Positions 1 through 64,000 of a DNA stretch of 64,000 nucleotides are shown here, piece after piece. This stretch comes from Chthoniobacter flavus (GTDB taxonomy: Bacteria; Verrucomicrobiota; Verrucomicrobiia; Chthoniobacterales; JACTMZ01): positions 15,758 through 79,757 of the forward strand of contig CAMBUL010000002.1 of the NCBI GenBank assembly GCA_945871065.1, written 5' to 3'. The notes beneath the pieces are model-generated. The model did not search any database. It saw nothing but the letters and a program-made list of their open reading frames with translations, and was not told the origin of the DNA. The translations under genes were made by a program, and so were the position numbers. Within the stretch, counting starts at the first letter, position 1. Every line of letters begins with the position of its first letter.

Positions 1-886
1 CATTTTCACCAACCTCAGCCAAGATCATCTCGACTACCATCAGACGATGGAGGCCTATTTCGCGGCCAAGCAGCGGCTGTTCGAACAACTGGCCACGCAG
101 CCCCACAAGCGCGGTACGGCGGTCATTAATATCGACGATCGCTACGGCCGCCGGCTTTTTGACCTCTGTGCCCAGCGCGTCAAGACCCTCACCTACGGCC
201 AATCGTCCGGTGCCATGTTCCGTGCCGCCGACCTGCGGACCGACCTGCAGGGCACGCAATTTTCACTGCATGCCGGTGGCCGCAGTTTTCTCGTACGCCT
301 TCCGCTCTACGGCTCGTTCAATGTCTACAACTCTTTGGCCGCCCTCGCCGCAATGCACGCCCTCGGGCACGATGTGCGCAAGTCGGTCGACGCGCTCAAG
401 GACGCACCCCAAGTTCCAGGACGGCTGGAGATGGTGCCCGGGCCAAAAATTTTCCGGGTCTTCGTCGATTACGCCCACACGCCGGATGCCCTGGAGAGTG
501 TCCTCCGCACGCTGCGGAGCCTCGAACCGGCGCGCCTCATCACCGTCTTCGGCTGCGGCGGGGATCGTGACCGGGCCAAACGAGGCCCGATGGGCCGGGC
601 CGCCGAGGACTCCTCCGACTGGTGCATTGTCACCTCCGACAACCCGCGGCGCGAAGATCCCGAGGCCATCTGCCGCGAGATCACATCCGCCTTGCGCGGG
701 AAAAATTACGAGGCAATCACCGATCGGCGGGCCGCTATCCGGCGCGCCGTGGCCATGGCCGGCCCCGGGGACATCGTGTTGATCGCCGGCAAGGGTCACG
801 AGGACTATCAGGAATTCGCGGATCGCAGGATCCCTTTCGATGATGTAGCCGAGGCATCGGCCGCAATCCGGGGGAGGGCTGCCTGA
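1..886 (+). CDS. murE: UDP-N-acetylmuramoyl-L-alanyl-D-glutamate--2,6-diaminopimelate ligase, C-terminal part (5' end outside window)
   Basis: Frame is open to the window edge. Mur ligase motifs NLSQDHLDYH, DYAHTPDAL, GCGGDRDRAKRG, DNPR. Lies directly upstream of murF. Confidence 0.9.
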   Translation, partial: IFTNLSQDHLDYHQTMEAYFAAKQRLFEQLATQPHKRGTAVINIDDRYGRRLFDLCAQRVKTLTYGQSSGAMFRAADLRTDLQGTQFSLHAGGRSFLVRLPLYGSFNVYNSLAALAAMHALGHDVRKSVDALKDAPQVPGRLEMVPGPKIFRVFVDYAHTPDALESVLRTLRSLEPARLITVFGCGGDRDRAKRGPMGRAAEDSSDWCIVTSDNPRREDPEAICREITSALRGKNYEAITDRRAAIRRAVAMAGPGDIVLIAGKGHEDYQEFADRRIPFDDVAEASAAIRGRAA

Positions 887-888
887 TT

Positions 889-2244
889 ATGGACGCGACC
901 GCTCTCCATGCTTTGGCCGCCGCCTGCGGTGGTGTTCTCCTCTGCGGCGATGGGACCACGACGGTAACGACGATCTGCAAGGACACCAGGACCCTGCAGT
1001 CGGGGGATCTTTATTGGGCTTTGGTCGGGGAAAATTTCGACGGCCATGACTTTGTTGGTGCCGCTGCGGCCTCCGGGGCTGCGGGTGCGGTCGTTTCGCG
1101 CTCGGTTTCCGGCCTCCCTGACACATTCCCGTTGATCCGGGTGGATGACACCCTTAGCGCCCTGCAGCAACTGGCTTCTTGGTATCGCGGACGGTTGAAA
1201 GCGCGCGTGATCTGCCTGACCGGGAGCAACGGCAAAACCAGCACCAAGGATTTTGCCGCTGCGGTGGCCGCAACGCGCTTTGCGGTGAACAAAACCGAGG
1301 GCAACCTGAACAATCACATCGGCCTGCCCCTGACCATCCTTTCGGCCACCACGCAGGATGAGGTCTGCGTCTGGGAAATTGGCATGAACCGCGCGGGGGA
1401 GATCGGGCCGCTGGCCCGTTTGGCTGGTCCGGCCATCGGGCTGATCACCAACATTGGGGTGGCCCACATCGAGTTCCTCGGCTCGCGCCAGGCGATCGCG
1501 CAGGAAAAAGGCATGCTTGGCGAGGTGCTTCCGGCCGATGCGGTGCTGATTTTGCCGGTTGCGGACGACTTCACCTCGTCGCTTGCCGCCCGGACCAAGG
1601 CGCGCGTCGTGCTAGCCGGAGGGCCGGAAGGTTTGCACGCCGAGAACTTACGTCCGTCTGCCTGCGGCCTCGATTTCGATTTCGTTTTGGGCCGCGAACG
1701 CGTGGCTGCGCATTTGCCGGTGACTGGCGAACACATGGTGCGCAATGCCTTGCTCGCCGTTTCGGCGGGACTCGAACTCGGACTCTCCTTGCGTGAATGC
1801 GCCTCGGGCTTGGCCGCGACCAAGTTGTCCGCTCGCCGTTTGGCCTGTCTTGATATCCGTGGGGTGACCGTCCTCGACGACAGCTACAACGCGAATCCGG
1901 ACTCGATGGACGCCGCGCTGCACGCCCTGCGCGGCTTGCCCGGTCCGGGGCGCCGTTTTGCCGTGCTCGGGCGGATGGGTGAACTCGGCGCTTACGCCGA
2001 CGAGGGATACCGCCGCGTCGGCCGCACCGTGGGCGCGACGATGGATGTGCTCATCGCGGTGGGTCCGGAGACTGCGCCGATGGCCGAGGAAGCGGAGAAA
2101 GCAGGGACCAAAGATGTGCGGCGGGCCGCGACTACCAATGAAGCGGCGAGTTTTTTGCGCGAATTGGCGCGGCCGGGTGATGCGGTGGTGATCAAAGGAA
2201 GCCGTGCCGCCCGCATGGAACGCGTCCTGGAGGATTTTTCCTGA
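889..2244 (+). CDS. murF: UDP-N-acetylmuramoyl-tripeptide--D-alanyl-D-alanine ligase
   Basis: 451-aa Mur ligase with P-loop GSNGKTSTK and DDSYNANP. Sits between murE and mraY. Confidence 0.92.
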   Translation: MDATALHALAAACGGVLLCGDGTTTVTTICKDTRTLQSGDLYWALVGENFDGHDFVGAAAASGAAGAVVSRSVSGLPDTFPLIRVDDTLSALQQLASWYRGRLKARVICLTGSNGKTSTKDFAAAVAATRFAVNKTEGNLNNHIGLPLTILSATTQDEVCVWEIGMNRAGEIGPLARLAGPAIGLITNIGVAHIEFLGSRQAIAQEKGMLGEVLPADAVLILPVADDFTSSLAARTKARVVLAGGPEGLHAENLRPSACGLDFDFVLGRERVAAHLPVTGEHMVRNALLAVSAGLELGLSLRECASGLAATKLSARRLACLDIRGVTVLDDSYNANPDSMDAALHALRGLPGPGRRFAVLGRMGELGAYADEGYRRVGRTVGATMDVLIAVGPETAPMAEEAEKAGTKDVRRAATTNEAASFLRELARPGDAVVIKGSRAARMERVLEDFS

Positions 2245-3368
2245 TGCTTTACTACCTCCACTTGTTGTCCGAATACGGCAAGAACCTCGACGCCGAGATT
2301 TTCAAAGCGTTCAACGTTTTCCAATATATCACGTTCCGCGCCGTGGCGGCCGGGGTCACCGCATTCGTCCTCAGTCTGATCTTCGGCAACTGGGTGATCC
2401 GTCATCTCATCTCGCTCAAGCTCGGCCAGCCGATCCGCTCCCAGGAAGAAGTGCACCGCTTGCACGAATTGCACGGCAGCAAAGCGGGGACCCCGACGAT
2501 GGGTGGTGTCCTTTTGCTCGGTGCCCTACTCATTTCCGTCTTGCTCTGGGCCCGGCCGACCAATCCGCTGGTCTGGCTCGCCATTTTTTCCGTCGTCTAT
2601 CTGGGGGCACTCGGCTTCGTTGACGATTACCTCAAGGTGACCAAAAAGTCTTCGGACGGCATTAGCAGCCGGTTGAAATTTGCCCTGCAATCCCTGCTCG
2701 CCGGGCTGATCACCGCCTTCTTCGTCTGGGACCCCGCGCTCAGTGCGCATGCCTCGCAGCTCTACGTGCCGTTCTCCAAGGAGCCCATCATCCAGAACCT
2801 CGGGATCTTCACCTTTGTCCTTTATCTTCTGGTCATCGTCGGTTCATCCAACGCGGTCAACCTGACCGACGGACTTGATGGTCTGGCGGCTGGCTGCACG
2901 GCCACGGTGGCCTTCGGTTTTGCCGTGCTGACCTATGCCGCGGGCAACATCAAGATCGCGCAATACCTGCAAATTCCGTTTGTCCAGTTCTCCGGGGAGC
3001 TGGCCGTGGTCTGTCTCGCCTTGGTCGGTGCAGCGCTCGGATTCCTCTGGTGGAATTGCCACCCGGCCCGCGTTTTCATGGGTGACACCGGCTCGCTCGC
3101 CATCGGTGGTTTGCTCGGCGTGGTTGCCATTTCCGCCAAGCAGGAGTTACTCCTCGCATTGATCGGGGGCGTCTTCGTGCTCGAAGCCGGCTCGGTTATC
3201 CTGCAGGTCGCAAGCTTCAAGACCACCGGCAAGCGCATCTTCAAGATGTCTCCCTTGCATCATCATTTCGAACTGAGTGGCTGGAAAGAAGGCACGGTCA
3301 TTGTGCGCTTCTGGATCCTCTCCGTCATTTTCGCCCTTCTCGGGCTGGCCACTTTGAAACTGCGGTGA
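2244..3368 (+). CDS. mraY: phospho-N-acetylmuramoyl-pentapeptide transferase
   Basis: Polytopic 374-aa protein with NAVNLTDGLDGLA, MGDTGSLAIGG, LHHHFE. Start overlaps the murF stop (TGATG). Confidence 0.95.
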   Translation: MLYYLHLLSEYGKNLDAEIFKAFNVFQYITFRAVAAGVTAFVLSLIFGNWVIRHLISLKLGQPIRSQEEVHRLHELHGSKAGTPTMGGVLLLGALLISVLLWARPTNPLVWLAIFSVVYLGALGFVDDYLKVTKKSSDGISSRLKFALQSLLAGLITAFFVWDPALSAHASQLYVPFSKEPIIQNLGIFTFVLYLLVIVGSSNAVNLTDGLDGLAAGCTATVAFGFAVLTYAAGNIKIAQYLQIPFVQFSGELAVVCLALVGAALGFLWWNCHPARVFMGDTGSLAIGGLLGVVAISAKQELLLALIGGVFVLEAGSVILQVASFKTTGKRIFKMSPLHHHFELSGWKEGTVIVRFWILSVIFALLGLATLKLR

Positions 3369-4717
3369 TTGCCATGGACTACACGGGAAAACATGCCGCC
3401 GTGCTCGGCCTCGGCCGGAGCGGCGAGGCGGCCGCGCGGCTCCTCTTGGCGAACGGCGCCTCGGTCACCGTACTCGATTCCGGGGATCCCGCCCCGCGGC
3501 GAGAAGCCGCCGAAACACTTTCCTCGCGTGGCGCACGCGTCGTCTTGGGGAATGACGCGTTGCGCTGCGTGCAGGAGTTTGACTTCGCGGTGCTGAGCCC
3601 CGGGATTGATCCTGTGGTGCCGCTCGCGCGCCGGCCGGTTGAGGCCGGTATCCCTCTCCTCGGCGAAATTGAACTGGCCTTCCGTAGTTGCCTCTGCCCC
3701 GTGGTGGCGGTGACCGGCACGAACGGCAAGACGACCACGACCGGTCTGATTGCCGCGCTGCTCGATGCGGCCGGAATCAAAGCCGAGGCCTGCGGTAATA
3801 TCGGGCTGCCTTTCAGCGAGGTGGCCGCGCGAAGCGGTTCGCTTGATGCCGCGGTCGTTGAAATCAGCTCTTTCCAGTTGGAAACAACGGATGTTTTCCG
3901 TCCCCGGGTAGCGGTCTGGACCAACTTCAGCGCAAACCATCTCGACCGCTACCCGGACTTGGCTTCCTACCGTGCCGCGAAACTGCGTATTTTCGACCGC
4001 CAGAAGGCGGAAGATTTTGCCGTGGTCAACGCGCGCGCGGAGTTGCCGGCCCTGCGCGCCCAGCGCGTGACTTTCAGCGCCGTGCCCGGGGTGGAGGCGG
4101 ACTTCACCCTCGGCGCCGGGGACAGGATTTTTCATCATGGAGAGCCGGTTTTAGCCATGTCTGAAACCCGCTTGCGCGGGCCGCACAATGCGGAGAATCT
4201 CATGGCCGCGCTAGGGGCCGGTCTTTGCCTCGGCGCCGGAATGGAAGCGATGCTTCCCGCTGCGCGCGCTTATGTTCCCCTCCCGCACCGTGGTGAATTT
4301 GTCCGGGATACCGGTGGCGTTACCTGGATCAATGACTCGAAGTCGACCAACCTCGATGCGCTCTCCCAAGCATTGCGCGGCCAGAGCGGCGGAGTGGTGC
4401 TGATCGCGGGCGGCAAAAACAAGGGCTTTGGCTTCGCGCCGGTTGCCGGTCTGGTCAAAGATCGCGTCCACGACGCCGTGCTCATCGGTGAAATGCGCGA
4501 GTCCATCGCCCGCGACTGGGCACAGGTCACGTCCTGCCATCCGGCTGACTCCCTCAATGAGGCGGTGGCCAAAGCGCGCGCCTTGGCCCGTCCGGGCGAC
4601 ACGGTCCTTTTCTCCCCGGGCACATCCTCTTTTGACATGTTCCGCAGCTACGAGGAACGCGGGAATATTTTCAAACAACTGACCCAAATGATCCAACCAA
4701 CCAACCACATATCATGA
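3365..4717 (+). CDS. murD: UDP-N-acetylmuramoylalanine--D-glutamate ligase
   Basis: GLGRSGEAAARLL Rossmann start, GTNGKTTT P-loop, NDSKSTN. GTG 3365 overlaps the mraY stop; ATG 3374 is an alternative start. Confidence 0.92.
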   Translation: MIAMDYTGKHAAVLGLGRSGEAAARLLLANGASVTVLDSGDPAPRREAAETLSSRGARVVLGNDALRCVQEFDFAVLSPGIDPVVPLARRPVEAGIPLLGEIELAFRSCLCPVVAVTGTNGKTTTTGLIAALLDAAGIKAEACGNIGLPFSEVAARSGSLDAAVVEISSFQLETTDVFRPRVAVWTNFSANHLDRYPDLASYRAAKLRIFDRQKAEDFAVVNARAELPALRAQRVTFSAVPGVEADFTLGAGDRIFHHGEPVLAMSETRLRGPHNAENLMAALGAGLCLGAGMEAMLPAARAYVPLPHRGEFVRDTGGVTWINDSKSTNLDALSQALRGQSGGVVLIAGGKNKGFGFAPVAGLVKDRVHDAVLIGEMRESIARDWAQVTSCHPADSLNEAVAKARALARPGDTVLFSPGTSSFDMFRSYEERGNIFKQLTQMIQPTNHIS

Positions 4718-5400
4718 AAATCCCATTGTTCAGCAAACTGACGGCAAAATCGCACGGGCGCAAAGTGGTGCGAGCCTCGGCCCGCGCCATGCGCGGGGGC
4801 GAAGAGGAGTATTACGAGGCGGAGCCCAACATGAAACTTTCCCACGCTTTCATGGTCGTGCTCATCCTCCACGTCGTTGCGGTAGGCGGTATCTACGCCT
4901 TCAACCACATCAAGGTGAACAAAAACCCCGATTTGATCGCCAACCTTTCCGGCCGGTTCGCGAAGGCCACGGGGGTTGCCTCGTCGACGGTTGTGCCCGC
5001 TCCCCCCGCTCCCCCGCAGCGCCAACCCGGAGATGCGGACGAGCCTTTACCCATGATTGGCTCTGACGTGCCGGTGGCAGCTACGGCGGCTTCCGTCGCG
5101 ACGACGAAACCGGTGGCTCCTCTCGCGGCCTCCTCCGCGGTGGCACCGGCCGTGACCCAGACTTCGCCGCCCAAAGCTGCGGTGGCGAGCAAAGCAGCGC
5201 CGAAATCTGCCCCCGTCCCCGTGGTGGCGACCACTGCGGCCGCAGCGGGCACTTACAAGGTGGAAAAAGGTGACAATCCCTACAAGATTGCCAAGAAACT
5301 CGGCGTGACCTCCCAAGACTTGCTCAAGGTCAACAGCATCGAGGACCCGACCAAGCTGCAGATTGGCCAGGTCCTCAAGGTCCCGGCCAAAGCAAACTGA
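4714..5400 (+). CDS. LysM-domain membrane protein (single TM, Ala/Pro-rich linker, C-terminal LysM)
   Basis: TM segment AFMVVLILHVVAVGGIYAF and low-complexity A/P/V linker. LysM-like tail is YKVEKGDNPYKIAKKLGVTSQDLLKVNSIEDPTKLQIGQVLKVP. ATGA overlap with the murD stop. Confidence 0.8.
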   Translation: MKIPLFSKLTAKSHGRKVVRASARAMRGGEEEYYEAEPNMKLSHAFMVVLILHVVAVGGIYAFNHIKVNKNPDLIANLSGRFAKATGVASSTVVPAPPAPPQRQPGDADEPLPMIGSDVPVAATAASVATTKPVAPLAASSAVAPAVTQTSPPKAAVASKAAPKSAPVPVVATTAAAAGTYKVEKGDNPYKIAKKLGVTSQDLLKVNSIEDPTKLQIGQVLKVPAKAN

Positions 5401-5410
5401 AAAACGGTCC

Positions 5411-6553
5411 ATGCGCCGCCGCACGGGCTACATCCTGATCCTTTCCATGGGGAGTCTTCTCGCCATCGGAATCGTCATGCTTTTCAGCACGGGGGCTTTT
5501 GCCCACGACAGCCGGGGTGACATGTATTTCTTCGTCAAACGCCAGTTGATGTGGCTGGTCATCGGCGGGACGGCATTGGTGGCCGCTGCCATGCTCGATT
5601 ACCGCTTATGGGCGCGTTGGTGGCCGTGGGTTTATGGAGCGGCTGCCGTCATGCTCGTCCTCTGCTTTGTGCCTCCGGTCGGGATGAAGGTCAATGGTGC
5701 CTGGCGCTGGGTCAATCTGGGTTTCGCCAGCTTCCAGCCGAGCGAACTGGGCAAGATCGCCGTGCTCTTTTTCCTCGCCTCGTGGTATGAGCGCCATGAA
5801 GAACAGGCGTCGGAATTCTGGCGCGGCTTTGTCCTCCCTCTCGCCGCGGCAGGCGTCATCATGGCTCTCATCGTGGTCGAGGTGGACCTCGGAGCGACGG
5901 CGCTGATTGGTACGACGGCGCTGGCCATGGCATTCGTGGCCGGGGCCGGTTTGCGCTGGCTGCTGCCTTTAATCGGCGCCGGGGTGGCCGTGCTCTGCGT
6001 GGCTGCTTTCCATATCGAGGAGCGTTTTGGACGAATCATCGCGTTTCTCGATCCGGAAAAATACAAGCTGGGCGAGGGGTTGCAGCAATGGCAGGCCCTC
6101 CTCGCTTTCGGAGCCGGGGGCGTGGACGGTTTGGGGCTGGGTAATGGACGGCAGAAAATGCTCTACCTGCCGTATGCCCACACCGATTTTATTTTTCCCA
6201 TGATCGGGGAGGAACTCGGGCTGCGATTCACCCTGCTGACTGTTTTTTGCTTTCTGCTCATCCTTTTGGCCGGGGTCCTGATTGCCATGAATGCCAAAGA
6301 CCGCTTCGGCATGCTTCTCGGCTTCGGCATCACCATCATCATCACGCTGCAGGCGGCCATTAATATCGGGGTAACTACCTCGCTCCTGCCGAACAAAGGC
6401 ATGCCCCTGCCTTTTATCAGTTACGGTGGCAGCAATCTCGCGGTGTCGATGTTGCTCGTCGGCATCCTCGTCAACATCCACCGCCAAGGACGCCGCGAAC
6501 CGAAACGTCGTTCGCGCGTCGTCCCCGCAACCAGCCTCGCGGTCCGCTTCTGA
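5411..6553 (+). CDS. ftsW: SEDS-family peptidoglycan glycosyltransferase FtsW
   Basis: Motifs FQPSELGK, AHTDFIFPMIGEELG, LLPNKGMPLPFISYGGSN. ATG 5411 preferred over ORF start 5363, which overlaps the preceding gene. Confidence 0.9.
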   Translation: MRRRTGYILILSMGSLLAIGIVMLFSTGAFAHDSRGDMYFFVKRQLMWLVIGGTALVAAAMLDYRLWARWWPWVYGAAAVMLVLCFVPPVGMKVNGAWRWVNLGFASFQPSELGKIAVLFFLASWYERHEEQASEFWRGFVLPLAAAGVIMALIVVEVDLGATALIGTTALAMAFVAGAGLRWLLPLIGAGVAVLCVAAFHIEERFGRIIAFLDPEKYKLGEGLQQWQALLAFGAGGVDGLGLGNGRQKMLYLPYAHTDFIFPMIGEELGLRFTLLTVFCFLLILLAGVLIAMNAKDRFGMLLGFGITIIITLQAAINIGVTTSLLPNKGMPLPFISYGGSNLAVSMLLVGILVNIHRQGRREPKRRSRVVPATSLAVRF

Positions 6554-6555
6554 TT

Positions 6556-7644
6556 ATGAAATTTGCCATCGCATGCGGAGGCACGGGAGGGCACCTCTTT
6601 CCAGGTTTGGCGGTGGCGGAAGTCCTGCGTGGCCAAGGCCACGAGGTTCTACTTTTTGTTTCGGAGAAGGAGATCGATGCCCGCGCCCTGCGGGCCCATC
6701 CCGATCTGCCGCGCCAGAAGCTTCCGTCGATCGGCCTGCCTGCCATCTTTTCTCCCGCGATGGTCACTTTCCTGCGCCGCCTGCGTTCCAGTCTCAAGTC
6801 CTGCGGCTCCTCGTATGATACGGACCGCCCCGACGCGGTTCTGGGCATGGGTGGGTTCACCAGCATTGCCCCGCTTATTGCGGCCCGCCGCCGCGGAATA
6901 CCTGCTTTTTTGCACGAATCGAACGCCATTCCCGGCAAGGCAAACCGCCTGGCTGCCCGATTTTGTCGCTCCGTGCTGCTCGGCTTCGACGATTGTGCGC
7001 GTCATTTTTCGAAAAGCACGACCCGGGTCACAGGGACGCCAATTCGCCGGGAATTGGCCGAAGGCGCGCCAGCGCGCGCCGAAGCACGGAGTGCGCTTGG
7101 CCTCGAGCCGGAGCGGACGACGCTCCTCGTCATGGGTGGAAGCCAGGGGGCGGCCGGAATCAATGCCCTGATGGCGCAAGCCGCGTCCCATTTACCCGCC
7201 GCTGCCTTGCAGGTCGTACATCTGGCCGGGGATCGTGATGTCGAGACCGTGCGGTCTGCTTATGCGACTGCGGGAGTGCCTGCGGTGGTGCTCCCCTTTT
7301 GCGACCGCATGCAGGAAGTTTATCCCGCCGCCGATCTGGCTATCTCCCGCTCGGGCGCCGCCAGTCTCGGAGAATTGTCATGGTTCGGTCTTCCCTCGGT
7401 GCTTATTCCCTTCCCTTATGCCGCCGAAGATCACCAAAGGTTGAATGCGGAGATTTTTACCCGCGCCGGCGCGGCAAAGTTGCTGGCCGAGCCGGAGGCA
7501 ACGGGCGAAAGCCTGTTCCGTCTCGTAATCTCTTTGCTGGAATCACCGGAGACTTTGGCCGCCATGGCCACTGCGGCTAGGGCGCTGGCTCCGCGGGATG
7601 CGGCGGCGCGGGTGGCCGCGGTTTTGACGGAAGTAAAGTCATGA
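6556..7644 (+). CDS. murG: undecaprenyldiphospho-muramoylpentapeptide beta-N-acetylglucosaminyltransferase
   Basis: GGTGGHLFPGLAVAE, MGGSQGA, SRSGAASLGEL. dcw position between ftsW and murC. Confidence 0.93.
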   Translation: MKFAIACGGTGGHLFPGLAVAEVLRGQGHEVLLFVSEKEIDARALRAHPDLPRQKLPSIGLPAIFSPAMVTFLRRLRSSLKSCGSSYDTDRPDAVLGMGGFTSIAPLIAARRRGIPAFLHESNAIPGKANRLAARFCRSVLLGFDDCARHFSKSTTRVTGTPIRRELAEGAPARAEARSALGLEPERTTLLVMGGSQGAAGINALMAQAASHLPAAALQVVHLAGDRDVETVRSAYATAGVPAVVLPFCDRMQEVYPAADLAISRSGAASLGELSWFGLPSVLIPFPYAAEDHQRLNAEIFTRAGAAKLLAEPEATGESLFRLVISLLESPETLAAMATAARALAPRDAAARVAAVLTEVKS

Positions 7645-9923
7645 CGACAAAGGAACTGGCCGATTTGCTCCATGGCGCGCCGCGGCGGATTCACCTCATC
7701 GGGGTGGCGGGCTCGGGCATGAGCGGCATCGCCGCACTTTTACTCGCCCTCGGCCACCGGGTCAGCGGGTCGGACAAGGTGGACACCGTCGAAGTGAAGC
7801 GTTTGCAGTCCCTCGGTCTTGATTTTCACACTCCGCAGCGGGCCGCCGACGTGGTCGAGGCGCAGTTGGTCGTCTATTCCTCGGCGATCCGCGAAGGCAA
7901 TGCGGCCTTCGCTGCGGCGCGGAGTCTGGGCAAACCCATGGTGAGACGCGCGGAGGCGCTGGCTGCGCTCATGCTGGGAAAAAAGGGGATTCTGGTGGCC
8001 GGTATGCACGGGAAAACAACCGTCTCGGCCATGACCGCGCATGTGTTGCGTGCCGCGGGGGGGCACCCTTCGCACTATGTTGGTGCGGAAATCCCGATTC
8101 TCGGCACGAACGCTCGCTGGGACGACGGCGGCGAGTATTTCGTGGCCGAGGGTGACGAAAGCGACGGCACGATCGTCCTTTACCATCCGGAACACGTCAT
8201 CGTGCTCAACATCGAGCCCGAGCATCTCGACCACTATGCCGATCTGGCGGCGATCGACGCGGCTTTCGGTCAATTGCTCGACCAGACGACCGGAAAAATT
8301 TTCTATTGTGCCGACGATGCCGGGGCGACGCGGATGTGTGCGGGGCGCCCTCAGGTTGTTTCTTATGGAAAGACCGGGACTTATACTTGCACCGACATCC
8401 AGCCCGCGGGATTTGCCTCGACCTTTTCTTTCCGCCGGGAGGGCCAAGAACTTGCTCGGGTCACCCTCAATGTTCCGGGGGAGCATAATGTGGTCAATGC
8501 GACCGCGGTATTGGCCCTCGCCGCTGAATTGGGATTCGACATGACCAAATGTGCTGCCGCGTTGCAAAGCTTCCGCGGTGCGCGCCGGCGTTTTGAAGTT
8601 CTCCATTTTTCGGACCGCCATTTGCTCGTCGACGACTACGGGCACCACCCGAGCGAGATAGCCGCGGTGATCCGCACCGCACGTGACACGTGTCGCGGCC
8701 GCGTGCTTTTGCTTTTCCAACCTCACCGTTACACGCGCACGCAGGCACTGAAAGACGATTTCGGGCATGTTTTGGCCGTGGCCGATGCGGTTGTCGTGAC
8801 TGAAATTTACCCGGCCGGCGAGGATCCTGTTCCCGGTGTAACTGGCCGGTTGATTGCCGATGCGGCCAGTACGGCCGGTTGTGCCCACGCCGTTTATATC
8901 CCTTCGAGGGAGGAAGCCGGACGTGAGGCCGGGCGACTGCTCCGTCCGGGAGATTTGCTCGTCACGCTCGGGGCGGGGAATATTCACGAGCAAGGTGCGG
9001 TTCTGGCCGAGGACCTGCTGACTTTGGACAAGCTGAGCAGCGTGATGGGTCCGGGGGTGGCGCGTCTTTATGAGCCACTGTCCAAGCACACCACCATGCG
9101 GGTGGGCGGACCCGCACAATTCTGGCTCGAGCCCGAGACGGAAGAGGGATTTTGTGACTTGGTGCGGGCCTCCCAGGAAGCCGGTCTTCCTTTTATGGTC
9201 ATCGGCCGCGGATCGAATCTTATCGTCCGGGATGGCGGTCTGCGCGGCGCTGTCGTCCGACTCCGACGCGGCGTGTTCGGCGATTTTTCCGTCGAGGGTT
9301 CGTCGATCCGGGCCGGAGTCGGTGTGCGCCTCAAGGCGCTGAGCGGCGCGGCGGCCACGGCCGGCGTCTGTGGTTTTGAGTGGATGGAAGGGATTCCGGG
9401 CGATGTGGGCGGATGCCTGCGCATGAATGCGGGCGCCATGGGGGTCGAAGCCTTCGATCAGGTCGAACGGCTTCGCTATGCCGATCACGAGGGCAATATC
9501 TTCGAAAAATCACCGCGCGATTTGGAAGTCCACTACCGTAGCGTGCCAGTTTTGCTCAAGAATTATGCGCTGTCCGCAGTATTCCGCGGCGAACCGTCGA
9601 CGCCGGAGGAAGTCGAGCGGCGGACGCGCGATTACGCGACAAAGCGCAAATCCTCGCAGCCGGTCGGAGCGAGTGCCGGCTGTATTTTCCGCAATCCGGA
9701 AAGCGGCAAAGCCGGCCAGTTGATCGATGCCTCCGGCCTTAAGGAGGCGCGCGTCGGTGCGGCGCGAGTGTCCGGAGTCCATGCCAACTTCATTCTCAAC
9801 GAGGGGGGGGCAACTGCTTCCGAGGTGCTTGAGCTTGTCGAACATGTGCGCGCCGAGGTTCTCAAGAAGCAGGGCGTGCGCCTCGAAACCGAGGTGCAAA
9901 TTCTCGGGGAGGAGGCCTCATGA
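7641..9923 (+). CDS. murC-murB: bifunctional MurC (UDP-N-acetylmuramate--L-alanine ligase) / MurB (UDP-N-acetylenolpyruvoylglucosamine reductase) fusion
   Basis: Single 760-aa ORF. N-terminal half has GVAGSGMSGIAALL, GMHGKTT, DDYGHHPSE (MurC). C-terminal ~300 aa has HTTMRVGGPAQFW, GRGSNLIVRDGG, AGCIFRNP (MurB). Confidence 0.9.
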   Translation: MTTKELADLLHGAPRRIHLIGVAGSGMSGIAALLLALGHRVSGSDKVDTVEVKRLQSLGLDFHTPQRAADVVEAQLVVYSSAIREGNAAFAAARSLGKPMVRRAEALAALMLGKKGILVAGMHGKTTVSAMTAHVLRAAGGHPSHYVGAEIPILGTNARWDDGGEYFVAEGDESDGTIVLYHPEHVIVLNIEPEHLDHYADLAAIDAAFGQLLDQTTGKIFYCADDAGATRMCAGRPQVVSYGKTGTYTCTDIQPAGFASTFSFRREGQELARVTLNVPGEHNVVNATAVLALAAELGFDMTKCAAALQSFRGARRRFEVLHFSDRHLLVDDYGHHPSEIAAVIRTARDTCRGRVLLLFQPHRYTRTQALKDDFGHVLAVADAVVVTEIYPAGEDPVPGVTGRLIADAASTAGCAHAVYIPSREEAGREAGRLLRPGDLLVTLGAGNIHEQGAVLAEDLLTLDKLSSVMGPGVARLYEPLSKHTTMRVGGPAQFWLEPETEEGFCDLVRASQEAGLPFMVIGRGSNLIVRDGGLRGAVVRLRRGVFGDFSVEGSSIRAGVGVRLKALSGAAATAGVCGFEWMEGIPGDVGGCLRMNAGAMGVEAFDQVERLRYADHEGNIFEKSPRDLEVHYRSVPVLLKNYALSAVFRGEPSTPEEVERRTRDYATKRKSSQPVGASAGCIFRNPESGKAGQLIDASGLKEARVGAARVSGVHANFILNEGGATASEVLELVEHVRAEVLKKQGVRLETEVQILGEEAS

Positions 9924-10840
9924 GCCCGACCGATTTGCGAGCCTTGCATCTTGCCGTCCTCATGGGCGGTCCCGGATCGGAGCGCGAGGTCTCGCTGCGC
10001 TCCGGCGCGGCGGTGGCCCACGCATTGCGCGAGGGTGGCTATCGCGTGAGCGAGGTTGACGTGCACGGGCCGGAATTCGCTTTGCCGGAGGACACCGGAC
10101 TTTGTTTTCTCATGATGCACGGAACCTTCGGAGAGGATGGTCAGATCCAAGCCATCCTTGAACGCCGTGGAATTCCTTACACCGGAGAAGGGGAGGCAGC
10201 CAGTCGTGTGGCCTTCGACAAGTTGGAGAGCAAAAAACTTTTCGCGCAAGCGGGGGTTTCCACCCCGCGCTGGGAGGTGCTCCGGGCCGGCCAGCAGCCA
10301 GCTTTGTCCCTGCCAGTCGTAGTCAAAGCTCCGCGCGAGGGGTCCAGCGTCGGCGTGCACCTCGTGCGCGAACCCGCGCAATTGGAGGGGGCACTGGCCG
10401 ACTGTCTGGCATTGGACCGGGAAATTCTGGTCGAGGAATTGGTGGAAGGGCGCGAATTGACGGTCGGGGTGGTTGGCGACCAAGCCACAGCAGTGGTCGA
10501 GATCCGTCCGCACGAAGGGTTTTACGATTACGCGCACAAGTACACCAAGGGAGCTTCCGAGTACCTCTGCCCCGCGCCACTCAACGAGGCCGAGACCCGC
10601 TTGGTGCAGGAGACAGCAGTTGCCGCGCACTGCGCGCTCGGGTTGAAAGTTTACTCGCGGGTCGACATTCTCTTGCGGTCCGACGGCATACCGTTTGTCC
10701 TCGAGGCCAACACGATTCCCGGCATGACGGAAACCAGCCTTCTGCCCAAGGCGGCCGCTGTGGCCGGTCTCAGTTTTCTCGGGCTGTGCGAAAAAATCGC
10801 ACGGTTGTCCCTGCAAAGTCGCGCCACCCAACAGCCATGA
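9920..10840 (+). CDS. ddl: D-alanine--D-alanine ligase
   Basis: ATP-grasp protein with GGPGSEREVSLRSG, VVKAPREGSSVGV, LEANTIPGMT. ATGA overlap with the murC-murB stop. Confidence 0.93.
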   Translation: MSPTDLRALHLAVLMGGPGSEREVSLRSGAAVAHALREGGYRVSEVDVHGPEFALPEDTGLCFLMMHGTFGEDGQIQAILERRGIPYTGEGEAASRVAFDKLESKKLFAQAGVSTPRWEVLRAGQQPALSLPVVVKAPREGSSVGVHLVREPAQLEGALADCLALDREILVEELVEGRELTVGVVGDQATAVVEIRPHEGFYDYAHKYTKGASEYLCPAPLNEAETRLVQETAVAAHCALGLKVYSRVDILLRSDGIPFVLEANTIPGMTETSLLPKAAAVAGLSFLGLCEKIARLSLQSRATQQP

Positions 10841-11775
10841 ACTTTTTCTCCCGCAAAAAACCGCGCCGCCGTCGTCCTGTCCGCCGTGGTCGCCGCGAAC
10901 ATTTGTTGGAGGTGACCGCCACGGCGGAGACCGAGCGCCGCCGCCGCAACCAGAAGGCCCTGCTCTATACCTGCGAGGCTTTGTTTCTTACCGGGTTGCT
11001 CGTCGTGGCGTGGTTTGGTGTAAATTTGTTTGTCGAAAATTTTTTCACCAAGAACAAGAACTACGAAGTGCGGGTTGTGGAGGTGAACACCGACGGCGTG
11101 ATGAGTCGCGAGGAGGCGCTGGCCAGAACGGGCATCCGCGAGGGGCTCAATATTTTCTCGCTCAATCTCGAGTCCGCCCAAAGTGCCCTGACGTCCATTC
11201 CCGAGATCCAGTCCGCGCGCGTCGAGCGCATCTTGCCTGACACGGTGTCCATTTCGATCGAGGCGCGCCGTCCCGTGGCGTGGGTGGCGCCGGCGGACAC
11301 AGGTGCCGACCCCTCGACCATGGAGACGGCCTGCCTGGTCGACGCTACGGGGGTGATGATCAAGCCCCAAGGTTTCGAGGCCTCGTACACCAGCTTGCCT
11401 GTGGTTTACGGGGTACCGACGGAGCAGTGGCGTCTGGGAGACAAAATCGAAATGCCCGAATTGCTCGCTGCCCTTGATTTGCTCGGCCGTGCGGCCGAGC
11501 GCACCAATCCGGAGGTGAGGCTGCGCGCCGTGGATATTAGCAAGGGTTGGTGTATCACGGCATGGAATGACCCCCAAACCCGCCTCACTTTCGGGCCTGA
11601 AGACCTCCCGTCGCAACTCGACCGCATCCAACTCATTTTGCTCCACGTCGGTCAGACTTCGCGTCGTGTGGCTACGGTCAACCTCATCCCCGCGCGCAAT
11701 ACACCGGTGACTTTTGTGGGCGAGGCCCCGCCCGCCGAAGCGGCGACCGCGCCGACTACGGCCAAGAATCGCTGA
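10837..11775 (+). CDS. ftsQ: cell division protein FtsQ-like (basic tail, one TM, POTRA-like region)
   Basis: Arg-rich N-terminus and TM LFLTGLLVVAWFGVNLF. Sits between ddl and ftsA. ATG 10837 forms an ATGA overlap with the ddl stop; the ORF-track start 10786 would overlap ddl. Confidence 0.8.
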   Translation: MNFFSRKKPRRRRPVRRGRREHLLEVTATAETERRRRNQKALLYTCEALFLTGLLVVAWFGVNLFVENFFTKNKNYEVRVVEVNTDGVMSREEALARTGIREGLNIFSLNLESAQSALTSIPEIQSARVERILPDTVSISIEARRPVAWVAPADTGADPSTMETACLVDATGVMIKPQGFEASYTSLPVVYGVPTEQWRLGDKIEMPELLAALDLLGRAAERTNPEVRLRAVDISKGWCITAWNDPQTRLTFGPEDLPSQLDRIQLILLHVGQTSRRVATVNLIPARNTPVTFVGEAPPAEAATAPTTAKNR

Positions 11776-11780
11776 TCCCC

Positions 11781-12995
11781 ATGGCCCGCTCGCATCTACA
11801 TGTCGGCTTGGAAATAGGAACCTCCAAGGTTGCGGCGGTCATTGCCGAGACCCGCAGCGACGGACTGCTGCGCATCATCGGCACCGGGGAAGCGCTTTCC
11901 CGCGGCGTGCGCAAAGGCGAGATCGTCGACATCGGCAAAATCACCCTTTGCCTCAACGAGGCGGTCTCCGAAGCGGAGGAGAAGGCTGATCGCGAGATCG
12001 GCGGGGTGGTTGCTTCGGTCACCGGAGCGCATCTTGAAAGCCTCAATAACCGTGGAGGCATACCCATCCCGGATGATCGCGACGAAATCGAAGAAGAAGA
12101 CATTCAAGAGGTCGAGCAAAGCGCGCTTGATGTCAGTATTCCTGCGGGCAATGTCTTCCTGCATACCATCAACCAGCATTACTACGTCGACGGACAAGAG
12201 GGTGTCTCCAGTCCGCTCGGGATGATTGGGCGCAAGCTCGAAGCTGAATTCCATATCGTGCACGGCACGAAGACGCGCATTCAAAACAGCCTGCGCTGCA
12301 TCCGCGAAGCCAACCTCAAAGTGACCAATGTCGTGATGAGCGCCGTGGCCTCGGCGCACGCCGTGCTGGACCAAAGCGACCGAGAAAGCGGTGTCCTCGT
12401 CATCGACATCGGCGGCGGCACCACGGACTTTATTCTCTTCCGCGAGGGCTCCGTCCGTCAAAGCGGCGTGCTTGCCGTGGGGGGCGACCACGTGACCAAC
12501 GACATCTCGATCGGCCTGCGGGTTCCGACCAAGTGGGCCGACAAGCTCAAGATTGAAGAGGCTGATGTGGCGCCGGGAGCAACCGCAGCGCGCGGCACGG
12601 TGCGGATCGAGGATCCGACCTACGCTGGCGGGGAAATCGAGCGCTCCAGCCTGAACAAAGTGGCCGAAGCCCGGGTGCGGGAAGTTTTTGTTTTGGTCAA
12701 ACGTCGCATCAATTTCGACCGCCAAGCCCAATTTGTCGGAGGCGGCGTGGTCCTGACCGGTGGCACGGCCGAACTCAAAGGAATCGCCCCCCTGGCCGCG
12801 GATGTCTTCGGCGTGCCGGCCCGCGTGGCCAGTCCACGTCCTCTCATGGGCCCGACGGCCATTTTTGAAAGTCCCCGATGGAGCACCGCGGTCGGGCTTG
12901 TCCTTTACGCGCAGGCCGCGCAGGAAGCACTGGAGGAAATTTCCGTCTTTGACCGGCTGCGCAGCAAAATCGGACGGATTATTCCCGGGCTATGA
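11781..12995 (+). CDS. ftsA: cell division protein FtsA (actin-like ATPase)
   Basis: 404 aa with VGLEIGTSKV, DIGGGTTDF, LTGGTAELKG. Directly upstream of ftsZ. Confidence 0.92.
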   Translation: MARSHLHVGLEIGTSKVAAVIAETRSDGLLRIIGTGEALSRGVRKGEIVDIGKITLCLNEAVSEAEEKADREIGGVVASVTGAHLESLNNRGGIPIPDDRDEIEEEDIQEVEQSALDVSIPAGNVFLHTINQHYYVDGQEGVSSPLGMIGRKLEAEFHIVHGTKTRIQNSLRCIREANLKVTNVVMSAVASAHAVLDQSDRESGVLVIDIGGGTTDFILFREGSVRQSGVLAVGGDHVTNDISIGLRVPTKWADKLKIEEADVAPGATAARGTVRIEDPTYAGGEIERSSLNKVAEARVREVFVLVKRRINFDRQAQFVGGGVVLTGGTAELKGIAPLAADVFGVPARVASPRPLMGPTAIFESPRWSTAVGLVLYAQAAQEALEEISVFDRLRSKIGRIIPGL

Positions 12996-14245
12996 TCACG
13001 GTCGGCAGCAACGAGAGATTTTCCACCCCGCTTGCCGCCGTTTCCTCCGTCAAGGTCGTCGGCTTGGGCAATGCGGGCCTTGCCGTCCTCGCGCGTCTTG
13101 CCGGTGAACCGGGAGCACCGGCCGACCTTGTCGCGGTGCATACGGATGCCAAAGCGGTGGCTGCTTCGCCGGCGGCACGCAAAATGCAAATCGGCCATGG
13201 AGTGGCCAAGGGCCTCGGGTCGGGTGGGGATGTCGCGCGCGGCCGCGCTTCGGCCAGCGAAAGTCTTACCGATTTACGCGCCGAGTGCAAAGGGGTTGAA
13301 GTCGTGCTCTTGTGTGCCGGACTCGGCGGTGGCACCGGTTCCGGAGCAGCGCCCGTCGTGGCCGAGCAGGCCAAGAAGTCCGGCGCCCTGGTCATTGCCG
13401 CGGTGACTTTGCCCTTTGCCGCCGAGGGCTCGCGCAAGCGGGAACTGGCCGAGGAATCGCTTGCGCGGCTCGGGCGGCACTGCCTGGCTGTCTTGTGTTT
13501 TGAAAACGACCGCATGGTTGAGGTTGTCCGTGCGGAGGCGCCGGTGGCCGAGGCTTTTGGCGCGGCGGCGGGCGTTCTCTCGCTGGCCGTGCGGGCGGTG
13601 GCGCAAATGATCGGCTTGCCGGCCGTGATACCCGTCGGACTCGACGAATTGCTCCAGATGTTCGCGGGGGCTGATGCGCGGGCTCATTTCGGCTATGGTG
13701 TGGCGTCCGGACCTGACCGCGTGCGGCTCGCCGTGGCGCAAGCGCTGCGCAGTCCTCTCCTTGAGGAGGGCAAACTTTTATCCGAGCCCGGGCGCGTGCT
13801 CGTGCACCTGACGGGGGACGACTCGCTCACCTTGTCCGAGTTGCAATCGGTGCTGCGTCGCCTTTCGGACCATCTTGGCCCCGCCACATTGGTGCATTTC
13901 GGGGTGGCCAATGATCCGGCGGCCGACGGGAATTTGGGGGTTACCATCCTTGGCTGCACTCACTCGGGGGTGCCGTCTTTGGTTCCTGAAGACGAGGATG
14001 ACCTCGAGTTGCCCGCGGAGCCGGCGGCGGAGGCGGACGGACCTGCGGAAGGCGATAAGCCGGGCGATTCCGGAGGCAAACGTGGCAAGGGCAAAGGGAA
14101 GAAAAACGAGGCCGGCCAGACGCAGGAGGAGTTGCCTCTGGATCAGGCGATGCGGGGCCGGTTCAAAGACCTCGACCCGACGATGGTGGACGGTCAGGAC
14201 CTTGATATCCCCGCATTTATTCGCATGCGTATCCGCCTGAAGTAG
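12992..14245 (+). CDS. ftsZ: cell division GTPase FtsZ (divergent)
   Basis: Tubulin signature GLGGGTGSGAAPVVAEQAKK and C-terminal peptide DLDIPAFIRMR. The T1 and T7 loop regions deviate from the canonical sequence (see findings). Confidence 0.9.
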   Translation: MITVGSNERFSTPLAAVSSVKVVGLGNAGLAVLARLAGEPGAPADLVAVHTDAKAVAASPAARKMQIGHGVAKGLGSGGDVARGRASASESLTDLRAECKGVEVVLLCAGLGGGTGSGAAPVVAEQAKKSGALVIAAVTLPFAAEGSRKRELAEESLARLGRHCLAVLCFENDRMVEVVRAEAPVAEAFGAAAGVLSLAVRAVAQMIGLPAVIPVGLDELLQMFAGADARAHFGYGVASGPDRVRLAVAQALRSPLLEEGKLLSEPGRVLVHLTGDDSLTLSELQSVLRRLSDHLGPATLVHFGVANDPAADGNLGVTILGCTHSGVPSLVPEDEDDLELPAEPAAEADGPAEGDKPGDSGGKRGKGKGKKNEAGQTQEELPLDQAMRGRFKDLDPTMVDGQDLDIPAFIRMRIRLK

Positions 14246-14263
14246 TGGTAGTTTTTTGGTCTT

Positions 14264-16837
<2,574 letters not shown>

Positions 16838-16858
16838 GTCGGGGATAGGGCAACCGCT

Positions 16859-18136
16859 TCAGCCCAAACGCGGCGAGGAGGAACCGCCGCCGAGTTCGAG
16901 CGGCAGTCCGAGGATCCGGCGGCGAAGAAGGTCGAGGGCCGCGCTGGTGGTCATGTGTTTGAAGGTGACGCGGTCGAGCGGGAAGTAGCAGCGGCGGACC
17001 ACGGTGGGATATCCTTCGGCGGCGAGGGCCACGTAGACCGTGCCGACCGGTTTGTCTTCCGTTCCGCCGCCCGGTCCGGCGATGCCGGTTGTTGAGAGGG
17101 CATATCGCGCCCCAGAGACCCGGCGGGCGCCTTCCGCCATGGCCACCGCGACGGGTTCGCTTACCGCACCGTGCACGGCGAGCAGACTGGCGGGAACACC
17201 GAGGGTGTTTTCCTTGGCCTCGTTGCCATAAGTGACGTAACCGGCAAGAAAGACTTCCGAGGCGCCGGGCACATTGGTAAGGCGTCCGGCCAAGGAACCG
17301 CCGGTGCATGATTCGGCCGTGGCCACAGTGAGCTTTTTTTCGCGCAGCAGGTCGACCACCGCAGCCTCGAGGGCGGCGCCGTCCGAATAAATCCACTCCC
17401 CGACCACCGCGCGGATGGCGGGCTCGGTCTCGGCGAGGATGGCGGGTGGTCCGATGAGGCGGAAGTCCACTTCGGAGGGACGCGCGCAATAACCGACTTC
17501 GAGGTCGCCGCGCTCCTCGAGTTGCTTGCCAATGCGTTCTTCGACCTGACTTTCGCCGATGCCAGTGAGACGGTAAATGCGCCGCTCGCGAAAAGAGGAA
17601 GGGGGCAGCACGGCGCGGAGTTTGGGCAGGACGTGATCAACAAACATCGGCCTTAATTCACGCGGAGGTCCGGGCAGAAGGAAAAGATGGCGTGCGCGGT
17701 GTCCGCCTAGCACGGGCGGTGGAAAATAGAGGCCGGGCGCCGTCCCGTTCGGGTTGGGCAGGACTTCGGTGCCGGCTGGAACCATAGCTTGGCGCGCGAT
17801 ACGATCGGCCATGGGGAGACCGCGGCGGGCGAACCGTTGGCGGATCCCGGCCAGAATTTCCTCGTCGGGCCGCAAAGGAAGTCCCAGCAACTCGGCGGCA
17901 GCCTCACGCGTGATGTCGTCTGTTGTCGGCCCCAGCCCTCCAGTCGTGAAGACGAGATCCGAGCGGTCGAGTGCGGCCTCGAGGGCCTCGCGGATGGGCG
18001 GGCCATCGGGTACGCAAACCTGTCGGGCAATGGTCACGCCGCAGGGCGCGAGTTCCCCGGCGAGGTAACCGAGGTGGGTGTTGGTGACGAGCCCGAGCAG
18101 AAGTTCGGATCCCGTGTTGATCACCTCGGCTTGCAT
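16859..18136 (-). CDS. cinA: CinA-family protein (MoCF-type N-domain plus nicotinamide-nucleotide amidase-like C-domain)
   Basis: Begins MQAEVINTGSELLLG, has GGLGPTTDDIT, and a C-terminal CinA domain (ATAESCTGG). ATG 18136 overlaps the upstream gene's stop (TGATG). Confidence 0.88.
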   Translation of the reverse strand: MQAEVINTGSELLLGLVTNTHLGYLAGELAPCGVTIARQVCVPDGPPIREALEAALDRSDLVFTTGGLGPTTDDITREAAAELLGLPLRPDEEILAGIRQRFARRGLPMADRIARQAMVPAGTEVLPNPNGTAPGLYFPPPVLGGHRARHLFLLPGPPRELRPMFVDHVLPKLRAVLPPSSFRERRIYRLTGIGESQVEERIGKQLEERGDLEVGYCARPSEVDFRLIGPPAILAETEPAIRAVVGEWIYSDGAALEAAVVDLLREKKLTVATAESCTGGSLAGRLTNVPGASEVFLAGYVTYGNEAKENTLGVPASLLAVHGAVSEPVAVAMAEGARRVSGARYALSTTGIAGPGGGTEDKPVGTVYVALAAEGYPTVVRRCYFPLDRVTFKHMTTSAALDLLRRRILGLPLELGGGSSSPRLG

Positions 18137-18960
18137 CAGCCGCGGACGAGCAGGTGGCTCCAACGCTTGAGTCGCGCGTATTGGGCGCTGTTGCCCTGAC
18201 GGTGGTAAACGTAGAGAAGATTGGCAAGAATGCGGGCAAGAATTTGTCGCGGCGAAGCGGACGCGAGGTGCCAGTCCTCAAGCTGCTGATTCTGGCGGCG
18301 GAGGATTTCCTCGCAATCGCGCCGGGTCAGGATTTTTCCCTGATGGAACGGGTCGAAAAGGATATTGTCATAGCGGGCAAGAAAGTGACCGGGCAGGTTG
18401 ACACCTTCGACCGGAAGGCCGGCATGGTGGCCGACCAGCATGTAAACCAACGTGAGGGTGATGGGGATGCCTTTGCGCGAATCGAGCACGCTGGGCAGGA
18501 GGGAGTTGCGTTCGTTGTAGTAGTCGTCGGTATTGCCGACGAAAACGAGCTCGCCGGCGAGAAAGTCCGCCATGACCTCGACCTTTTGCCGGCTGGCCGG
18601 GGCGCGGCGAAGACGGCGGTCCAGTTCTGTCCCCCAGGTAGCCAGACGTTGCCGGTAAGGTGTCGGTTCAAATCCCCGCAGCATGGAGGCCCCCAAAAGC
18701 CAGCAGGCCTCCTCGAGGTCCGAGCTGTCGTTGAAGGCTCCGCACAGGTTTTCGAATCGGTCGAGAGCCTCGTGTTGCATCACCTCGTGGAGGACATCCC
18801 GCGCGTGGAGCGCGGCAACGGGATGGTCGCAGCCGGCCAAGTCGCGCAGGTTCTCAAGGTGGCCGACACCGTCTTGGGCAAGCTGATCTTTGACCAGCCG
18901 GACGGTCTGCTCGTCGTCGTCGGCGAGCAGGCGGACCAGAGCTGCTTTTTGCGGGTGCAT
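18136..18960 (-). CDS. SirB1/YchA-like transglutaminase-like plus TPR protein
   Basis: Core GIPITLTLVYMLVGHHAGLPVEGVNLPGHFLARY resembles the UPF0162/SirB1 family. 274 aa, typical size for the family. Confidence 0.75.
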   Translation of the reverse strand: MHPQKAALVRLLADDDEQTVRLVKDQLAQDGVGHLENLRDLAGCDHPVAALHARDVLHEVMQHEALDRFENLCGAFNDSSDLEEACWLLGASMLRGFEPTPYRQRLATWGTELDRRLRRAPASRQKVEVMADFLAGELVFVGNTDDYYNERNSLLPSVLDSRKGIPITLTLVYMLVGHHAGLPVEGVNLPGHFLARYDNILFDPFHQGKILTRRDCEEILRRQNQQLEDWHLASASPRQILARILANLLYVYHRQGNSAQYARLKRWSHLLVRG

Positions 18961-19106
18961 GCGCGTGAGAAGGAATTAAGCAGGTTGGGAGCTTTAGGCA
19001 AGCTGGGGGGGACGCAGCCGGCGGCAGGGTTGAGCCGGAGCGAGCGGCGGATCGGGGCTGAGGCCTGACTTCGGCAATCTGCCGGTGCCGTTCTTTTTGG
19101 TGCGTC

Positions 19107-19946
19107 CTAGGAGATCCCGAGCGAAAGGTCGATGGCTCTCGCCGAATGGGTGAGCGCACCGACCGAGATTTGATCGACGCCGGTGGCGGCAATCGCGGCG
19201 ACCGTGTCGAGGTTCACCCTTCCGCTGGCCTCGAGGAGAATTTCGCGGTCGGCGCGGATCTGGACGGCAGCGCGGAGCTGGTCGTTCGACATGTTGTCGA
19301 GGAGGATGATGTCGATACCGCGGAGGCCGCAGAGGAGGCGAACCTGATCGAGGGTGTCGGCTTCGATTTCGATGAGGATGCCGGGCGCACGTTTTTTGGC
19401 TTCGTCGATGGCGCGTTGCAGTCCGGTGGCGTCGTCGGTAATGGCCAGGTGGTTGTCCTTGGCTAGGACGCGGTCGAAGAGGCCGAAGCGGTGGTTGGTG
19501 CCGCCGCCGGCGCGGACCGCGAGGCGTTCGAACTCGCGGAGTCCGGGGGTGGTTTTTCGGGTATCGAGGATGACTGCTTTTGTTCCGGCCACGGCATCGA
19601 CAAAGCGGCGGGTGAGGGTGGCGATGCCGCTGAGTCGCTGGAGGAAGTTGAGGGCGGTGCGTTCGGCCGAGAGGAGGGCGCGGGTCGGGCCCGTGGCGGT
19701 GAGGATGAGGGTGGCGGGGGCGAGTCGGGCGCCGTCGTTCTGGTAAGCGGTGATCTCGATGGTCGGATCGACCTGGCGAAAGACTTCCGTGGTTGCTGCG
19801 GTGCCGGCCAAGATGGCGGATTCCACGGCGGTGAGGCGGGCGCTTGAACGGTGGTCTGCGGGGATGAAGCACTCGGAGGTGATGTCTCCGGAGCCGAGGT
19901 CTTCGGCCAGGGCGCGCCGGATGGTTTCGCGGGCGGTCGGGGTCAT
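19107..19946 (-). CDS. nadC: nicotinate-nucleotide diphosphorylase (carboxylating)
   Basis: 279 aa with EDLGSGDITS and DIILLDNMS; QPRTase-like layout. Confidence 0.9.
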   Translation of the reverse strand: MTPTARETIRRALAEDLGSGDITSECFIPADHRSSARLTAVESAILAGTAATTEVFRQVDPTIEITAYQNDGARLAPATLILTATGPTRALLSAERTALNFLQRLSGIATLTRRFVDAVAGTKAVILDTRKTTPGLREFERLAVRAGGGTNHRFGLFDRVLAKDNHLAITDDATGLQRAIDEAKKRAPGILIEIEADTLDQVRLLCGLRGIDIILLDNMSNDQLRAAVQIRADREILLEASGRVNLDTVAAIAATGVDQISVGALTHSARAIDLSLGIS

Positions 19947-19978
19947 GGCGGGCGGGCGGCGCGGGGGACGGATCTGGT

Positions 19979-21031
19979 CTAAAGAAGGTCGACCTCGAGC
20001 AGGTCGCGTTGCCAGGGGAGGAGGCGGGCACAGTTTTGCTGGGCAACGGACATCAGAGTCAGGCGCGAGGCGATGAGCGAGGGGTCGAGGGCGAGTTCTC
20101 GGGCCACGGTATCACGTTTTTCGCGGAGTTTTTCGAAGAGGCGGCAGGCGGCGCCGCTTGGACGAGCTTTGCGTTCGCGCTCGAAGACGGGCCATTCGCT
20201 TTCGGGAAGATCGAGGGCGGCGCGGAGAGCTTCCTTCATGCGGGCGTAGCGCGGGGGCGGCATGCGATGGACCTCGAATTTCTGTCCGGCCACAGCGGCG
20301 CAGGCCGCGTCGATCATGCGGTCGTTGGAGATGACGTGGAAGGTCGGACGGTCCCAAGCGCTGGCTTCGGCATCCCTCCAGTGCCAGAGGGCTCGGAGGA
20401 CAGCGGCCTCGCGGGGTGCGAGCTTGCTGCTGCCGTTGACGCGCCAGGCATTTTCCAAATCACGTTCGCGCGGTTCGCGGGCGCTTTGCACCATGGCGTC
20501 GCGGGACTGGCCATACCACTCCCACCGGCCGAGTTCTTTGAGTTGGTTTTCGAGGATTTCGGCCAAAGGAAGAAGGTAGCGAACGTCGTTGAGCGCGTAT
20601 TCTTCCATGCGTGGCGGGAGAGGACGGCGTCCCCAGTCGGCGCGCTGCGAAGCTTTGCAGAGGGTGACATCGAAAAATTTCTGCACCAGGGCGGCGTAGC
20701 CGATTTGTTCGAGCCCGAGGAAACGCGCGGCGATGGAGGTGTCGAAAATGTCTATGGCGTCAAAGGCGGGGTGACGTCCGAGCAGGCGCAAGTCGTAATC
20801 CGCCCCGTGGATGATGAGGGTGTGCGGGGTAAGAGACGCGTAGAATGCGGAGAGGTCGAGTCCTTCGGCCAGGGGGTCGACCAAAAAGTAGCCGTCGGGC
20901 GAGCAGACCTGCACGAGACAGACCTTCTCGTAGTAGCTGTGCAGACTGTCGGCCTCGGTATCGAGTCCGATGACCTTGTGCGTGTCGAGGCGGGTGGTGA
21001 AGTCCGCGAGTTGTTCCGGCGTGGAGATCAA
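19979..21031 (-). CDS. rnd: ribonuclease D-like 3'-5' exonuclease with HRDC-like tail
   Basis: DEDD motifs IGLDTEADSLHSY, HGADYDLRLL, ALNDVRYLL. Start overlaps the nuoC stop. Confidence 0.85.
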   Translation of the reverse strand: MISTPEQLADFTTRLDTHKVIGLDTEADSLHSYYEKVCLVQVCSPDGYFLVDPLAEGLDLSAFYASLTPHTLIIHGADYDLRLLGRHPAFDAIDIFDTSIAARFLGLEQIGYAALVQKFFDVTLCKASQRADWGRRPLPPRMEEYALNDVRYLLPLAEILENQLKELGRWEWYGQSRDAMVQSAREPRERDLENAWRVNGSSKLAPREAAVLRALWHWRDAEASAWDRPTFHVISNDRMIDAACAAVAGQKFEVHRMPPPRYARMKEALRAALDLPESEWPVFERERKARPSGAACRLFEKLREKRDTVARELALDPSLIASRLTLMSVAQQNCARLLPWQRDLLEVDLL

Positions 21032-21636
21032 GGTTCCGCGATGAAGGCCTGCTCGGGCGGGAGATCGCCAGCGCGACGGGCGCGCGGCTCACGGACTTCG
21101 GTGGTGCCTTTGACGGGTGCGGTGACGAACGGGCCGCCGGCCAGCGGGGCGGGTTCGGTGAAGGCAACGTCGGGCACGTCGCTGAATTTGCCTTCAAGCG
21201 GGAAATCTTTACGCAGGGGGTGGTAAGGGTAGCCGTCCCACATGATGATGCGGCGGAGGTCGGGATGGCGGGCGAAGCGGATGCCCATCATGTCCCATAC
21301 TTCGCGCTCGTGCCAGTTGGCGGTCGGCCAGAAGTCGCAGACGGTCGGGACTTCGGGCTCGTCCTCCGTGGCGGTGGTCTTGAGGCGGAGATGGAGTCCG
21401 TTCCCAAGGGAGTAAAGCTCGTAGACGACCTCGTAGCGCGGTTCGTGTTCGAAATTGTCGATACTCGAAATATCGAGGAGGAAGTTGAAGCCGAGTTCGT
21501 CGCGGCAGAATTCGCAAACCGGGCGGAGGGCTTCGGGTTGGAGTAACAGCGTCGTCTCGCCGCGGAATTCCACGCGGCCGGTCACGCCCGCGCCGAAACG
21601 GGAGGTCAGAGCTTCTGCGACGTCGGGAAGCTTCAT
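21028..21636 (-). CDS. nuoC: NADH-quinone oxidoreductase subunit C (30-kDa subunit)
   Basis: NWHEREVWDMMGIRFARHPDLRRI and HPLRKDFPLEG. Directly abuts nuoB. Confidence 0.88.
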   Translation of the reverse strand: MKLPDVAEALTSRFGAGVTGRVEFRGETTLLLQPEALRPVCEFCRDELGFNFLLDISSIDNFEHEPRYEVVYELYSLGNGLHLRLKTTATEDEPEVPTVCDFWPTANWHEREVWDMMGIRFARHPDLRRIIMWDGYPYHPLRKDFPLEGKFSDVPDVAFTEPAPLAGGPFVTAPVKGTTEVREPRARRAGDLPPEQAFIAEP

Positions 21637-22158
21637 TCAGATCGAAGCAAGCAGTTCTTTTTTCTGCTCGAGGAAAGAATGTTCGCCCATGATTTTTTTC
21701 TGCAGCCGCATGAGGCCGTCGAGGAGGGCTTCGGGGCGGGGCGGGCAACCGGATACGTAGACGTCAACCGGAATGAGGTGGTCGATGCCTTGGAGCACGG
21801 CATAGCTGCGATACATGCCGCCGGAGGATGCGCAGGCGCCCATGGCGATGACCCATTTCGGGTCGGCCATTTGATCGTAGATGCGTTTGACCGCGAGGGC
21901 CATCTTGTAGGTGACGGTGCCGGCGACAATCATGACGTCGGCCTGGCGCGGTGAGAAGCGCATGACTTCCGCGCCGAAGCGGGCGATGTCGAAGCGGGCG
22001 GCTCCGGCGGCCATGAGTTCGATCGCGCAGCAGGCGAGGCCCATGGGCATGGGCCAGAGCGAGTTGCTGCGCATCCAATTGATGGCGGTGTCGAGTTGGG
22101 TGAAAATGATGTTGCCCTCGATTTTGGAATCGTAGGCGTAAGGGTCGCGGTCACTCAT
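21637..22158 (-). CDS. nuoB: NADH-quinone oxidoreductase subunit B (20-kDa, N2 cluster)
   Basis: [28 protein letters not shown] 22158 (MSDRDPY...) chosen; the longer ORF start 22302 lies inside the M23 gene. Confidence 0.9.
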
Positions 22159-23251
22159 CGGATGACCGAAACTTACGGTTGGCAGCGTCGCCTGACAAGC
22201 CGCGTTGCGGCTGAAGTTCGGGCCGGGACGCGGGATCCCAAGTGAGGAGGTCGATGAGTTTTTGTCCGCTTTCGCCGAGGCGCGGCCGGTTGCGCGGGCC
22301 ATCGATCAGACCGCGGGTCATTTTGGCGTAGGGGAATTTTGCCGGCGCGACCCAGGCAACCCGCGGGGCGGACGCGGGTTCGGTTGAAGGCTCGATCAGG
22401 ACGGGAAACCCGGGGGCGGTGAAGGAAACCAGCCACGAGCGCGCTCCGGCGGGATTGCCTTTGACCAGCCAGGGGTAGCGGCGGGGGAGCTGGAAGTGCG
22501 GGGATTCCGGGATGCGGACGGAGAAGAAAGACTTCTGGTGGCGGATGAATTGCGGGAGGGTAAGAGAGGAATTCTGGCGCTGCTCGAGGTAGAATCCCGC
22601 AATGTCGAGGCCTATCAGATTGATGCCATTGTAGAGTCCGTGCTTGTTCGGGGAGGGAAAATTGGCGGGGTGCCAGCTGGCGAACTGGTCGTGCCAGAGG
22701 AGGGCAACTTCAAGGTGCAGGTGGGCGCGGCGCTGGTTGAGGCCGTCACCGGTGAAACCAAGGCGGCCGACGCGGCCGCCTTGGCCGATGGTTTGTCCGC
22801 GATGCACATCGATGGTGGCGAGGTGGGCATACACGCTGTAGACGGGGGCGCCCCCGACCTTGTGCTCGATCACGACGAGCTTTCCGTAGTTTGAATCTTT
22901 CTCGTCGTTGCTGACGTGCACGACGCGCCCTCCTTCGATCGCACGGATCTCGTCGAGCGGTTCGCCGGATGCGTCCCGGCGCAGAGGACTCACGTCGATG
23001 CCTTCGTGGAATTTGGTCGCCAGGACTTTCCCGTCCACCCGTTGCGGGTTGCGGGTGAACCCGTAGCTGCCTCCCTGCCACGGCCGGCTTTTGACGCCTT
23101 CGAAATCGCGGTCCGTGTACATGTAAAACTTTTCCGGTTTTCCGCGGAAAAGCTCCTCGTTGTCCGTGGGCAATACGGGGGAAAAGGATTTCGCCGGAGT
23201 GATGGCGAGGAGGAGAAAAAGGGGGAGCGAGGCGGCGAGGATTTTCGTCAT
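22151..23251 (-). CDS. secreted M23-family metallopeptidase
   Basis: Signal peptide [18 protein letters not shown]23 motifs [25 protein letters not shown]. Confidence 0.85.
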
Positions 23252-23784
23252 CGCTTTTTGCCGCTCTCGCCGATGACCGGGTAGGCCGAGGTGAGTAGCT
23301 CCACCTCGGCGCTGTCGAGTCCGCGCGGGATGCTGACGATCCCGTCGTTGACGGGCCGGTCGACCACCAGATTGCTCACCTGGCGTCCGTTGAAAAAAAC
23401 GGCGAGCAGGCGTCCGCTTCTTTCCATGGTGTGCTGCTTGAGCAGGCCGGATCCGTGATTGTCGAGTTTGAGGTAGACGCCCTGGGATCCATCTGCGGCG
23501 GCAAACGGAAAGACAGAGTGGATTTCACGCTGCGTGATCAGCGGCATGCGGGAGAGAAACGTTTCGCGGCCGTTGAGCAAGGTGGCCGGAAAGGCGAAGG
23601 TCGGGGCTTCGGCGGCGATGCCTTCGCCGTGGATACGCAATTCGACAACCGGCTTCTTGGCCCCCCCGGTGCAGAGCAGGGAGGCGACGCACAGGAAAAT
23701 AAAAGGACGGCGCACGCAGACAGGTAAACGGGGAGTGCGGGGAATTGCAACCGCGCGCGAAGCACGTTTAAATTGCAGTTCCAT
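23248..23784 (-). CDS. exported hypothetical protein (weak resemblance to the SecD/F P1-head fold)
   Basis: Signal-like RRPFIFLCVASLLCTGG. The tail FFNGRQVSNLVVDRPVNDGIVSI resembles a SecD P1 head. Start is uncertain: ATG 23784, or GTG 23715 giving MRRPFIF. The ORF-track start 24027 overlaps the divergent gene. Confidence 0.6.
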   Translation of the reverse strand: MELQFKRASRAVAIPRTPRLPVCVRRPFIFLCVASLLCTGGAKKPVVELRIHGEGIAAEAPTFAFPATLLNGRETFLSRMPLITQREIHSVFPFAAADGSQGVYLKLDNHGSGLLKQHTMERSGRLLAVFFNGRQVSNLVVDRPVNDGIVSIPRGLDSAEVELLTSAYPVIGESGKKR

Positions 23785-24241
23785 GCGGAGCGCGGGGTTT
23801 GCCATCATTTTTGTCGTAGCATTGGCTGCCTGTACTCCATCGGAAAGGGCTGGCCGCGGGGCCGCATCGGCGGTGGGAATACCTCTGCGACCCAGCCTGC
23901 GGGCCGAACCCGGCGAATTCGGTCTCGCCCGGTGCCGTGAGGTCCGGGTCGTCTTCTCGTTGGTCAATACCACGCGGCACGTACTGCTCTTGGACTTCCC
24001 AACGGACCAACACTTTGAAGTCGCCATGCAGAATTCTGCTGGTCAGAGACTTTTTCTCTGGTCGGAGGACCGCCACTTCGCTGCGGTGGCTTCTTCGGTC
24101 GTGGTCAATCCCGGTGAACGGCTCGAATACGAGGCCGATGTTCCGACCCGTGAAATGGCGGCGGGTGGCATTTACACCGTTGAAGCTTTTCTCCCCGGAC
24201 ACCCCGAGACCACTTCGACGATTCTGCTGTCCCCACAGTGA
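23783..24241 (+). CDS. lipoprotein, BsuPI-like putative proteinase inhibitor fold
   Basis: Lipobox VVALAAC. Pattern VVFSLVNTTRHVLLLDFPTDQHFEVAMQNSAGQRLFLWSEDRHF...VVVNPGERLEYEADVP resembles the BsuPI family. Start taken at MRSAGF. Confidence 0.65.
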   Translation: MRSAGFAIIFVVALAACTPSERAGRGAASAVGIPLRPSLRAEPGEFGLARCREVRVVFSLVNTTRHVLLLDFPTDQHFEVAMQNSAGQRLFLWSEDRHFAAVASSVVVNPGERLEYEADVPTREMAAGGIYTVEAFLPGHPETTSTILLSPQ

Positions 24242-24299
24242 TGCGCAGCGCTTTGGGTTTGACCGGAAGTCGACAAGGGGCTTAATTCGCTCGCTTACT

Positions 24300-24908
24300 A
24301 TGAAAGCTACTCTGCGACTCGGCGTTTGCCTGATGCTCGCGGCCCTGGCCGGGTGCGCGACTCATGACCGGCGCCTGACTAGTTCCACGACGCGCTACCT
24401 GACGTCCGGAGGTGACGTCGTGGCCAAGCCTTCCAGCGTGGGTATCAATGACACGGTGTCCTACTGGGACGGAGATGGCGTGTCCGGAAGCCCCTCCATC
24501 ACCATCAACTTGGGCGAACAAAAAGCCTTCTTCTACAAGGACGGGCGCCTCGTCGGGGTTTCCATGATCTCGTCCGGTCGCGAGGGTTACCGCACGCCGC
24601 CCGGTCAATACAAAGTTCTCCAGAAAAGCAAGGACCACGTCTCGAACCTTTACGGCGACTATGTCGACCATGGAGACAACGTGATGGTGGCCAATGTCGG
24701 GGTGAAGCGTGATCCCAAGCCGCCGGGCGCCAAGTTCCGCGGGGCGCCGATGCCTTATTTTTTGCGTTTCCACGGCGGCTACGGCTTGCATGCCGGATTC
24801 CTCCCGGGTTTCGCGGCGTCGCACGGATGTGTGCGTATGCCAGAGCGTATGGCGCAAATTTTCTTCGCCAATGTTTCACACGGCACACCGGTGCGCGTGA
24901 TCAACTGA
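24300..24908 (+). CDS. L,D-transpeptidase (YkuD-family) lipoprotein
   Basis: Lipobox LAALAGC and catalytic HGGYGLHAGFLPGFAASHGCVRMP. ATG 24300 chosen; the longer ORF overlaps the preceding gene. Confidence 0.88.
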   Translation: MKATLRLGVCLMLAALAGCATHDRRLTSSTTRYLTSGGDVVAKPSSVGINDTVSYWDGDGVSGSPSITINLGEQKAFFYKDGRLVGVSMISSGREGYRTPPGQYKVLQKSKDHVSNLYGDYVDHGDNVMVANVGVKRDPKPPGAKFRGAPMPYFLRFHGGYGLHAGFLPGFAASHGCVRMPERMAQIFFANVSHGTPVRVIN

Positions 24909-24918
24909 TGTAACGCGC

Positions 24919-25362
24919 ATGACTGCCGCGCCCGAATGGCTGGCGTGGGTGCAGGGCCTCCAGGCTGCCGCGACCTTCGGCATGACCGGCCTCATTTGGA
25001 TGGTGCAGGTGGTCCAATATCCCGCCTTTGCGGGCGTTGGCGCGGCGGAATTCGGCGCTTTCCATCGGCATCACTGCCGCTCGATCGGGGTGGTGGTCGG
25101 GCCGCTCATGGTCCTGGAGTTGTCCACCGCGGGATGCTTGGCACTGGCCGGCCAGCCACTTTGGTTCTGGCGTCTCATGATGGGCATGTTGCTCGTCATT
25201 TGGTTGTCCACCGCCTTCTGGCAGGGACCCTTGCACGGGCGTTTGTCCCGCGAGGGGGCGCGTCCGGAATTGGTCCGCGCCCTGGTCAAAGGCAACTGGC
25301 TGCGCACCGTTTTCTGGACCCTGCGGTCGGCGGCCTTGGTCTGGTTCTATGCTCGCGGGTGA
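24919..25362 (+). CDS. small 4-TM membrane protein, DUF1772-like
   Basis: 147 aa with four hydrophobic segments. Family assignment is from general pattern only. Confidence 0.6.
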   Translation: MTAAPEWLAWVQGLQAAATFGMTGLIWMVQVVQYPAFAGVGAAEFGAFHRHHCRSIGVVVGPLMVLELSTAGCLALAGQPLWFWRLMMGMLLVIWLSTAFWQGPLHGRLSREGARPELVRALVKGNWLRTVFWTLRSAALVWFYARG

Positions 25363-26240
25363 GCCTGATCGTAAGCTTTCCGCAGTCTCTCGGTCGTCAC
25401 GTGCGTGTAGATTTGCGTGGTCGAGAGGCTGGCGTGTCCGAGCATGCTTTGCACGCTGCGGAGGTCTGCGCCGGCATCGAGGAGATGGGTGGCGAAGCTG
25501 TGGCGGAGTTTGTGCGGGCTGGCCGGAATGGGTATCTGCGCGAGCCGGAGGTATTTTTTGACCAACGACCAAACCGAGGTGGGACCAAGCCGCTTGCGCA
25601 GCTTGCTCAGGAAGAGCGGTCCGGACTGCACCTTGGCCCGCTGACGGTAATGCTGGATGGCTTCGAGAGCCTGCTGACCCACGGGCACAATGCGTTCCTT
25701 GGACCCTTTGCCGAGGACCCGGACCGATTCGTTGTAAGGGTCGATATCGCTCACCTCGAGTGCCGCCAACTCGGCGAGACGCAGTCCGCTGGAATAGAAC
25801 AACTCGAGGATGGCGGCATCGCGCCAGGGCAGCCAATCCGGCGCCTGTTTCGCGCGCTTCGCTTCTTGTGGTGCCCGCAGCAGGGCATCGATCTGCGTGG
25901 TGGTGAGGAAGACGGGAAGACGTTTCTCGGCTTTGGGCAGGGAGACGGCCAGGAGCGGGTTGGCGGCGAGACTTTTTCGCTCGCAGAGAAAGCGGTAAAA
26001 GCTGCGCAGCGCGGCAAAGTCGAGACGGATGGTGGCACGCGCGCGATCGCGCTTCATGAGGGCGAAAAGGTAAGCGCGGAAATCATCGGCCGTGGCCTCG
26101 GTCCACGACTTTTCACCGAGGAATCCGGCCGCGGCGGTCAAAGCGCGCTCGTAGTTGCTCACGGTGCGCGGCGAGGCGTTGCGTTCGTCGCGCAGGTAAT
26201 CGAGATAAGCCGGCGCGAGGGGATCGTCGGGAGCAGGCAC
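25347..26240 (-). CDS. xerC: tyrosine recombinase XerC/XerD family
   Basis: RDAAILELFYSSGLRLAEL, HKLRHSFATHLL, LGHASLSTTQIYTHV. 297 aa. Confidence 0.88.
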   Translation of the reverse strand: MPAPDDPLAPAYLDYLRDERNASPRTVSNYERALTAAAGFLGEKSWTEATADDFRAYLFALMKRDRARATIRLDFAALRSFYRFLCERKSLAANPLLAVSLPKAEKRLPVFLTTTQIDALLRAPQEAKRAKQAPDWLPWRDAAILELFYSSGLRLAELAALEVSDIDPYNESVRVLGKGSKERIVPVGQQALEAIQHYRQRAKVQSGPLFLSKLRKRLGPTSVWSLVKKYLRLAQIPIPASPHKLRHSFATHLLDAGADLRSVQSMLGHASLSTTQIYTHVTTERLRKAYDQAHPRA

Positions 26241-26296
26241 GGGGGACAGATTAACTCGCGCCGTGCCGGACGGGAATCCCGGTCTGCGGCAGCGAT

Positions 26297-27529
26297 TCAG
26301 GAACGTTTACGCCCCATCGGCACACCGAGCGGTGGCGGCGCGGTGGAGGCAATATCCCCCTCGCGCGTGGTCGAGCGCTCGAAGCGCAGCACACCGTGCC
26401 GTGTTTCCGCGCCGTCGGGTGAAGTGGCCACGACGGGAATCTCGAATGCGCCGTCGGGCAGGACGAAGTGGTAACGGAAGGTTCCATCGGGGCGGATCAT
26501 GATTTCCTTTCCGTCGACGGTCACCTTGGCGTCGGGGTGGGTGCCGCCGTAGAAGATGACCTCGGCATTGAGGTGCATGAAGAACTCGCGGCCCCTGTGC
26601 CAAGTCGACGACCAGCTACTTGGTACCCCCCGACCCGAGAGTGCGGCGGAAGACCAACTGCCCGGCCCGCTTTGCCACGATGCGCCGGAGATCCCGAGTG
26701 CGGCAAGGAAGCCTCCGGATGACCCGCCGGGCGCCGAGGCCCACGACGATGGGGCGAACCGGCCGGAAAAAAGACTGGCGTCGGGAGATCCCAGGGAGCT
26801 GGACAATTCGCCGGAGGTGAGTGACCCGATTTCGGTGCCGAGCAGGCGGTCGAGAGCGATGCGTTGTGCGGGGGTCAGTCGGCCGATCGGCAATGCACTG
26901 TGCCCTTGAAGACGGGCCAGGGCATCGGCCAGGCTTTCGCCCTCGCGCATCGTGCCGCGGATTTTCTCCACGAGTTGTTGGAAGGTGGCGTGAAAGGGCA
27001 TGTTGGCGAATACGGGCTCGCCGAATCCGGTCATGGTGTCGCGCGGGGTGAGCACGGTGCCGCTGCGGGCGAGTGCCCTCCAATGGCCGCCGTTGTAGTG
27101 CCCGAGTTCGACGTAATAGTCCGCATCGGTCTCGCGCACGGCGAGATACCAACTGTTGGTTTCCGAAGGCACGGGCACCTCGGCCTCCGGGCGATTCGCG
27201 CCCTCCCGACCGTGGCGCAGGAAGATGGTGCCCTCGACGCCTTCGGTCAGCGTGTAATCCCAATAACAAAAAAGCCAATGCGGTTCCTGCGCGACCACGA
27301 AAATGCGTTCTTCGCCGTAGCTGCGCGGAAGGTCACCGAGATGGTCGATGTCCGCGCTGGCCATTTTCTTTACGCGAGCGCCTGTGGCCGGTTTTCGGGC
27401 GGTGGCTTGGCGGACGTCTTTGGTGATCTTCGCGGACTTCCGGCCCGGGGTGGCCATCTTACTTTGGGCCGGTGCTTTTTTGGTTTTCGCTTTCGCGCTT
27501 TTGACCGCGGATTTGATCGGTTTTTTCAT
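26297..27529 (-). CDS. DUF4912-like protein with lysine-rich N-terminal tail
   Basis: Starts MKKPIKSAVKSAKAKTKKAP. Contains ERIFVVAQEPHWLFCYWDY and C-terminal EVIFYGGTHPDAKVTVDGKEIMIRPDGTFRYHF. The 656-aa ORF-track version is an artefactual upstream extension. Confidence 0.75.
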   Translation of the reverse strand: MKKPIKSAVKSAKAKTKKAPAQSKMATPGRKSAKITKDVRQATARKPATGARVKKMASADIDHLGDLPRSYGEERIFVVAQEPHWLFCYWDYTLTEGVEGTIFLRHGREGANRPEAEVPVPSETNSWYLAVRETDADYYVELGHYNGGHWRALARSGTVLTPRDTMTGFGEPVFANMPFHATFQQLVEKIRGTMREGESLADALARLQGHSALPIGRLTPAQRIALDRLLGTEIGSLTSGELSSSLGSPDASLFSGRFAPSSWASAPGGSSGGFLAALGISGASWQSGPGSWSSAALSGRGVPSSWSSTWHRGREFFMHLNAEVIFYGGTHPDAKVTVDGKEIMIRPDGTFRYHFVLPDGAFEIPVVATSPDGAETRHGVLRFERSTTREGDIASTAPPPLGVPMGRKRS

Positions 27530-27602
27530 GGCGACACTTGCGCTCGGGCGCGACAAAGCGCGGGCGAATCTCCAGGCAAGGTGCCGCAGTGAAAGATTTT
27601 GC

Positions 27603-28274
27603 TCAAGGCCGTTCCTTGCGGAGGAACTCGTCCCTCCCGTATTTGGAAGCCTGCAGTTCGGTGGTCTCTGCCTCGAAATTCTCCGGGGGGCTCCATCGCT
27701 CTGTTTCCGCGGCCAGGCTGGCGGCGAGACATTGACCGAACCCGGCTTCGAGGCCTGACTGCCGGACCGATCCTTGGTGGAGGAGTCCGCGTTTGGTGCG
27801 CCGCTGCGCTCCTCCCGCGACCTTGCGAGTTCCGTCCACCACATCGTAACGGACGGGTCCGGCAAAGCAGGCCGCAGCACCCTGCGCCTCGCCCTCGAAA
27901 AGAACCGCCTCGCATCCGGCATCCTCGAGGGCCGAAGCGAGCGCGAGGTGCAGCACGCGGTAGCTTTCGTCAGGCCGTAGCACCGACCACGACTCGGTGC
28001 GCGGCGCGACCAACGAGAAGGTGAAGTCACCGTCGTGCACCACCACGCCCCCGCCGGTCCAACGTCGGCAAACCGGCCAACCGGGCCGGGTTGCCTCGGC
28101 CTCCCGCCACGGAATAAAGTATCCGATACTGACCCATGGCCCAGTCCAGCGGAAGACGCGGAGCACCGGGCCCTGGGCGTGGCCCAAGAGCACCTCGTCG
28201 CAGGCCATCTGGGCAGGTCCATCGCGCGGCACCGGGTCGATCCAGAGGGAGAGCCGGTCGAAGACATGCGACAT
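27603..28274 (-). CDS. lipoate/octanoate-protein ligase family protein (BPL_LplA_LipB domain)
   Basis: RRWTGGGVVVHDGDFTFSLV and TRKVAGGAQRRTKRGLLHQGS (putative catalytic Lys). Start MSHVFDRL at 28274. Confidence 0.8.
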   Translation of the reverse strand: MSHVFDRLSLWIDPVPRDGPAQMACDEVLLGHAQGPVLRVFRWTGPWVSIGYFIPWREAEATRPGWPVCRRWTGGGVVVHDGDFTFSLVAPRTESWSVLRPDESYRVLHLALASALEDAGCEAVLFEGEAQGAAACFAGPVRYDVVDGTRKVAGGAQRRTKRGLLHQGSVRQSGLEAGFGQCLAASLAAETERWSPPENFEAETTELQASKYGRDEFLRKERP

Positions 28275-28374
28275 CGCTGTTTTATAGACGCACCACCCGT
28301 CCGGAGGCCAGTGGGGTCTTGGGCCCATGCCGACGCTTCCCATCGGGGCCGCCCCTTCGCTATGATCCCCGGTC

Positions 28375-29265
28375 ATGCCTAAACCAGCACTCGGACGCGG
28401 ACTCGGCGCACTCATCGCTCCGGCCAAAACAGCCGCTGAAGCGGTCGCCGCGGCAGAAGCGGCGGGCGAGCGGGTGCAGTCGGTTGCGCTCACGCAGGTC
28501 GTGCCCAGTCCGCTGCAGCCGCGCACCACGTTTTCGGCGGATCATTTGGCCGAGCTCGTCGCCTCCATCCGCGAGAACGGCATCATCCAGCCGCTCATTG
28601 TGCGCCGGGTCAACGGACTCCTCGAACTCATCGCCGGTGAACGCCGTTGGCGCGCCGCGGGGCAAGCCGGACACAAAGAGGTTCCGGTCATCGTCCGCGA
28701 CGCCACCGACCTCGAGGTGCTTGAGTTCGCGCTGGTCGAAAACCTGCAGCGCGAGGATCTCAACCCGATCGAGGAAGCGCAGGCCTACAAGCGTCTGGCC
28801 GAGGAATTCAAACTGCGCCAGGACGAGATCGCCAAAAAAGTCGGCAAAAGCCGCGCCGCGGTGGCCAACACCATGCGCTTGCTCGAGTTGGACGGCGAAT
28901 TGCAGACGCACTTGGTGCAAGGTCGCCTCAGTGTCGGACATGCCAAGGCCCTGCTCGGGCTGCGCACGGCCGAGGAGCAGCGCAACGTGGCCGGGCAAGT
29001 CATGCGGAAAAATCTCTCGGTGCGCGCCACGGAGGATCTGGTCAATACCACCCTGACCCAAGATGGCGTGGTCCGGAAAGGACGCACCCGTCAAAAGCGC
29101 GCAGCCTCGGCTGCCGTTCAGCATCTGGAAAACCGCCTGCAGCAGCATTTTTCGACCCGCGTGGAAGTCCATCATGGCGAGGACAAAGGCCGGATTCTCA
29201 TCGAGTATTACGGGAACGACGACTTGCAGCGTCTCCTTGGGCAGCTAGGTTTGGCCCAAGAGTAA
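28375..29265 (+). CDS. parB: chromosome partitioning protein ParB/Spo0J
   Basis: GRGLGALI, IAGERRWRAA, LVENLQREDLNPIEEA, and an HTH region. Confidence 0.92.
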   Translation: MPKPALGRGLGALIAPAKTAAEAVAAAEAAGERVQSVALTQVVPSPLQPRTTFSADHLAELVASIRENGIIQPLIVRRVNGLLELIAGERRWRAAGQAGHKEVPVIVRDATDLEVLEFALVENLQREDLNPIEEAQAYKRLAEEFKLRQDEIAKKVGKSRAAVANTMRLLELDGELQTHLVQGRLSVGHAKALLGLRTAEEQRNVAGQVMRKNLSVRATEDLVNTTLTQDGVVRKGRTRQKRAASAAVQHLENRLQQHFSTRVEVHHGEDKGRILIEYYGNDDLQRLLGQLGLAQE

Positions 29266-29269
29266 AGTC

Positions 29270-30232
29270 ATGAGTGCCGCCTCCATTTCACCGCTCCGCC
29301 GGATCATCAACTGCCTCGACAGCGATTATTTCGAGGGCGACGCGGAAGTGATCCGCAATCAGCCCGAGCGCATGGAGTGGCGGCGTCTGGTTCCCTTCAT
29401 CATCCTGCACCTCGGCTGCCTCGGGGTTATCTGGACCGGGTGGAGTTGGGTCGCGGTGGCCACCGCGGTGTTCCTTTATTTCGCGCGGATGTTCCTCGTC
29501 ACCGGTTTTTATCACCGGTATTTCAGCCACAAGACCTTCCAGATTTCGCGGGCTGGCCAATTCATCGCCGCGTTCCTCGGCCTGACCTGCACGCAGCGCG
29601 GTCCGCTCTGGTGGGCGTGGGTGCATCGGCATCATCACAAGCACTCGGACAAGGAAGAGGATATTCATTCGCCCGGCGTGCAGGGTTTCCTCTGGTCGCA
29701 CATCGGCTGGATCACCAGCAGTTGCAATTTTCCCACCGACTACTCGCGGATCAAAGATCTTGCCAAATATCCCGAGCTGGTTTTCCTCAACCGCTTCGAT
29801 CTGATCGGGCCGATTTTCCTCGCCTTTGTCATGCTCGGCTGGGGCTGGTTTTTGCAGGCTTTTTTCCCGGCGCTCGGCACCACGCCGCTGCAGATGCTGG
29901 TCTGGGGGTTCTTCATCAGCACAACCTGCCTTTTTCACGGAACATCGTGCATCAACTCGCTGGCCCACGTGTTGGGCAGGAAGCGCTACGACACGCATGA
30001 CGACAGCCGCAACAGCATGATCCTCGCCTTCATCACGCTGGGTGAGGGCTGGCACAACAACCACCACCGTTACCAGGCGGCCGCGCGCCAGGGTTTCTAC
30101 TGGTGGGAGTTCGACCCGACTTACTACACGCTCAAGGTGCTCTCGTGGCTCGGGATCATCAAAAATCTGCGCGCGGTGCCCGACTCCGCCTACCTTGAGG
30201 ATGGGCAGATCAGCGGGCAGGCCTCGGCGTGA
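29270..30232 (+). CDS. acyl-CoA/acyl-lipid delta-9-type fatty acid desaturase
   Basis: Three His boxes (HRYFSH, HRHHHKH, HNNHHRY) and TM hairpins. Confidence 0.9.
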   Translation: MSAASISPLRRIINCLDSDYFEGDAEVIRNQPERMEWRRLVPFIILHLGCLGVIWTGWSWVAVATAVFLYFARMFLVTGFYHRYFSHKTFQISRAGQFIAAFLGLTCTQRGPLWWAWVHRHHHKHSDKEEDIHSPGVQGFLWSHIGWITSSCNFPTDYSRIKDLAKYPELVFLNRFDLIGPIFLAFVMLGWGWFLQAFFPALGTTPLQMLVWGFFISTTCLFHGTSCINSLAHVLGRKRYDTHDDSRNSMILAFITLGEGWHNNHHRYQAAARQGFYWWEFDPTYYTLKVLSWLGIIKNLRAVPDSAYLEDGQISGQASA

Positions 30233-30242
30233 GGGCAGCAAA

Positions 30243-30308
30243 TGTAGCGGCGGTCTATGACCGCCGGAGCATTTGGAAAGGCAGCGACGGTCATAGACCG
30301 CCGCTACA
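30243..30308. repeat. nested palindrome (REP-like hairpin); probable terminator of the desaturase gene
   Basis: Perfect 21-bp arms: tgtagcggcggtctatgaccg (30243-30263) and cggtcatagaccgccgctaca (30288-30308), separated by a 24-nt loop. The left arm is itself a perfect mini-hairpin (cggcggtc-tat-gaccgccg) and the right arm a near-perfect one. Begins 11 nt after the stop codon. Confidence 0.8.
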
Positions 30309-30317
30309 AGGGGGGAG

Positions 30318-31595
30318 TTGGTGAGCCGCGAACGCTTGGCCGTCATCGGCGGTGGCATCGCCGGATTGGGCGCGGCGTGGTTGTTGCGGCGGCGCTACGA
30401 CGTCACGGTCTTCGAGCGCGAGGGCCACATCGGCGGTCATTCGAACACCGTCGAGGTGGACGAAGACGGGCGACGGGTGCCGATCGACACCGGGTTCATG
30501 GTCTTCAACAAGGTAACCTACCCGTATCTGCTGCGACTGTTCGAGGAGCTGCGCGTGCCGATCAAGCCGACCGAGATGAGTTTCAGCGTGCGGCACGAGG
30601 GACTCGATGTGGAATACAACGGGATGGGCTTGAACCGCGTCTTCGCCCAACGGCGGAATCTGGTGCGGCCGCGTTACCTCAAGCTCCTCGCGCAGATCAT
30701 GCGGTTTTTTCGCGTGGCCAATGCGGCCTTGCAGGACGACTCGCTCGAGTCGATGTCGCTCAACGAGTTTGTGCGCCTGCACCGGCTAGGCGACGACTTC
30801 TTGCGGCTTTACCTCGTGCCGATGAGCGCTTCGATCTGGAGTATCACCCCGGGTGGCGCGCTGGATTTTCCGGCCGCCACGCTGGTGCGGTTTTTCCACA
30901 ATCATGGATTCCTCGGGGTCAGCACGCATCATCCGTGGTTCACGGTGGACGGCGGTTCGCGCGAATACGTGAAACGCATGGTGGCGAGCCTGCCCGGCGC
31001 GCGGGCGTCCGTGCCGGTCGCCGGCATCGAGACGGAAGCTGACGGAGTCACGGTGCGGACCAAGGACGGCCAAACTCATGCCTTTGATCATGTCATCATG
31101 GCCGCCCATGCCGACGAATCGCTGGCCATGCTGGCGCGGCCGAGTCCATTTCAGGAGAAGTTGCTGCCCGCCTTCCGGTATCAGGCCAACGAGACCGTGC
31201 TGCACACCGATGCGACGGTCATGCCGCAGCGCAAGTTGGCCTGGGCAGCGTGGAATTACCGCATGGAGCCGAGTGCGGAGGGCGAGCGTCCGTCGACGCA
31301 CTACTACATGAACCGCCTGCAGGGGGTGTCGGATCGCCGGAATTATTTTGTCAGTCTGAACTACGCCGACCGCATCGACCCGGCGACCGTGCTGTGGAAG
31401 ACGGAATACACGCACCCGGTGTTCGACCGCGGCGCGCTGGCCGCGCAGCATCATTTGCCCTCGATCAATGCCGAGTCGCGCGACCAGCGCGTCTTTTTCT
31501 GCGGCAGCTATTTCCGCTACGGTTTCCACGAGGATGCCTTCGCCTCGGCCGTGCAATGCGCGCACGCGGTCTGCGGGGAGGATCCTTGGCGGTGA
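30318..31595 (+). CDS. FAD-dependent oxidoreductase (amine-oxidase-like), usual partner of DUF1365/Cfa genes
   Basis: Dinucleotide fold RLAVIGGGIAGLGAAWLL. 425 aa. Preceded by AAGGGGGGAG. Start is TTG 30318 or GTG 30321. Confidence 0.85.
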   Translation: MVSRERLAVIGGGIAGLGAAWLLRRRYDVTVFEREGHIGGHSNTVEVDEDGRRVPIDTGFMVFNKVTYPYLLRLFEELRVPIKPTEMSFSVRHEGLDVEYNGMGLNRVFAQRRNLVRPRYLKLLAQIMRFFRVANAALQDDSLESMSLNEFVRLHRLGDDFLRLYLVPMSASIWSITPGGALDFPAATLVRFFHNHGFLGVSTHHPWFTVDGGSREYVKRMVASLPGARASVPVAGIETEADGVTVRTKDGQTHAFDHVIMAAHADESLAMLARPSPFQEKLLPAFRYQANETVLHTDATVMPQRKLAWAAWNYRMEPSAEGERPSTHYYMNRLQGVSDRRNYFVSLNYADRIDPATVLWKTEYTHPVFDRGALAAQHHLPSINAESRDQRVFFCGSYFRYGFHEDAFASAVQCAHAVCGEDPWR

Positions 31596-32392
31596 ACTCT
31601 TGCTTCTACGAGTGCGACGTCTTCCACCGGCGCCTGCGGCCCAAGCAGCATGAGTTTCTTTACCGCGTGTTTTATTTCTACCTCGATCTCGCCGAGTTGG
31701 ACATCGTGGCACGGAAGCTGAAAATTTTCGGGGTCAATCGTCCAAACATTTACAGCCTGCGCGACCGGGATCATCTGCAATACGGCCCCGGCGAGCGCCC
31801 GATCGCGGACAACGTGCGCGAGTTCCTCGAGCGCGCAGGGTGTCCGCTGGAAGAGAGCGGCGCGATCCGCATGTTCTGTTTCCCGCGGATGCTTGGTTAC
31901 ACCTTCAATCCCATCACCATTTATTTCTGCTTCCGGGCCGACGGCACCCCGCATGGGTCTGTCGTGCAGGTCGGCAACACCTTCCGCGAATTGAAGCCGT
32001 ATCTGGTGCCGCGCACGCCGGATGGCCAGTGCGACTTCGAGGTGCGGGTGCCGAAAGACTACTATGTGTCGCCGTTCAGTCCGGTCGATCTCGAGTTCCA
32101 CTTCCGCTTCCACCTGCCGGACGAAAAACTGCGGGTCTTCATTGATGACTACGATGCGGAGGGCAAAGTGCTGATCAGCACGCTGACCGGCCGGCGCAAG
32201 GAAATGACCTTGGCCAACCTCCTGGGCTTCACGGCCAGGTTTCCTTTCATCACCTTGAAGGTCATCTGGCTCATCCACTGGCAGGCGCTGCGCCTCTGGC
32301 TCAAGCGGGTGCCGTTTTTCCGGAAGGAAACCCGCGTCGAAGACCAGCGCGGGGTCTTCCGACCGCACAAGTCATTGCAAAAGAAGGTCTAA
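31592..32392 (+). CDS. DUF1365-family protein
   Basis: Begins NSCFYECDVFHRRLRPKQHEFLYRVFYFYLDL. GTG 31592 overlaps the upstream stop (GTGA). The longer ORF-track start lies inside the oxidoreductase gene. Confidence 0.82.
   Translation: MNSCFYECDVFHRRLRPKQHEFLYRVFYFYLDLAELDIVARKLKIFGVNRPNIYSLRDRDHLQYGPGERPIADNVREFLERAGCPLEESGAIRMFCFPRMLGYTFNPITIYFCFRADGTPHGSVVQVGNTFRELKPYLVPRTPDGQCDFEVRVPKDYYVSPFSPVDLEFHFRFHLPDEKLRVFIDDYDAEGKVLISTLTGRRKEMTLANLLGFTARFPFITLKVIWLIHWQALRLWLKRVPFFRKETRVEDQRGVFRPHKSLQKKV
31945..32383 (+). repeat. direct repeat copy 1 (3' part of the DUF1365 gene)
   Basis: Aligns without indels to 37282-37720 (offset 5337). About 33 mismatches by eye, concentrated in the 3' third. 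Confidence 0.9.
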
Positions 32393-32445
32393 AGTGTTAG
32401 TTGGATAAATTTGCATCTCGATGCAGATATTGTATGCTGTGATGC

Positions 32446-32685
32446 ATGAGGACCACTTTGAGCATCCACGACACGCTTTTGCACAAGGCCAAGGAGGTTT
32501 CCGCTCAGCGGAATGTTTCCGTGGGCGAATTGGTGGAGGAGGGATTGCGCGTGACCCTGGCAGCTCGGCCCAAGGCGGGGCGGGCCGCGGTTCGTCCGCT
32601 GAAGACTTTCCGCGGTGAAGGCGTCCAACCCGGGGTCGATCTGACGAATTCGGCGTCGCTGTTGGAAGCCATGGAGGGGCGGTGA
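32446..32685 (+). CDS. vapB: type II antitoxin (VapB-like, ribbon-helix-helix/DUF2191-like)
   Basis: 79 aa, MRTTLSIHDTLLHKAKEVSAQRNVSVGELVEEGLR. Stop overlaps the toxin start (GTGA). Confidence 0.8.
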   Translation: MRTTLSIHDTLLHKAKEVSAQRNVSVGELVEEGLRVTLAARPKAGRAAVRPLKTFRGEGVQPGVDLTNSASLLEAMEGR

Positions 32686-33110
32686 ATTTCGTCGATGTCA
32701 ATGTGCTCGTCGCGGCTCATCGCGAGGACACGGACAAGCACGCGGAGATCCGCGCGTGGCTCGAGGCGGAAATGGCGTCGCCGGCCGGGGTTGGGGTATC
32801 GGAGTTGGTCTTGAGTGGGTGTTTGCGCGTCATCACGCACGCCAAAATCTTCCGCCAACCCACACCTTTGTCCGCGGCGCTGGATTTTGTGGAAGACTTG
32901 CGCTCGCGCCCCGAAGTGCATGTTTTTGCACCGGGTGCCGATCACTGGAAAATTTTCGTCGATCTTTGTCGGCGATCCGACGCGCGCGGCAACTTGGTGC
33001 CCGACGCCTACCATGCGGCTCTGGCTCTTGAGTGGGGTTGTGATTGGATCACGCTCGATCGAGGGTTCGGTCGCTTCCCCGGGTTGCGCTGGCGGCATCC
33101 GTTGGATTGA
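32682..33110 (+). CDS. vapC: PIN-domain toxin VapC
   Basis: 142 aa with N-terminal FVDVNVL (acidic PIN residue) and DAYHAALALEWGCDWITLDRGF. Coupled to the upstream antitoxin. Confidence 0.85.
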   Translation: MNFVDVNVLVAAHREDTDKHAEIRAWLEAEMASPAGVGVSELVLSGCLRVITHAKIFRQPTPLSAALDFVEDLRSRPEVHVFAPGADHWKIFVDLCRRSDARGNLVPDAYHAALALEWGCDWITLDRGFGRFPGLRWRHPLD

Positions 33111-33587
33111 TCGCGGAGGTCTGCGCGTTTGAGCGCCGTGCCGTAGCCTCACCGATCCAACGGGCTGCGCACGGCCAAGCCGGGGCGGTTGAGCACGTGG
33201 AGAGCACCTGAGCCTAGGGAGGGCTCGGGGCAGGTCCCGAGCCTGCGGGACCCCATTTAACTGTAGGGTCGGCAACCTGTCCGCCGTGTGCGGATCCCCG
33301 CCGACGAATCCATGGACTCGCGGCACACCGTGCCGCGGCGAGAGATAAAATTAAAACGCTTTAAATCATGGTCGTGCTGACGTCGGAGTGTCCGAGCGAT
33401 TTCTAGTCGGGCGGCCGGGGCATATTTGTCGAGATGCACATTTGCCTGGCGCGAGAGGGAGATTCATCTCCGCTTTTTCGGTTCGAAAAAAGCCCCCGTG
33501 GCCATTTCACCGCGCTTTTTGGCCGTTTCGTCGCATTTTTGATAATTTTTATTGCGGTGTGCCGGGGGCAACCTAATTTGCGCCCGC

Positions 33588-33977
33588 ATGAAATCACTAG
33601 CCCACTCTTCCATGGTGGCGGCGCTCTTCGCCGCGGTCACCCTCACCATCCAACCCTCCGCGCAGGCTGATACCTTCGGCACAAGCGGCAACGAGTTCAC
33701 GGTTGATTTCGTTAACATCGGCAACGCGGGCAATGCGGCTGATACCACCACCTATGGCGCGGTGCCCTACGAATACCGCGCGAGCATTTACGAGATCTCC
33801 CAGGACGCCATCACCAAGGCCACGGCGAGCGGGATGGCCAACGTGACGGCTGGGCCATGGGCGGGAAGCCAGCCTGCGGCGACTATCAACTGGTACGAGG
33901 CGGCGGCCTTCGTCAATTTCCTCAACACGAACTCGGGGAAGACGGCAGCTTACAATCTGACCTTCACCACCAACTAG
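33588..33977 (+). CDS. N-terminal fragment of the FGE/SUMF1-like (C-type-lectin fold) DGR target protein, ending at in-frame TAG
   Basis: Signal peptide MKSLAHSSMVAALFAAVTLTIQPSAQA. The TAG at 33975-33977 is in the same frame as the next ORF, two codons before its ATG. Confidence 0.7.
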   Translation: MKSLAHSSMVAALFAAVTLTIQPSAQADTFGTSGNEFTVDFVNIGNAGNAADTTTYGAVPYEYRASIYEISQDAITKATASGMANVTAGPWAGSQPAATINWYEAAAFVNFLNTNSGKTAAYNLTFTTN

Positions 33978-33980
33978 AGC

Positions 33981-34529
33981 ATGGCTCTGTGGAGCAGCGA
34001 GCAGGCTTGGACGGCGGGAGGAACCAATCTTTACCGGAACAAGAACGCCTTCTATTTCCTGCCCAGCGAGAACGAATGGTACAAGGCGGCGTATTACAAC
34101 CCTGCCGGGTCGGATTATTTCCTCTATCCGACGGCGAGCAGCAGCGTCCCGACGGCGGTGGCCAGCGGGACCGATGCGGGCAGTGCGGTTTACAATGGCG
34201 TTGCCTCGATTCCGGCCATAGTGGACAGCGCTGGAGGCTTAAGCCCGTATGGAACGATGGGCCAAGGCGGCAATGTGTTTGAGTGGACTGAGAGTGCCTT
34301 TGCTGGCTCAAACAGCTCTTCGTCCGAGTCTCGCGCGATCCGCGGTGGCTCCTGGAGCGACCCCGAGTTCGCCTTGAGCTCCTCGTTCCGGCTCGACGAC
34401 GTCCCGTCGTTCGAGGACGTCAACTTCGGTTTTCGTGTCGCGAGTATCCCTGAACCCTCGACAGCAGTGTTGGTGTTGATGGCAGGAGGCGCTTGGCTGC
34501 TCAGGAAACGCTTCCGCCGTTCCCTTTGA
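33981..34529 (+). CDS. C-terminal fragment of the FGE/SUMF1-like DGR target protein, carrying the VR and a PEP-CTERM anchor
   Basis: NVFEWTES...RAIRGGSW...GFRVAS is typical of FGE-sulfatase/CLec DGR variable proteins. C-terminus IPEPSTAVLVLMAGGAWLLRKRFRR is a PEP-CTERM sorting signal. Confidence 0.8.
   Translation: MALWSSEQAWTAGGTNLYRNKNAFYFLPSENEWYKAAYYNPAGSDYFLYPTASSSVPTAVASGTDAGSAVYNGVASIPAIVDSAGGLSPYGTMGQGGNVFEWTESAFAGSNSSSSESRAIRGGSWSDPEFALSSSFRLDDVPSFEDVNFGFRVASIPEPSTAVLVLMAGGAWLLRKRFRRSL
34317..34444 (+). repeat. DGR variable repeat (VR)
   Basis: 128 bp that aligns without gaps to 34807-34934. It differs almost only where the partner has A. Confidence 0.85.
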
Positions 34530-34561
34530 TCTTTGGCCCTTTGCCCTTTTCCTCTTTGATC

Positions 34562-34584
34562 CGGGGCGGCGTGCCGCCGCCCCG
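34562..34584 (+). other. GC-rich hairpin downstream of the VR/target gene
   Basis: cggggcggcg-tgc-cgccgccccg: 10-bp stem, 3-nt loop, 33 nt after the stop codon. Confidence 0.7.
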
Positions 34585-34594
34585 ACCACAGGAA

Positions 34595-34619
34595 GCCGCG
34601 AAGCGGTCTAATTTTTTTT
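34595..34619 (+). terminator. putative intrinsic terminator of the target gene
   Basis: Short stem gccgc-gaa-gcggt followed by a T8 run (34612-34619). Confidence 0.5.
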
Positions 34620-34630
34620 GAGCATTTGCC

Positions 34631-34942
34631 GTGTCCCGCGAGGAACTACCGAAAGCGCTGGCGACATGGTATGACTACACGAAGTGGGTGTTGGATCGTG
34701 TGGATGGATTTCCCAAGAATCAGCGTTTCGTCTTGGGCACGCGCAAAGTTGGCGCTTGCGCACGGCCGTGCTGTGGCGATAACCCATCTATCGGGCACCC
34801 GGTCCGAAAACGTCCGAGAATCGCGCGATCCGCGGTGGCAACTGGAACAACACCGAGAACAACTTGCGCTCCTCGAACCGGAACAACAACGACCCGACGA
34901 ACGAGAACAACCACATCGGTTTTCGTGTCGCGAGGCCCATGA
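34631..34942 (+). pseudogene. avd: truncated avd (DGR accessory variability determinant) stub; the frame runs on through the TR
   Basis: First ~45 codons (LPKALATWYDYTKWVLDRVDGFPKNQRFVLGTR) fit the Avd/four-helix-bundle N-terminal pattern. Similarity is then lost, and the stub is about 70 codons short of a full Avd before the TR begins. Confidence 0.6.
34807..34934 (+). repeat. DGR template repeat (TR)
   Basis: In the VR frame it reads KTSENRAIRGGNWNNTENNLRSSNRNNNDPTNENNHIGFRVAR, with 12 AAC codons. Non-coding location downstream of the avd stub. Confidence 0.85.
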
Positions 34943-35289
34943 GCGCGCCGCTGGTCCCAGCCAAGCGGCGTGATGCGGCAAAAGTTGCCGGCCAGAACTA
35001 CCGCCTTCCTCCGGAGGCCGCAGCCGTGCCGGGTTCAGGGACCACCGGGGAGTCCAGGGCGCGGGGAGGGCCGAGAGGCCGCGCCCCGCGGACGAAGCAG
35101 ACGCGCCCCGCTGCGGCCGGTAGGAAACGAAAACCGTGGCGGGGCATTTGCTCGTTTGGCAAGATATCGTGAAACTGCTCAATCATGCCATGGAGTGAAC
35201 GCGCCACCGCGCGTCACTCAGGGCGGACGTTCGGCGAATGGCCATTGAATTGAGGCCGATTCGATGGTCTGCAAATACCCACGAGCACG

Positions 35290-35500
35290 TTGACCCCTTC
35301 TGGCGTCCTCAGTTTGAGTGTCGCGGAGCGAATCCAGCTTGTTGAAGATATCTGGGATACCATCGTAGGTGCCAGACGAGGTGGGTTTGACGGATTTGCA
35401 GAAGGCGGAGATCGATCGTCGATTGGATGCTTATCATCGTAGCCCCGAGGAAGGTTCTCCGTGGGATATGGTCAGGGAGCGGATCCTCAGTAGACAATGA
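35290..35500 (+). pseudogene. frameshifted antitoxin (putative addiction-module component family)
   Basis: Frame 1 reads LSVAERIQLVEDIWDTIV, then runs to a TAG. The expected continuation PDEVGLTDLQKAEIDRRLDAYHRSPEEGSPWDMVRERILSRQ is in another frame. Its stop overlaps the toxin ATG. Confidence 0.6.
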
Positions 35501-35793
35501 TCCGTCGGCTCGTCATCCGCCCGGAAGCCGAGGCGGAGATGACCGAAGCTTTCGACTGGTATGAAGAGCGACTTCCCGGGTTGGGAGCTTCCTTTTTGCT
35601 TTGTGTTGATGCGGTTTTCCGCGGCATCGTCCGTGACTCGGAGCGTTGGCCTCGTATCCATCGCGAAGCGTGACGTGCTCTGACGCGCCGGTTTCCCTAC
35701 GAGGTCTTCTTCGTGGAGGACGAGGAACGTGTTGTCGTTCTGTCCGTATTCCACGCCAAACGGAATCCGAAGAGCTGGCGGGAGAGAGTTTGA
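35497..35793 (+). pseudogene. ParE/RelE-family toxin interrupted by an in-frame TGA
   Basis: MIRRLVIRPEAEAEMTEAFDWYEERLPGLGASF...IHREA, then TGA (35671-35673), then RALTRRFPYEVFFVEDEERVVVLSVFHAKRNP, all in one frame. Confidence 0.65.
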
Positions 35794-35895
35794 AAGGCGG
35801 ACAAAAACATGAGCCGAAAACCGCTAACCAGTCGGACCAGCCAACCTCGCTGTGCTCGCCGGCTGTCCTCGAGCGTTCGCGTAAAAATACGCGCC

Positions 35896-35924
35896 TTGAC
35901 ATGGATGCCGTATAGGCATACAAA
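35896..35924 (+). promoter_or_regulatory. candidate sigma70-type promoter of brnTA with embedded inverted repeat
   Basis: TTGACA (35896-35901), 17-nt spacer, TACAAA (35919-35924). The spacer contains atgcc-gtata-ggcat. ATG lies at 35931. Confidence 0.35.
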
Positions 35925-35930
35925 TCAAAG

Positions 35931-36206
35931 ATGATCTTCGACTGGGATCCAGAGAAGAATGAAAAAATCAAGAGAGAGCGAGGGATCTCTTTTGAGGAAA
36001 TCGCTCTACTGCTTGGTGCCGGGAGTGTCTGGGCAGTCACAAAACACTGGAATACGGAAAAATATCCCAACCAAAGGATTTTTCTCATTCCCATCGATGG
36101 CCGCATTATGGCGGTTCCATTTGTCCAAGATAAGGACCGGTTTTTTCTGAAGACTGCTTTCCCCTCAAAAAAGATGACAAAACTCTACAACGAGGAGCAA
36201 AAATGA
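35931..36206 (+). CDS. brnT: BrnT-family (DUF497-like) toxin
   Basis: 91 aa, IFDWDPEKNEKIKRERGISFEEIA. Toxin-first order and an ATGA overlap with the next gene. Confidence 0.75.
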   Translation: MIFDWDPEKNEKIKRERGISFEEIALLLGAGSVWAVTKHWNTEKYPNQRIFLIPIDGRIMAVPFVQDKDRFFLKTAFPSKKMTKLYNEEQK

Positions 36207-36478
36207 AACAAACCACTGAAGCAGAAGAAAAGGAAATCGCAGACGCCCTTGAGCGCGGAGATATCGAGCTGGAGAAACCATCCCGCAAACTCCTCTCCGA
36301 TTTGAAGCGGGCATCGGAAAATACGTTCAAGAAGGACAGAAGGATCAACGTGCGCCTGAGCAGTCATGATTTGCTTGGCATCCAGAGAAAGGCCCTCAAA
36401 AAAGGTCTTCCCTACCAAGCACTGATTTCCGGTTTGATCCACCAATATGTTGAGGGAGAACTCTTGGAAAAAACATAA
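36203..36478 (+). CDS. brnA: BrnA-family antitoxin
   Basis: 91 aa. C-terminal INVRLSSHDLLGIQRKALKKGLPYQALISGLIHQYV matches the BrnA/CopG-like pattern. Confidence 0.75.
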   Translation: MKQTTEAEEKEIADALERGDIELEKPSRKLLSDLKRASENTFKKDRRINVRLSSHDLLGIQRKALKKGLPYQALISGLIHQYVEGELLEKT

Positions 36479-36642
36479 TGCGAACAGACCGATGGACCTA
36501 ACTGCCACGCCTGAAGTGGCACTTTTGGCGCGTCGCCTGCGTAGCAGGCTTTGGTCACAAAACCGAGTAACAGCAGGTCATCGGAGACGTTCGGTCACAA
36601 AAATTACTTGCTCTGCACACCCTTCATGTGTAGGATTCATGT

Positions 36643-36849
36643 GTGGCAACGAATTTACAGATAGACCAATCACTGCTTGAGCAAGCGAAATCGTTGGCAG
36701 GCTTTCCCACGAAGCGTGAAACCGTGAACGAAGCCCTTAAAGAGTTCATTCAGAGTCGCCTCCGCCGACAACTTTTGCAACTTCGAGGGCAAATCGAGTA
36801 TTTCGAGGACTACGATTACAAGGCTCTGCGCCGAGTGAAGAATCTATGA
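36643..36849 (+). CDS. vapB: VapB-family antitoxin (paralog of 37823-38023)
   Basis: 68 aa, MATNLQIDQSLLEQAKSLAGFPTKRETVNEALKEFI. GTG start. Overlaps the vapC start. Confidence 0.8.
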   Translation: MATNLQIDQSLLEQAKSLAGFPTKRETVNEALKEFIQSRLRRQLLQLRGQIEYFEDYDYKALRRVKNL

Positions 36850-37244
36850 TTGCTTGTGACACTTCAGCGTTATCTCAGTTCCTCAGACGTTCCCCGGACA
36901 CTCAAAATGATGTTGCACTTAAGGTAGAGAAATTGATCGACTCAAATGAATTGGCACTCTTTGGAATCGTTCGCCAAGAGCTTCTTTCTGGGGTCAAGTT
37001 ACCCGCTCACTTTGAGCGTATCGATCTGACCACTCAGGCACTTCCTCTGTTTTTTGCGGACGACGAAGATCATACGACAGCAGCAAGATTTTTTAACACT
37101 TGTCGCGCGAAAGGTATTCAAGGTTCCCCCATTGACTTTCTGATCTGTGCGATGGCTGTTAAGCGAAAGTTTCGTATTTATACGACCGATCCAGATTTCG
37201 AGTTGTATGAACCTATCATACCCATCGAGCTCTATCGCCCGTAA
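36846..37244 (+). CDS. vapC: PIN-domain toxin VapC (paralog of 38020-38472)
   Basis: 132 aa with IACDTSAL, CRAKGIQGSPIDFLICAMAV, IYTTDPDF. Confidence 0.85.
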   Translation: MIACDTSALSQFLRRSPDTQNDVALKVEKLIDSNELALFGIVRQELLSGVKLPAHFERIDLTTQALPLFFADDEDHTTAARFFNTCRAKGIQGSPIDFLICAMAVKRKFRIYTTDPDFELYEPIIPIELYRP

Positions 37245-37267
37245 GACCGAACAAAGCGCTGCACCGA

Positions 37268-37723
37268 ATGGCTACCCGCGCCACCCCGCAGGCGTCGGTC
37301 GTGCAGGTGGGCAACACCTTCCGCGAATTGAAGCCGTATCTGGTGCCGCGCACGCCGGATGGCCAGTGCGACTTCGAGGTGCGGGTGCCGAAGGACTACT
37401 ATGTGTCGCCGTTCAGTCCGGTGGATCTCGACTTCCACTTCCGCTTCCACCTGCCAGACGAAAAACTGCGGGTCTTCATTGATGACTACGATGCGGAGGG
37501 CAATGTGCTGATCAGCACGTTGACCGGCCGGCGCAAGGAAATGACCTTCGCCAACCTCCTCGGTTTCACGGTCAGGTTTCCCTTCATCACGCTCAAGGTC
37601 ATCGGCCTCATCCACTGGCAGGCCTTCCGCCTCTGGCTCAAACGCGTGCCGTTTTTCCGAAAAGAGGCACGCGCCGAAGACCAGCGCGGTGTGTTCCGTC
37701 CGCACAAGTCTTTGCAGAAGTAG
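37268..37723 (+). pseudogene. 3' fragment of a second DUF1365 gene copy (direct repeat copy 2 at 37282-37720)
   Basis: Translation VVQVGNTFRELKPYLVPRTPDGQCDFEVRVPKDYYVSPFSPVDL... parallels residues of the intact gene at 31592-32392. It lacks the N-terminal ~115 codons. Confidence 0.8.
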
Positions 37724-37780
37724 CTTTTCCAAGCTTGGTTGCCCGCAGAGAGGACGCGGTCGGTCTTCCGAATCCATTGA

Positions 37781-37802
37781 CTCACACATCACAATGTGTG
37801 AG
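37781..37802. promoter_or_regulatory. palindromic candidate operator upstream of vapB-3
   Basis: ctcacacat-caca-atgtgtgag: 9-bp arms, 20 nt upstream of ATG 37823. Confidence 0.35.
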
Positions 37803-37822
37803 ACTGTGTGTGGGATCGAACT

Positions 37823-38023
37823 ATGGCGACGAATCTACAACTTGACGATCGGCTGATCACAGAGGCCACGGCCCTGGGAAAACACCGCACCAAGAAAGAG
37901 GCGGTCACCCGCGCCCTCACGGACTACATCAGCCACTTGCGACAGGATCGCATCTTGGACCTTTTCGGGAAGGTCGAGTTCGACCCTGCCTACGACTACA
38001 AACGCCAGCGGGCGCGGGCTTGA
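37823..38023 (+). CDS. vapB: VapB-family antitoxin
   Basis: MATNLQLDDRLITEATALGKHRTKKEAVTRALTDYI. ATG 37823 preferred over ORF-track start 37808. Overlaps the vapC start. Confidence 0.8.
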   Translation: MATNLQLDDRLITEATALGKHRTKKEAVTRALTDYISHLRQDRILDLFGKVEFDPAYDYKRQRARA

Positions 38024-38472
38024 GGGCGCTCGTCGATACGAGCGTCTGGTCGTTGGCCTTACGGCGTGACGATGGACAGCAGCATCCGGAGAGGGAGGAA
38101 TTGCGGCGGCTCGTGTCCGCCCATGTCGCCGAGATCGTCGGCCCCATCCGCCAGGAAATTCTCTCCGGTGTGCGGGATCGGGTGCAGTTCGCGCGTTTGG
38201 AAACCCACCTCGCGGCATTCCCCGATATTCCGCTCCTGACGGAAGATTACGTGACGGCCGCGAAGTTTTTCAATGTGTGCCGGTCGAAGGGCATTCAGGG
38301 GTCGAACACCGACTTCCTCATTTGCGCAGTGGCTGTCCGGTGCGACTTGGTCATCTTCACAACGGACGGGGATTTCAGGCACTTCGCAAAGTTCTTGCCC
38401 ATCGTGCTGCACGAGGCCAAAAAACCGACGCCCTCACGGCAACGTCGCTCACCCCCGAGACGCGAGGCCTGA
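38020..38472 (+). CDS. vapC: PIN-domain toxin VapC
   Basis: 150 aa with LVDTSVW, CRSKGIQGSNTDFLICAVAV, IFTTDGDF. Confidence 0.85.
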   Translation: MRALVDTSVWSLALRRDDGQQHPEREELRRLVSAHVAEIVGPIRQEILSGVRDRVQFARLETHLAAFPDIPLLTEDYVTAAKFFNVCRSKGIQGSNTDFLICAVAVRCDLVIFTTDGDFRHFAKFLPIVLHEAKKPTPSRQRRSPPRREA

Positions 38473-38601
38473 CCTTCGCGCTGCTGCCAAGAGCAGGGCG
38501 CTGGTGAGGAGCAGTTTCCGCATCGACGCGGAAGGTTTAGCCGTCGCAGTCTGCTAGATCAATCGGTGCAAACCTGCTTTCGCCTCGCCGGTGGAAGATG
38601 T

Positions 38602-39858
38602 ATGTTGTCGCTTCCCGTGATGAATTTTAAGTCGATCCTCTTTTCCGTGCTTTCCGGTATGCAGTGCGGCTGGTTGCGGGTGGTTTTGCCCGACGGGAAT
38701 GAGAAGATTTTCGGCGGGCTGGGGGAGGAGCCGCGGGCGGAAATTCGGGTCAAGGACGTGGAATTTTTCCGGACGTGCGTGCTCTACGGGCCGGTCGGGT
38801 TTGGGGAGGCGTATATGGACGGGTTGTGGGAGACGGAGGATTTGGTCGGGGTGATTGCGTGGTTTATCCGCAATGCCGACGAGTCGACGGTGCTGGAGGG
38901 GTCGGGCCGGACGGACCTGCGGATCGGGCTGATGAATTTCGCGCACAAGGTGGCGCACCAGCTGCGGCCGAACAGCCGGCGGAACAGTCGGCGGAATATC
39001 CAAGAGCATTACGATCTGAGTAACGAGTTCTTCGCGCTGTGGTTGGATCCGACCATGACGTATTCGGCGGCGTATTGGGATCAGCCGGGCGCGACGCTGG
39101 AGCAGGCGCAGGTGCGCAAATACGATGTGCTCTGCCGCAAGCTGCGCTTGCAGCCGTCGGATCATGTGCTCGAGATCGGGAGCGGGTGGGGAGGGTTTTC
39201 CATGCATGCGGCGCGAAATTTCGGATGCCGGGTCACCACGGTGACGATCTCGCCGGCGCAGTTCGACGAGGCGTCGCGGCGGATCGCGGCGGCGGGGTTG
39301 AATGACAAGATCGATCTGCGGCTGACCGATTACCGGGAGCTGACCGGGCAGTTCGACAAGATTGCCTCGATCGAGATGCTCGAGGCGGTGGGGGACAAAT
39401 ACCTCGACGGGTATTTCGCGCAATGTCACCGCTTGCTCAAGCGCAAGGGGCTGCTCGGGTTGCAATACATCACGTGTCCGGATGCGCAATACGAGGTGCT
39501 GCGGCGCGGGGTGGATTTCATCCAGCGGCATATTTTTCCGGGCTCGCTGCTCAATAGCATCGGACGGGTTAACATGGCGCTGAATCGCACGGGGGATTTG
39601 TTCCTCCACGATTTGGACGACATGGGACCGTATTACGCGCGGACCCTGCATGTCTGGCGGGAGAATTTCCACCGCGAGCTCGACGCGGTGCGGGGGCAGG
39701 GGTTTGACGAGACGTTCCTCCGCAAGTGGGACTACTACCTCGCGTATTGCGAGGCCGCGTTTGCCACGCGCCATATCAGCGTGGTGCAGGCCATTTACAC
39801 GCGGGCGGATAATGAGACGCTCGATTTTTCGACGGGTCTGAATCGGGGGTGCTCATGA
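38602..39858 (+). CDS. cfa: cyclopropane-fatty-acyl-phospholipid synthase family methyltransferase
   Basis: CMAS-type sequence: HYDLSNEFF, VLEIGSGWGGFSMHAA, YYLAYCEAAF. Start is ambiguous (GTG 38566, ATG 38602, ATG 38620). Confidence 0.88.
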   Translation: MLSLPVMNFKSILFSVLSGMQCGWLRVVLPDGNEKIFGGLGEEPRAEIRVKDVEFFRTCVLYGPVGFGEAYMDGLWETEDLVGVIAWFIRNADESTVLEGSGRTDLRIGLMNFAHKVAHQLRPNSRRNSRRNIQEHYDLSNEFFALWLDPTMTYSAAYWDQPGATLEQAQVRKYDVLCRKLRLQPSDHVLEIGSGWGGFSMHAARNFGCRVTTVTISPAQFDEASRRIAAAGLNDKIDLRLTDYRELTGQFDKIASIEMLEAVGDKYLDGYFAQCHRLLKRKGLLGLQYITCPDAQYEVLRRGVDFIQRHIFPGSLLNSIGRVNMALNRTGDLFLHDLDDMGPYYARTLHVWRENFHRELDAVRGQGFDETFLRKWDYYLAYCEAAFATRHISVVQAIYTRADNETLDFSTGLNRGCS

Positions 39859-40655
39859 TGCCGGAGTGGGCGGAGTTCTGGCGGTTGATGGCTTTCGCGC
39901 TGGCCATTCCGATGGTCATGATGGCGGGGGTGTGGGTGATTTCCCGCGTGCTGAACAACGCGGGGATCGTGGATATTTTCTGGTCCTACGGATTCATTCC
40001 GGTGGCCTTGGCCTGCGCTGTCTTGGGCGGCGGGGACGTCACGCGCAGTTTCGTGCTCGTGTTGATGGTGACAATCTGGGCAGCGCGGCTCGGGACGTAT
40101 TTGTTGATCCGCGTGGCCCAGCATCATCCGGAGGAGGACGGGCGCTATGCGGCGCTGCGGCAGCAGTTCCCGAACCACACGTGGGCCATGTTCCTCGGGT
40201 TTTTCGAGGCCCAGGGGGTTCTCATCGCGCTCTTGAGCGTGCCCTTTGTGCTGGTCTTCATCAATGGGGCGCCGGGGCTGGGGGTTTTCGAGTATGCAGG
40301 GGCGGCGTTGTGGCTGCTGGCTATGCTGGGGGAATCGGCGGCCGATGCGCAGCTGAACCGGTTCCGGTCCGATCCGGCGAACAAGGGGAAAACCTGCCGG
40401 GTCGGGTTGTGGAAGTATTCGCGTCATCCGAATTACTTTTGCGAGTGGCTGGTCTGGGTCGCGTATTTTATCTACGCGCTGCGCTCGCCGGGCGGGTGGA
40501 TGGCGGTTTATGCTCCGGCCCTGATGTATTTGTTTTTGACCAAAGTGACGGGGATCAAGGCGACCGAGGAGCACGCGGTGCGGTCGCGGGGCGATGATTA
40601 CCGGGATTATCAGCGGACCACGAATGCGTTTTTCCCGTGGTGGCCGAAAGGGTGA
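39855..40655 (+). CDS. DUF1295 / steroid-5-alpha-reductase-like membrane protein
   Basis: Polytopic, with GLWKYSRHPNYFCEW. ATG 39855 forms an ATGA overlap with the cfa stop. Confidence 0.82.
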   Translation: MMPEWAEFWRLMAFALAIPMVMMAGVWVISRVLNNAGIVDIFWSYGFIPVALACAVLGGGDVTRSFVLVLMVTIWAARLGTYLLIRVAQHHPEEDGRYAALRQQFPNHTWAMFLGFFEAQGVLIALLSVPFVLVFINGAPGLGVFEYAGAALWLLAMLGESAADAQLNRFRSDPANKGKTCRVGLWKYSRHPNYFCEWLVWVAYFIYALRSPGGWMAVYAPALMYLFLTKVTGIKATEEHAVRSRGDDYRDYQRTTNAFFPWWPKG

Positions 40656-40719
40656 AGATGAGGATTGAAAAGAAAACGGCCGACGCCTGGGCCAGCCGTC
40701 CTTACCAGGTGAGGATACG

Positions 40720-41751
40720 ATGAGCTTTTTAGACCGGGTGCTGGAGAAAGGGTTGCTGCCGGATTTTGTCATCCGGGCGGGGATCCATCAGTTGTTGGCC
40801 CGCAAGCTGAAGGACGAGAACCGCGGCGGGGTGGAGGCGCAGCAGAGGGCGTTGATGGATTTTGTGCGTGAACTCAAGTCGATGCCGATTGCAGTGAAGA
40901 CGCGGGAGGCGAACGAGCAGCACTACGAGGTGCCGACGGAATTTTTCAAATACGTGCTCGGTCCGCGCATGAAATACAGCAGCGGGCTGTGGTCCGGGCG
41001 GCACACGACCTTCGCGGAATCGGAAGAGGCGATGCTGGCGCTGAGTTGCGAGCGGGCGAAGTTGGAGGACGGTCAGCGCGTGCTCGAGTTGGGCTGCGGG
41101 TGGGGATCCTTGACCTTGTGGATGGCGGAGAAGTATCCGAACTCGCGGATTCTCGGGGTTTCCAACTCGCGGACACAGAAAGAATACATCATGGGCGAGG
41201 CGGCGCGGCGGGGGTTGGGCAATGTGGAGATCCACACGGCCAATGTGGCGGAGTTGGATCTGCCGCACGGGGAATTCGACCGGGTGGTGTCGGTCGAAAT
41301 GTTTGAGCACATGAAGAATTACGAATTGCTCCTGCGCAAGGTGGCCTCGTGGCTGAAGCCCGGCGGGCTGCTCTTCGTGCATATTTTCACCCACCGCACG
41401 TTGGCTTACCATTTTGAGGGCACGGATCCGAGCGACTGGATCACGCGGTATTTTTTCGAGGGCGGGACGATGCCGTCGGATGATTTGCTGACCTATTTCC
41501 AGGATGACCTGAAATTGCGGGATCATTGGTGCGTCAACGGCACGCATTACGCGCGCACGTCTGAAGCTTGGCTGGCCAACATGGACAAGAACGAAGCGCA
41601 GATCACCCCGATCCTCACGACAACTTACGGTGCCGAGAATGTGACCAAGTGGCGGGTCTATTGGCGCGTGTTTTTCATGGCGTGCGCGGGACTTTGGGGT
41701 TACCGCTACGGCGAGGAATGGATCGTCTCGCATTATCTTTTCGCCAAGTGA
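40720..41751 (+). CDS. second Cfa/mycolic-acid-synthase-like SAM-dependent methyltransferase
   Basis: [25 protein letters not shown], and a C-terminal CMAS-like region. 343 aa. Confidence 0.85.
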
Positions 41752-42491
41752 GGACGATACTTTGTGCCGCCGTGGTCTGGGCCGCGGTATCGAGCGTTTA
41801 CGGTGCTGCGGAATGGATCGAACAAGGCGACAGCCTCGATCGCCAGTTCAAGTCGGCCGAGGCTCTGGCCGCCTACCAAAAAGCCGCCGTACAGCGTCCG
41901 GGTGACGCGGCGGTGCAGCGCAAGATGGCCAAGCAGTATGTCGAGATGGTCTTGGACGCCCCGTCGCGTGCGGAAAAATTGCGGCTGGCCACCCTCGGCT
42001 ATGAGACGGCTCGGAAAGCGAAAGACTTGGCGCCACGGGATCCGGCCGCGCGGGTCACGCTGGCTATCGCGGCAGGCCGCCTGGCTTTTTACAGCGAGTC
42101 GCGCCGACGGTTGGAGCTTTCGAGTGTGGTCAGATCCGAGTCGGCCGAAGCGGTCAAACTCGACCCCCGCTACGCTCTCGGGTGGCACGTTCTCGGGCGG
42201 TGGAATTACGAGATAGCCAACCTCAATGCCTTGCTTCGCGTCATGGCCGAGGCCATCTACGGCAAAATGCCGCCGGCCAGCAACGAGGAGGCCATCCGCT
42301 GCCTGCAGAGAGCGGTGGAACTGGAGCCCGGCAATGCTCTTTTCCACGCCGAACTCGGGCGGTCCTATCTTACGGTCGGGCGCAAAGATGATGCGCGGCG
42401 CGAGCTGCAGAAGGCGATCAGCCTGCCCCAGCGCAGCCGCGATGATGCGGGCGCCCAAAGCCGGGCCAAGGAATCCCTCCGCCAGTTGTAA
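41748..42491 (+). CDS. secreted TPR-like repeat protein
   Basis: GTG 41748 overlaps the upstream stop (GTGA). Signal-like [19 protein letters not shown], then helical repeats ([26 protein letters not shown]). Confidence 0.7.
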
Positions 42492-42496
42492 TCTCC

Positions 42497-43594
42497 ATGA
42501 GTCGCCAAAAAATCCTCATTTTCACCACCGGTTTCGGTGACGGCCACAACTCGGCGGCACGCAATGTGCGCGACGCCTTCGATGCCACCGGCGGCTACGA
42601 CACCGAGGTCCACGATCCCTATGTCGCGGTCAACCCTCGCGCCTCGAAGACCCTGCAAGTGGCCTACAATTTCTCCATCCAGCGCGTGCCGGTGACGTGG
42701 AAAGCCTTTTTCTGGCTTTATGACAAGACCCCGGTTTTCGATTGGACGCTGCCGACGTTGGGCAATCTCAAAGCGGCCCTCCGGGATTTGCTGCGCGAGA
42801 AAAAACCGGTGGCGGTCATTACGACTTATCCGGTTTACAGCTATTTGATCAGCGAGCTGATGAAGAGCGGCGAGGTGCCGGTCTGTCCGCATTTCATGGT
42901 GGTGACCGACTCCATCGTGATCAACCGCGTCTGGAACCTCGCCCCGGCCGATTGGGTCCTCGTGGCCAATGAGCCAACGCGTGAGGCCATGACCCAAGGT
43001 GGCACACCGCCGGAGAAAATCGTCGTGCTCGGTTTTCCGGTCAGTCCGCGCTTCGAAGAGTTGGCGCGCCGGCCATTGCCGCCGGGGCCGCCCTGGAAAA
43101 TTCTTTATCTCCCCTCGGCCAGTCGCAGCACGGTGTCGGCGGTGGTGCGGGGGCTGACCGCGTTGCCGGGCGTCGAGTTGTCCGTGGTGACTGGGCGTCA
43201 CAAGCATCTGCACGGATTTTTAAAACGGCTCGATCTGCCGGTCGGCGCCTTCAGCCTCCTTGGCTGGACCGACCGCATGCCGGAGTTATTGGCCGAAAGT
43301 CATCTTTTCATCGGCAAAGCGGGCGGGGCAATCGTGCAAGAGACGCTGGCCATCGCGCGCCCCATGATCATCAGCCACGTGGTCGCGGGGCAGGAGGAAG
43401 GCAATGTGACGCTCCTGGCCGATATCGGCGCGGGCGCGTTGGCGACGACTCCCGAAAAAATCATCGGGACGGTGCAACGTGCACTGTTGGAAAATGGCGG
43501 GTCCGAGTGGACGCGCTGGCGGGAAAACTTGCTCAAGGTCAGCCATCCCGCGGCGGCGCGTCAGACTGCAGAATTTGTGGTTTCCAAATTGTAG
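42497..43594 (+). CDS. MGDG-synthase/UgtP-like diacylglycerol glycosyltransferase (GT28-like)
   Basis: N-terminal KILIFTTGFGDGHNSAA resembles the MGDG_synth domain. GT-B C-terminal half has GKAGGAIVQE. Confidence 0.75.
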   Translation: MSRQKILIFTTGFGDGHNSAARNVRDAFDATGGYDTEVHDPYVAVNPRASKTLQVAYNFSIQRVPVTWKAFFWLYDKTPVFDWTLPTLGNLKAALRDLLREKKPVAVITTYPVYSYLISELMKSGEVPVCPHFMVVTDSIVINRVWNLAPADWVLVANEPTREAMTQGGTPPEKIVVLGFPVSPRFEELARRPLPPGPPWKILYLPSASRSTVSAVVRGLTALPGVELSVVTGRHKHLHGFLKRLDLPVGAFSLLGWTDRMPELLAESHLFIGKAGGAIVQETLAIARPMIISHVVAGQEEGNVTLLADIGAGALATTPEKIIGTVQRALLENGGSEWTRWRENLLKVSHPAAARQTAEFVVSKL

Positions 43595-43628
43595 AAAACC
43601 CCGCGCGGCGGGTGGCCGGCCTTTTGGT

Positions 43629-44516
43629 TTACAGCGCCCCTTGGTATGTCCCGCTGCCGCGGCCCGACCAAGCCATGAGCCGCTCCGCGTCGTCAAAGAT
43701 GTATCTTGTTTTGCTCCCGAGTTGCACAAGGATGACTTCGCGGCCGTTGAGACGCCCGCTCGAGATGAGACAGCGCCCTGCCGCATTGGTAAATCCGGTT
43801 TTCATGCCGTTGTAGGCGTTCGAGCGTTTGAGCAATTTGTTGGTCGCTTCAAGGCGGGTGATGCGCCCGCTGTTGTGGCGGAAGTAGACCACAGTCTGTT
43901 GCATCATGCGGCGGAGGGTGGGGTCCCGGTAGGCGAGGAAGGCGATACGGGCCATGTCGCGTGCGGTGGAGAATTGAGCGGCGGGCAGGCCGTGGCTGTT
44001 GGCGAAGTAGGAATTGCGGGCCCCGAGAGACCATGCGGCCTGGTTCATTTGGCCGGTAAAGGCCGCTTCCGTGCCGCTGTGGTCGCGGGCCAGCGCGGCA
44101 CAGGCGTCATTCGAACTTTTCACCAGGATGGACTGTAGGAGATCCCGCCGCGCGTAACGCTCGCCGGGTCGGAGTCCGAGGCGGATCGGTTCCACGCGTG
44201 TGTCCTCTGGAGCAATGGTGACCATGGCATCGAGGTTCCCGCGGCGGCTGACCAGCAAAGCGGTGAGGAGTTTTTGGGTGCTGGCCGGCACCCGTGGGGT
44301 GTCGGCATTTTTTTGGAAAAGGACCTCTCCGCTGCGGGCATCGATCAAGATGGCCGACTGCGCGGCAAGGCCGGGGGCGTTGGCCGGCCAGACCAGCGCA
44401 TTGCTCGGCGCAGCGGCCACGGGTGAGGTGGCCGGGCTGGCGCGGCGGACTTCACGGGGCGAGGTGGCGCAACCGGCGAGGAAGAGGAGGGGAACGAGCA
44501 GGACGACCGCTTTCAT
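43629..44516 (-). CDS. D-alanyl-D-alanine carboxypeptidase (S11, PBP5/6-like) lipoprotein
   Basis: Lipobox LFLAGC. SxxK (ASTQKLL), SxN (KSSNDA), KTG (KTGFT). ATG 44516 overlaps the folE2 stop. Confidence 0.88.
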   Translation of the reverse strand: MKAVVLLVPLLFLAGCATSPREVRRASPATSPVAAAPSNALVWPANAPGLAAQSAILIDARSGEVLFQKNADTPRVPASTQKLLTALLVSRRGNLDAMVTIAPEDTRVEPIRLGLRPGERYARRDLLQSILVKSSNDACAALARDHSGTEAAFTGQMNQAAWSLGARNSYFANSHGLPAAQFSTARDMARIAFLAYRDPTLRRMMQQTVVYFRHNSGRITRLEATNKLLKRSNAYNGMKTGFTNAAGRCLISSGRLNGREVILVQLGSKTRYIFDDAERLMAWSGRGSGTYQGAL

Positions 44517-45313
44517 GAATATTTTTCGACCATGGCGTAAGCGTTGTGGTTGTGGATGCTCTCGAAGTTTTCCGCTTCGACCTGCCACCAAGTGATGCGG
44601 GGATCGGCGTTGACTTGCGAGGCGATATTGCGCACGAGGTCCTCGACAAAAACCGGATTGGCGTAGGCGCGTTCGGTCACCGCTTTTTCGTCCGGGCGCT
44701 TCAGCACGCTGTAGAGTTCGCAGCTGGCCGAGCGTTCGATGAGAGAGACCATTTCGGGCAGCGGCAACGGACGTTGGGAGCGCAAACGAAGGGTGACTTG
44801 TCCGCGTTGATTGTGCGCACCGCTGGCGCTGATTGCTTTAGAGCAGGGACACAAGGTGGTGACATTGGCCACCACGGTGGTGACGAGGTCGTGGCTTTCG
44901 CGGCCGGCCGTCGCGGTGAAGCGGGCGGTGTAGTCGACCAGACCGGGTGCGCCGGTGACGGGCGCTTTTTTCTCGAGGAAAAAAGGGAACTCGAACTCAA
45001 GATGGGCCCGCTTGCTGTGCAACCGGTCGATGAGTGACCGCAAGAGCTTTTCGATGTCCTCGGGGTGCAGCACGGGACCGTGGGCCTGGAGGACCTCGAG
45101 GAAGCGGCTCATGTGAGTGCCTTTGAATTCCTGGGGCAGCTCGACGGTCAGTTGCACCGTGGCGATGGTGCTTTGCGGGGCGCCGGGACCGACCGCGACT
45201 TGGATGGGAAATCGGAGGTTCTTCACCCCGACGCGGTCAATGACGATGCGGCGGTGGTCGGACTCGCTTTGGGTGTCGAGCAGGGTGGCTGCGGTGTCCT
45301 CCGGGTGCTTCAT
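44513..45313 (-). CDS. folE2: GTP cyclohydrolase FolE2 (type IB)
   Basis: KGTHMSRFLEVL, LCPCSK, AHNQRG, ESIHNHNA. Confidence 0.9.
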   Translation of the reverse strand: MKHPEDTAATLLDTQSESDHRRIVIDRVGVKNLRFPIQVAVGPGAPQSTIATVQLTVELPQEFKGTHMSRFLEVLQAHGPVLHPEDIEKLLRSLIDRLHSKRAHLEFEFPFFLEKKAPVTGAPGLVDYTARFTATAGRESHDLVTTVVANVTTLCPCSKAISASGAHNQRGQVTLRLRSQRPLPLPEMVSLIERSASCELYSVLKRPDEKAVTERAYANPVFVEDLVRNIASQVNADPRITWWQVEAENFESIHNHNAYAMVEKYS

Positions 45314-45404
45314 GAAGGGGAAACTTACGCTGATTCACGCCGGGGGGCAAAAGTGAATTGTCCGGTTGGCCGGGCGGGCTGTGGCGGCTAAGCTGTCCGC
45401 GGCA

Positions 45405-46049
45405 ATGAAGCTCACGGTCAACGAAATCTACCAGTCGGTGCAGGGCGAGAGTACCTGGGCCGGGCTGCCTTGCGTTTTTGTCCGCCTGACCTTTTGCGAC
45501 CTGCGCTGCACCTACTGCGACACCGAGTACGCCTTCTATGAGGGGAAAAAGATGCCGCTCGACGAGATTGTGGCGGCCGTGCGGCTCTTCGGGTGTCCGC
45601 TGGTCGAGGTGACCGGGGGTGAACCGCTCCTGCAGCCGGCCTGTGTGCCGCTGTTGGCCATGCTCTGCGAGGCGGGTTTTACCGTCTTACTGGAGACTTC
45701 GGGAGCACACGATATTTCGGCGGTCGACCCGCGGGTCCACCGGATCATGGACCTGAAGACGCCGTCGAGCGGGGAATGTGCCCGAAATCTTTATACCAAT
45801 ATCGCCCGGCTAACAGACCGCGACGAAGTGAAGTTCGTGCTCGGGTCACGGGAGGATTACGAGTGGGCCCGGGTAATGATGCATGACCACGGATTGGCCA
45901 GCAAAGTGCGGGCGGTCCTTTTCAGTCCGGTCTTCGGAAAAATTGCCCCCAGCGACATCGTGGCCTGGATGCTGGAGGATCAATTGCCGGCGCGCTTCCA
46001 GTTGCAGATGCACAAGTTCATCTGGGAGCCCAAGGCGCGGGGCGTTTGA
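45405..46049 (+). CDS. queE: 7-carboxy-7-deazaguanine synthase (radical SAM)
   Basis: VNEIYQSVQGESTWAGLPCVFVRLTFCDLRCTYCDTEY. ATG 45405. Confidence 0.9.
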   Translation: MKLTVNEIYQSVQGESTWAGLPCVFVRLTFCDLRCTYCDTEYAFYEGKKMPLDEIVAAVRLFGCPLVEVTGGEPLLQPACVPLLAMLCEAGFTVLLETSGAHDISAVDPRVHRIMDLKTPSSGECARNLYTNIARLTDRDEVKFVLGSREDYEWARVMMHDHGLASKVRAVLFSPVFGKIAPSDIVAWMLEDQLPARFQLQMHKFIWEPKARGV

Positions 46050-46089
46050 CCGTTTGCCGCGGGGCGGGCGGCGGGGTAGAAGAAGAGCG

Positions 46090-46452
46090 ATGAACATCAC
46101 GCTGACCAAAATTTTCCACTTCGAGGCCGCGCACACCCTGCCCAACGTGCCGCCCGACCATCAATGCGCCCGGATGCACGGCCACAGCTACCAAGTGGAA
46201 GTCTCGGCATCGGGCCCCGTCGGCGCGGAGTCGGGCTGGTTGATGGACCATGCGGAGATCAGCAAGGTGGTCAAACCGCTCATCGCCCAACTCGACCACC
46301 GTTATCTTAACGACATCCCGGGCCTGGAAAATCCGACTTTCGAACAATTGGCCGGCTGGCTTTGGCAGGAAATCAAACCACATCTTCCGCATCTCAGCGA
46401 GATCGCCATTCACGAGACGCCGACTTCGCGGTGCATTTACCGCGGAGAGTAG
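46090..46452 (+). CDS. queD: 6-carboxy-5,6,7,8-tetrahydropterin synthase
   Basis: 120 aa with FHFEAAHTLP, CARMHGHSY, HETPTS. ATG 46090. Confidence 0.9.
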   Translation: MNITLTKIFHFEAAHTLPNVPPDHQCARMHGHSYQVEVSASGPVGAESGWLMDHAEISKVVKPLIAQLDHRYLNDIPGLENPTFEQLAGWLWQEIKPHLPHLSEIAIHETPTSRCIYRGE

Positions 46453-46469
46453 CGCTGGCGCGCCGCGAC

Positions 46470-47336
46470 TTAGTTGCGCAGCGAGATGTCCTGGACGCGA
46501 GCGACGAGAAAGCGGCTGAGTAGCAGGTAAAGGATGAAAATGGGAAGGGTGACAAGAAGCGCACCCGCGGCGAAGAGACCCCCTTGGCCGGCCATGCTGT
46601 CCTGGTGCAAGAGACGCAGTCCCACCGGCAAGGTGAACATGGAGGAATCCTGCATGAGGATCGCCGCAACGACATATTCATTCCAAGCTGCGGCAAAGGA
46701 AAACAAGGCGGTCACGGCCAGGCCCTGTGCCGAGACGGGAAGCACAACCCACCGGAAGGTTTCGGACGGCGTGCAGCCATCCATGGCTGCCGCCTCTTCG
46801 ATCGTTTCCGGAACGGTGTCATAAAAGTTTTTCATCTGCCAGATGCAAAAAGGCAAAACAGTTACGAGGTAAACAAGGATCAGTCCGAGGAAAGTATTGA
46901 TCAGCTTGAGCTGCACCAGAATGAGGAAGATGGGGAGGAGAAGCAGGGTGGCAGGGAAGATCTGGGTGACGAGGAGACTGTTGAGCACAGCAAGGCGCCC
47001 AAGGAAACGGAACCGCGACAGGGCATAGCCAGCGGTGGCGGCGAGAATAACCCCGACTACGGTGACGGCCAGGGCGACAAAAAGCGAGTTGGCCAGCCAG
47101 CGGAGGAAGTCCGTCCCGCTCAGCAAGCGGGAAAAATTGTTAAGACCGGCGGTGTTGGCGGGACTCGAAGGATGCAGGGCACGGATGGAGATTTCCCACA
47201 GTGGAACGGCGGCAAGTAGGATGGTGAGGGTGAGAAGGGCGTAGGAGGCGAACTGGCGGAGCAAGGCGGCCTGCCGGCTGCGGCCGGACGCAACCGGGAT
47301 AGTGGCAGGATGTTTGGCTCTCACGGCGGGTGACAC
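46470..47336 (-). CDS. carbohydrate ABC transporter permease (MalG-like)
   Basis: Six TM segments and an EAA loop (IEEAAAMDGCTPSETFRWVVLP). GTG start. Confidence 0.82.
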   Translation of the reverse strand: MSPAVRAKHPATIPVASGRSRQAALLRQFASYALLTLTILLAAVPLWEISIRALHPSSPANTAGLNNFSRLLSGTDFLRWLANSLFVALAVTVVGVILAATAGYALSRFRFLGRLAVLNSLLVTQIFPATLLLLPIFLILVQLKLINTFLGLILVYLVTVLPFCIWQMKNFYDTVPETIEEAAAMDGCTPSETFRWVVLPVSAQGLAVTALFSFAAAWNEYVVAAILMQDSSMFTLPVGLRLLHQDSMAGQGGLFAAGALLVTLPIFILYLLLSRFLVARVQDISLRN

Positions 47337-47445
47337 GGGGGCAAGGAGAAGACATCATACAGTGCGGTGCAAGGGCAGATCTTGGCGGCAGGGCGGGGCA
47401 GTTCCTTGACAGGGCTGGGACACACGTTTCAGATATGTTGCTGTT

Positions 47446-49983
47446 ATGTTTCGCGTTCTGTGGGCCCTCATCTTCCTTTCCGGTCTGGCTTGGGCCGAGG
47501 GCGGACGCTATGACGCGGCCGGTGCGGACGAAGTCCGTTACCGCGTCACCAAGACGGCGACCGGCTGGGACATTCTCGTGCTCGGGGCGGGTGTGGATCG
47601 TCCCGACCAGGCGATTTTTGTCGCGCTCGGAACAAAACCCGGTGCGGGTTCCCCGTTGTTACCCGGGGCCCAGGGGAAAACCGGATCGGCTGTCTGGTTA
47701 CCCTTTTCCGCGGACCTCCTGTTGGTCGCCAATCGTCGCAGTGACCGGCAAGACAATTACGTGCGGCGTTGGGAGGGGACCCGATGGGGTCCTCTCCAAG
47801 CGGCCGGGGACGATTTTGCTGTTTCCTCGGAACCGGCGCAGGTGCTTCTCCGTGTGCCCGGAAAATTGACCGGGAGTGGACCGGTCATGGATATCGTCGT
47901 TTACCTCAAAGACCTTGCCGTGCACGAGGGTTGGGGGCGGCTCTACGGGGCGATCGATGCAACGGCGCCCTCGGGAACCGGCGTGCAGACGATCCGTCAC
48001 TACCTCGTGGCCGAGACGGGCAACGCGGGCACGACTTTCCGCCGCGCTGGACGCACCGCACCGGCCGACCCCAAGGTGCGTATTTACCAACTTTTGCCGC
48101 GGCTTTTTGGCAACACGAATGAGACGCGCAAGCCGAATGGCACCGTTGCGGATAATGGCAGTGGTAAGTTCAGCGATCTCGACGAGACGGCGCTGGCGGA
48201 GCTCAAGACGATGGGTTTCACCCACATCTGGGTGACCGGCGTCCTCCAGCAAGCCACCGCGACCGACCATGGAAACATCGGCGAGCCGGCCGATGATCCC
48301 GATCTGCTCAAGGGTGTGGCCGGCAGCCCGTATGCCATCCGTGATTATTTCGATGTTTCACCCGATTACGCCGACCATCCGGAAAAAAGGATGGAAGAGT
48401 TCAAGGCGCTGGTCGAGCGGGCCCATGCCAGTGGATTCAAAATCCTGATCGATTTCGTCCCCAACCACGTAGCCCGCAGCTATGCTTCGACGGTACGGAA
48501 AGAATTATCCTTCGGCGCCAAAGATAACCACGCAAAGTTTTTCGATCCGAAAAACAATTTTTACTATCTCGCGGAGGGAACGGAGGCTGAAGGAGATGGG
48601 CCCCCGCTGCGACTGCCGACGGTGGATGGTGATGGCCGGGCCACCAGTCCGACCGTGCAGGCCGTGGGCGGGGGAGATGGATTTTTCGACGGAGAAAAGG
48701 AGTTCGGCCGGGTCACCGGCAACAATGTGATCAGCTGGAATCCCTCGCCTGACACCTGGTATGAGACGGTAAAACTCAATTATGGCTATGACTTTACTGA
48801 TCCGGAAAAGTCCACTCGGTTGTATCCGCACGGAGCCAAGCCGGATTTGGCGGTGCCCGATACTTGGAAGAAAATGGACGAGATCATCGCCTATTGGCAA
48901 GAGTTGGGGGTCGATGGTTTTCGCGCGGACATGGCGCACATGGTGCCGCCCGAGTTCTGGCGCTGGCTGATCGGGCGCTCACACCTGCGGGAGCCGGGTG
49001 TCTATTGGGTGGCTGAAGCTTATGACACGGATCCGGCCCGCGTGCCGGGAGGGGACCCCGAGGTCATTGCCGTGACGGAAGGCGCGGTCATGCCCGAGTT
49101 GCTCGCGGCGGGGTTTGACGCGGTCTACGACGATGTCAGCTATGATGCGCTGAGAAGAATCTACGAGGGCGGGGGCACGGCCAACGACCTCGATGCTTGC
49201 CGTCCCGGTCCATTCTTCTTCGATAACGCACTCCGCTATGCCGAGAACCACGATGAGGTGCGTCTGGCCGCGGCGTCGCAGTGGGGAGGGTACGGCATGG
49301 ATGTGGGGCGCCCGGTATCCGCCCTGCTTTTTGGTCTCTCGCGCGGTCCGATTATGCTCTACCACGGCCAGGAGGTCGGCGAACCGGGGGCGGGAGCCGA
49401 GGGTTTCGGCCGCGATGACGCTCGCACCACTATTTACGATTATTGGTCGATGCCGGAATTTGTGAAGTGGGTTAATGGAGGGAAGTTTGACGGCGGGGGC
49501 CTGACCTTTCGACAGAAGTCCCTGCGGGATTTTTACCGGCGGCTTCTTTCAGCCATTGATCAACCGGCCTTTCGCGACGGCGATTTTTATCCGCTCAATC
49601 CGGACAACCTCGACAATCCCGCCTACGGCCGTTCCGAAGGGGGGGTGAGCGGCCACTGGCTTTACAGCTACCTCCGCTACGACCAGAACAGCGGCCAGCG
49701 TGTGCTGGTCGTAGTCAACCTGCACCCGCGCCGCTCCTTGCGCGATGTCCGCATCATCTTTCCGCGCCGTGCTATGCGCTTTCTTGGTTGGGACACCCTG
49801 GCGGGCTCCAAGACTGTGCCCGTGGTGGCCCGTGATTTGCTCGGGGACGTCCCGGGCGAGGTGGCCGAGATTGCCACCACCCCGGCTCAAATGGAGGAAC
49901 CGGGCCTATTGATTAAAGAGCTTCAACCCCTGGCTGCAGCCTATTACGAATTGCGTGCCGGTGCCGGGCGGGCCACTCCATGA
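47446..49983 (+). CDS. secreted GH13 alpha-amylase-family enzyme with a large uncharacterised N-terminal region
   Basis: Signal MFRVLWALIFLSGLAWA. GH13 regions ILIDFVPNHVA, GVDGFRADMAHMV, YWVAEAYD, RYAENHDE. Confidence 0.88.
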   Translation: MFRVLWALIFLSGLAWAEGGRYDAAGADEVRYRVTKTATGWDILVLGAGVDRPDQAIFVALGTKPGAGSPLLPGAQGKTGSAVWLPFSADLLLVANRRSDRQDNYVRRWEGTRWGPLQAAGDDFAVSSEPAQVLLRVPGKLTGSGPVMDIVVYLKDLAVHEGWGRLYGAIDATAPSGTGVQTIRHYLVAETGNAGTTFRRAGRTAPADPKVRIYQLLPRLFGNTNETRKPNGTVADNGSGKFSDLDETALAELKTMGFTHIWVTGVLQQATATDHGNIGEPADDPDLLKGVAGSPYAIRDYFDVSPDYADHPEKRMEEFKALVERAHASGFKILIDFVPNHVARSYASTVRKELSFGAKDNHAKFFDPKNNFYYLAEGTEAEGDGPPLRLPTVDGDGRATSPTVQAVGGGDGFFDGEKEFGRVTGNNVISWNPSPDTWYETVKLNYGYDFTDPEKSTRLYPHGAKPDLAVPDTWKKMDEIIAYWQELGVDGFRADMAHMVPPEFWRWLIGRSHLREPGVYWVAEAYDTDPARVPGGDPEVIAVTEGAVMPELLAAGFDAVYDDVSYDALRRIYEGGGTANDLDACRPGPFFFDNALRYAENHDEVRLAAASQWGGYGMDVGRPVSALLFGLSRGPIMLYHGQEVGEPGAGAEGFGRDDARTTIYDYWSMPEFVKWVNGGKFDGGGLTFRQKSLRDFYRRLLSAIDQPAFRDGDFYPLNPDNLDNPAYGRSEGGVSGHWLYSYLRYDQNSGQRVLVVVNLHPRRSLRDVRIIFPRRAMRFLGWDTLAGSKTVPVVARDLLGDVPGEVAEIATTPAQMEEPGLLIKELQPLAAAYYELRAGAGRATP

Positions 49984-50011
49984 GCACCGACGGAATCGGT
50001 CGACTCCTGCC

Positions 50012-52504
50012 ATGAAAACTCAAGCTCCCCTCCCGCTTTTCGCCGCCGTGATCCTCGTTGCCGCCGTATCGGTGGCTTCCGCGCAGGAAAACGTGCCGGG
50101 GCAATTGCGCAGTTTTCTCGGCTGGATGCCGATGCAGCCGGTTACGGCGGGCGGCCAACTCCTGCTCGACATGCATCGCTTTTACTTCGCCAAACCGGGC
50201 GTGGGCGAAGAATTGGTTTTGCCCGAACCGGATGCGGACCGCTTCACCGTGAGCTTCAACAAGGCCACCTCCAAGCTGTCGGTGGAGATCGGAAAAAACG
50301 CGTCCGGGTTGGTCGAAATTCCCCTCCGGGTCGTCGAGCGGGCCCGCACCCCGGGCGGCCATCTTGGCCGCAAGGACACCGCGAAATCGGTCGAGGACGG
50401 TGACGGTGCGGAGCAACCCGTGCTCGAGGGCGTGCTTTTGGTCGGGGTGCAACCGGCCGATGGTTACACCTTTACCTACCGTCCCAACCGGTCGGACGTC
50501 GAAAAAATCAACGTGGCGGGGCAGTTCAACGGCTGGAATCCCGAGTCGCATCCGCTGCAGCGTACCGGTGAGAGAGATTACGAGCTGTTCGTGCGTATGC
50601 CTCCTGGTCCGCATCCTTACAAGCTGGTGATCGACGGCCAGTGGGTGCTCGATCCGGCCAACCCGGAAAAACTCGATGATAGCACGGGCAACGAGAACTC
50701 GGTGGCGAGGGTCGGCGTAACCGACCGAGGGCAGCCACCCGTCGTCTATGCCGCCGACACCGGCGAGGGCCAAGCGGTTTTCCGTATTGTCTCTGGCGGC
50801 TCGGACATCACCCAAGTCTCTTCGGTGGTGCAGATGCCCGACGGAACGAGCCGGATCGCGGCGCACGAACGGTCGGACGACACCGTGACGGTGGCGACCG
50901 GTGATTGGCCGGCGGGAGGGTGGGTGCGCGTGGTGGTGGCCGACGCCAAAGGCAACGTAAGCAATGCCGCGCGAGTCCCGGTCAAAGTATCCGACACGTT
51001 CCAGTGGCAGGACGGCATCATCTACTACGCCTTCACCGACCGCTTCGCCAATGGTGACGCGAGCAACGACCGGCCGGTTGACGATGAGCGAGTCCTGCCC
51101 CCAGCCAACTACCAAGGCGGAGACTTTCAAGGCATCCGCCAAAAGATCGACGAAGGTTACTTTGATAAACTCGGGATTAATATCCTCTGGCTCGCACCCC
51201 TCAACCGCAATCCCGACGGCGCTTGGCAGGAATATCTGGAGCCGTACCGTTTCTACACGGGTTACCACGGCTACTGGCCCGTCTCGCATACCGAGGTCGA
51301 GCCGCGTTTCGGCGGTGATGGCGCCCTGACCGAAATGATATCCGTGGCGCACGGCAATGGCATGTTCATCATCGCCGACCTCGTGCTCAAGCATGTCCAC
51401 CTCGACCATCCGCTTTGGAAGGAACAGCCCGGGCTGTTTGGTTCGCTGGAATTGCCGGACGGATCGAAAAACTTGCGCCTTTGGGACGACCAGCAATTCA
51501 CCACATGGTTCGAGGAGTGGTTGCCCGGCTTCGATTTCGACAATCCGCAAGCGGTAAAATTCCTGATCAGCAACGCCATCGATTTCGCCGTCCGCTTCAA
51601 GCTCGACGGCTACCGTCTCGACGCGGTGAAGCATATCAAACGCTCTTTCTGGTGGCGCTACCGCACCGCCCTGCGCAGTGCGGTCGATCCCACCCGGAAA
51701 ATTCCGCTCTACAATGTCGGCGAAACTTTCATGGATCGCGAGGGGATCATGAGTTTTGTCGGACCCAACATGCTGGACGGGCAGTTTGATTTCCCGCTTT
51801 ACGACACGATCATAGAGGTCTTCGCCCAGCAGCGTTCGGGGATGGACGATTTGGAGCGGTCGTTGTCCAAGTCCGAGTCCATCTACGGCAAGGAGACGCT
51901 GATGTCTCCGTTGCTCGGCAACCACGACAAGGCCCGCTTCATGGCCTATGCCGACGGCGACCTGCCCGATCCGGAAATCAGCGACGAGGAAGAGGTCGGT
52001 TGGACCAAGCCCCCCCGGGTCGACAATGCGGCAGCTTACGAGAAGCTCAAACTCGGCTTGACGTTCGTCTTGTCCATCGACGGAGTGCCGATGATTTACT
52101 ACGGAGACGAGATCGGTATGACCGGCGCGGGGGATCCGGACAATCGTCGGATGATGCCGTGGGACAGCACCTTGACCGCGGAGGAGAATTCGGTGCGCGA
52201 GCACCTTGGCAAGGTGGCAGCGGTGCGACGCACGCATCCTGCCTTGCGTTACGGAAGCCGCCGGCCGCTGGTCGCTGAGGGTGACCGCTATGCCTTCGTG
52301 CGCGCGCACCTCGGAGACACGGTGCTGGCCGTGTGGAACCGCGGGGACACGCTCACGGAGTTCGTTCTTGCGCCGGGCCCGGAAATGCCGGACGGCATGT
52401 ACCAAGATGCGCTCTCGGGGCAGGTCATTGAAGTGAAAGACGGCCGGGCAGCTTTCCGGCTCGAGCCCATGAAATCGGCCTTGTTTATCGCCAAGGATGC
52501 CTGA
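50012..52504 (+). CDS. secreted GH13 alpha-amylase-family enzyme with CBM48/E-set-like module
   Basis: Signal MKTQAPLPLFAAVILVAAVSVASA. NVAGQFNGWNP...YKLVIDGQWVLDP. GH13 regions IIADLVLKHV, LDGYRLDAVKHI, NVGETF, LLGNHDKARF. Confidence 0.9.
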   Translation: MKTQAPLPLFAAVILVAAVSVASAQENVPGQLRSFLGWMPMQPVTAGGQLLLDMHRFYFAKPGVGEELVLPEPDADRFTVSFNKATSKLSVEIGKNASGLVEIPLRVVERARTPGGHLGRKDTAKSVEDGDGAEQPVLEGVLLVGVQPADGYTFTYRPNRSDVEKINVAGQFNGWNPESHPLQRTGERDYELFVRMPPGPHPYKLVIDGQWVLDPANPEKLDDSTGNENSVARVGVTDRGQPPVVYAADTGEGQAVFRIVSGGSDITQVSSVVQMPDGTSRIAAHERSDDTVTVATGDWPAGGWVRVVVADAKGNVSNAARVPVKVSDTFQWQDGIIYYAFTDRFANGDASNDRPVDDERVLPPANYQGGDFQGIRQKIDEGYFDKLGINILWLAPLNRNPDGAWQEYLEPYRFYTGYHGYWPVSHTEVEPRFGGDGALTEMISVAHGNGMFIIADLVLKHVHLDHPLWKEQPGLFGSLELPDGSKNLRLWDDQQFTTWFEEWLPGFDFDNPQAVKFLISNAIDFAVRFKLDGYRLDAVKHIKRSFWWRYRTALRSAVDPTRKIPLYNVGETFMDREGIMSFVGPNMLDGQFDFPLYDTIIEVFAQQRSGMDDLERSLSKSESIYGKETLMSPLLGNHDKARFMAYADGDLPDPEISDEEEVGWTKPPRVDNAAAYEKLKLGLTFVLSIDGVPMIYYGDEIGMTGAGDPDNRRMMPWDSTLTAEENSVREHLGKVAAVRRTHPALRYGSRRPLVAEGDRYAFVRAHLGDTVLAVWNRGDTLTEFVLAPGPEMPDGMYQDALSGQVIEVKDGRAAFRLEPMKSALFIAKDA

Positions 52505-52548
52505 TTCCTGACCCGGACTGGCTCAGCGGGAAAGCCCGGCCGGTAGCG

Positions 52549-52902
52549 TCAGCCCGGTAGGTGCTTCCAGACGAAGATAAAAAGACCGGCGAGAAGCAGG
52601 CAGAGGAGCAGGAATTTGATCTGGGCCAGACGCGCGTCTGTTTTACGGCGGCGGGTATTGCGCTGCGGCGCCCGCGCTGTGCCGCCCCGGAAGGTGTGCT
52701 CCTGCGGACGGGGCAGGCTGATTGCGGCGGCCACGTTGTTGAGGCGCACCTTGCGCTCGGGGGCGGGCTTGACCGGAGGCGCCGTCTTTGGCTTCCGGCG
52801 CAGGGCTTTTTCGGCATCAGCCAACTCACGCAGGGTCCGGTCGTATTGCTCCTGCACCAGCTGGGCTTGCTCGGATAAGGGGTTCGAGGGACGGCGCGCC
52901 AT
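52549..52902 (-). CDS. hypothetical tail-anchored membrane protein (basic, helical N-region)
   Basis: 117 aa, MARRPSNPLSEQAQLVQEQYDRTLRELADAEKAL, with a C-terminal TM FLLLCLLLAGLFIFVW. Lies 7 nt after the upstream gene. Confidence 0.6.
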   Translation of the reverse strand: MARRPSNPLSEQAQLVQEQYDRTLRELADAEKALRRKPKTAPPVKPAPERKVRLNNVAAAISLPRPQEHTFRGGTARAPQRNTRRRKTDARLAQIKFLLLCLLLAGLFIFVWKHLPG

Positions 52903-52909
52903 GGGTGCG

Positions 52910-53527
52910 TCAGTTGGCCGATCCGAGTTGGATGAACCAAAGGAACAAGCCGAGCAACCCGAGGGCAAACAGCGGCAAGGTGAAGGCGAAGCCGGCCATC
53001 AACCAGTAGCTGAAACTGTACCTGCCGCCATCGCCGCCTTCGAACGGGCTGGCGGAGGAGGTGCCTTCATCCGCACCGACCTGGGCCTGCGCTTTGGTGT
53101 AAACCGAGCGCGCGTCCTCGACAGCACCGAGGGCTTGGGAAAGTTCTTTGTTCAGCTCGGCCGCCGCCCAGTCCTTCGGGTTGATCGCCTCCAACTCGTG
53201 CAGGTAAGTGGTGAAACTTTCCTGCACATTTTTCAGAATCTCGAGGCGTTTGAGCGTATGGTCCGTCTCCCGTTGGACGTGCACGAGGGAGGAAGTGAAT
53301 TTGTCGACCATTTCCGAGCGTCCCTGGTCGAATTGATCCTGACGCCGGCTGAGTTCCTCGAGCTTTGCCTTCTCGCGCTCGAGTTGTTCGGCCTGTCGTT
53401 TGAGGGCTTGGAGGCGGTCCTGCGCCTGCGCTACTTGGTCATCCAATTGTTCGACCGATGAGGCGGAAGCTGGTCTGTCTTCATCGAGGTCGAGGAAATC
53501 GTTGCGGGTTGATTGGTGTTCGGCCAT
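52910..53527 (-). CDS. hypothetical coiled-coil protein with a C-terminal membrane anchor
   Basis: 205 aa. Heptad-like LDDQVAQAQDRLQALKRQAEQLEREKAKLEELSRRQ. C-terminal hydrophobic YWLMAGFAFTLPLFALGLLGLFLWFI. Confidence 0.65.
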   Translation of the reverse strand: MAEHQSTRNDFLDLDEDRPASASSVEQLDDQVAQAQDRLQALKRQAEQLEREKAKLEELSRRQDQFDQGRSEMVDKFTSSLVHVQRETDHTLKRLEILKNVQESFTTYLHELEAINPKDWAAAELNKELSQALGAVEDARSVYTKAQAQVGADEGTSSASPFEGGDGGRYSFSYWLMAGFAFTLPLFALGLLGLFLWFIQLGSAN

Positions 53528-53586
53528 AAATCGGTCTCCGACCGGAAGGTAGATTTTTCGCGCCCGCGGTGGCGAGAAAAAATTGG

Positions 53587-54756
53587 TCAGCGACCCGGAG
53601 CCATTTCGAGGAGATGGCCTTTAAGGTAGGAGGATTCGGGAAGGCCGAGGACGACTGGGTGGTCTGCGCGTTGGGCGTAAGTGGCGCGGAGCCGGGCGGT
53701 TTTCTTCGCGTCGATCATGGCATCGCGGATGACATCCAGGAAGACGGTGTCGCTGACGTGGTGGGAACAGCAGAAGGTGGCGAGGAGGCCGCCGTTGTCG
53801 AGAAGTTGGGCCGCGCGCAGGTGGATTTCCTTGTAGCCGCGGAGGGCGTCGTTCAGGCGGGCGCGGTCGCGGGTGAAACTCGGCGGGTCGAGGATGATGA
53901 GGTCGTAGCGGTCGCCGCGGGCTACGGCGGCTTTGAGCCAATCGAAAACGTTTGTTTCTAAAACATTGAGGCGCACGTGGTTGCGATTCCCGTTGGCTTC
54001 AATGGCGGCGCAGGCCTGGCCGGAGATGTCGAGGGCGGTGACCTCGCTTGCGCCGCCCAGAGCGCAGGCGAGGGCGAAACCGCCCTGATTGCTGAAGCAG
54101 TCGAGAACGCGTTTGCCCCGGGCCTGCTGGGCAACGAGGGCATAGTTGGCGCCTTGGTCCAGGTAGAGGCCGGTTTTCTGTCCCCCGGGGAGGTCGATAC
54201 CGAAATTCACGCCGCCGAGGGTGACTTCGAAGGGTGCAGGTGCCTGGCCACGGAGGATTCCGACGTGCGGTTCCAGGCCCTCGGCCTGGCGGACGGGAGC
54301 GTCATTGCGTTCGATAAGGCAGACCGGCTGGAGAATTTCTTCGATCGCGTCGGCGATGAGTTCTTTGCGCTGGTCCATGGCGAGGGTCAGCGTTTGCAGG
54401 ACCGCGCAGTCGCCATAGCGGTCGAGAACAAGGCCGGGCAGTCCGTCGCTTTCGCTCCAGACCTCGCGGCGGGCACGCGGGTCGAGTCCGAGCTTGTCGC
54501 GGTATTCCGAGGCCATGGTGATGCGGCGGCGGAAGAAGTCGGGATCGAGGTCTTGACGCTGGCGCGAAAAGCGGCGGGCAGGGATTTTCGAGCGGCTGTT
54601 GTAAATGGCGCTGCCGAGAAAGCGGTCGCGTTGGTCTTTGAGGCCGACAACCGCGCCGTCTTCGGGTTTGCCGGTGACCTTGAGGACTTCGTTGTCGTGG
54701 ACCCAATCGTGCCCGTGGAAGACGCGTGCGCGGGGGCGGACAATGATCGTTGCCAT
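53587..54756 (-). CDS. rlmI: RlmI/YccW-like SAM-dependent rRNA (cytosine-C5) methyltransferase with PUA-like N-domain
   Basis: LDCFSNQGGFALACA and IILDPPSF. ATG 54756 (MATIIVRP). Confidence 0.8.
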   Translation of the reverse strand: MATIIVRPRARVFHGHDWVHDNEVLKVTGKPEDGAVVGLKDQRDRFLGSAIYNSRSKIPARRFSRQRQDLDPDFFRRRITMASEYRDKLGLDPRARREVWSESDGLPGLVLDRYGDCAVLQTLTLAMDQRKELIADAIEEILQPVCLIERNDAPVRQAEGLEPHVGILRGQAPAPFEVTLGGVNFGIDLPGGQKTGLYLDQGANYALVAQQARGKRVLDCFSNQGGFALACALGGASEVTALDISGQACAAIEANGNRNHVRLNVLETNVFDWLKAAVARGDRYDLIILDPPSFTRDRARLNDALRGYKEIHLRAAQLLDNGGLLATFCCSHHVSDTVFLDVIRDAMIDAKKTARLRATYAQRADHPVVLGLPESSYLKGHLLEMAPGR

Positions 54757-54820
54757 GGGGTTAGGATGGGAGCCACGCTGCCCGCCATTCACGTCTGGTC
54801 GTCACGGGTAGGGTGCCCAT

Positions 54821-56107
54821 TCAGTAGTCGAGGATGGCCTCGGGACTGACGAGGGTGGCAGCGTGGCCGGGTTTTTCAGGGTATTCAAAAATGCGACCCT
54901 CGTAGTTGCGCAGGACAACTTTTTCTTTGTCGTGGTAGACAACGTAGCCGGGGCTGACCGGCACTTTTCCGCCACCGCCGGGGGCGTCGATGACATACTG
55001 AGGTACGGCGTAGCCGGTGGTGTGCCCGCGCAGGGATTCGATGATTTCCAGGCCTTTGGACACGCTAGTGCGCAGGTGGGCGGAGCCGTGGATGAGGTCG
55101 CACTGATAGAGATAGTAGGGGCGCACGCGACAGCGGAGGAGCTTGTGGATGAGGGCGCGCATGGTGTCCGGGTTGTCGTTGACCCCGGCGAGAAGGACGC
55201 TTTGGTTACCGAGCGGGATACCTGCGTCGGCGAGGCGTCCGAGTGCGTCGCGCACTTCGGTGGTGAGTTCGCGCGGGTGGTTCACGTGCACGCTCATCCA
55301 GAGGGGATGGAATTCTTTGAGCATGGCGCAGAGTTCGGGGGTGATGCGCTGGGGGAGGAAAATGGGAACGCGGGAGCCGATGCGGAGGAACTCGATGTGC
55401 GGGATGGCGCGGAGGCGGGTGAGGATGGCGCGAAGTTTGGCATCGGAGAGGAGGAGGGCGTCGCCGCCGGAGAGAAGGACGTCGCGGACTTCGGTGTGCT
55501 GGCCGAGGTAGGCGTAGATTTCCTCGAAATCGGTCTCGAGCTCCTGTTCGCCGACCCCGCTGACCATGCGGCTGCGCGTGCAGTAGCGGCAGTAACTGGC
55601 GCAGCGGTCGGTGACGAGGAAGAGGACGCGGTCGGGGTAACGGTGGACCAGACCGGGAACCGGCATATGACCGTCCTCACCGCAAGGGTCGGCCATTTCG
55701 CCGGGGGTGATGACCGCTTCGCCGGCCAGCGGGATGACTTGGCGGCGGATCGGGCAGTCGGGGTTGTCCGGCTCAATGAGATTGAAATAGTGCGGGGTGA
55801 CGCCGAAGGCGAGTTTGTGGGCGGTGAGGAGGAGTCCTTCGCGTTCGGTGGGGGTCAGACGGAGGTGTTTTTCGGCCTGGGCGAGGGTGCTGACGCGTTG
55901 ACGTAGTTGCCAGCGCCAGTCGCTCCATTCGGCTTCGGTCGCATCGGGCCAGTAACCGGGAGCGTGGGAGCGGAAGTCGCGCAGGGTGGCGGAGCGAATC
56001 GATTTGTCTCCAGAGTCGGCAACGCTACCGAGGGGAGCGGATTGGGTAGTCACCAGCGGGATGCCCGTGGCGCCGTGCGGGGTCGAGGAGATGGAGGTGT
56101 CAGTCAT
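54821..56107 (-). CDS. kamA: lysine 2,3-aminomutase family radical-SAM enzyme
   Basis: DRCASYCRYCTRSR (CxxxCxxC), LLSGGDALL, and a KamA-like N-terminal region (WQLRQRV). 428 aa. Confidence 0.85.
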   Translation of the reverse strand: MTDTSISSTPHGATGIPLVTTQSAPLGSVADSGDKSIRSATLRDFRSHAPGYWPDATEAEWSDWRWQLRQRVSTLAQAEKHLRLTPTEREGLLLTAHKLAFGVTPHYFNLIEPDNPDCPIRRQVIPLAGEAVITPGEMADPCGEDGHMPVPGLVHRYPDRVLFLVTDRCASYCRYCTRSRMVSGVGEQELETDFEEIYAYLGQHTEVRDVLLSGGDALLLSDAKLRAILTRLRAIPHIEFLRIGSRVPIFLPQRITPELCAMLKEFHPLWMSVHVNHPRELTTEVRDALGRLADAGIPLGNQSVLLAGVNDNPDTMRALIHKLLRCRVRPYYLYQCDLIHGSAHLRTSVSKGLEIIESLRGHTTGYAVPQYVIDAPGGGGKVPVSPGYVVYHDKEKVVLRNYEGRIFEYPEKPGHAATLVSPEAILDY

Positions 56108-56136
56108 GGGGAGAACGGTGGCATATTTCTGACTGC

Positions 56137-57396
56137 TCAGGCTTTGACCCGTTCAATATGCGCTCCTATGTCGTTGAGTTTGTCGTCGATGTGCTCGTAG
56201 CCGCGATCGATGTGGTAGACACGATTGACCTCGGTGATCCCGTCGGCCTGCAGGCCGGCAAGGAGCAGTGCGGCGGAGGCGCGGAGGTCACTGGCCATGA
56301 CGGGAGCACCGCTCAATGTGCCGTTGCCGGTGATGAAGGCAGTCGGTGCTTCGAGGCGGATTTGCGCGCCCATGCGGGCGAGTTCTGCCACGTGCATGAA
56401 ACGCTGCGGGAAAATATGGTCGGTGATGACGCTCTCGCCCGGAGCGCGGACGAGCAGGGCACACATCTGGGCCTGCATGTCGGTGGGAAATCCGGGATAA
56501 GGACTGGTCTCCAAATGGAGCGGACGGAGCCCGCCGTTCGGCGAAACAGTGATGCTGCGCTCACCGGTTTCGATGGTGAATCCCGCGGCGCGCAGGGGTT
56601 CGACGACAGACTCGAGGTGGTCGGGGCGCACGTGGTTCACCGTGACCTTTCCTCCGGTGATAGCGCCAGCGACAAGCATGGTGCCGGCTTCGATGCGGTC
56701 GGGGATTACCGTGTAGTCGGCGCCGCTGAGTTCTTTGACCCCTTCGATGGTGATCTGGCTCGTGCCGGCCCCCGTGATCTTGGCGCCGAGTGCGTTGAGA
56801 AAGTTAGCCAGATCGACTACTTCCGGCTCTTCGGCGGCATTCTCGATGATGGTGGTTCCCTCGGCCAAAACGGCAGCCATCATGATATTGTCTGTCCCGA
56901 GTACGGTGGTTCCGTATTTGCCGCTCATGTTCACCTTGGCACCCGAGAGGCGCGGGGCGAGAACCTTGACATTGCCGCCGGTGACGCGCACCGCGGCGCC
57001 AAGGGCTTCAAAGCCGCGCAGGTGAAGATCGATCGGGCGGTCGCCGATCACGCAACCGCCGGGGAGGGAGACACAGGCTTCGTGTTCGCGCCCGAGGAGC
57101 GGACCGAGCACGCAAACCGAAGCGCGCATTTTGCGAACGAGTTCATAAGGCGCTTCGGTGCGGATTTTTTCTGCCTTGATGATAACCGTGCCGCTGGCGC
57201 GTTCCACTTCGCAGCCGAGCGAGCTAAGGATGGTCAGCATGTAGTGGATGTCGCTGAGGTCGGGGACGCCACGGATGACGCAGCGCTCGCGCGTGAGGAG
57301 GGCGGCAGCGAGGATGGGGAGGGCGGAATTCTTCGATCCGCTGATGCGCACCGTGCCGTTCAGCTTTCGACCGCCGTGAACGAGAATTTTATCCAT
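56137..57396 (-). CDS. murA: UDP-N-acetylglucosamine 1-carboxyvinyltransferase
   Basis: ISGSKNSALPIL and LPGGCVIGDRPIDLHL (active-site Cys loop). ATG 57396 overlaps the prmC 3' end by 8 nt. Confidence 0.93.
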   Translation of the reverse strand: MDKILVHGGRKLNGTVRISGSKNSALPILAAALLTRERCVIRGVPDLSDIHYMLTILSSLGCEVERASGTVIIKAEKIRTEAPYELVRKMRASVCVLGPLLGREHEACVSLPGGCVIGDRPIDLHLRGFEALGAAVRVTGGNVKVLAPRLSGAKVNMSGKYGTTVLGTDNIMMAAVLAEGTTIIENAAEEPEVVDLANFLNALGAKITGAGTSQITIEGVKELSGADYTVIPDRIEAGTMLVAGAITGGKVTVNHVRPDHLESVVEPLRAAGFTIETGERSITVSPNGGLRPLHLETSPYPGFPTDMQAQMCALLVRAPGESVITDHIFPQRFMHVAELARMGAQIRLEAPTAFITGNGTLSGAPVMASDLRASAALLLAGLQADGITEVNRVYHIDRGYEHIDDKLNDIGAHIERVKA

Positions 57397-58246
57397 GGAA
57401 ACCAACCGCGAACCGCGGCACATTTTCATAATCGGGACGGACAGAAATGTCCCGAAATTTGCGCGCTGTCAGTAGGGTGTTAACTGCATTTGCCTGTCCG
57501 GCGCCGATTTCGAGGAGCAGGGCGCCGCCAGGTGACAGGTGCGCAGGAGCGACCTCGATGAGGCGGCGGATGAGCTCGAGGCCGTCGGCGCCACCATCGA
57601 GTGCGGAGGCGGGATCGTGCCGGACTTCGGCCGAGAGGGTGGCGATTTTCGCCGTCGGGATGTAGGGGAGGTTGGCCACGATCAGGTCAAATGCGGTGTC
57701 GCCCGTCGGGAGGAGGTCGACTTGGGTGAAACGGACGCGGTCAGCGATGTTGTGGCGGGCGGCGTTGTCCGAGGCAAGGGCCAAGGCGTCCGGCCAGAGA
57801 TCGGTGGCCTGGATTTCCGCGGCGGGAAGTTCGAGGGCCAGGGTCAGGGCGATGACTCCGCTCCCGGTGCCGAGGTCGAGGATCTTGGCTGCCGGGTGTG
57901 CCTTGCTGATTTCGAGGGCGAGTTCGACGAGTTGTTCGGTTTCGGGGCGGGGGATCAGCGCGCGTTGATCGCAGCCGAAGGTGCGTCCGTGGAACTCGGC
58001 GGTGCCGAGGATGTGCTGGAGGGGTTCGCGGGTGCCGCGGCGTTTGACCGTCTCGCGCAACGGGGCGCGTTCGGTCTCGGTCAGGGCGCGGTCGAATTGG
58101 AGGTAGAGTTCCATGCGTTTGAGGCCGAGGGCGTGCGCGAGCAGGTGCTCGGCATTGAGGCGCGGGTGTTCCACGCCGCGGTCGGCGAGGTAGCGCTCGC
58201 TGGCGCGGAGAACCTCGAGGAGCGGGAGGGTGTCAGGCATGGTCAA
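57389..58246 (-). CDS. prmC: release factor glutamine N5-methyltransferase
   Basis: LDLGTGSGVIAL and IVANLPYI (NPPY-type). Downstream of prfA. Confidence 0.88.
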   Translation of the reverse strand: MTMPDTLPLLEVLRASERYLADRGVEHPRLNAEHLLAHALGLKRMELYLQFDRALTETERAPLRETVKRRGTREPLQHILGTAEFHGRTFGCDQRALIPRPETEQLVELALEISKAHPAAKILDLGTGSGVIALTLALELPAAEIQATDLWPDALALASDNAARHNIADRVRFTQVDLLPTGDTAFDLIVANLPYIPTAKIATLSAEVRHDPASALDGGADGLELIRRLIEVAPAHLSPGGALLLEIGAGQANAVNTLLTARKFRDISVRPDYENVPRFAVGFHG

Positions 58247-58353
58247 GGGCAGCAGGCCGCCGGGACTAGCGGGCCGTGGCTGAAAAAATTATTTTCGGAA
58301 TGGCGGCCGGACCAACCGCTTGCTCCATGTTCGGAAATTTTTTGCACGGCGGC

Positions 58354-59430
58354 TTACGCGAGGCCGGCTTCGGCGAAGCGGTCTTCCATGTCGCGTTGCT
58401 GCAGAGCGCCGACCATTTCGTCGAGGTCGCCCTCGATCACGTGGTCGAGGTTGTAAAGGGTGAGGCCGATGCGGTGGTCGGTGATGCGGTTCTGCGGGAA
58501 GTTATAGGTGCGGATTTTTTCCTCGCGTCCGGCGCGTCCGATCAAGCTTCGGCGGTGGGCGGAATACTTGGCTTCTTCCTCGTTGCGTTTGTCCTCGAGG
58601 AGACGGGTGCGGAGGATTTCCAGAGCGGCGGCTTTGTTTTTTTGCTGCGAGCGTCCGTCCTGGCAGCGGACAATTTTCCCGGTGGGGATGTGGAGAATCT
58701 GGACAGCGGAGTCGGTCGTATTGACTCCTTGTCCGCCGGGTCCGCCGGAGCGGCAGACCTCGATACGGAGGTCTTGCGGGCGCAGTTCGATATCGACTTC
58801 CTGGGCTTCGGGCAGAACGGCCACGGTGGCGGTGGAGGTGTGGATGCGGCCCTGCGCTTCGGTGGCGGGCACGCGTTGCACGCGGTGGACCCCGCTCTCG
58901 TAGCGCAGGCGGCGGAAGACGGCGTCACCGATCACTTTGAAGACGACTTCTTTGAAACCGCCGAGGCCGGAGGGACTGGAATCGACGGACTCGAGTTTGA
59001 GTCCCTGCGCTTCGGCGTAGCGCTGATACATGCGGTAGAGGTCGGCGGCGAAAAGGGCGGCCTCATCGCCACCGGTGCCGGCGCGAATTTCGACGATGGC
59101 ATTGCGGTCCTCGCTTTCGTCCGGTGGAAGCAGGGCGAATTGGATGTCGCGGTCGAGGACGGCGAGGCGTGCTTCGATCTGCGGGATTTCGGCGGCGGCG
59201 AGTTCGGCCATTTCGGGATCGGTGCTGCTGGCGAGTTCGCTGTTTTCTTTCAGCTGGGTGCGCAGGCTTCGCACTTCGTCTTGGGCGGCGGCGAGTTCCT
59301 TGAGCCGGGCTTGTTCGCGCATGACGTCGCGCGCTTTGGCGGGGTCGGCGAAGAAGTCGCCGGAGGAGACGAGTTGGTCCAACTCGGCCAGACGCTCACG
59401 TTTTTTGGCGATGAGCGGCGCGAGATCCAT
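58354..59430 (-). CDS. prfA: peptide chain release factor 1
   Basis: RVPATE (PxT) and SGGPGGQGVNTTDSAV (GGQ). ATG 59430 (MDLAPLIAKK). Confidence 0.95.
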   Translation of the reverse strand: MDLAPLIAKKRERLAELDQLVSSGDFFADPAKARDVMREQARLKELAAAQDEVRSLRTQLKENSELASSTDPEMAELAAAEIPQIEARLAVLDRDIQFALLPPDESEDRNAIVEIRAGTGGDEAALFAADLYRMYQRYAEAQGLKLESVDSSPSGLGGFKEVVFKVIGDAVFRRLRYESGVHRVQRVPATEAQGRIHTSTATVAVLPEAQEVDIELRPQDLRIEVCRSGGPGGQGVNTTDSAVQILHIPTGKIVRCQDGRSQQKNKAAALEILRTRLLEDKRNEEEAKYSAHRRSLIGRAGREEKIRTYNFPQNRITDHRIGLTLYNLDHVIEGDLDEMVGALQQRDMEDRFAEAGLA

Positions 59431-59490
59431 AAAACGAAAAACGGCGACCGGCCGCGGGGCGGCGCGATCACCGTATGAGCAACAAACCAA

Positions 59491-59715
59491 CTAAGCTTTT
59501 GGGGCGCGGGTGGATTTGACCGTGCCGTAGCGGCGGGTGAATTTCTCGACGCGACCGGCGGTGTCGATGAACTTCTGTTCGCCGGTAAAGAAAGGATGGC
59601 AGGCCGCGCAGATGCCGATCTTGATGTTCCGGCGGGTCGATCGGGTGTGGTAAACGGCCCCGCAGGTGCAGGTGATCGTCGTTTCGGCGTATTCAGGATG
59701 GAGACCGGCTTTCAT
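59491..59715 (-). CDS. rpmE: 50S ribosomal protein L31
   Basis: 74 aa, MKAGLHPEY with Cys pairs CTCG and CAACHPFFTG. ATG 59715. Confidence 0.93.
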   Translation of the reverse strand: MKAGLHPEYAETTITCTCGAVYHTRSTRRNIKIGICAACHPFFTGEQKFIDTAGRVEKFTRRYGTVKSTRAPKA

Positions 59716-59801
59716 GGAAGAACTGGTCAAAGTAGCGCCCGAGGGAGCCGGTTGGCAAGAAAAAGCCGCCCGCTTGCCCCGGTGGGTCTGCCGCAGGCAG
59801 G

Positions 59802-61994
59802 ATGGGGGCGATGGCTTCTGAAAATTCGGCACCGGTTGACGGGCTATCCGGCTTGGTCGAGCGAATCACCTTCCACAATGAGGACACCGGCTTCGCGGTG
59901 CTCAAGGTGAAAATGAAAGGCCGGCGCGACCTGGTGCCGGTGGTCGGTGTGGTCGCGGCGGTCTCGCCCGGCGAATGGATCACGGCGGAGGGGCGGTGGG
60001 AGCGGAGTCGCGACCACGGAATGCAACTGCGCGCGACGGATATCCGTTGCCACGCCCCGACCTCCCTCGAGGGCATTGAAAAATATCTCGGCAGCGGACT
60101 GATCCGCGGGATCGGACCGGTTTACGCGAAAAAGATGGTGGCGAAATTCGGGGAGAAAATTTTCGAGATCATCGAAAATTCCTCGGCGCGCTTGGAAGAT
60201 GTGGAGGGGATCGGATCGGGGCGGCGGCAACAAATCAAGGCGGCTTGGGCCGAGCAGCGGGTCGTGCGGGACATTATGGTTTTCCTGCACAGCCACGGGA
60301 TCAGCACGAGTCGTGCGCTCCGGGTCTTTAAGCTCTACGGGGAGGATGCCATCGTGCGCGTACGGGCCAATCCTTACCTGCTGGCGCGGGATATCCCGGG
60401 CATCGGATTTAAATCGGCGGACGCGGTCGGCGCAAAACTCGGATTCGGTCATGATTCCATCTTGCGGGCCAGGGGCGGGTTGCAACACGTGTTGTCCGAG
60501 GCCACGGCTGAAGGGCACACCGCGTTACCGCGGGCGGCACTGCTCTCGACGGCCGGGCAATTGCTCGGCGTTGATGAAGGCATCGTGGTTGGTGCCCTCG
60601 ACCGGGAGGTGGCAGACGGGCATTTGACCGTCGAGGAAATCGCCGGCGACTCCATGGTTTTCCTGCCTGCCTTGCGCGCGGCGGAGGAGACGATTGCCGA
60701 GACGGTGCGAAGATTGTCCGCCCAGCCGCCGAAGTATCCGGAGATCGAATTCGAAAAAGCGCTCGGCTGGGTGCAGCAAAAAACCGGCAAGACGCTTTCG
60801 CCGAGCCAGGTGGACGCGCTGCGGCAGGTGCTTGGCTCGCGCGTAGTCGTGGTCACCGGAGGTCCGGGCGTGGGCAAGACCACCTTGCTCGACAGCTTGT
60901 TGAAGATTCTCGCGGCCAAGCGGGTGAGGTTCCTCCTCTGCGCGCCGACCGGACGCGCGGCCAAGCGGATGGGTGAATCGACGGGGTGTGCGGCCCAGAC
61001 CATCCACCGGTTGCTTGAAATATTGCCGTCCGGCGGATTCAAGCGCGGGAAGCGCCACCCGCTCGATACGGACCTCGTGGTGGTCGACGAATTTTCCATG
61101 GTCGACGTCCCGCTGATGGCGGCCTTGTGCCGTGCCCTTCCGTCCCACGGTTCCCTTGTCCTGGTCGGCGATCCGGACCAGTTGCCCAGCGTGGGCCCGG
61201 GGTCCATTTTGTCCGACCTGCTGGCCAGCGGCGCCGTGCCCTCGGTGCGCCTGACGGAGATTTTCCGCCAAGCCGAAGCGAGCCGCATTGTACGGGCCGC
61301 GCATGATATCCGGCACGGGCGGGTGCCGGAGGAGGCGGGTGAAAAGAACACGGACTTTGCCTTCCTGCCCCGGGAAGAACCGGAAGAAATCGCCAAGCTG
61401 GTGGTTCGTCTCGTGCGGGATGAAATTCCGCGGCGGCTCGGGCTGGACGCGGTCCGCGATATCCAAGTGCTGGCGCCGATGCACCGCGGGAGCTTGGGGA
61501 TCCGGGAACTGAACACGGCGCTGCAGGCGGCGCTCAATCCGCCGCATCCGGACCGCGCGGAAGTCGAGCGCTTCGGCACGAAATTCCGGGCGGGAGACAA
61601 AGTGCTGCAGACGCGGAACAACTATGACAAAGAGGTGTTCAATGGTGATATCGGGAGGATTACGTCAATCGACGGGGACCAGCGTCAGGTGTGCATCGAG
61701 TTCGATGGACGCCCGACGGTCTACGAGTTCAACGAACTCGACGAGGTCGAGCCCGCCTACGCCATTAGCATCCACAAGAGCCAAGGGTCCGAATTCCCCG
61801 CGGTGGTCATCCCCTTGGCCATGCAGCACTTCCTCCTTCTCCAGCGCAACCTCCTCTACACCGGGATCACGCGCGGCAAGCGGCTCGTGGTGGTGGCGGG
61901 ACAGCGCAAAGCCCTGGCCACGGCGGTGCGGCAGAATGACACGCGCCACCGGCACGGAGGACTGGGTTTTCGGCTGCGGCAGATTACAACCTAA
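59802..61994 (+). CDS. recD2: RecD2-like SF1B ATP-dependent DNA helicase
   Basis: VTGGPGVGKTT, VVDEFSMVD, LVGDPDQLPSVGPG, SIHKSQGSEF. N-terminal OB/HhH-like region. Confidence 0.88.
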   Translation: MGAMASENSAPVDGLSGLVERITFHNEDTGFAVLKVKMKGRRDLVPVVGVVAAVSPGEWITAEGRWERSRDHGMQLRATDIRCHAPTSLEGIEKYLGSGLIRGIGPVYAKKMVAKFGEKIFEIIENSSARLEDVEGIGSGRRQQIKAAWAEQRVVRDIMVFLHSHGISTSRALRVFKLYGEDAIVRVRANPYLLARDIPGIGFKSADAVGAKLGFGHDSILRARGGLQHVLSEATAEGHTALPRAALLSTAGQLLGVDEGIVVGALDREVADGHLTVEEIAGDSMVFLPALRAAEETIAETVRRLSAQPPKYPEIEFEKALGWVQQKTGKTLSPSQVDALRQVLGSRVVVVTGGPGVGKTTLLDSLLKILAAKRVRFLLCAPTGRAAKRMGESTGCAAQTIHRLLEILPSGGFKRGKRHPLDTDLVVVDEFSMVDVPLMAALCRALPSHGSLVLVGDPDQLPSVGPGSILSDLLASGAVPSVRLTEIFRQAEASRIVRAAHDIRHGRVPEEAGEKNTDFAFLPREEPEEIAKLVVRLVRDEIPRRLGLDAVRDIQVLAPMHRGSLGIRELNTALQAALNPPHPDRAEVERFGTKFRAGDKVLQTRNNYDKEVFNGDIGRITSIDGDQRQVCIEFDGRPTVYEFNELDEVEPAYAISIHKSQGSEFPAVVIPLAMQHFLLLQRNLLYTGITRGKRLVVVAGQRKALATAVRQNDTRHRHGGLGFRLRQITT

Positions 61995-62461
61995 GGAAGA
62001 TCGCAGCGCAGGATTTCTATTGGCTGGCCATGCAGCATCGTACGCTCGAGTGAATGGAAATCATGGAGCCGGAGCAGTCCGGCGGCCGACTCGGTGAAGA
62101 CGTAAAGTTCGCCCACGCCGGCATCCGCCGCGAACTGCGTGGCCGCCTTGATCAATCGGCCTGCGTGTCCGCGCCCGCGGAATTCCGGAAAGACGTAGAG
62201 ACTCCCCAGCCAAGGGTCCAAGTCCGGGCGCGCCTCGCAGTCCCCGTAGAGCAGGCTGACCGACCCTGCGACTTGTTCGTCTTCCCGCAGGACAAGGGTG
62301 GCCGGCAGGGAGCCATCCGTTTTCTGAGGTCGGAATTCGGCCAGCGCCTTCGACTTGTCCCAGTTCGTGTAAAGATGACCCCAAGCGGCGGCATGCCGAC
62401 TTGCCAAGTCTTCGGTCAGCGGGTCCCGGCCATCGAGCAAGGTGATCGAAACCTGAGGCAT
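61991..62461 (-). CDS. GNAT-family N-acetyltransferase
   Basis: 156 aa with motif A-like LYVFPEFRGRGHAGRLI. Stop overlaps the recD2 stop (convergent). Confidence 0.78.
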   Translation of the reverse strand: MPQVSITLLDGRDPLTEDLASRHAAAWGHLYTNWDKSKALAEFRPQKTDGSLPATLVLREDEQVAGSVSLLYGDCEARPDLDPWLGSLYVFPEFRGRGHAGRLIKAATQFAADAGVGELYVFTESAAGLLRLHDFHSLERTMLHGQPIEILRCDLP

Positions 62462-62473
62462 CTCTCCGGCACC

Positions 62474-63406
62474 TCAGGGGATCGTGGTCACGAGCACCGA
62501 GCAGTTGCCTCTTGCGGGACCGGCCGGCGGGGCTTCCACTGCCGGAAGGAGGAAAAAGTCGCCCGCGGAGAAGGTGCGTCCGCCGCACAAGGCGCTTCCG
62601 CCCACCACGGTGATCAGCGCAAAGTCACCGGCCGGCCGAAGGTCTTCCGGTGCAGAGAGGTTTTTTTTCTCGACGCGGAAATGGTCACAGTCCGCGATGA
62701 CACCCGTTTCGGTGTGTGCGAGGGACGGGGTGAAGTCGTTGAAGTCCGTGGAGAGCAGCGATTCCGCAAGGTGCAGATCCCTGGGTTTGCCGTCGAGGCC
62801 CATGCGGTTCCAATCGAAGACGCGGTAAGTCGTGTCGCTGTTCTGCTGGATTTCGACGATAAGGTTTCCTTCGCCGATGGCGTGGAGGCGTCCGCTCGGA
62901 ATAAAAATGCTGTCGCCCTCCCGGGTGGGGAGGACGTGGAGGCATTCTTCAATTTCACCGCGCCCGAGTTTTTCCTCGAAGGCCGCACGCGTTGTTCCGG
63001 CCGACAAACCGGCATAGATGCGGCTACCCGGGTCGCACGCCAAGAAATACCACATCTCGGTCTTCGGCTCCCCTTGGAGTTGCGGTGCGACCGCGGCGGG
63101 TGGGTGAACTTGGACCGAAAGGCGGTCGCGCGCATCGAGCAGTTTGCAAAGCAGGGGGAAGCGGGGCCCTGAGTGTTGATGGCATGCACCGAAAATTTCC
63201 GTGCGATGATTGGTCCACAGATCATGGAGGGTTTTGCCGTGCAGTGGTCCTTCCGCGACGACGCTTTGCACCTCAGGGCGGTCGACCAATTCCCACGCCT
63301 CGCCGACCAGTTGCGAACCGGGCAGGGAGCGTCCGAGGCGGGTGGCGAGGGTCCGGCCGCCCCAGATGCGTTCTTGGTAAAGGGGGGCAAAGGTGATGGG
63401 ACTCAT
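62474..63406 (-). CDS. manA: class I mannose-6-phosphate isomerase (cupin)
   Basis: FAPLYQERIWGG, LSVQVHP, KTEMWYF, IPSGRLHAIG. ATG 63406. Confidence 0.85.
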   Translation of the reverse strand: MSPITFAPLYQERIWGGRTLATRLGRSLPGSQLVGEAWELVDRPEVQSVVAEGPLHGKTLHDLWTNHRTEIFGACHQHSGPRFPLLCKLLDARDRLSVQVHPPAAVAPQLQGEPKTEMWYFLACDPGSRIYAGLSAGTTRAAFEEKLGRGEIEECLHVLPTREGDSIFIPSGRLHAIGEGNLIVEIQQNSDTTYRVFDWNRMGLDGKPRDLHLAESLLSTDFNDFTPSLAHTETGVIADCDHFRVEKKNLSAPEDLRPAGDFALITVVGGSALCGGRTFSAGDFFLLPAVEAPPAGPARGNCSVLVTTIP

Positions 63407-63420
63407 GAGACGAATGGGAC

Positions 63421-64000
63421 TTACGGTTTTTGGGCGGTGTAGATGGTGACGATGCCCGCGGCAAGAGGGAGAGCTTGCGCGTTGTGAAAATTGTTTTCTG
63501 TCATGAGGCGACACATGGCTTGGCCGGAAGGGAAGGCCTCGATCGATTCGCCGAGGTATTCGTAGCCGGCGCGCTGCCCGGTGATGAAGCCGGCAAAAAC
63601 CGGCAACACGCGGTGCAGATAGAACCGGTAGAGCGCAGCGAAGGGGGGGTGCGGCAGGGAGAAGTCGAGCAGGAGAAGACGTCCGCCGGGCCGCAGGACA
63701 CGCGACATTTCCCGCAGCGCGGCCGGCCAGGATTCCATGTTGCGCAGGCCGAAGGCCACGGTGACCGCATCAAAGGATCCGGCCGCGAAGGGGAGTTTGG
63801 TGCCGTCGGCGGCAACGAGCGGACGCAATCCTTTTCGCGCGGCGATCTGTAGCATGGGGAGGCAAAAATCAGCCCCGACGACATGCGCCCGCGGGAGCGC
63901 CTTCTGCAGGGCCAGCGCGAGGTCACCGCTGCCGGTGGCCAGATCGAGAACCGCACGAGGTTCCCACCGGGCAACCATCCGCACGGACCGCGCCCGCCAG
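63421..64000 (-). CDS. ubiE: UbiE/MenG-type demethylmenaquinone/ubiquinone methyltransferase (5' end beyond window)
   Basis: VLDLATGSGDLALAL, VAFGLRNM, RVLRPGGRLLLLDFS. The usual ~50 N-terminal residues are missing, so the gene probably continues past 64000. Confidence 0.82.
   Translation of the reverse strand, partial: WRARSVRMVARWEPRAVLDLATGSGDLALALQKALPRAHVVGADFCLPMLQIAARKGLRPLVAADGTKLPFAAGSFDAVTVAFGLRNMESWPAALREMSRVLRPGGRLLLLDFSLPHPPFAALYRFYLHRVLPVFAGFITGQRAGYEYLGESIEAFPSGQAMCRLMTENNFHNAQALPLAAGIVTIYTAQKP

Follow-up and report, generated by a model that had tools for sequence, protein, structure and literature searches.

Probable remains of a cellular DGR from an uncultured lake Verrucomicrobium, with a predicted PEP-CTERM-tailed, TvpA-like target gene that carries a young in-frame TAG

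The window, by which we mean the whole 64-kb stretch of DNA analysed here, comes from an uncultured lake Verrucomicrobium and contains, at about 32.4-37.3 kb, an islet rich in toxin-antitoxin genes. This islet is bracketed by a 446-bp direct repeat (91% identity; 31938-32383 and 37276-37720), in which the upstream gene's 3' end is duplicated, and both the islet and the repeats lie inside a row of lipid-modification genes. The locus discussed here lies within the islet and has a close relative on a syntenic 5.2-kb lake-metagenome contig (L001; 97% identical to the window overall, with Pfam matches to PIN, ParE, BrnT, VapB and again PIN), where the target gene is intact and has TGG in place of the in-frame stop. 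The features of the window locus are as follows:

33588..33668, plus strand: region coding for the signal peptide (M1-A27, ending in PSAQA and followed by DTFG), read from the translation
33588..33977, plus strand: 5' fragment of the target gene, codons 1-129 plus TAG, within one FGE-sulfatase match that spans the stop
33975..33977, plus strand: in-frame TAG, nonsense allele of Trp130 (TGG>TAG, G>A at 33976)
33981..34529, plus strand: 3' fragment of the target gene, codons 132-313, with the remaining CLec/FGE body, the VR and the PEP-CTERM tail
34321..34444, plus strand: variable repeat (VR) inside the target gene, with 27 mismatches to the TR, 25 of them at TR adenines
34446..34529, plus strand: PEP-CTERM sorting signal and stop (IPEPS, hydrophobic helix, RKRFRR), one codon after the VR
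34595..34619, plus strand: terminator-like hairpin and T-run after the target gene, from a consensus scan only
34631..34744, plus strand: Avd stub, codons 1-38 of a bAvd gene for a 125-aa protein
34738..34744, plus strand: deletion junction with CACGCGC microhomology, where positions 567-1812 of the related locus L031 (1,246 bp) are missing
34738..34782, plus strand: RT remnant, the last 14 codons plus stop
34811..34934, plus strand: template repeat (TR), AAC-rich (36 A, 12 AAC) and still intact

Read in a single frame, 33588-34529 gives 313 residues with one internal stop, the TAG at codon 130, which is followed by AGC (Ser) and then by an ATG at 33981; the surrounding translation reads NLTFTTN-X-SMALWSSEQAWTAGGTNLYR, where X is the TAG codon and SMALWSSEQ follows it. 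An earlier reading made from the sequence alone (hereafter the sequence-only reading) had described two ORFs in the same frame, split by the TAG and one Ser codon and giving, when joined, a protein of about 313 residues. Every coordinate is borne out by the translation, which yields 313 codons, and the Pfam FGE-sulfatase match (PF03781, E 3.2e-15, residues 93-285) crosses the stop, so that both ORFs represent one gene. At the position of the TAG, all 16 aligned homologues have Trp, as do all 99 homologues that carry the motif xSM[AT]LWSS, and the residue is invariant across 120 homologues (column entropy 0). Full-length, uninterrupted homologues of about 313 aa with 75-86% identity are abundant, and all of them have Trp at this position; the features of the gene are no product of chance. 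Since this Trp is invariant in the homologues, the TAG corresponds to TGG with a single G>A transition at 33976.

No defect other than the stop is seen in the target gene, and the comparison of the window allele with the intact L001 allele gave a dN/dS ratio of 0.17 (codons 25-240). Both observations indicate that the target gene was functional until recently. The possibility that the TAG is a by-product of A-mutagenesis was considered and rejected, in agreement with the sequence-only reading, which had placed the amber codon outside the VR: the TAG lies 344 nt upstream of the VR, at a non-templated site, and is a G>A change on the coding strand.

The VR and the TR form a 124-nt direct repeat with an offset of 490 nt, no indels and mismatches at 27 of 124 positions; the two mismatches that do not fall on TR adenines are both TR-C versus VR-A. 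By its pattern of mismatches this is a textbook DGR pair, and the two differences at TR cytosines suggest ordinary drift since the last homing event. The TR, whose translation is N R A I R G G N W N N T E N N L R S S N R N N N D P T N E N N H I G F R V A, has the same position and composition as the TR downstream of the RT at a related locus, L034. As had been proposed, the VR lies in the C-terminal region of the target; it stands directly before the PEP-CTERM tail.

The fold of the target protein was assigned from a family profile built from 32 family members. The profile matches the variable protein 1 of Treponema denticola, TvpA (PDB 2Y3C), with E 2.2e-10, and the alignment of profile positions 27-284 with TvpA residues 22-292 covers essentially the whole mature protein; the next matches are EgtB, SUMF2 and PorK-type FGE-fold domains. 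An AlphaFold2 model based on the 32-sequence alignment has a mean pLDDT of 40, too low for use, and the fold assignment is based on the profile match to TvpA. There is no cysteine in the 313-residue protein, and hence the catalytic cysteine pair of the formylglycine-generating enzyme (SUMF1) is absent, which points to a non-enzymatic variable protein of the TvpA type. We thus classify the target, by homology, as a putative TvpA-like, non-enzymatic variable protein with an FGE-type C-type-lectin fold; the FGE-sulfatase/SUMF1-like body of the sequence-only reading is confirmed by the matches to PF03781 and TvpA, with the qualification that it is non-enzymatic.

The predicted protein starts with a signal peptide, MKSLAHSSMVAALFAAVTLTIQPSAQA, which was identified by inspection and is followed by D; the AQA-D junction is conserved across the aligned homologues, in line with the signal peptide noted earlier. 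At the other end, the final 27 residues, IPEPSTAVLVLMAGGAWLLRKRFRRSL, reach 22.1 bits with the NCBIfam model TIGR02595 (cut-off 16) and 18.3 bits with Pfam PF07589, slightly below its gathering score of 20.7. The sequence-only reading had set an HMM test for this tail, and the outcome supports a PEP-CTERM signal, the TIGR02595 cut-off being exceeded though that of PF07589 was just missed. Translation of the window in all six frames yields no other PEP-CTERM-like C-terminus, and no exosortase was found within the 64 kb. Verrucomicrobiota are rich in PEP-CTERM proteins, and the PEP-CTERM/exosortase system of protein sorting was reportedly described by Haft and colleagues in 2006. The likeness of the window protein to its substrates lies in the PEP motif, the hydrophobic helix and the Arg/Lys cluster, which together exceed the TIGR02595 cut-off, and in the N-terminal signal peptide. 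The intact protein would be exported via the signal peptide, and we infer that an exosortase would handle it via the PEP-CTERM tail, with subsequent display on, or release from, the envelope. Unlike the usual PEP-CTERM substrates, the passenger of this putative exosortase processing is a DGR-diversified lectin fold.

Among known variable proteins the closest counterpart is TvpA: both proteins are secreted (in the case of the window, by prediction) and non-enzymatic, and in both the VR occupies the C-terminus of the fold and finishes with GFR(V/L)A. TvpA is held by an N-terminal lipoprotein anchor, whereas in the window protein the signal peptide is a plain one and a PEP-CTERM tail follows at the C-terminus, one codon behind the VR. 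A further difference is that the window copy is broken by a stop and its DGR lacks the RT. Another exported and surface-displayed target of a cellular DGR with a C-terminal VR is LdtA of Legionella pneumophila; it is a Tat-exported lipoprotein with a DUF1566-type CLec domain, and the window protein differs from it both in the type of anchor and in the fold subclass.

The window protein has a great number of relatives. In a search of a protein collection, 8,000 candidates were scored and at least 7,421 matched at E <= 1e-5, so that more than 7,400 family members are known if they are counted as 90%-identity clusters. Homologue statistics were calculated for the best 120 of these at least 7,421 matches, which are uninterrupted, have about 313 aa and are 75-86% identical to the target; 118 of these 120 have a PEP-CTERM-like tail. 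Across the 120 homologues, the mean entropy is 2.59 bits at the 22 VR codons templated by a TR codon with A in its first or second position, 0.19 bits at the remaining 18 VR codons and 0.40 bits in the mature body outside the VR. The hypervariability of the family is thus confined to codons templated by TR adenines. Together these data indicate that the predicted PEP-CTERM-tailed DGR lectin is a very large natural family and is not peculiar to the window locus.

The related loci found in genomes come almost exclusively from freshwater Chthoniobacterales/Verrucomicrobiota MAGs, and there are several copies per genome, for instance eight loci in one MAG and four in another. One Chthoniobacterales MAG has two tandem paralogous FGE/PEP-CTERM genes (L002, 2069-4521) in an 11-kb locus that contains no Avd, RT or TR, making them orphan targets. 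A scan for TRs near 28 related genome loci (within 7 kb) and at L002 found none. The core of the gene (33900-34100) is covered in the lake metagenome runs X1-X9 at a summed contig depth of 200-1000, versus about 7-25 at the single-copy flanks, so that the family is extremely abundant across organisms in these metagenomes.

A literature search for DGRs or retroelements combined with PEP-CTERM or exosortase found nothing relevant. Two surveys of DGRs make no mention of PEP-CTERM or exosortase (Wu et al. 2018, PMC5758913; Roux et al. 2021, PMC8144416), while according to the second one most cellular DGR targets look membrane-anchored. The architecture of the family therefore appears undescribed in the searchable literature. 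The sequence-only reading had called exosortase-dependent surface display of a DGR-diversified protein an uncommonly described arrangement; as to the literature this stands, the search having found no paper, but the arrangement itself is not rare, being present in nearly all members of a family of more than 7,400 clusters.

Downstream of the target gene, little is left of the DGR machinery. The ORF of the Avd stub begins with VSREELPKALATWYDYTKWVLDRVDGFPKNQRFVLGTR and shares 84-100% identity with the N-termini of complete bAvd proteins (PF22296, 120-130 aa); the Avd model NF033474 matches the stub at model positions 6-36 of 104 only (E 0.006). The RT remnant, HAQSWRLRTAVLWR followed by a stop, matches the C-terminus (HAQSWRLRAAVLWR and stop) of the 346-aa RVT_1 protein of L031. 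At three intact relatives (L031, L032 and L033) the target is followed in turn by Avd (125 aa), RT (346 aa, RVT_1) and TR, and L034 has the order Avd (123 aa), RT and TR on a contig that starts at avd, leaving the target out of view. With these four loci the window shares a near-identical Avd N-terminus and RT C-terminus, and with L034 the AAC-rich TR. In a BLASTN comparison with L031, the window aligns in two segments, 34177-34744 and 34738-35233, which overlap by 7 nt, and the junction was inspected base by base. Compared to L031, avd has lost its codons 39-125 and the RT about 332 of its 346 codons, while the TR is spared. The two segments indicate one microhomology-mediated deletion that took most of avd and nearly the whole RT. 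No RT was found among the ORFs listed for 29-40 kb of the window.

The same state is found in L001, which is 100% identical to the window from about 34310, that is, over the VR, the Avd stub, the junction and the TR. Moreover, the VR is spanned by single unbranched exact contigs in four runs from four studies (X1, X2, X5 and X9), a kind of evidence in which rare variants could hide. The VR thus seems to be frozen, with no adenine-site diversity across samples. Where the sequence-only reading had seen a live DGR target, the adjacent Avd and RT are gone by one deletion and the VR is frozen. The DGR is, as far as the locus itself can tell, dead in cis, and the RT and Avd were lost before, or independently of, the nonsense mutation.

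The comparison with L001 also revealed a sharp mosaic (window 33459-34310 versus L001 1229-2060). The two sequences share 97% identity in the left flank; no alignment is possible over the promoter region (33459-33614); the 5' part of the gene, about 700 bp, has a dS of 0.44; and from about 34310, some 10 nt before the VR, through at least 35300 the identity is 100%. This pattern suggests that the promoter and the 5' part of the gene were replaced by recombination with another family member.

The TAG was looked for in public lake metagenomes with a 61-nt probe (33946-34006), each 31-mer of which includes position 33976. The probe is present in four runs of different sizes and years, X25 (study P5) and X26, X27 and X28 (study P2), and in the first three of these, exact contigs of 137, 111 and 64 nt, respectively, carry the TAG together with the neighbouring variants of the window itself. 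Depth in the TAG-bearing runs is just 3-5x and the VR is uncovered there, the phasing of TAG and VR being given by the window assembly only. Conversely, all contigs over 33976 read G in X1, X2, X5 and X9; the exact contigs of X1, X2, X3 and X6 either stop at 33975 or start at 33977, none of them crossing 33976; and A at this position is absent from the six best-matching runs checked, TGG being found in most sampled populations. Exact contigs tile the remaining window haplotype in X1 at a depth of 7-12x. As the window haplotype is seen both with TGG (X1) and with TAG, the stop is young and segregating. An assembly chimera was also considered and rejected, the window haplotype being tiled by overlapping exact contigs in several runs. 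The TAG is a real, young nonsense allele that segregates in a natural population.

The fourth run, X28, has the TAG inside a 302-nt contig with 23 differences from the window, all of them outside 33897-34063. Here the same stop is found on a second haplotype or paralogue background, which could be explained by short-tract gene conversion between copies or by recurrent mutation.

Taken together, the locus is in all probability the wreck of a cellular DGR of the order target-avd-RT-TR, the target of which has acquired a young loss-of-function TAG allele. The VR would encode the ligand-binding face of the lectin, directly before the tail, and the intact protein would be exported and sorted by an exosortase. 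The first step of decay was the 1,246-bp deletion between short CACGCGC repeats, by which avd was mostly and the RT nearly all lost, leaving the TR in place and the VR frozen. In the second step, a G>A change in part of the natural population turned the invariant Trp130 into TAG. The products would be a secreted 129-residue N-terminal piece or a C-terminal piece that starts at M132 and has no signal peptide, and we infer that neither of them can serve as a functional displayed lectin. The TAG allele would then abolish the function of a surface protein whose diversification has already ceased, and may be neutral or favoured, a possible advantage being that a phage or grazer which recognises the frozen protein would no longer find it. 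A point against this explanation is the second background in X28, which a one-off neutral mutation does not predict.

The locus could instead be alive if an RT and an Avd encoded elsewhere used the TR in trans, the TAG copy being a temporarily silent cassette that could be repaired from paralogues as the multi-copy family exchanges segments through gene conversion; we regard this as unlikely. The TR is fully intact and AAC-rich, and the 28 related loci with no TR within 7 kb are yet all hypervariable at TR-adenine codons, which suggests that remote or past DGR action is common in the family; gene conversion, for its part, is consistent with the sharp break about 10 nt upstream of the VR relative to L001 (dS 0.44 on one side, 0 on the other) and with the TAG on a second background in X28. 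However, the VR shows a single form in four metagenomes and the same one in L001, two VR/TR mismatches lie off adenine, and the TR is located downstream of the RT on the same transcript, from which the deletion took everything between the start of avd and the end of the RT. As to repair, a DGR is unable to mend a stop outside the VR.

A wider version of this idea, of which we are doubtful, is that the PEP-CTERM lectin family represents cassette-based antigenic variation layered on the DGR. The DGR would write the VRs, and dozens of RT-less orphan copies per genome, including those with stops, would archive them, a division of labour to which we give little credence. Similarly, we think it improbable that segmental gene conversion, breaking at the edge of the VR, moves bodies, VRs and even the tract with the TAG from one copy to another. 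If this were true, surface variation would continue and silent copies could be revived after the loss of the RT.

Still less probable is that the UAG is read through, by leaky near-cognate decoding or by a suppressor tRNA, giving the full-length protein with the TAG as an attenuator. The otherwise perfect reading frame and the occurrence of the TAG on two sequence backgrounds could be taken in its favour, but an intact downstream frame is expected anyway for a very young nonsense allele. Moreover, TAG is a normal stop in the window, where it ends 9 of 58 putative genes, no tRNA gene was found in the 64 kb, and the codon replaces an invariant Trp from which it is one transition away and which is still encoded by TGG in most sampled populations. 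Hence the TAG is best taken as an ordinary stop codon here, and nothing in these gene counts or in the window suggests reassignment or programmed read-through. It is scarcely credible that the TAG is an error of sequencing, or of assembling a MAG across a multi-copy gene family: the conserved core of the family is indeed very deep in lake metagenomes and the six best-matching runs checked have no A at 33976, but the 61-nt stretch occurs in four runs of differing size and year and exact contigs of 64-137 nt join the TAG to window-specific variants in X25, X26 and X27.

The sequence-only reading had left three explanations of the TAG side by side. Inactivation, which fits the invariant Trp, is strongly favoured; sequencing error is excluded by the TAG-bearing exact sequence in four runs from two studies, and read-through is without support. 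The TAG is an ordinary young nonsense allele in an already dead DGR, for which no new biology is needed.

Under this preferred explanation, a dead DGR with a nonsense allele in its target, the locus is best seen as a decaying member of the very large family of PEP-CTERM-tailed DGR lectins, and it is this family of TvpA-like DGR variable proteins, with a PEP-CTERM signal one codon after the VR, that is worth recording. Should experiments bear it out, the family would connect two systems so far studied apart, DGR hypervariation and exosortase sorting, and would offer a natural decay series for studying the loss of DGRs: intact cassettes; loci with the RT lost and the TR kept; loci with both RT and TR lost; an adenine-depleted TR slot; and a target with a nonsense allele.

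Two further observations concern relatives of the window locus. Another Chthoniobacterales MAG shows, at L035 (7562) and L036 (about 670), a separate deletion of 1,136 bp relative to L031 (1009-2144), reaching from about RT codon 64 through the TR, and its Avd, read by eye, appears frameshifted. A left breakpoint shared with the window (34744) was considered for L035 and L036 and rejected, as that position is merely the end of similarity and the deletion differs when compared to L031. As this deletion is independent, RT loss is recurrent in the clade.

The second observation concerns the TR slot of L031 (1886-2009), L032 (3339-3462) and L033 (1820-1943), which is adenine-poor and VR-like despite the intact Avd and RT, with 17 A and 1 AAC versus 36 A and 12 AAC in the window and in L034. 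Mismatches between this slot and the local VR are not adenine-specific, and it looks as if the TR of these three loci had been overwritten, by self-homing or by VR-to-TR conversion.

Follow-up and report, generated by a model that had tools for sequence, protein, structure and literature searches.

A probable relic of a chromosomal diversity-generating retroelement with a frozen variable repeat in a 64-kb Chthoniobacterales window

The 64-kb window (i.e., the whole stretch of 64,000 nucleotides that was analysed) carries, at the 3' end of a gene for an FGE-like protein, a short repeat whose second copy lies downstream and differs from the first almost exclusively at adenines. An earlier note, made from the sequence alone, took the two copies for the variable repeat (VR) and the template repeat (TR) of a diversity-generating retroelement (DGR) and read them as the hallmark of mutagenic retrohoming. 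This raises the question whether the pair marks an element that still rewrites its target or one that did so in the past. Given the observations below, the locus is very probably the relic of a chromosomal DGR with the order target-avd-RT-TR, i.e., an element that has lost its RT, whose VR is frozen and whose target has become a pseudogene. The coordinates of all features are collected in Table 1.

Table 1. Features of the DGR locus, in positions of the window
Feature	Position	Strand	Description and basis
DGR target gene, now a pseudogene	33588..34529	+	Sec signal peptide (MKSLAHSS...PSAQA), FGE-sulfatase/C-type-lectin-like domain, C-terminal PEP-CTERM signal
In-frame TAG (TGG -> TAG) at a nearly invariant family Trp	33975..33977	+	leaves two gene pieces of 129 and 182 codons
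VR	34317..34444, solid core 34321-34444	+	encodes the 42 C-terminal residues of the lectin-like domain, ending in GFRVAS; repeat alignment and family entropy profile
A-poor 3' end of the VR/TR homology (TCGGTTTTCGTGTCGCGAG)	34425..34444	+	identical to TR 34916-34934; candidate IMH-like initiation end
GC hairpin, 10-bp stem, 3-nt loop (CGGGGCGGCG-TGC-CGCCGCCCCG)	34562..34584	+	DNA fold; 118 bp past the VR, 33 bp past the stop codon
avd remnant, first 38 codons (MSREELPKALATWYDYTKWVLDRVDGFPKNQRFVLGTR)	34631..34744	+	tblastn with the L009 Avd; NF033474
Deletion junction, microhomology GCACGCGC	34737..34744	+	window compared with the intact L009, L010 and L011
RT remnant, last 14 codons and TAA stop (HAQSWRLRTAVLWR*)	34738..34782, stop 34780-34782	+	tblastn and sequence comparison
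TR, non-coding, 12 AAC codons in the target frame	34807..34934	+	alignment with the VR
Conserved non-coding region 3' of the TR, invariant block GCCGGGTTCAGGGACCACCGGG	34935..35215	+	75-94% conserved beside the TR in L006, L009, L010, L011 and L012

Anatomy and mismatch spectrum of the repeat pair

We compared VR and TR at a fixed offset. The exact alignment reproduces what the earlier note had aligned by hand, i.e., the two intervals with a constant offset of 490 and zero indels, and its approximate numbers (about 31 differences in 128 positions, about 29 of them at an A of the downstream copy, two exceptions with C versus A) turn out to be the exact counts of 31, 29 and 2. Read from TR to VR, the 29 adenine mismatches comprise 16 A>T, 7 A>G and 6 A>C changes, while the remaining 2/31 mismatches show C in the TR and A in the VR and are located at 34377/34867 and 34422/34912. 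Seen from the template, 29/40 TR adenines are changed in the VR compared to 2/88 TR non-adenines (Fisher exact p = 1.8e-17). That is, mismatches spread over all four template bases, which the earlier note had named as an outcome that would speak against a DGR, are not observed; the mismatch table is adenine-specific.

The translations quoted before in the ORF frame, SSSESRAIRGGSWSDPEFALSSSFRLDDVPSFEDVNFGFRVAS for the VR and KTSENRAIRGGNWNNTENNLRSSNRNNNDPTNENNHIGFRVAR for the TR, are exactly reproduced, as is the number of AAC codons in the TR when read in the target frame. Within 34322-34444, to which the tally of codon positions is restricted, 27/27 mismatches affect the first or second base of a codon in the ORF frame; four more, at 34317-34321, are outside this tally. 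A separate repeat search recovers the pair as 34321-34444 / 34811-34934 with 78% identity. The homology is solid from about 34321-34322, and the first 4-5 positions of the interval starting at 34317 form a frayed 5' edge.

At the other end, VR and TR share 19-20 A-poor nucleotides, past which the two sequences diverge abruptly and completely. These nucleotides are a candidate for an IMH-like initiation end, a role that we assign after the Bordetella model (PMC3240598); no distinct difference in the sense of IMH versus IMH* is definable between the VR and TR 3' ends by sequence alone. Phage-type DGRs carry, 4-34 bp downstream of the VR, a GC-rich hairpin/cruciform with a 7-10 bp stem and a 4-nt GRNA loop (PMC3240598), and a hairpin of this type (7-10 bp stem, GRNA loop) is absent from the window 4-34 bp past its VR. 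The GC hairpin that we do find further downstream (Table 1) is probably a transcription terminator, and its assignment as a DGR target-recognition hairpin is uncertain. A terminator scan reports another small stem, with a T-run behind it, at 34595-34620.

Target gene, intact relatives and genomic setting

The coding copy had been placed at the 3' end of an FGE-like ORF, which holds; an in-frame TAG within the gene (Table 1) had been missed. The read-through product matches Pfam PF03781 (FGE-sulfatase, E=4.8e-15) and this match spans the VR. Its C-terminal sequence IPEPSTAVLVLMAGGAWLLRKRFRR, consisting of PEP motif, hydrophobic helix and basic tail, scores 24.3 bits with the PEP-CTERM model TIGR02595 (cutoff 16). 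The structures of EgtB and SUMF2 show weak sequence matches to the target protein. An AlphaFold2 model computed from a 73-sequence alignment is unusable (mean pLDDT 33, pTM 0.18) because the homologues are too alike, and the FGE/C-type-lectin-like fold is a prediction from sequence.

A database search returns more than 7,400 homologues of the target at E<=1e-5, which have about 313 aa and align end to end. Of these, the best 120 have lengths of about 300-340 aa and identities of 75-86%, and one of them is named Chthoniobacterales by its source. With regard to the TAG, 13/13 aligned homologues show Trp in this column, and the closest relative (L002) has G at 33976 (TGG) and an intact target gene. 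The TAG is also found in five other assemblies (L013-L017), on account of which we reject a sequencing error.

We further assessed the variability within the family using an alignment of 73 homologues. Every position that is an AAC codon in the template reaches an amino-acid entropy of about 3 bits, and nearly all codons lacking A at both of their first two bases stay at or below 0.5 bits; the mean for the rest of the target protein is 0.38 bits. The codon containing 34422/34912 is maximally variable in the family (3.29 bits). In L001 and L003, unlinked homologues have VRs whose mismatches to the TR of the window are at A in 23/26, 22/30 and 25/29 cases. The entropy profile together with these unlinked VRs, which differ mainly at TR adenines, indicates that a conserved TR has diversified the family in many genomes. 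Around the homologous targets of L001, L003, L004 and L005, neither a TR nor an RT is found within 10 kb, and thus remote targeting appears to be normal in this clade.

A scan of public collections with the TR pattern recovered seven contigs; within the genome collection, there was one match, namely a 2-kb contig from an uncultured Chthoniobacterales (L006). In L009, the cassette is intact and comprises the target 3' end with its VR, Avd, RT and TR. Its Avd (121 aa) is hit by Pfam bAvd and reaches 83.8 bits with NF033474, which is above the cutoff of 80, and the intact Avd of L010 likewise passes NF033474. The RT of L009 (346 aa) matches RVT_1 and contains the motifs LPIGNLTSQ and YVDD (YVRYVDD). 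Its VR and TR mismatch at A in 23/24 cases. The order avd-RT-TR is also present in L010 and L008, and the TR directly follows the RT C-terminus in L006 and L011. This target-avd-RT-TR order of the relatives corresponds to architecture B2 of Wu et al. 2018 (PMC5758913).

Since mismatches are adenine-specific and the variability of the family is confined to codons with template adenines, the repeat pair is a true DGR VR/TR pair on an FGE/C-type-lectin-type scaffold. This is what the earlier note had proposed, and the Pfam FGE-sulfatase domain, the start of an Avd between the repeats and the intact relatives are in accordance with it.

Wherever the TR is found, about 280 nt on its 3' side are conserved too. 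For this region, RNAalifold yields 88 base pairs, of which 10 show compensatory changes, with a net covariation term of +0.76; given that term and an input of five sequences only, the structure is no evidence of a conserved RNA. A scan of 33200-35500 with Rfam reported no family at E<=1. Judged by its conservation, the region is a candidate for a structured 3' portion of the DGR RNA.

The locus is part of a 4.9-kb islet (about 32393-37267) that is dense with toxin-antitoxin pairs and flanked on both sides by copies, 95% identical, of the 3' part of a DUF1365 gene. Compared to L002, two more islet genes are broken in the lineage of the window, i.e., a ParD-like antitoxin (2-bp deletion) and a ParE (CGA -> TGA). 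Window and L002 furthermore show a mosaic pattern of recombination between paralogues in the large target family. As for a phage origin, neither the TR pattern nor the conserved block downstream of the TR has a match in the viral contig collection.

Deletion of avd and RT and invariance of the VR

The Avd accessory protein occurs in about 74% of DGRs. When the intact Avd of L009 is searched against the window with tblastn, its residues 3-38 are found at 34637-34744 with 94% identity (E=1.5e-20). The ORF that begins at 34631 matches NF033474 (DivGenRetAVD) at profile positions 5-32 of 104 (E=0.002). The same search with the L009 RT places residues 333-344 at 34738-34773. The window thus retains Avd aa 1-38 and RT aa 333-346, which are joined at GCACGCGC, in the surviving order target, avd stub, RT stub and TR. 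Missing are about 1.27 kb, which held the rest of avd (codons 39-121) and the RT up to about codon 332. The joining sequence GCACGCGC is common to avd codons 36-38 (GGCACGCGG in L010) and RT codons of about 333-335 (GAGCACGCGCAAAG in L009). Since both remnants meet at this repeated sequence, we conclude that the missing part was lost by a deletion between 7-8 nt of microhomology.

No further RT or Avd is found by tblastn with the L009 proteins in the 64-kb window, and a scan of the same 64 kb for the motifs YxDD / IGNLTSQ reveals no RT either. That is, the window holds neither a DGR-clade RT alongside the TR nor a complete Avd. The same junction is present in six other assemblies (L002, L007, L012, L013, L014 and L016) and is therefore not a misassembly.

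To see how the repeats have fared since, we turn to L013, L014, L015 and L016, which are other assemblies of the window locus, and to L002, which is a 97%-identical relative. The compared assemblies stem from several samples and assemblers, with four of them having consecutive ENA accessions and thus possibly not being independent. A comparison of the VR among related strains, as suggested in the earlier note, reveals no variation: the VR is base-for-base identical to the window in L002, L013, L014, L015 and L016, which refers to the assembled consensus, where low-frequency variants are not visible. The TR is 100% identical to the window in L002, L013, L014 and L016. The flanks, on the other hand, have diverged, and the invariance extends to cases in which the flanking gene is 4.4% different. 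Over the 1.1 kb just left of the islet, L013 and the window differ at 50 sites, while L002 is about 15% different over 33400-34308, i.e., in the 5' two-thirds of the target gene, with its last difference at 34308 being only 9 bp ahead of the VR. An unchanged VR despite such flank divergence gives no sign of retrohoming since the lineages separated.

The two non-adenine mismatches of the window can be related to the other loci. In column 34912, the TRs of five other loci have A while the window has C (AAC -> CAC); judged from this column, the CAC of the window is a later, lineage-specific A-to-C mutation of the TR. At 34867, all TRs have C; the A found in the VR at 34377 thus arose by point mutation or came in through recombination. 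Counting non-A mismatches between a VR and its own TR, there are 5 in the RT-less L007/L012 and 1 in the intact L009. These mismatches fit decay.

L007/L012 share the junction of the window and have a different VR with 29 differences, 23 of which are at template A. They are without 33450-34198 and differ from the window by about 20% in the PEP-CTERM tail, by about 5% over 34198-34316 and by about 1.7% downstream of the stop codon. We do not take their VR as proof of trans-diversification after the deletion, because the differences reach the tail as well as the upstream sequence and thus lie outside the TR homology. Since retrohoming cannot change the PEP-CTERM tail, a gene-conversion tract from a paralogue would be the better fit to these sequences.

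With regard to the mutagenic retrohoming read from the repeat pair, past events are indeed recorded in it. Present activity, in contrast, is opposed by the deletion of the RT and most of avd, the pseudogenized target and a VR that is invariant between strains.

We infer the biochemical mechanism (by homology to the DGRs of Bordetella, Legionella and Treponema; PMC5758913, PMC3240598, PMC6182149) as well as the order of the decay events. In the intact stage, RT and Avd would have copied the TR RNA into cDNA, with misincorporation opposite to template adenines. The cDNA would then have replaced the VR at the target 3' end, starting from the shared A-poor 3' end (34425-34444 / 34916-34934). As an outcome, a secreted FGE/C-type-lectin-like protein with a PEP-CTERM anchor would have had about 20 residues of its ligand-binding face randomised. 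In an ancestor of the locus, the microhomology deletion took avd from codon 39 onwards and left the RT with no more than its 14 final codons. This ended retrohoming in cis, and the VR has been frozen since. Next, the TR would have gained its A-to-C change at 34912, and, in the lineage of the window, the target its TGG-to-TAG nonsense mutation.

Alternative explanations and comparison with known systems

An adenine-biased repeat pair could also stem from an ordinary duplication or gene conversion of paralogous coding sequence, with the bias being coincidental or compositional. The large target family does recombine between paralogues, as seen in the mosaic of window and L002; still, we consider this extremely improbable given the Fisher exact p-value of 1.8e-17. 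The earlier note had likewise named a second copy within a paralogous coding gene as an outcome against its reading. Here, the homology does not extend beyond 124-128 nt and has avd and RT remnants at its flanks. An FGE domain is missing upstream of the second copy, which instead follows the RT stop codon in the same frame, and the same TR adjoins a DGR RT in the relatives. Another explanation treats the missing RT and the stop codon as assembly or sequencing artefacts of a single record, behind which the real DGR would be intact. The junction, however, is at a microhomology outside of the VR/TR repeat, and it recurs in L002, L007, L012, L013, L014 and L016, as the TAG does in L013-L017, i.e., across differing samples and assemblers. 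Hence, even though the repeats of DGR loci can mislead assemblers, an artefact is very unlikely.

A further alternative keeps the target alive: an intact avd-RT elsewhere in the genome, working with a near-identical TR of its own or with the orphan TR of the locus, would diversify the VR in trans. The 64 kb examined are one part of the genome, such that a second intact DGR could act in this way, and remote DGR targets are documented (PMC5758913). Moreover, many homologous targets without nearby RT or TR show adenine-specific variation relative to the TR of the window. If the VR were rewritten, however, it is hard to see why it is the same in all six assemblies of the locus despite flank divergence, and why non-A mismatches are present that an active system would erase. 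The TR and the conserved region downstream of it are still well preserved, but the gene they would serve is a pseudogene here. L007/L012 can be read both ways: they combine the shared junction with a differently diversified VR, yet their differences extend beyond the TR homology, which fits gene conversion from a paralogue better. Overall, we regard a live target as unlikely. Quite unlikely in our view is also a variant in which RT-less 'satellite' modules (target, avd stub, TR and conserved RNA element) are maintained while a master avd-RT at another site in these Chthoniobacterales genomes keeps rewriting them. If true, this would explain why L007/L012 combine the exact junction of the window with an independently adenine-diversified VR, and a DGR would be one enzyme locus that serves several dispersed template/target modules.

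We thus keep to the relic of a target-avd-RT-TR element. This kind of element is already well known, and the locus of the window is a defunct addition to the DGRs. Among the B2 cassettes (PMC5758913), the order is exactly matched by L009, L010 and L008, whose Avd passes the NCBIfam equivalog cutoff and whose RT carries the DGR-typical motifs IGNLTSQ and YVDD; the window keeps both ends of the cassette and differs by the loss of avd from codon 39 to 121 and of the RT up to about codon 332, which renders it non-functional. Compared to the DGR of Bordetella phage BPP-1 (mtd-avd-TR-brt), adenine-specific transfer from TR to VR, an AAC-rich template, a 3'-terminal position of the VR in its gene and the accessory protein Avd are shared. 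In contrast, BPP-1 has its TR upstream of the RT while the relatives of the window locus have it downstream, and BPP-1 is phage-borne whereas the element of the window is cellular, as there are no viral contig matches. The BPP-1-type hairpin (7-10 bp, GRNA, 4-34 bp from the VR) is absent here, and a coding PEP-CTERM tail follows the VR. The DGR of Legionella pneumophila (LdtA), which lies on a genomic island, is likewise chromosomal and island-borne and diversifies a surface-displayed protein; it differs in using another export/anchoring route, and the copy in the window is defunct.

The DGR of Treponema denticola with its target TvpA is known for an FGE-type C-type-lectin fold, multiple remote targets and a lipoprotein anchor. 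As in TvpA, the VR of the window family belongs to a cell-envelope protein, where it closes an FGE-like lectin fold (here assigned from sequence) on the C-terminal side, and, as in T. denticola, the lineage of the window has many target paralogues located far from any RT. On the other hand, TvpA is a lipoprotein while the protein studied here has a predicted PEP-CTERM/exosortase anchor, and the accessory gene is avd in our case.

The locus illustrates that a VR/TR signature alone does not equal active hypermutation, i.e., the signature has here outlived the enzyme. It provides a natural example of the death of a DGR by microhomology deletion of avd and RT, drift of the TR and pseudogenization of the target, with a frozen VR that is datable against strain divergence. 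RT-less relics of this kind are missed by RT-anchored DGR finders and could inflate or confuse counts of 'remote targets'. Beyond the single locus, the target belongs to a very large family of lectin-like proteins, comprising more than 7,400 sequences, that occur in Verrucomicrobia of soil and freshwater, carry a PEP-CTERM anchor and are diversified by DGRs.

The islet and its flanks

The DGR relic lies in a 4.9-kb islet (32393-37267) that is flanked on both sides by copies of the 3' part of a DUF1365 gene (see table) and holds, beside the relic, four toxin-antitoxin pairs. No integrase is visible within these 4.9 kb. When the window is compared with L013, i.e., another assembly of the same locus, the gene left of the islet shows 50 differing sites (4.4%), while only 2 differing sites are found in 3.7 kb of the islet proper. 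Given this difference, the sequences suggest a recent spread of the islet among diverged strains.

Outside the islet, an inverted repeat, possibly a terminator or some repeat element, is found between a fatty-acid desaturase-like and an amine-oxidase-like gene.

Features of the islet and its surroundings (window coordinates)
Feature	Position	Remarks
Inverted repeat, near-perfect	30243-30308	32 nt; 88% complementary; 2-nt spacer
DUF1365 gene 3' 450 bp, duplicated	31942-32392; 37279-37727	copies ~90-95% identical
Type II toxin-antitoxin modules	32446-33110; 35931-36478; 36643-37244; 37808-38472	dense run around the DGR relic
Non-coding region downstream of the TR	34935-35215	conserved; compared with L006, L009, L010, L011, L012
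ParD-like antitoxin	35308-35500	2-bp deletion near 35366
ParE-like toxin	35497-35793	in-frame TGA at 35671-35673; CGA in L002

Mosaic structure and decay

Between the window and L002, the 97%-identical relative with an intact target gene, positions 33400-34308 (the promoter of the target gene and the 5' two-thirds of its length) diverge by ~15%, while 34309-35300 is 100% identical throughout, placing the switch 9 bp 5' of the VR. Such a mosaic suggests that gene conversion has acted between the target family's many paralogues. Three islet genes are broken in the window lineage, i.e., the ParD-like and ParE-like genes and the DGR target (by a TAG); L002 carries both the ParD-like and the ParE-like gene intact.

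Two further relatives, L007 and L012, have the avd-RT deletion in common with the window relic and also lack the equivalent of 33450-34198, and with it the greater part of the target gene. The point mutation in their TR is not that of the window but an A-to-G change in the 34883 column. They represent a more advanced decay stage of the same relic.

A conserved region downstream of the TR

The non-coding region that follows the TR is conserved in every locus having the TR. It contains the invariant block GCCGGGTTCAGGGACCACCGGG as well as a 12-bp stem CCCCGCTGCGGC...GTGGCGGGG, and Rfam holds no family for it. It is possibly an RNA element of those DGR cassettes that have the TR after the RT.

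Toxin-antitoxin modules at DGR loci

The modules around the relic are, as listed, of the types DUF6364/PIN, BrnT/CopG-like, VapB/PIN and VapB/VapC. HicA/HicB pairs are inserted in the DGR cassettes of two relatives: in L010 the insertion separates avd from RT, in L006 it follows the TR. L006 also shows an Avd-like C-terminus at the end of a Phd-like ORF. In the clade of the window and its relatives, toxin-antitoxin modules seem to be drawn to DGR loci.

Follow-up and report, generated by a model that had tools for sequence, protein, structure and literature searches.

Within the 64-kb stretch of DNA analysed here (the window) lies a locus that is very probably an inactivated diversity-generating retroelement (DGR) of the avd-RT-TR order, known as Architecture B2 (Wu et al. 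2018, NAR 46:11, PMC5758913), now a fossil with a frozen variable repeat (VR). The template repeat (TR) and the VR are still in place. Only 38 codons remain of avd and 14 of the reverse transcriptase (RT), and the two remnants meet at a 7-nt microhomology. The VR is identical in every dataset in which we could read it. The features of the locus, together with the positions of one of them in related cassettes, are collected in Table 1.

Table 1. Features of the DGR remnant in the window, and the RNA element in related cassettes
Feature	Sequence	Position	Strand	Remarks
DGR cassette remnant as homologous unit	window	33151-35231	+	delimited by blastn against paralogous cassettes of MAG M30B17
Target gene	window	33589-34529	+	signal peptide, FGE-sulfatase/C-type-lectin-like domain with VR, PEP-CTERM anchor
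Variable repeat (VR)	window	34321-34444	+	124-nt repeat of TR
GC hairpin	window	34563-34583	+	9-bp stem GGGGCGGCG/CGCCGCCCC, 3-nt loop; read from sequence
avd stub	window	34631-34744	+	first 38 codons; full gene about 119-127 codons
Putative deletion junction	window	34738-34744	+	7-nt microhomology CACGCGC
RT remnant	window	34738-34782	+	last 14 codons and TAA (HAQSWRLRTAVLWR, then stop); frame differs from avd stub
Template repeat (TR)	window	34811-34934	+	36 adenines; derived C at 34912
Structured RNA element	window	34917-35146	+	about 230 nt; overlaps last 18 nt of TR
Degraded parDE-like pair	window	35290-35792		PF09720 antitoxin and ParE toxin
Structured RNA element	L019	7526-7753
Structured RNA element	L020	2292-2518
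Structured RNA element	L021	2539-2761
Structured RNA element	L022	1852-2074
Structured RNA element	L024	1927-2173
Structured RNA element	L026	7521-7725
Structured RNA element	L041	1221-1443
Structured RNA element	L042	7177-7397

The repeat pair and its target gene

VR and TR are direct repeats 490 bp apart, with identical GC-rich 3' ends (GGTTTTCGTGTCGCGAG) beyond which the sequences diverge. They differ at 27 positions. At 25 of these the TR has an adenine, which means that 25 of its 36 adenines are changed in the VR (A>T 13, A>G 7, A>C 5); at the remaining two, the TR has C and the VR has A. Since 25 of the 27 mismatches fall on TR adenines, the differences characteristic of a DGR and a pattern foreign to chance repeats, mutagenic retrohoming took place at the VR in the past. 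The cassette was thus once active, as had been supposed in an earlier reading made without database searches (hereafter the sequence-only reading). We searched the 64-kb window for a second TR or further VRs and found none.

The target protein has, near its C-terminus, an FGE-sulfatase/C-type-lectin-like domain (PF03781, E 9.8e-13) with the VR at its end, which is where a DGR is expected to place it, although the reading frame is here broken by a TAG codon. The PEP-CTERM anchor that follows matches PF07589 at E 0.0013, under the cut-off of that family. The start codon, ATG 33589, was read from the sequence by eye. Over 298 aa, the target protein is 47% identical to the target of the intact DGR of Rubritalea profundi. 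Between the target stop codon and avd, 119 nt past the VR, stands a GC-rich hairpin, which could be a DGR target-site stem-loop or a terminator element; the relatives have a different palindrome in the equivalent place.

The TAG, at 33975-33977, is in frame and splits the target in the window into two ORFs of the same frame. It is common to the window and all six collinear metagenome contigs described below, which have A at 33976. Logan unitigs that cross this position in four other lake metagenomes all have G, which restores a tryptophan codon (TGG), and the TGG allele is linked to a T at 33965 in runs X2 and X5; paralogous genes inflate the depth around 33976, so that the assignment of these unitigs to the window locus is uncertain. 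The nonsense codon appears to be polymorphic rather than fixed, and the frozen target gene may still be used in other lakes. The simplest reading is that the deletion described in the next section is fixed in the species, that the target stayed open for some time and that the TAG arose later, at the level of the strain.

Remnants of avd and RT at a microhomology junction

The ORF that starts at GTG 34631 does begin like Avd, as the sequence-only reading had proposed. It matches the NCBIfam model NF033474 (DivGenRetAVD) over profile positions 5-36 of 104 (E 0.0012), with a score far under the family cut-off, as expected of a fragment, and a Pfam search of the stub returned no Avd match. The stub is 80% identical (tblastn E 5e-17) to the corresponding part, residues 7-41, of the intact Avd that Rubritalea profundi encodes (locus L019). 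Support for the stub as Avd is therefore weak in NCBIfam and strong by homology to intact Avds. When the stub and nine relatives are aligned by codons, identity runs through ...KNQRFVLGTR and divergence is complete after GTR; by blastn, homology to every relative stops at 34743/34744. The resemblance is thus lost after codon 38, and not after about 45 codons as first thought. A full-length Avd, with its four-helix bundle, is absent: 38 of about 119-127 codons remain, which agrees with the earlier estimate that roughly two thirds of avd had been deleted. Past the stub, the ORF reads on through the TR, as had been noticed, in a non-native frame and as far as 34942. The 103-codon ORF that begins at 34631 is thus no gene but an artefact of the fusion.

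That the RT is missing was likewise borne out. Searching the 64-kb window by tblastn with the family RT found nothing. Its 1229 six-frame segments were also compared with a family RT HMM, which had a sole match (E 0.02), to the last 14 codons of an RT gene; this is all that is left of a DGR-clade RT within 64 kb. The remnant matches the C-termini of family RTs, such as AHAEHAQSWRLRSRILGG and AHAKHAQSWGLRRAVLKL, each followed by a stop as in the window. Its stop codon is 28 nt upstream of the TR, a distance that is 33 nt in L019. The sequence-only reading had expected the RT downstream of the TR, following the avd-TR-RT order of BPP-1, and here it was mistaken, for the intact relatives have the RT upstream. 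Both L019 and the cassette of Stieleria bergensis (L026) are ordered target-avd-RT-TR; in L019, avd occupies 5989-6348, RT 6303-7385 and TR 7419-7542. The remnants in the window are collinear with these two cassettes and keep the avd-RT-TR order, on one strand and downstream of the target, that is typical of B2.

The sequence CACGCGC at the junction is common to avd (GGC ACG CGC) and to the 3' end of the RT gene (CAC GCG CAA). By blastn, leftward homology to relatives ends at 34744 and rightward homology, to L022, begins at 34738. Moreover, the VR-to-TR spacing of 490 bp in the window is much shorter than that in L019 (1760 bp) or L026 (1755 bp). Taken together, the RT remnant, the CACGCGC junction and the spacing in intact relatives indicate a single deletion, which would have removed avd from codon 39 to its end and all of the RT gene except 14 codons. 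Its size of about 1.27 kb (1760 or 1755 minus 490) rests on L019 and L026, which are distant. A closer intact cassette was sought with the RT N-terminus of a sister lineage, and 11 of its 11 relatives proved to be short RT pieces of 42-106 aa. Given the 7-nt microhomology, we infer that the deletion arose by slippage or illegitimate recombination.

Point substitutions and population data

Two substitutions in the repeats bear on the time since the last retrohoming. At 34912 the TR has a derived C, where the other aligned family TRs have A. The corresponding VR position, 34422, is still A; the TR therefore acquired its C later than the last homing, and this C did not pass into the VR. The VR for its part has a derived A at 34378; C is found here in the TR and also in two sister VRs, those of L018 and L031.

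The window is matched collinearly, at 98.7-99.8% identity, by six independently assembled metagenome contigs (L001-L006, ENA ERZ272802xx). Each of these contains the VR and the TAG; the TR and the junction are present in five, since L005 stops at 34449. Across 32398-35273 they show no differences wherever they cover it, and the flanks differ by up to about 1.3%. We also examined four lake or sediment metagenomes, from four studies, in Logan. Each holds the whole VR in one unbranched unitig and the stub, junction, TR and RNA in another, in both cases with 0 differences from the window, and the VR and junction unitigs are at the single-copy depth of the genome (11.8, 23.2, 6.8 and 11). If the VR were diversifying, branches or breaks would be expected in the unitig graph. 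The VR is thus identical in 11 of 11 datasets, namely the window, the six ENA contigs and the unitigs of the four runs. Assemblies and unitigs drop rare variants, and the contigs and unitigs, in which we saw no ongoing VR diversification, would hide variants below roughly 10-20% at depths of 7-23x. The sole contig in the four runs that resembles the 3' half of avd and the RT of the sister lineage has depths of 4.05, 4.4, 9.66 and 4.65 against those just given for the window genome, and it must therefore come from another organism.

A conserved structured RNA 3' of the TR

The sequence that follows the TR in the window aligns with that of seven other cassettes. For the eight cassettes together, RNAalifold predicts a multi-helix structure with compensatory changes in 43 of 68 predicted pairs; one of the helices is formed between a conserved GGAACCACCGG segment and the 3' end of the TR. 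A covariance model, R1, built from six relatives matches the window over its full length (78.7 bits, E about 5e-21), and 58 of the 70 pairs are kept. The window thus has the family-specific structured RNA that stands 3' of the TR in its B2 relatives. The GC-rich stems pointed out in the sequence-only reading are real, since 35057-35093 forms one hairpin of this element; the roughly 350 bp after the TR, however, which had been taken for the place where the RT was lost, hold the TR-flanking RNA. An Rfam search of 33000-36000 gave no match at E up to 1, and our literature search met no specific account of B2 elements with a conserved RNA following the TR.

At one stage the RNA seemed to be decaying in the window, as a MAFFT alignment kept 48 of 68 pairs there, and five of six relatives with an RT kept 62-68. 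This was withdrawn when the model-guided alignment gave 58 of 70 pairs, the same as in the intact but distant L026. An AAG-for-AAT change in a single-stranded motif of the RNA is common to the window and to L042, of the sister lineage. We conclude that the state of the RNA supports neither a fossil nor an element served in trans.

Comparison with known systems

The window shares its target family, Avd and RT C-terminus with the B2 elements of Rubritalea profundi SAORIC-165 (L019) and Stieleria bergensis (L026), whose TRs are 79-85% identical to its own and are likewise followed by the structured RNA. It differs from them in lacking avd from codon 39 to the end and the RT apart from 14 codons, and in showing no sign of current diversification. 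With the DGR of the Bordetella phage BPP-1 (mtd-avd-TR-brt), the window has in common the adenine-specific TR-to-VR pattern, Avd and a structured RNA 3' of the TR. The RT, however, comes before the TR in the window family and after it in BPP-1. Moreover, the window element is chromosomal (Verrucomicrobiota), has a PEP-CTERM target and is non-functional, whereas the BPP-1 target is a phage tail fibre. When the BPP-1 system was reconstituted, the RT, Avd and TR each proved essential, and its spacer RNA recruits bRT-Avd and primes cDNA synthesis (PMC12875486). The RNA element of the window is presumably the counterpart of this spacer, a likeness drawn from position only.

A family of decaying cassettes

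By blastn, homology between the cassette of the window and its relatives starts at 33151 (with L031) and ends at 35231 (with L018); the flanks are not syntenic. Nucleotide identity to the Chthoniobacterales MAG M30B17 is 83-84%; judging by this and by the lake-water runs in which the locus occurs, the host probably belongs to the Chthoniobacterales and lives in fresh water. To survey the family, we used aligned Avd N-termini as the query for a scan of species-representative genomes. The window genome is apparently not among them, as a scan for DRVDGFPK, a motif of the window stub, missed the window locus. The survey gave 27 loci (L014-L040), almost all in Verrucomicrobiota and a few in other taxa, including Stieleria (Planctomycetota); one was a false positive. 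We read the 26 true loci as about 8 intact (L019, L020, L021, L023, L024, L026, L030 and L033), one cut by a contig end and about 17 degraded, the latter being truncated, frameshifted or RT-less, each at a different point. Degraded loci usually keep the target and an N-terminal piece of avd, and several remnants occur per MAG in M30B17 and in the Chthoniobacter MAG binchicken_co186_59. Indeed, the 19 closest database relatives of the stub are all short (51-72 aa, a few perhaps cut by contig ends), and most of them diverge past the shared N-terminus. A literature search for RT-less or decayed DGRs found nothing specific.

Five degraded relatives resemble the window in keeping the target and an N-terminal piece of avd, with the RT lost or broken: L018 and L031 (both in MAG M30B17), L035, L041 and L013. 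Each has end-points of its own and, for this reason, we regard the degraded cassettes as independent events. In L018 the loss begins at RT codon 79, takes in the whole TR and ends 136 nt past it. The TR was lost altogether in L031 and L013, and the latter keeps the target and a 51-codon stub with an unrelated operon directly after. L035, of Akkermansiaceae, has its avd stub joined straight to the TR. The last of the five is L041 (region 1020-1090, compared with window 34738-34782), whose RT-internal deletion has its right end between EY and AQSWRLRAAVLGA followed by the stop, 13 codons before the end of the RT where the window has 14, and whose TR and RNA are pristine (187.6 bits). This coincidence could reflect a microhomology hot spot (GAG CAY GCN CAA) or selection for the 5' boundary of the RNA.

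Several further arrangements were seen among the relatives. Three deletions (L018 type, P0026 and P0027) start within a few codons of the RT motif ...SYRPG(A/E)Y, which again could be due to a hot spot or to selection. L042 has, at 5165-7042, a hicAB-like pair between a full-length avd (PF22296) and a frameshifted RT made up of three ORFs of 97, 115 and 123 aa; a hicAB pair also separates avd and RT in L043-L045 and in L041 (427-860). The TR of L023 (Geminisphaera colitermitum TAV2, 4713-6391) comes right after the target, unlike that of its B2 relatives, and it is separated from avd-RT by three to four tandemly repeated units, which measure about 533-569 bp and all begin with AAATTTAACCACGGAGGACACGGAGGAACACGGAG.

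The surrounding island

The cassette is part of a 4.9-kb island (32393-37275) bracketed by two copies of a 446-bp 3' piece of a DUF1365 gene (31938-32383 and 37276-37720, 92% identity). The island contains two vapBC modules, the DGR remnant, the degraded parDE-like pair and brnTA, and the DGR remnant has toxin-antitoxin modules on its flanks, as in relatives with a hicAB pair the cassette has one inside; one more vapBC stands between the DUF1365 duplicate and a CFA-synthase gene. As the segment 32398-35273 is free of SNPs between the window and the six contigs wherever covered and the divergence reaches about 1.3% in the flanking core genes, a recent sweep or a recent transfer of the island is suggested. 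The toxin-antitoxin pair next to the DGR remnant had been called degraded, and it is: the PF09720 antitoxin extends over two frames and the ParE gene has an in-frame TGA at 35671-35673. Read through, the toxin matches PF05016 (E 1.5e-5). Unitigs of three other runs have two extra bases (AG) after 35366, which would restore the PF09720 frame. Outside the island, a near-perfect inverted repeat (30243-30308; 32-nt arms, 88% complementary, 2-nt spacer) lies between fatty-acid desaturase and amine-oxidase genes.

Alternative explanations

We propose the following course of events. The ancestral cassette would have been of Architecture B2 and would have comprised a target with a C-terminal VR, avd, RT, TR and structured RNA, and its VR would have been mutagenised at positions templated by TR adenines. 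One event of illegitimate recombination or replication slippage at two copies of CACGCGC would then have deleted about 1.27 kb, so that codon 38 of avd came to adjoin the RT gene 14 codons from its end. Both proteins needed for retrohoming would have been destroyed in this way, with the TR, the 3' RNA element and the VR left in place. The element would have been silent since, with the TR and the VR each gaining a point substitution and the TR change remaining uncopied; the VR would have become fixed in every population sampled, and the target of the window strain would later have acquired its nonsense codon. The sequence-only reading had instead implied two separate losses, and two or more deletions, one in avd and another of an RT that stood downstream of the TR, would indeed follow from the avd-TR-RT order of the BPP-1 paradigm. 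We consider this very improbable, because the RT precedes the TR in every intact relative with the same Avd and target, because the RT stop and last 14 codons are found 28 nt upstream of the TR in the window, and because downstream of the TR the window is collinear with intact cassettes. It is scarcely conceivable that the junction is an assembly artefact, with an intact avd-RT in the real genome that was collapsed or skipped. An artefact has in its favour that VR and TR are repeats, that breaks and mis-joins are frequent where assemblers meet a DGR, and that several related contigs do start or end beside such cassettes. Yet the identical gapless junction is present in the five independently assembled contigs that reach it, and in single unitigs of 708-1184 nt in three runs and of 395 nt in the fourth, at single-copy depth; moreover, it falls in unique sequence outside the VR/TR repeat.

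The sequence-only reading had left two fates for the element, a fossil with a frozen VR or a TR that depends on an RT and Avd encoded elsewhere. The second would make the locus a non-autonomous module that has kept its cis parts and is supplied with RT-Avd in trans by a second DGR of the same genome; a diverged DGR elsewhere in the genome could provide both proteins. The cis parts are all there (the RT 3' end upstream of the TR, the TR, the structured RNA, the VR and the downstream hairpin), the TR still has 36 adenines, and the RNA is full length (78.7 bits, 58 of 70 pairs). TR and RT, furthermore, need not be co-transcribed (Wu et al., PMC5758913), and the independent RT-internal deletion of L041, with its pristine TR and RNA, ends within 3 nt of the same site. 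Mainly on account of this last coincidence, we still grant service in trans a small probability, and we judge it unlikely: the C at TR 34912 is uncopied, the VR has a non-adenine change of its own and is identical in 11 of 11 independent datasets, the 64 kb hold no RT or full-length Avd, and none of the four metagenomes has an avd/RT contig at >=80% identity to the sister lineage that matches the depth profile. A helper RT is probably absent from the rest of the genome as well, the search having covered 64 kb. The related idea that the stub-TR-RNA modules of the window, L041 and L035 are selected non-autonomous DGR satellites, with a recurrent end-point that marks the 5' boundary of the DGR RNA, is if anything less probable. 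Between the two fates, then, the fossil with a frozen VR is the better supported, by the uncopied C at TR 34912, the A at VR 34378, the invariance of VR and junction, the in-frame TAG in the target of the window strain and the depths of the sole contig that resembles avd and RT of the sister lineage. The need for RT, Avd and TR in the BPP-1 system and the frequency of decay in the family speak for it as well.

Discussion

The locus is best annotated as a DGR remnant, with a pseudo-avd, a pseudo-RT and an orphan TR. It offers a clean natural example of how hypermutation is switched off, in which one microhomology deletion fixes one variant of a surface protein, and this fixed protein appears still to be an open reading frame in other lake populations. 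The decay of a DGR is in itself an ordinary kind of gene decay, and the points that concern the whole family, the excess of decayed copies and the RNA, outweigh the single locus in importance. Degraded copies outnumber intact ones in Verrucomicrobiota (about 17 versus 8), and DGR surveys centred on the RT therefore miss most former targets. The covarying RNA of about 230 nt, which is without an Rfam family, is a candidate recruiter of RT-Avd in the avd-RT-TR architecture. If the satellite reading were true, the end-point 13-14 codons before the RT stop would mark the functional 5' boundary of this RNA in avd-RT-TR elements.
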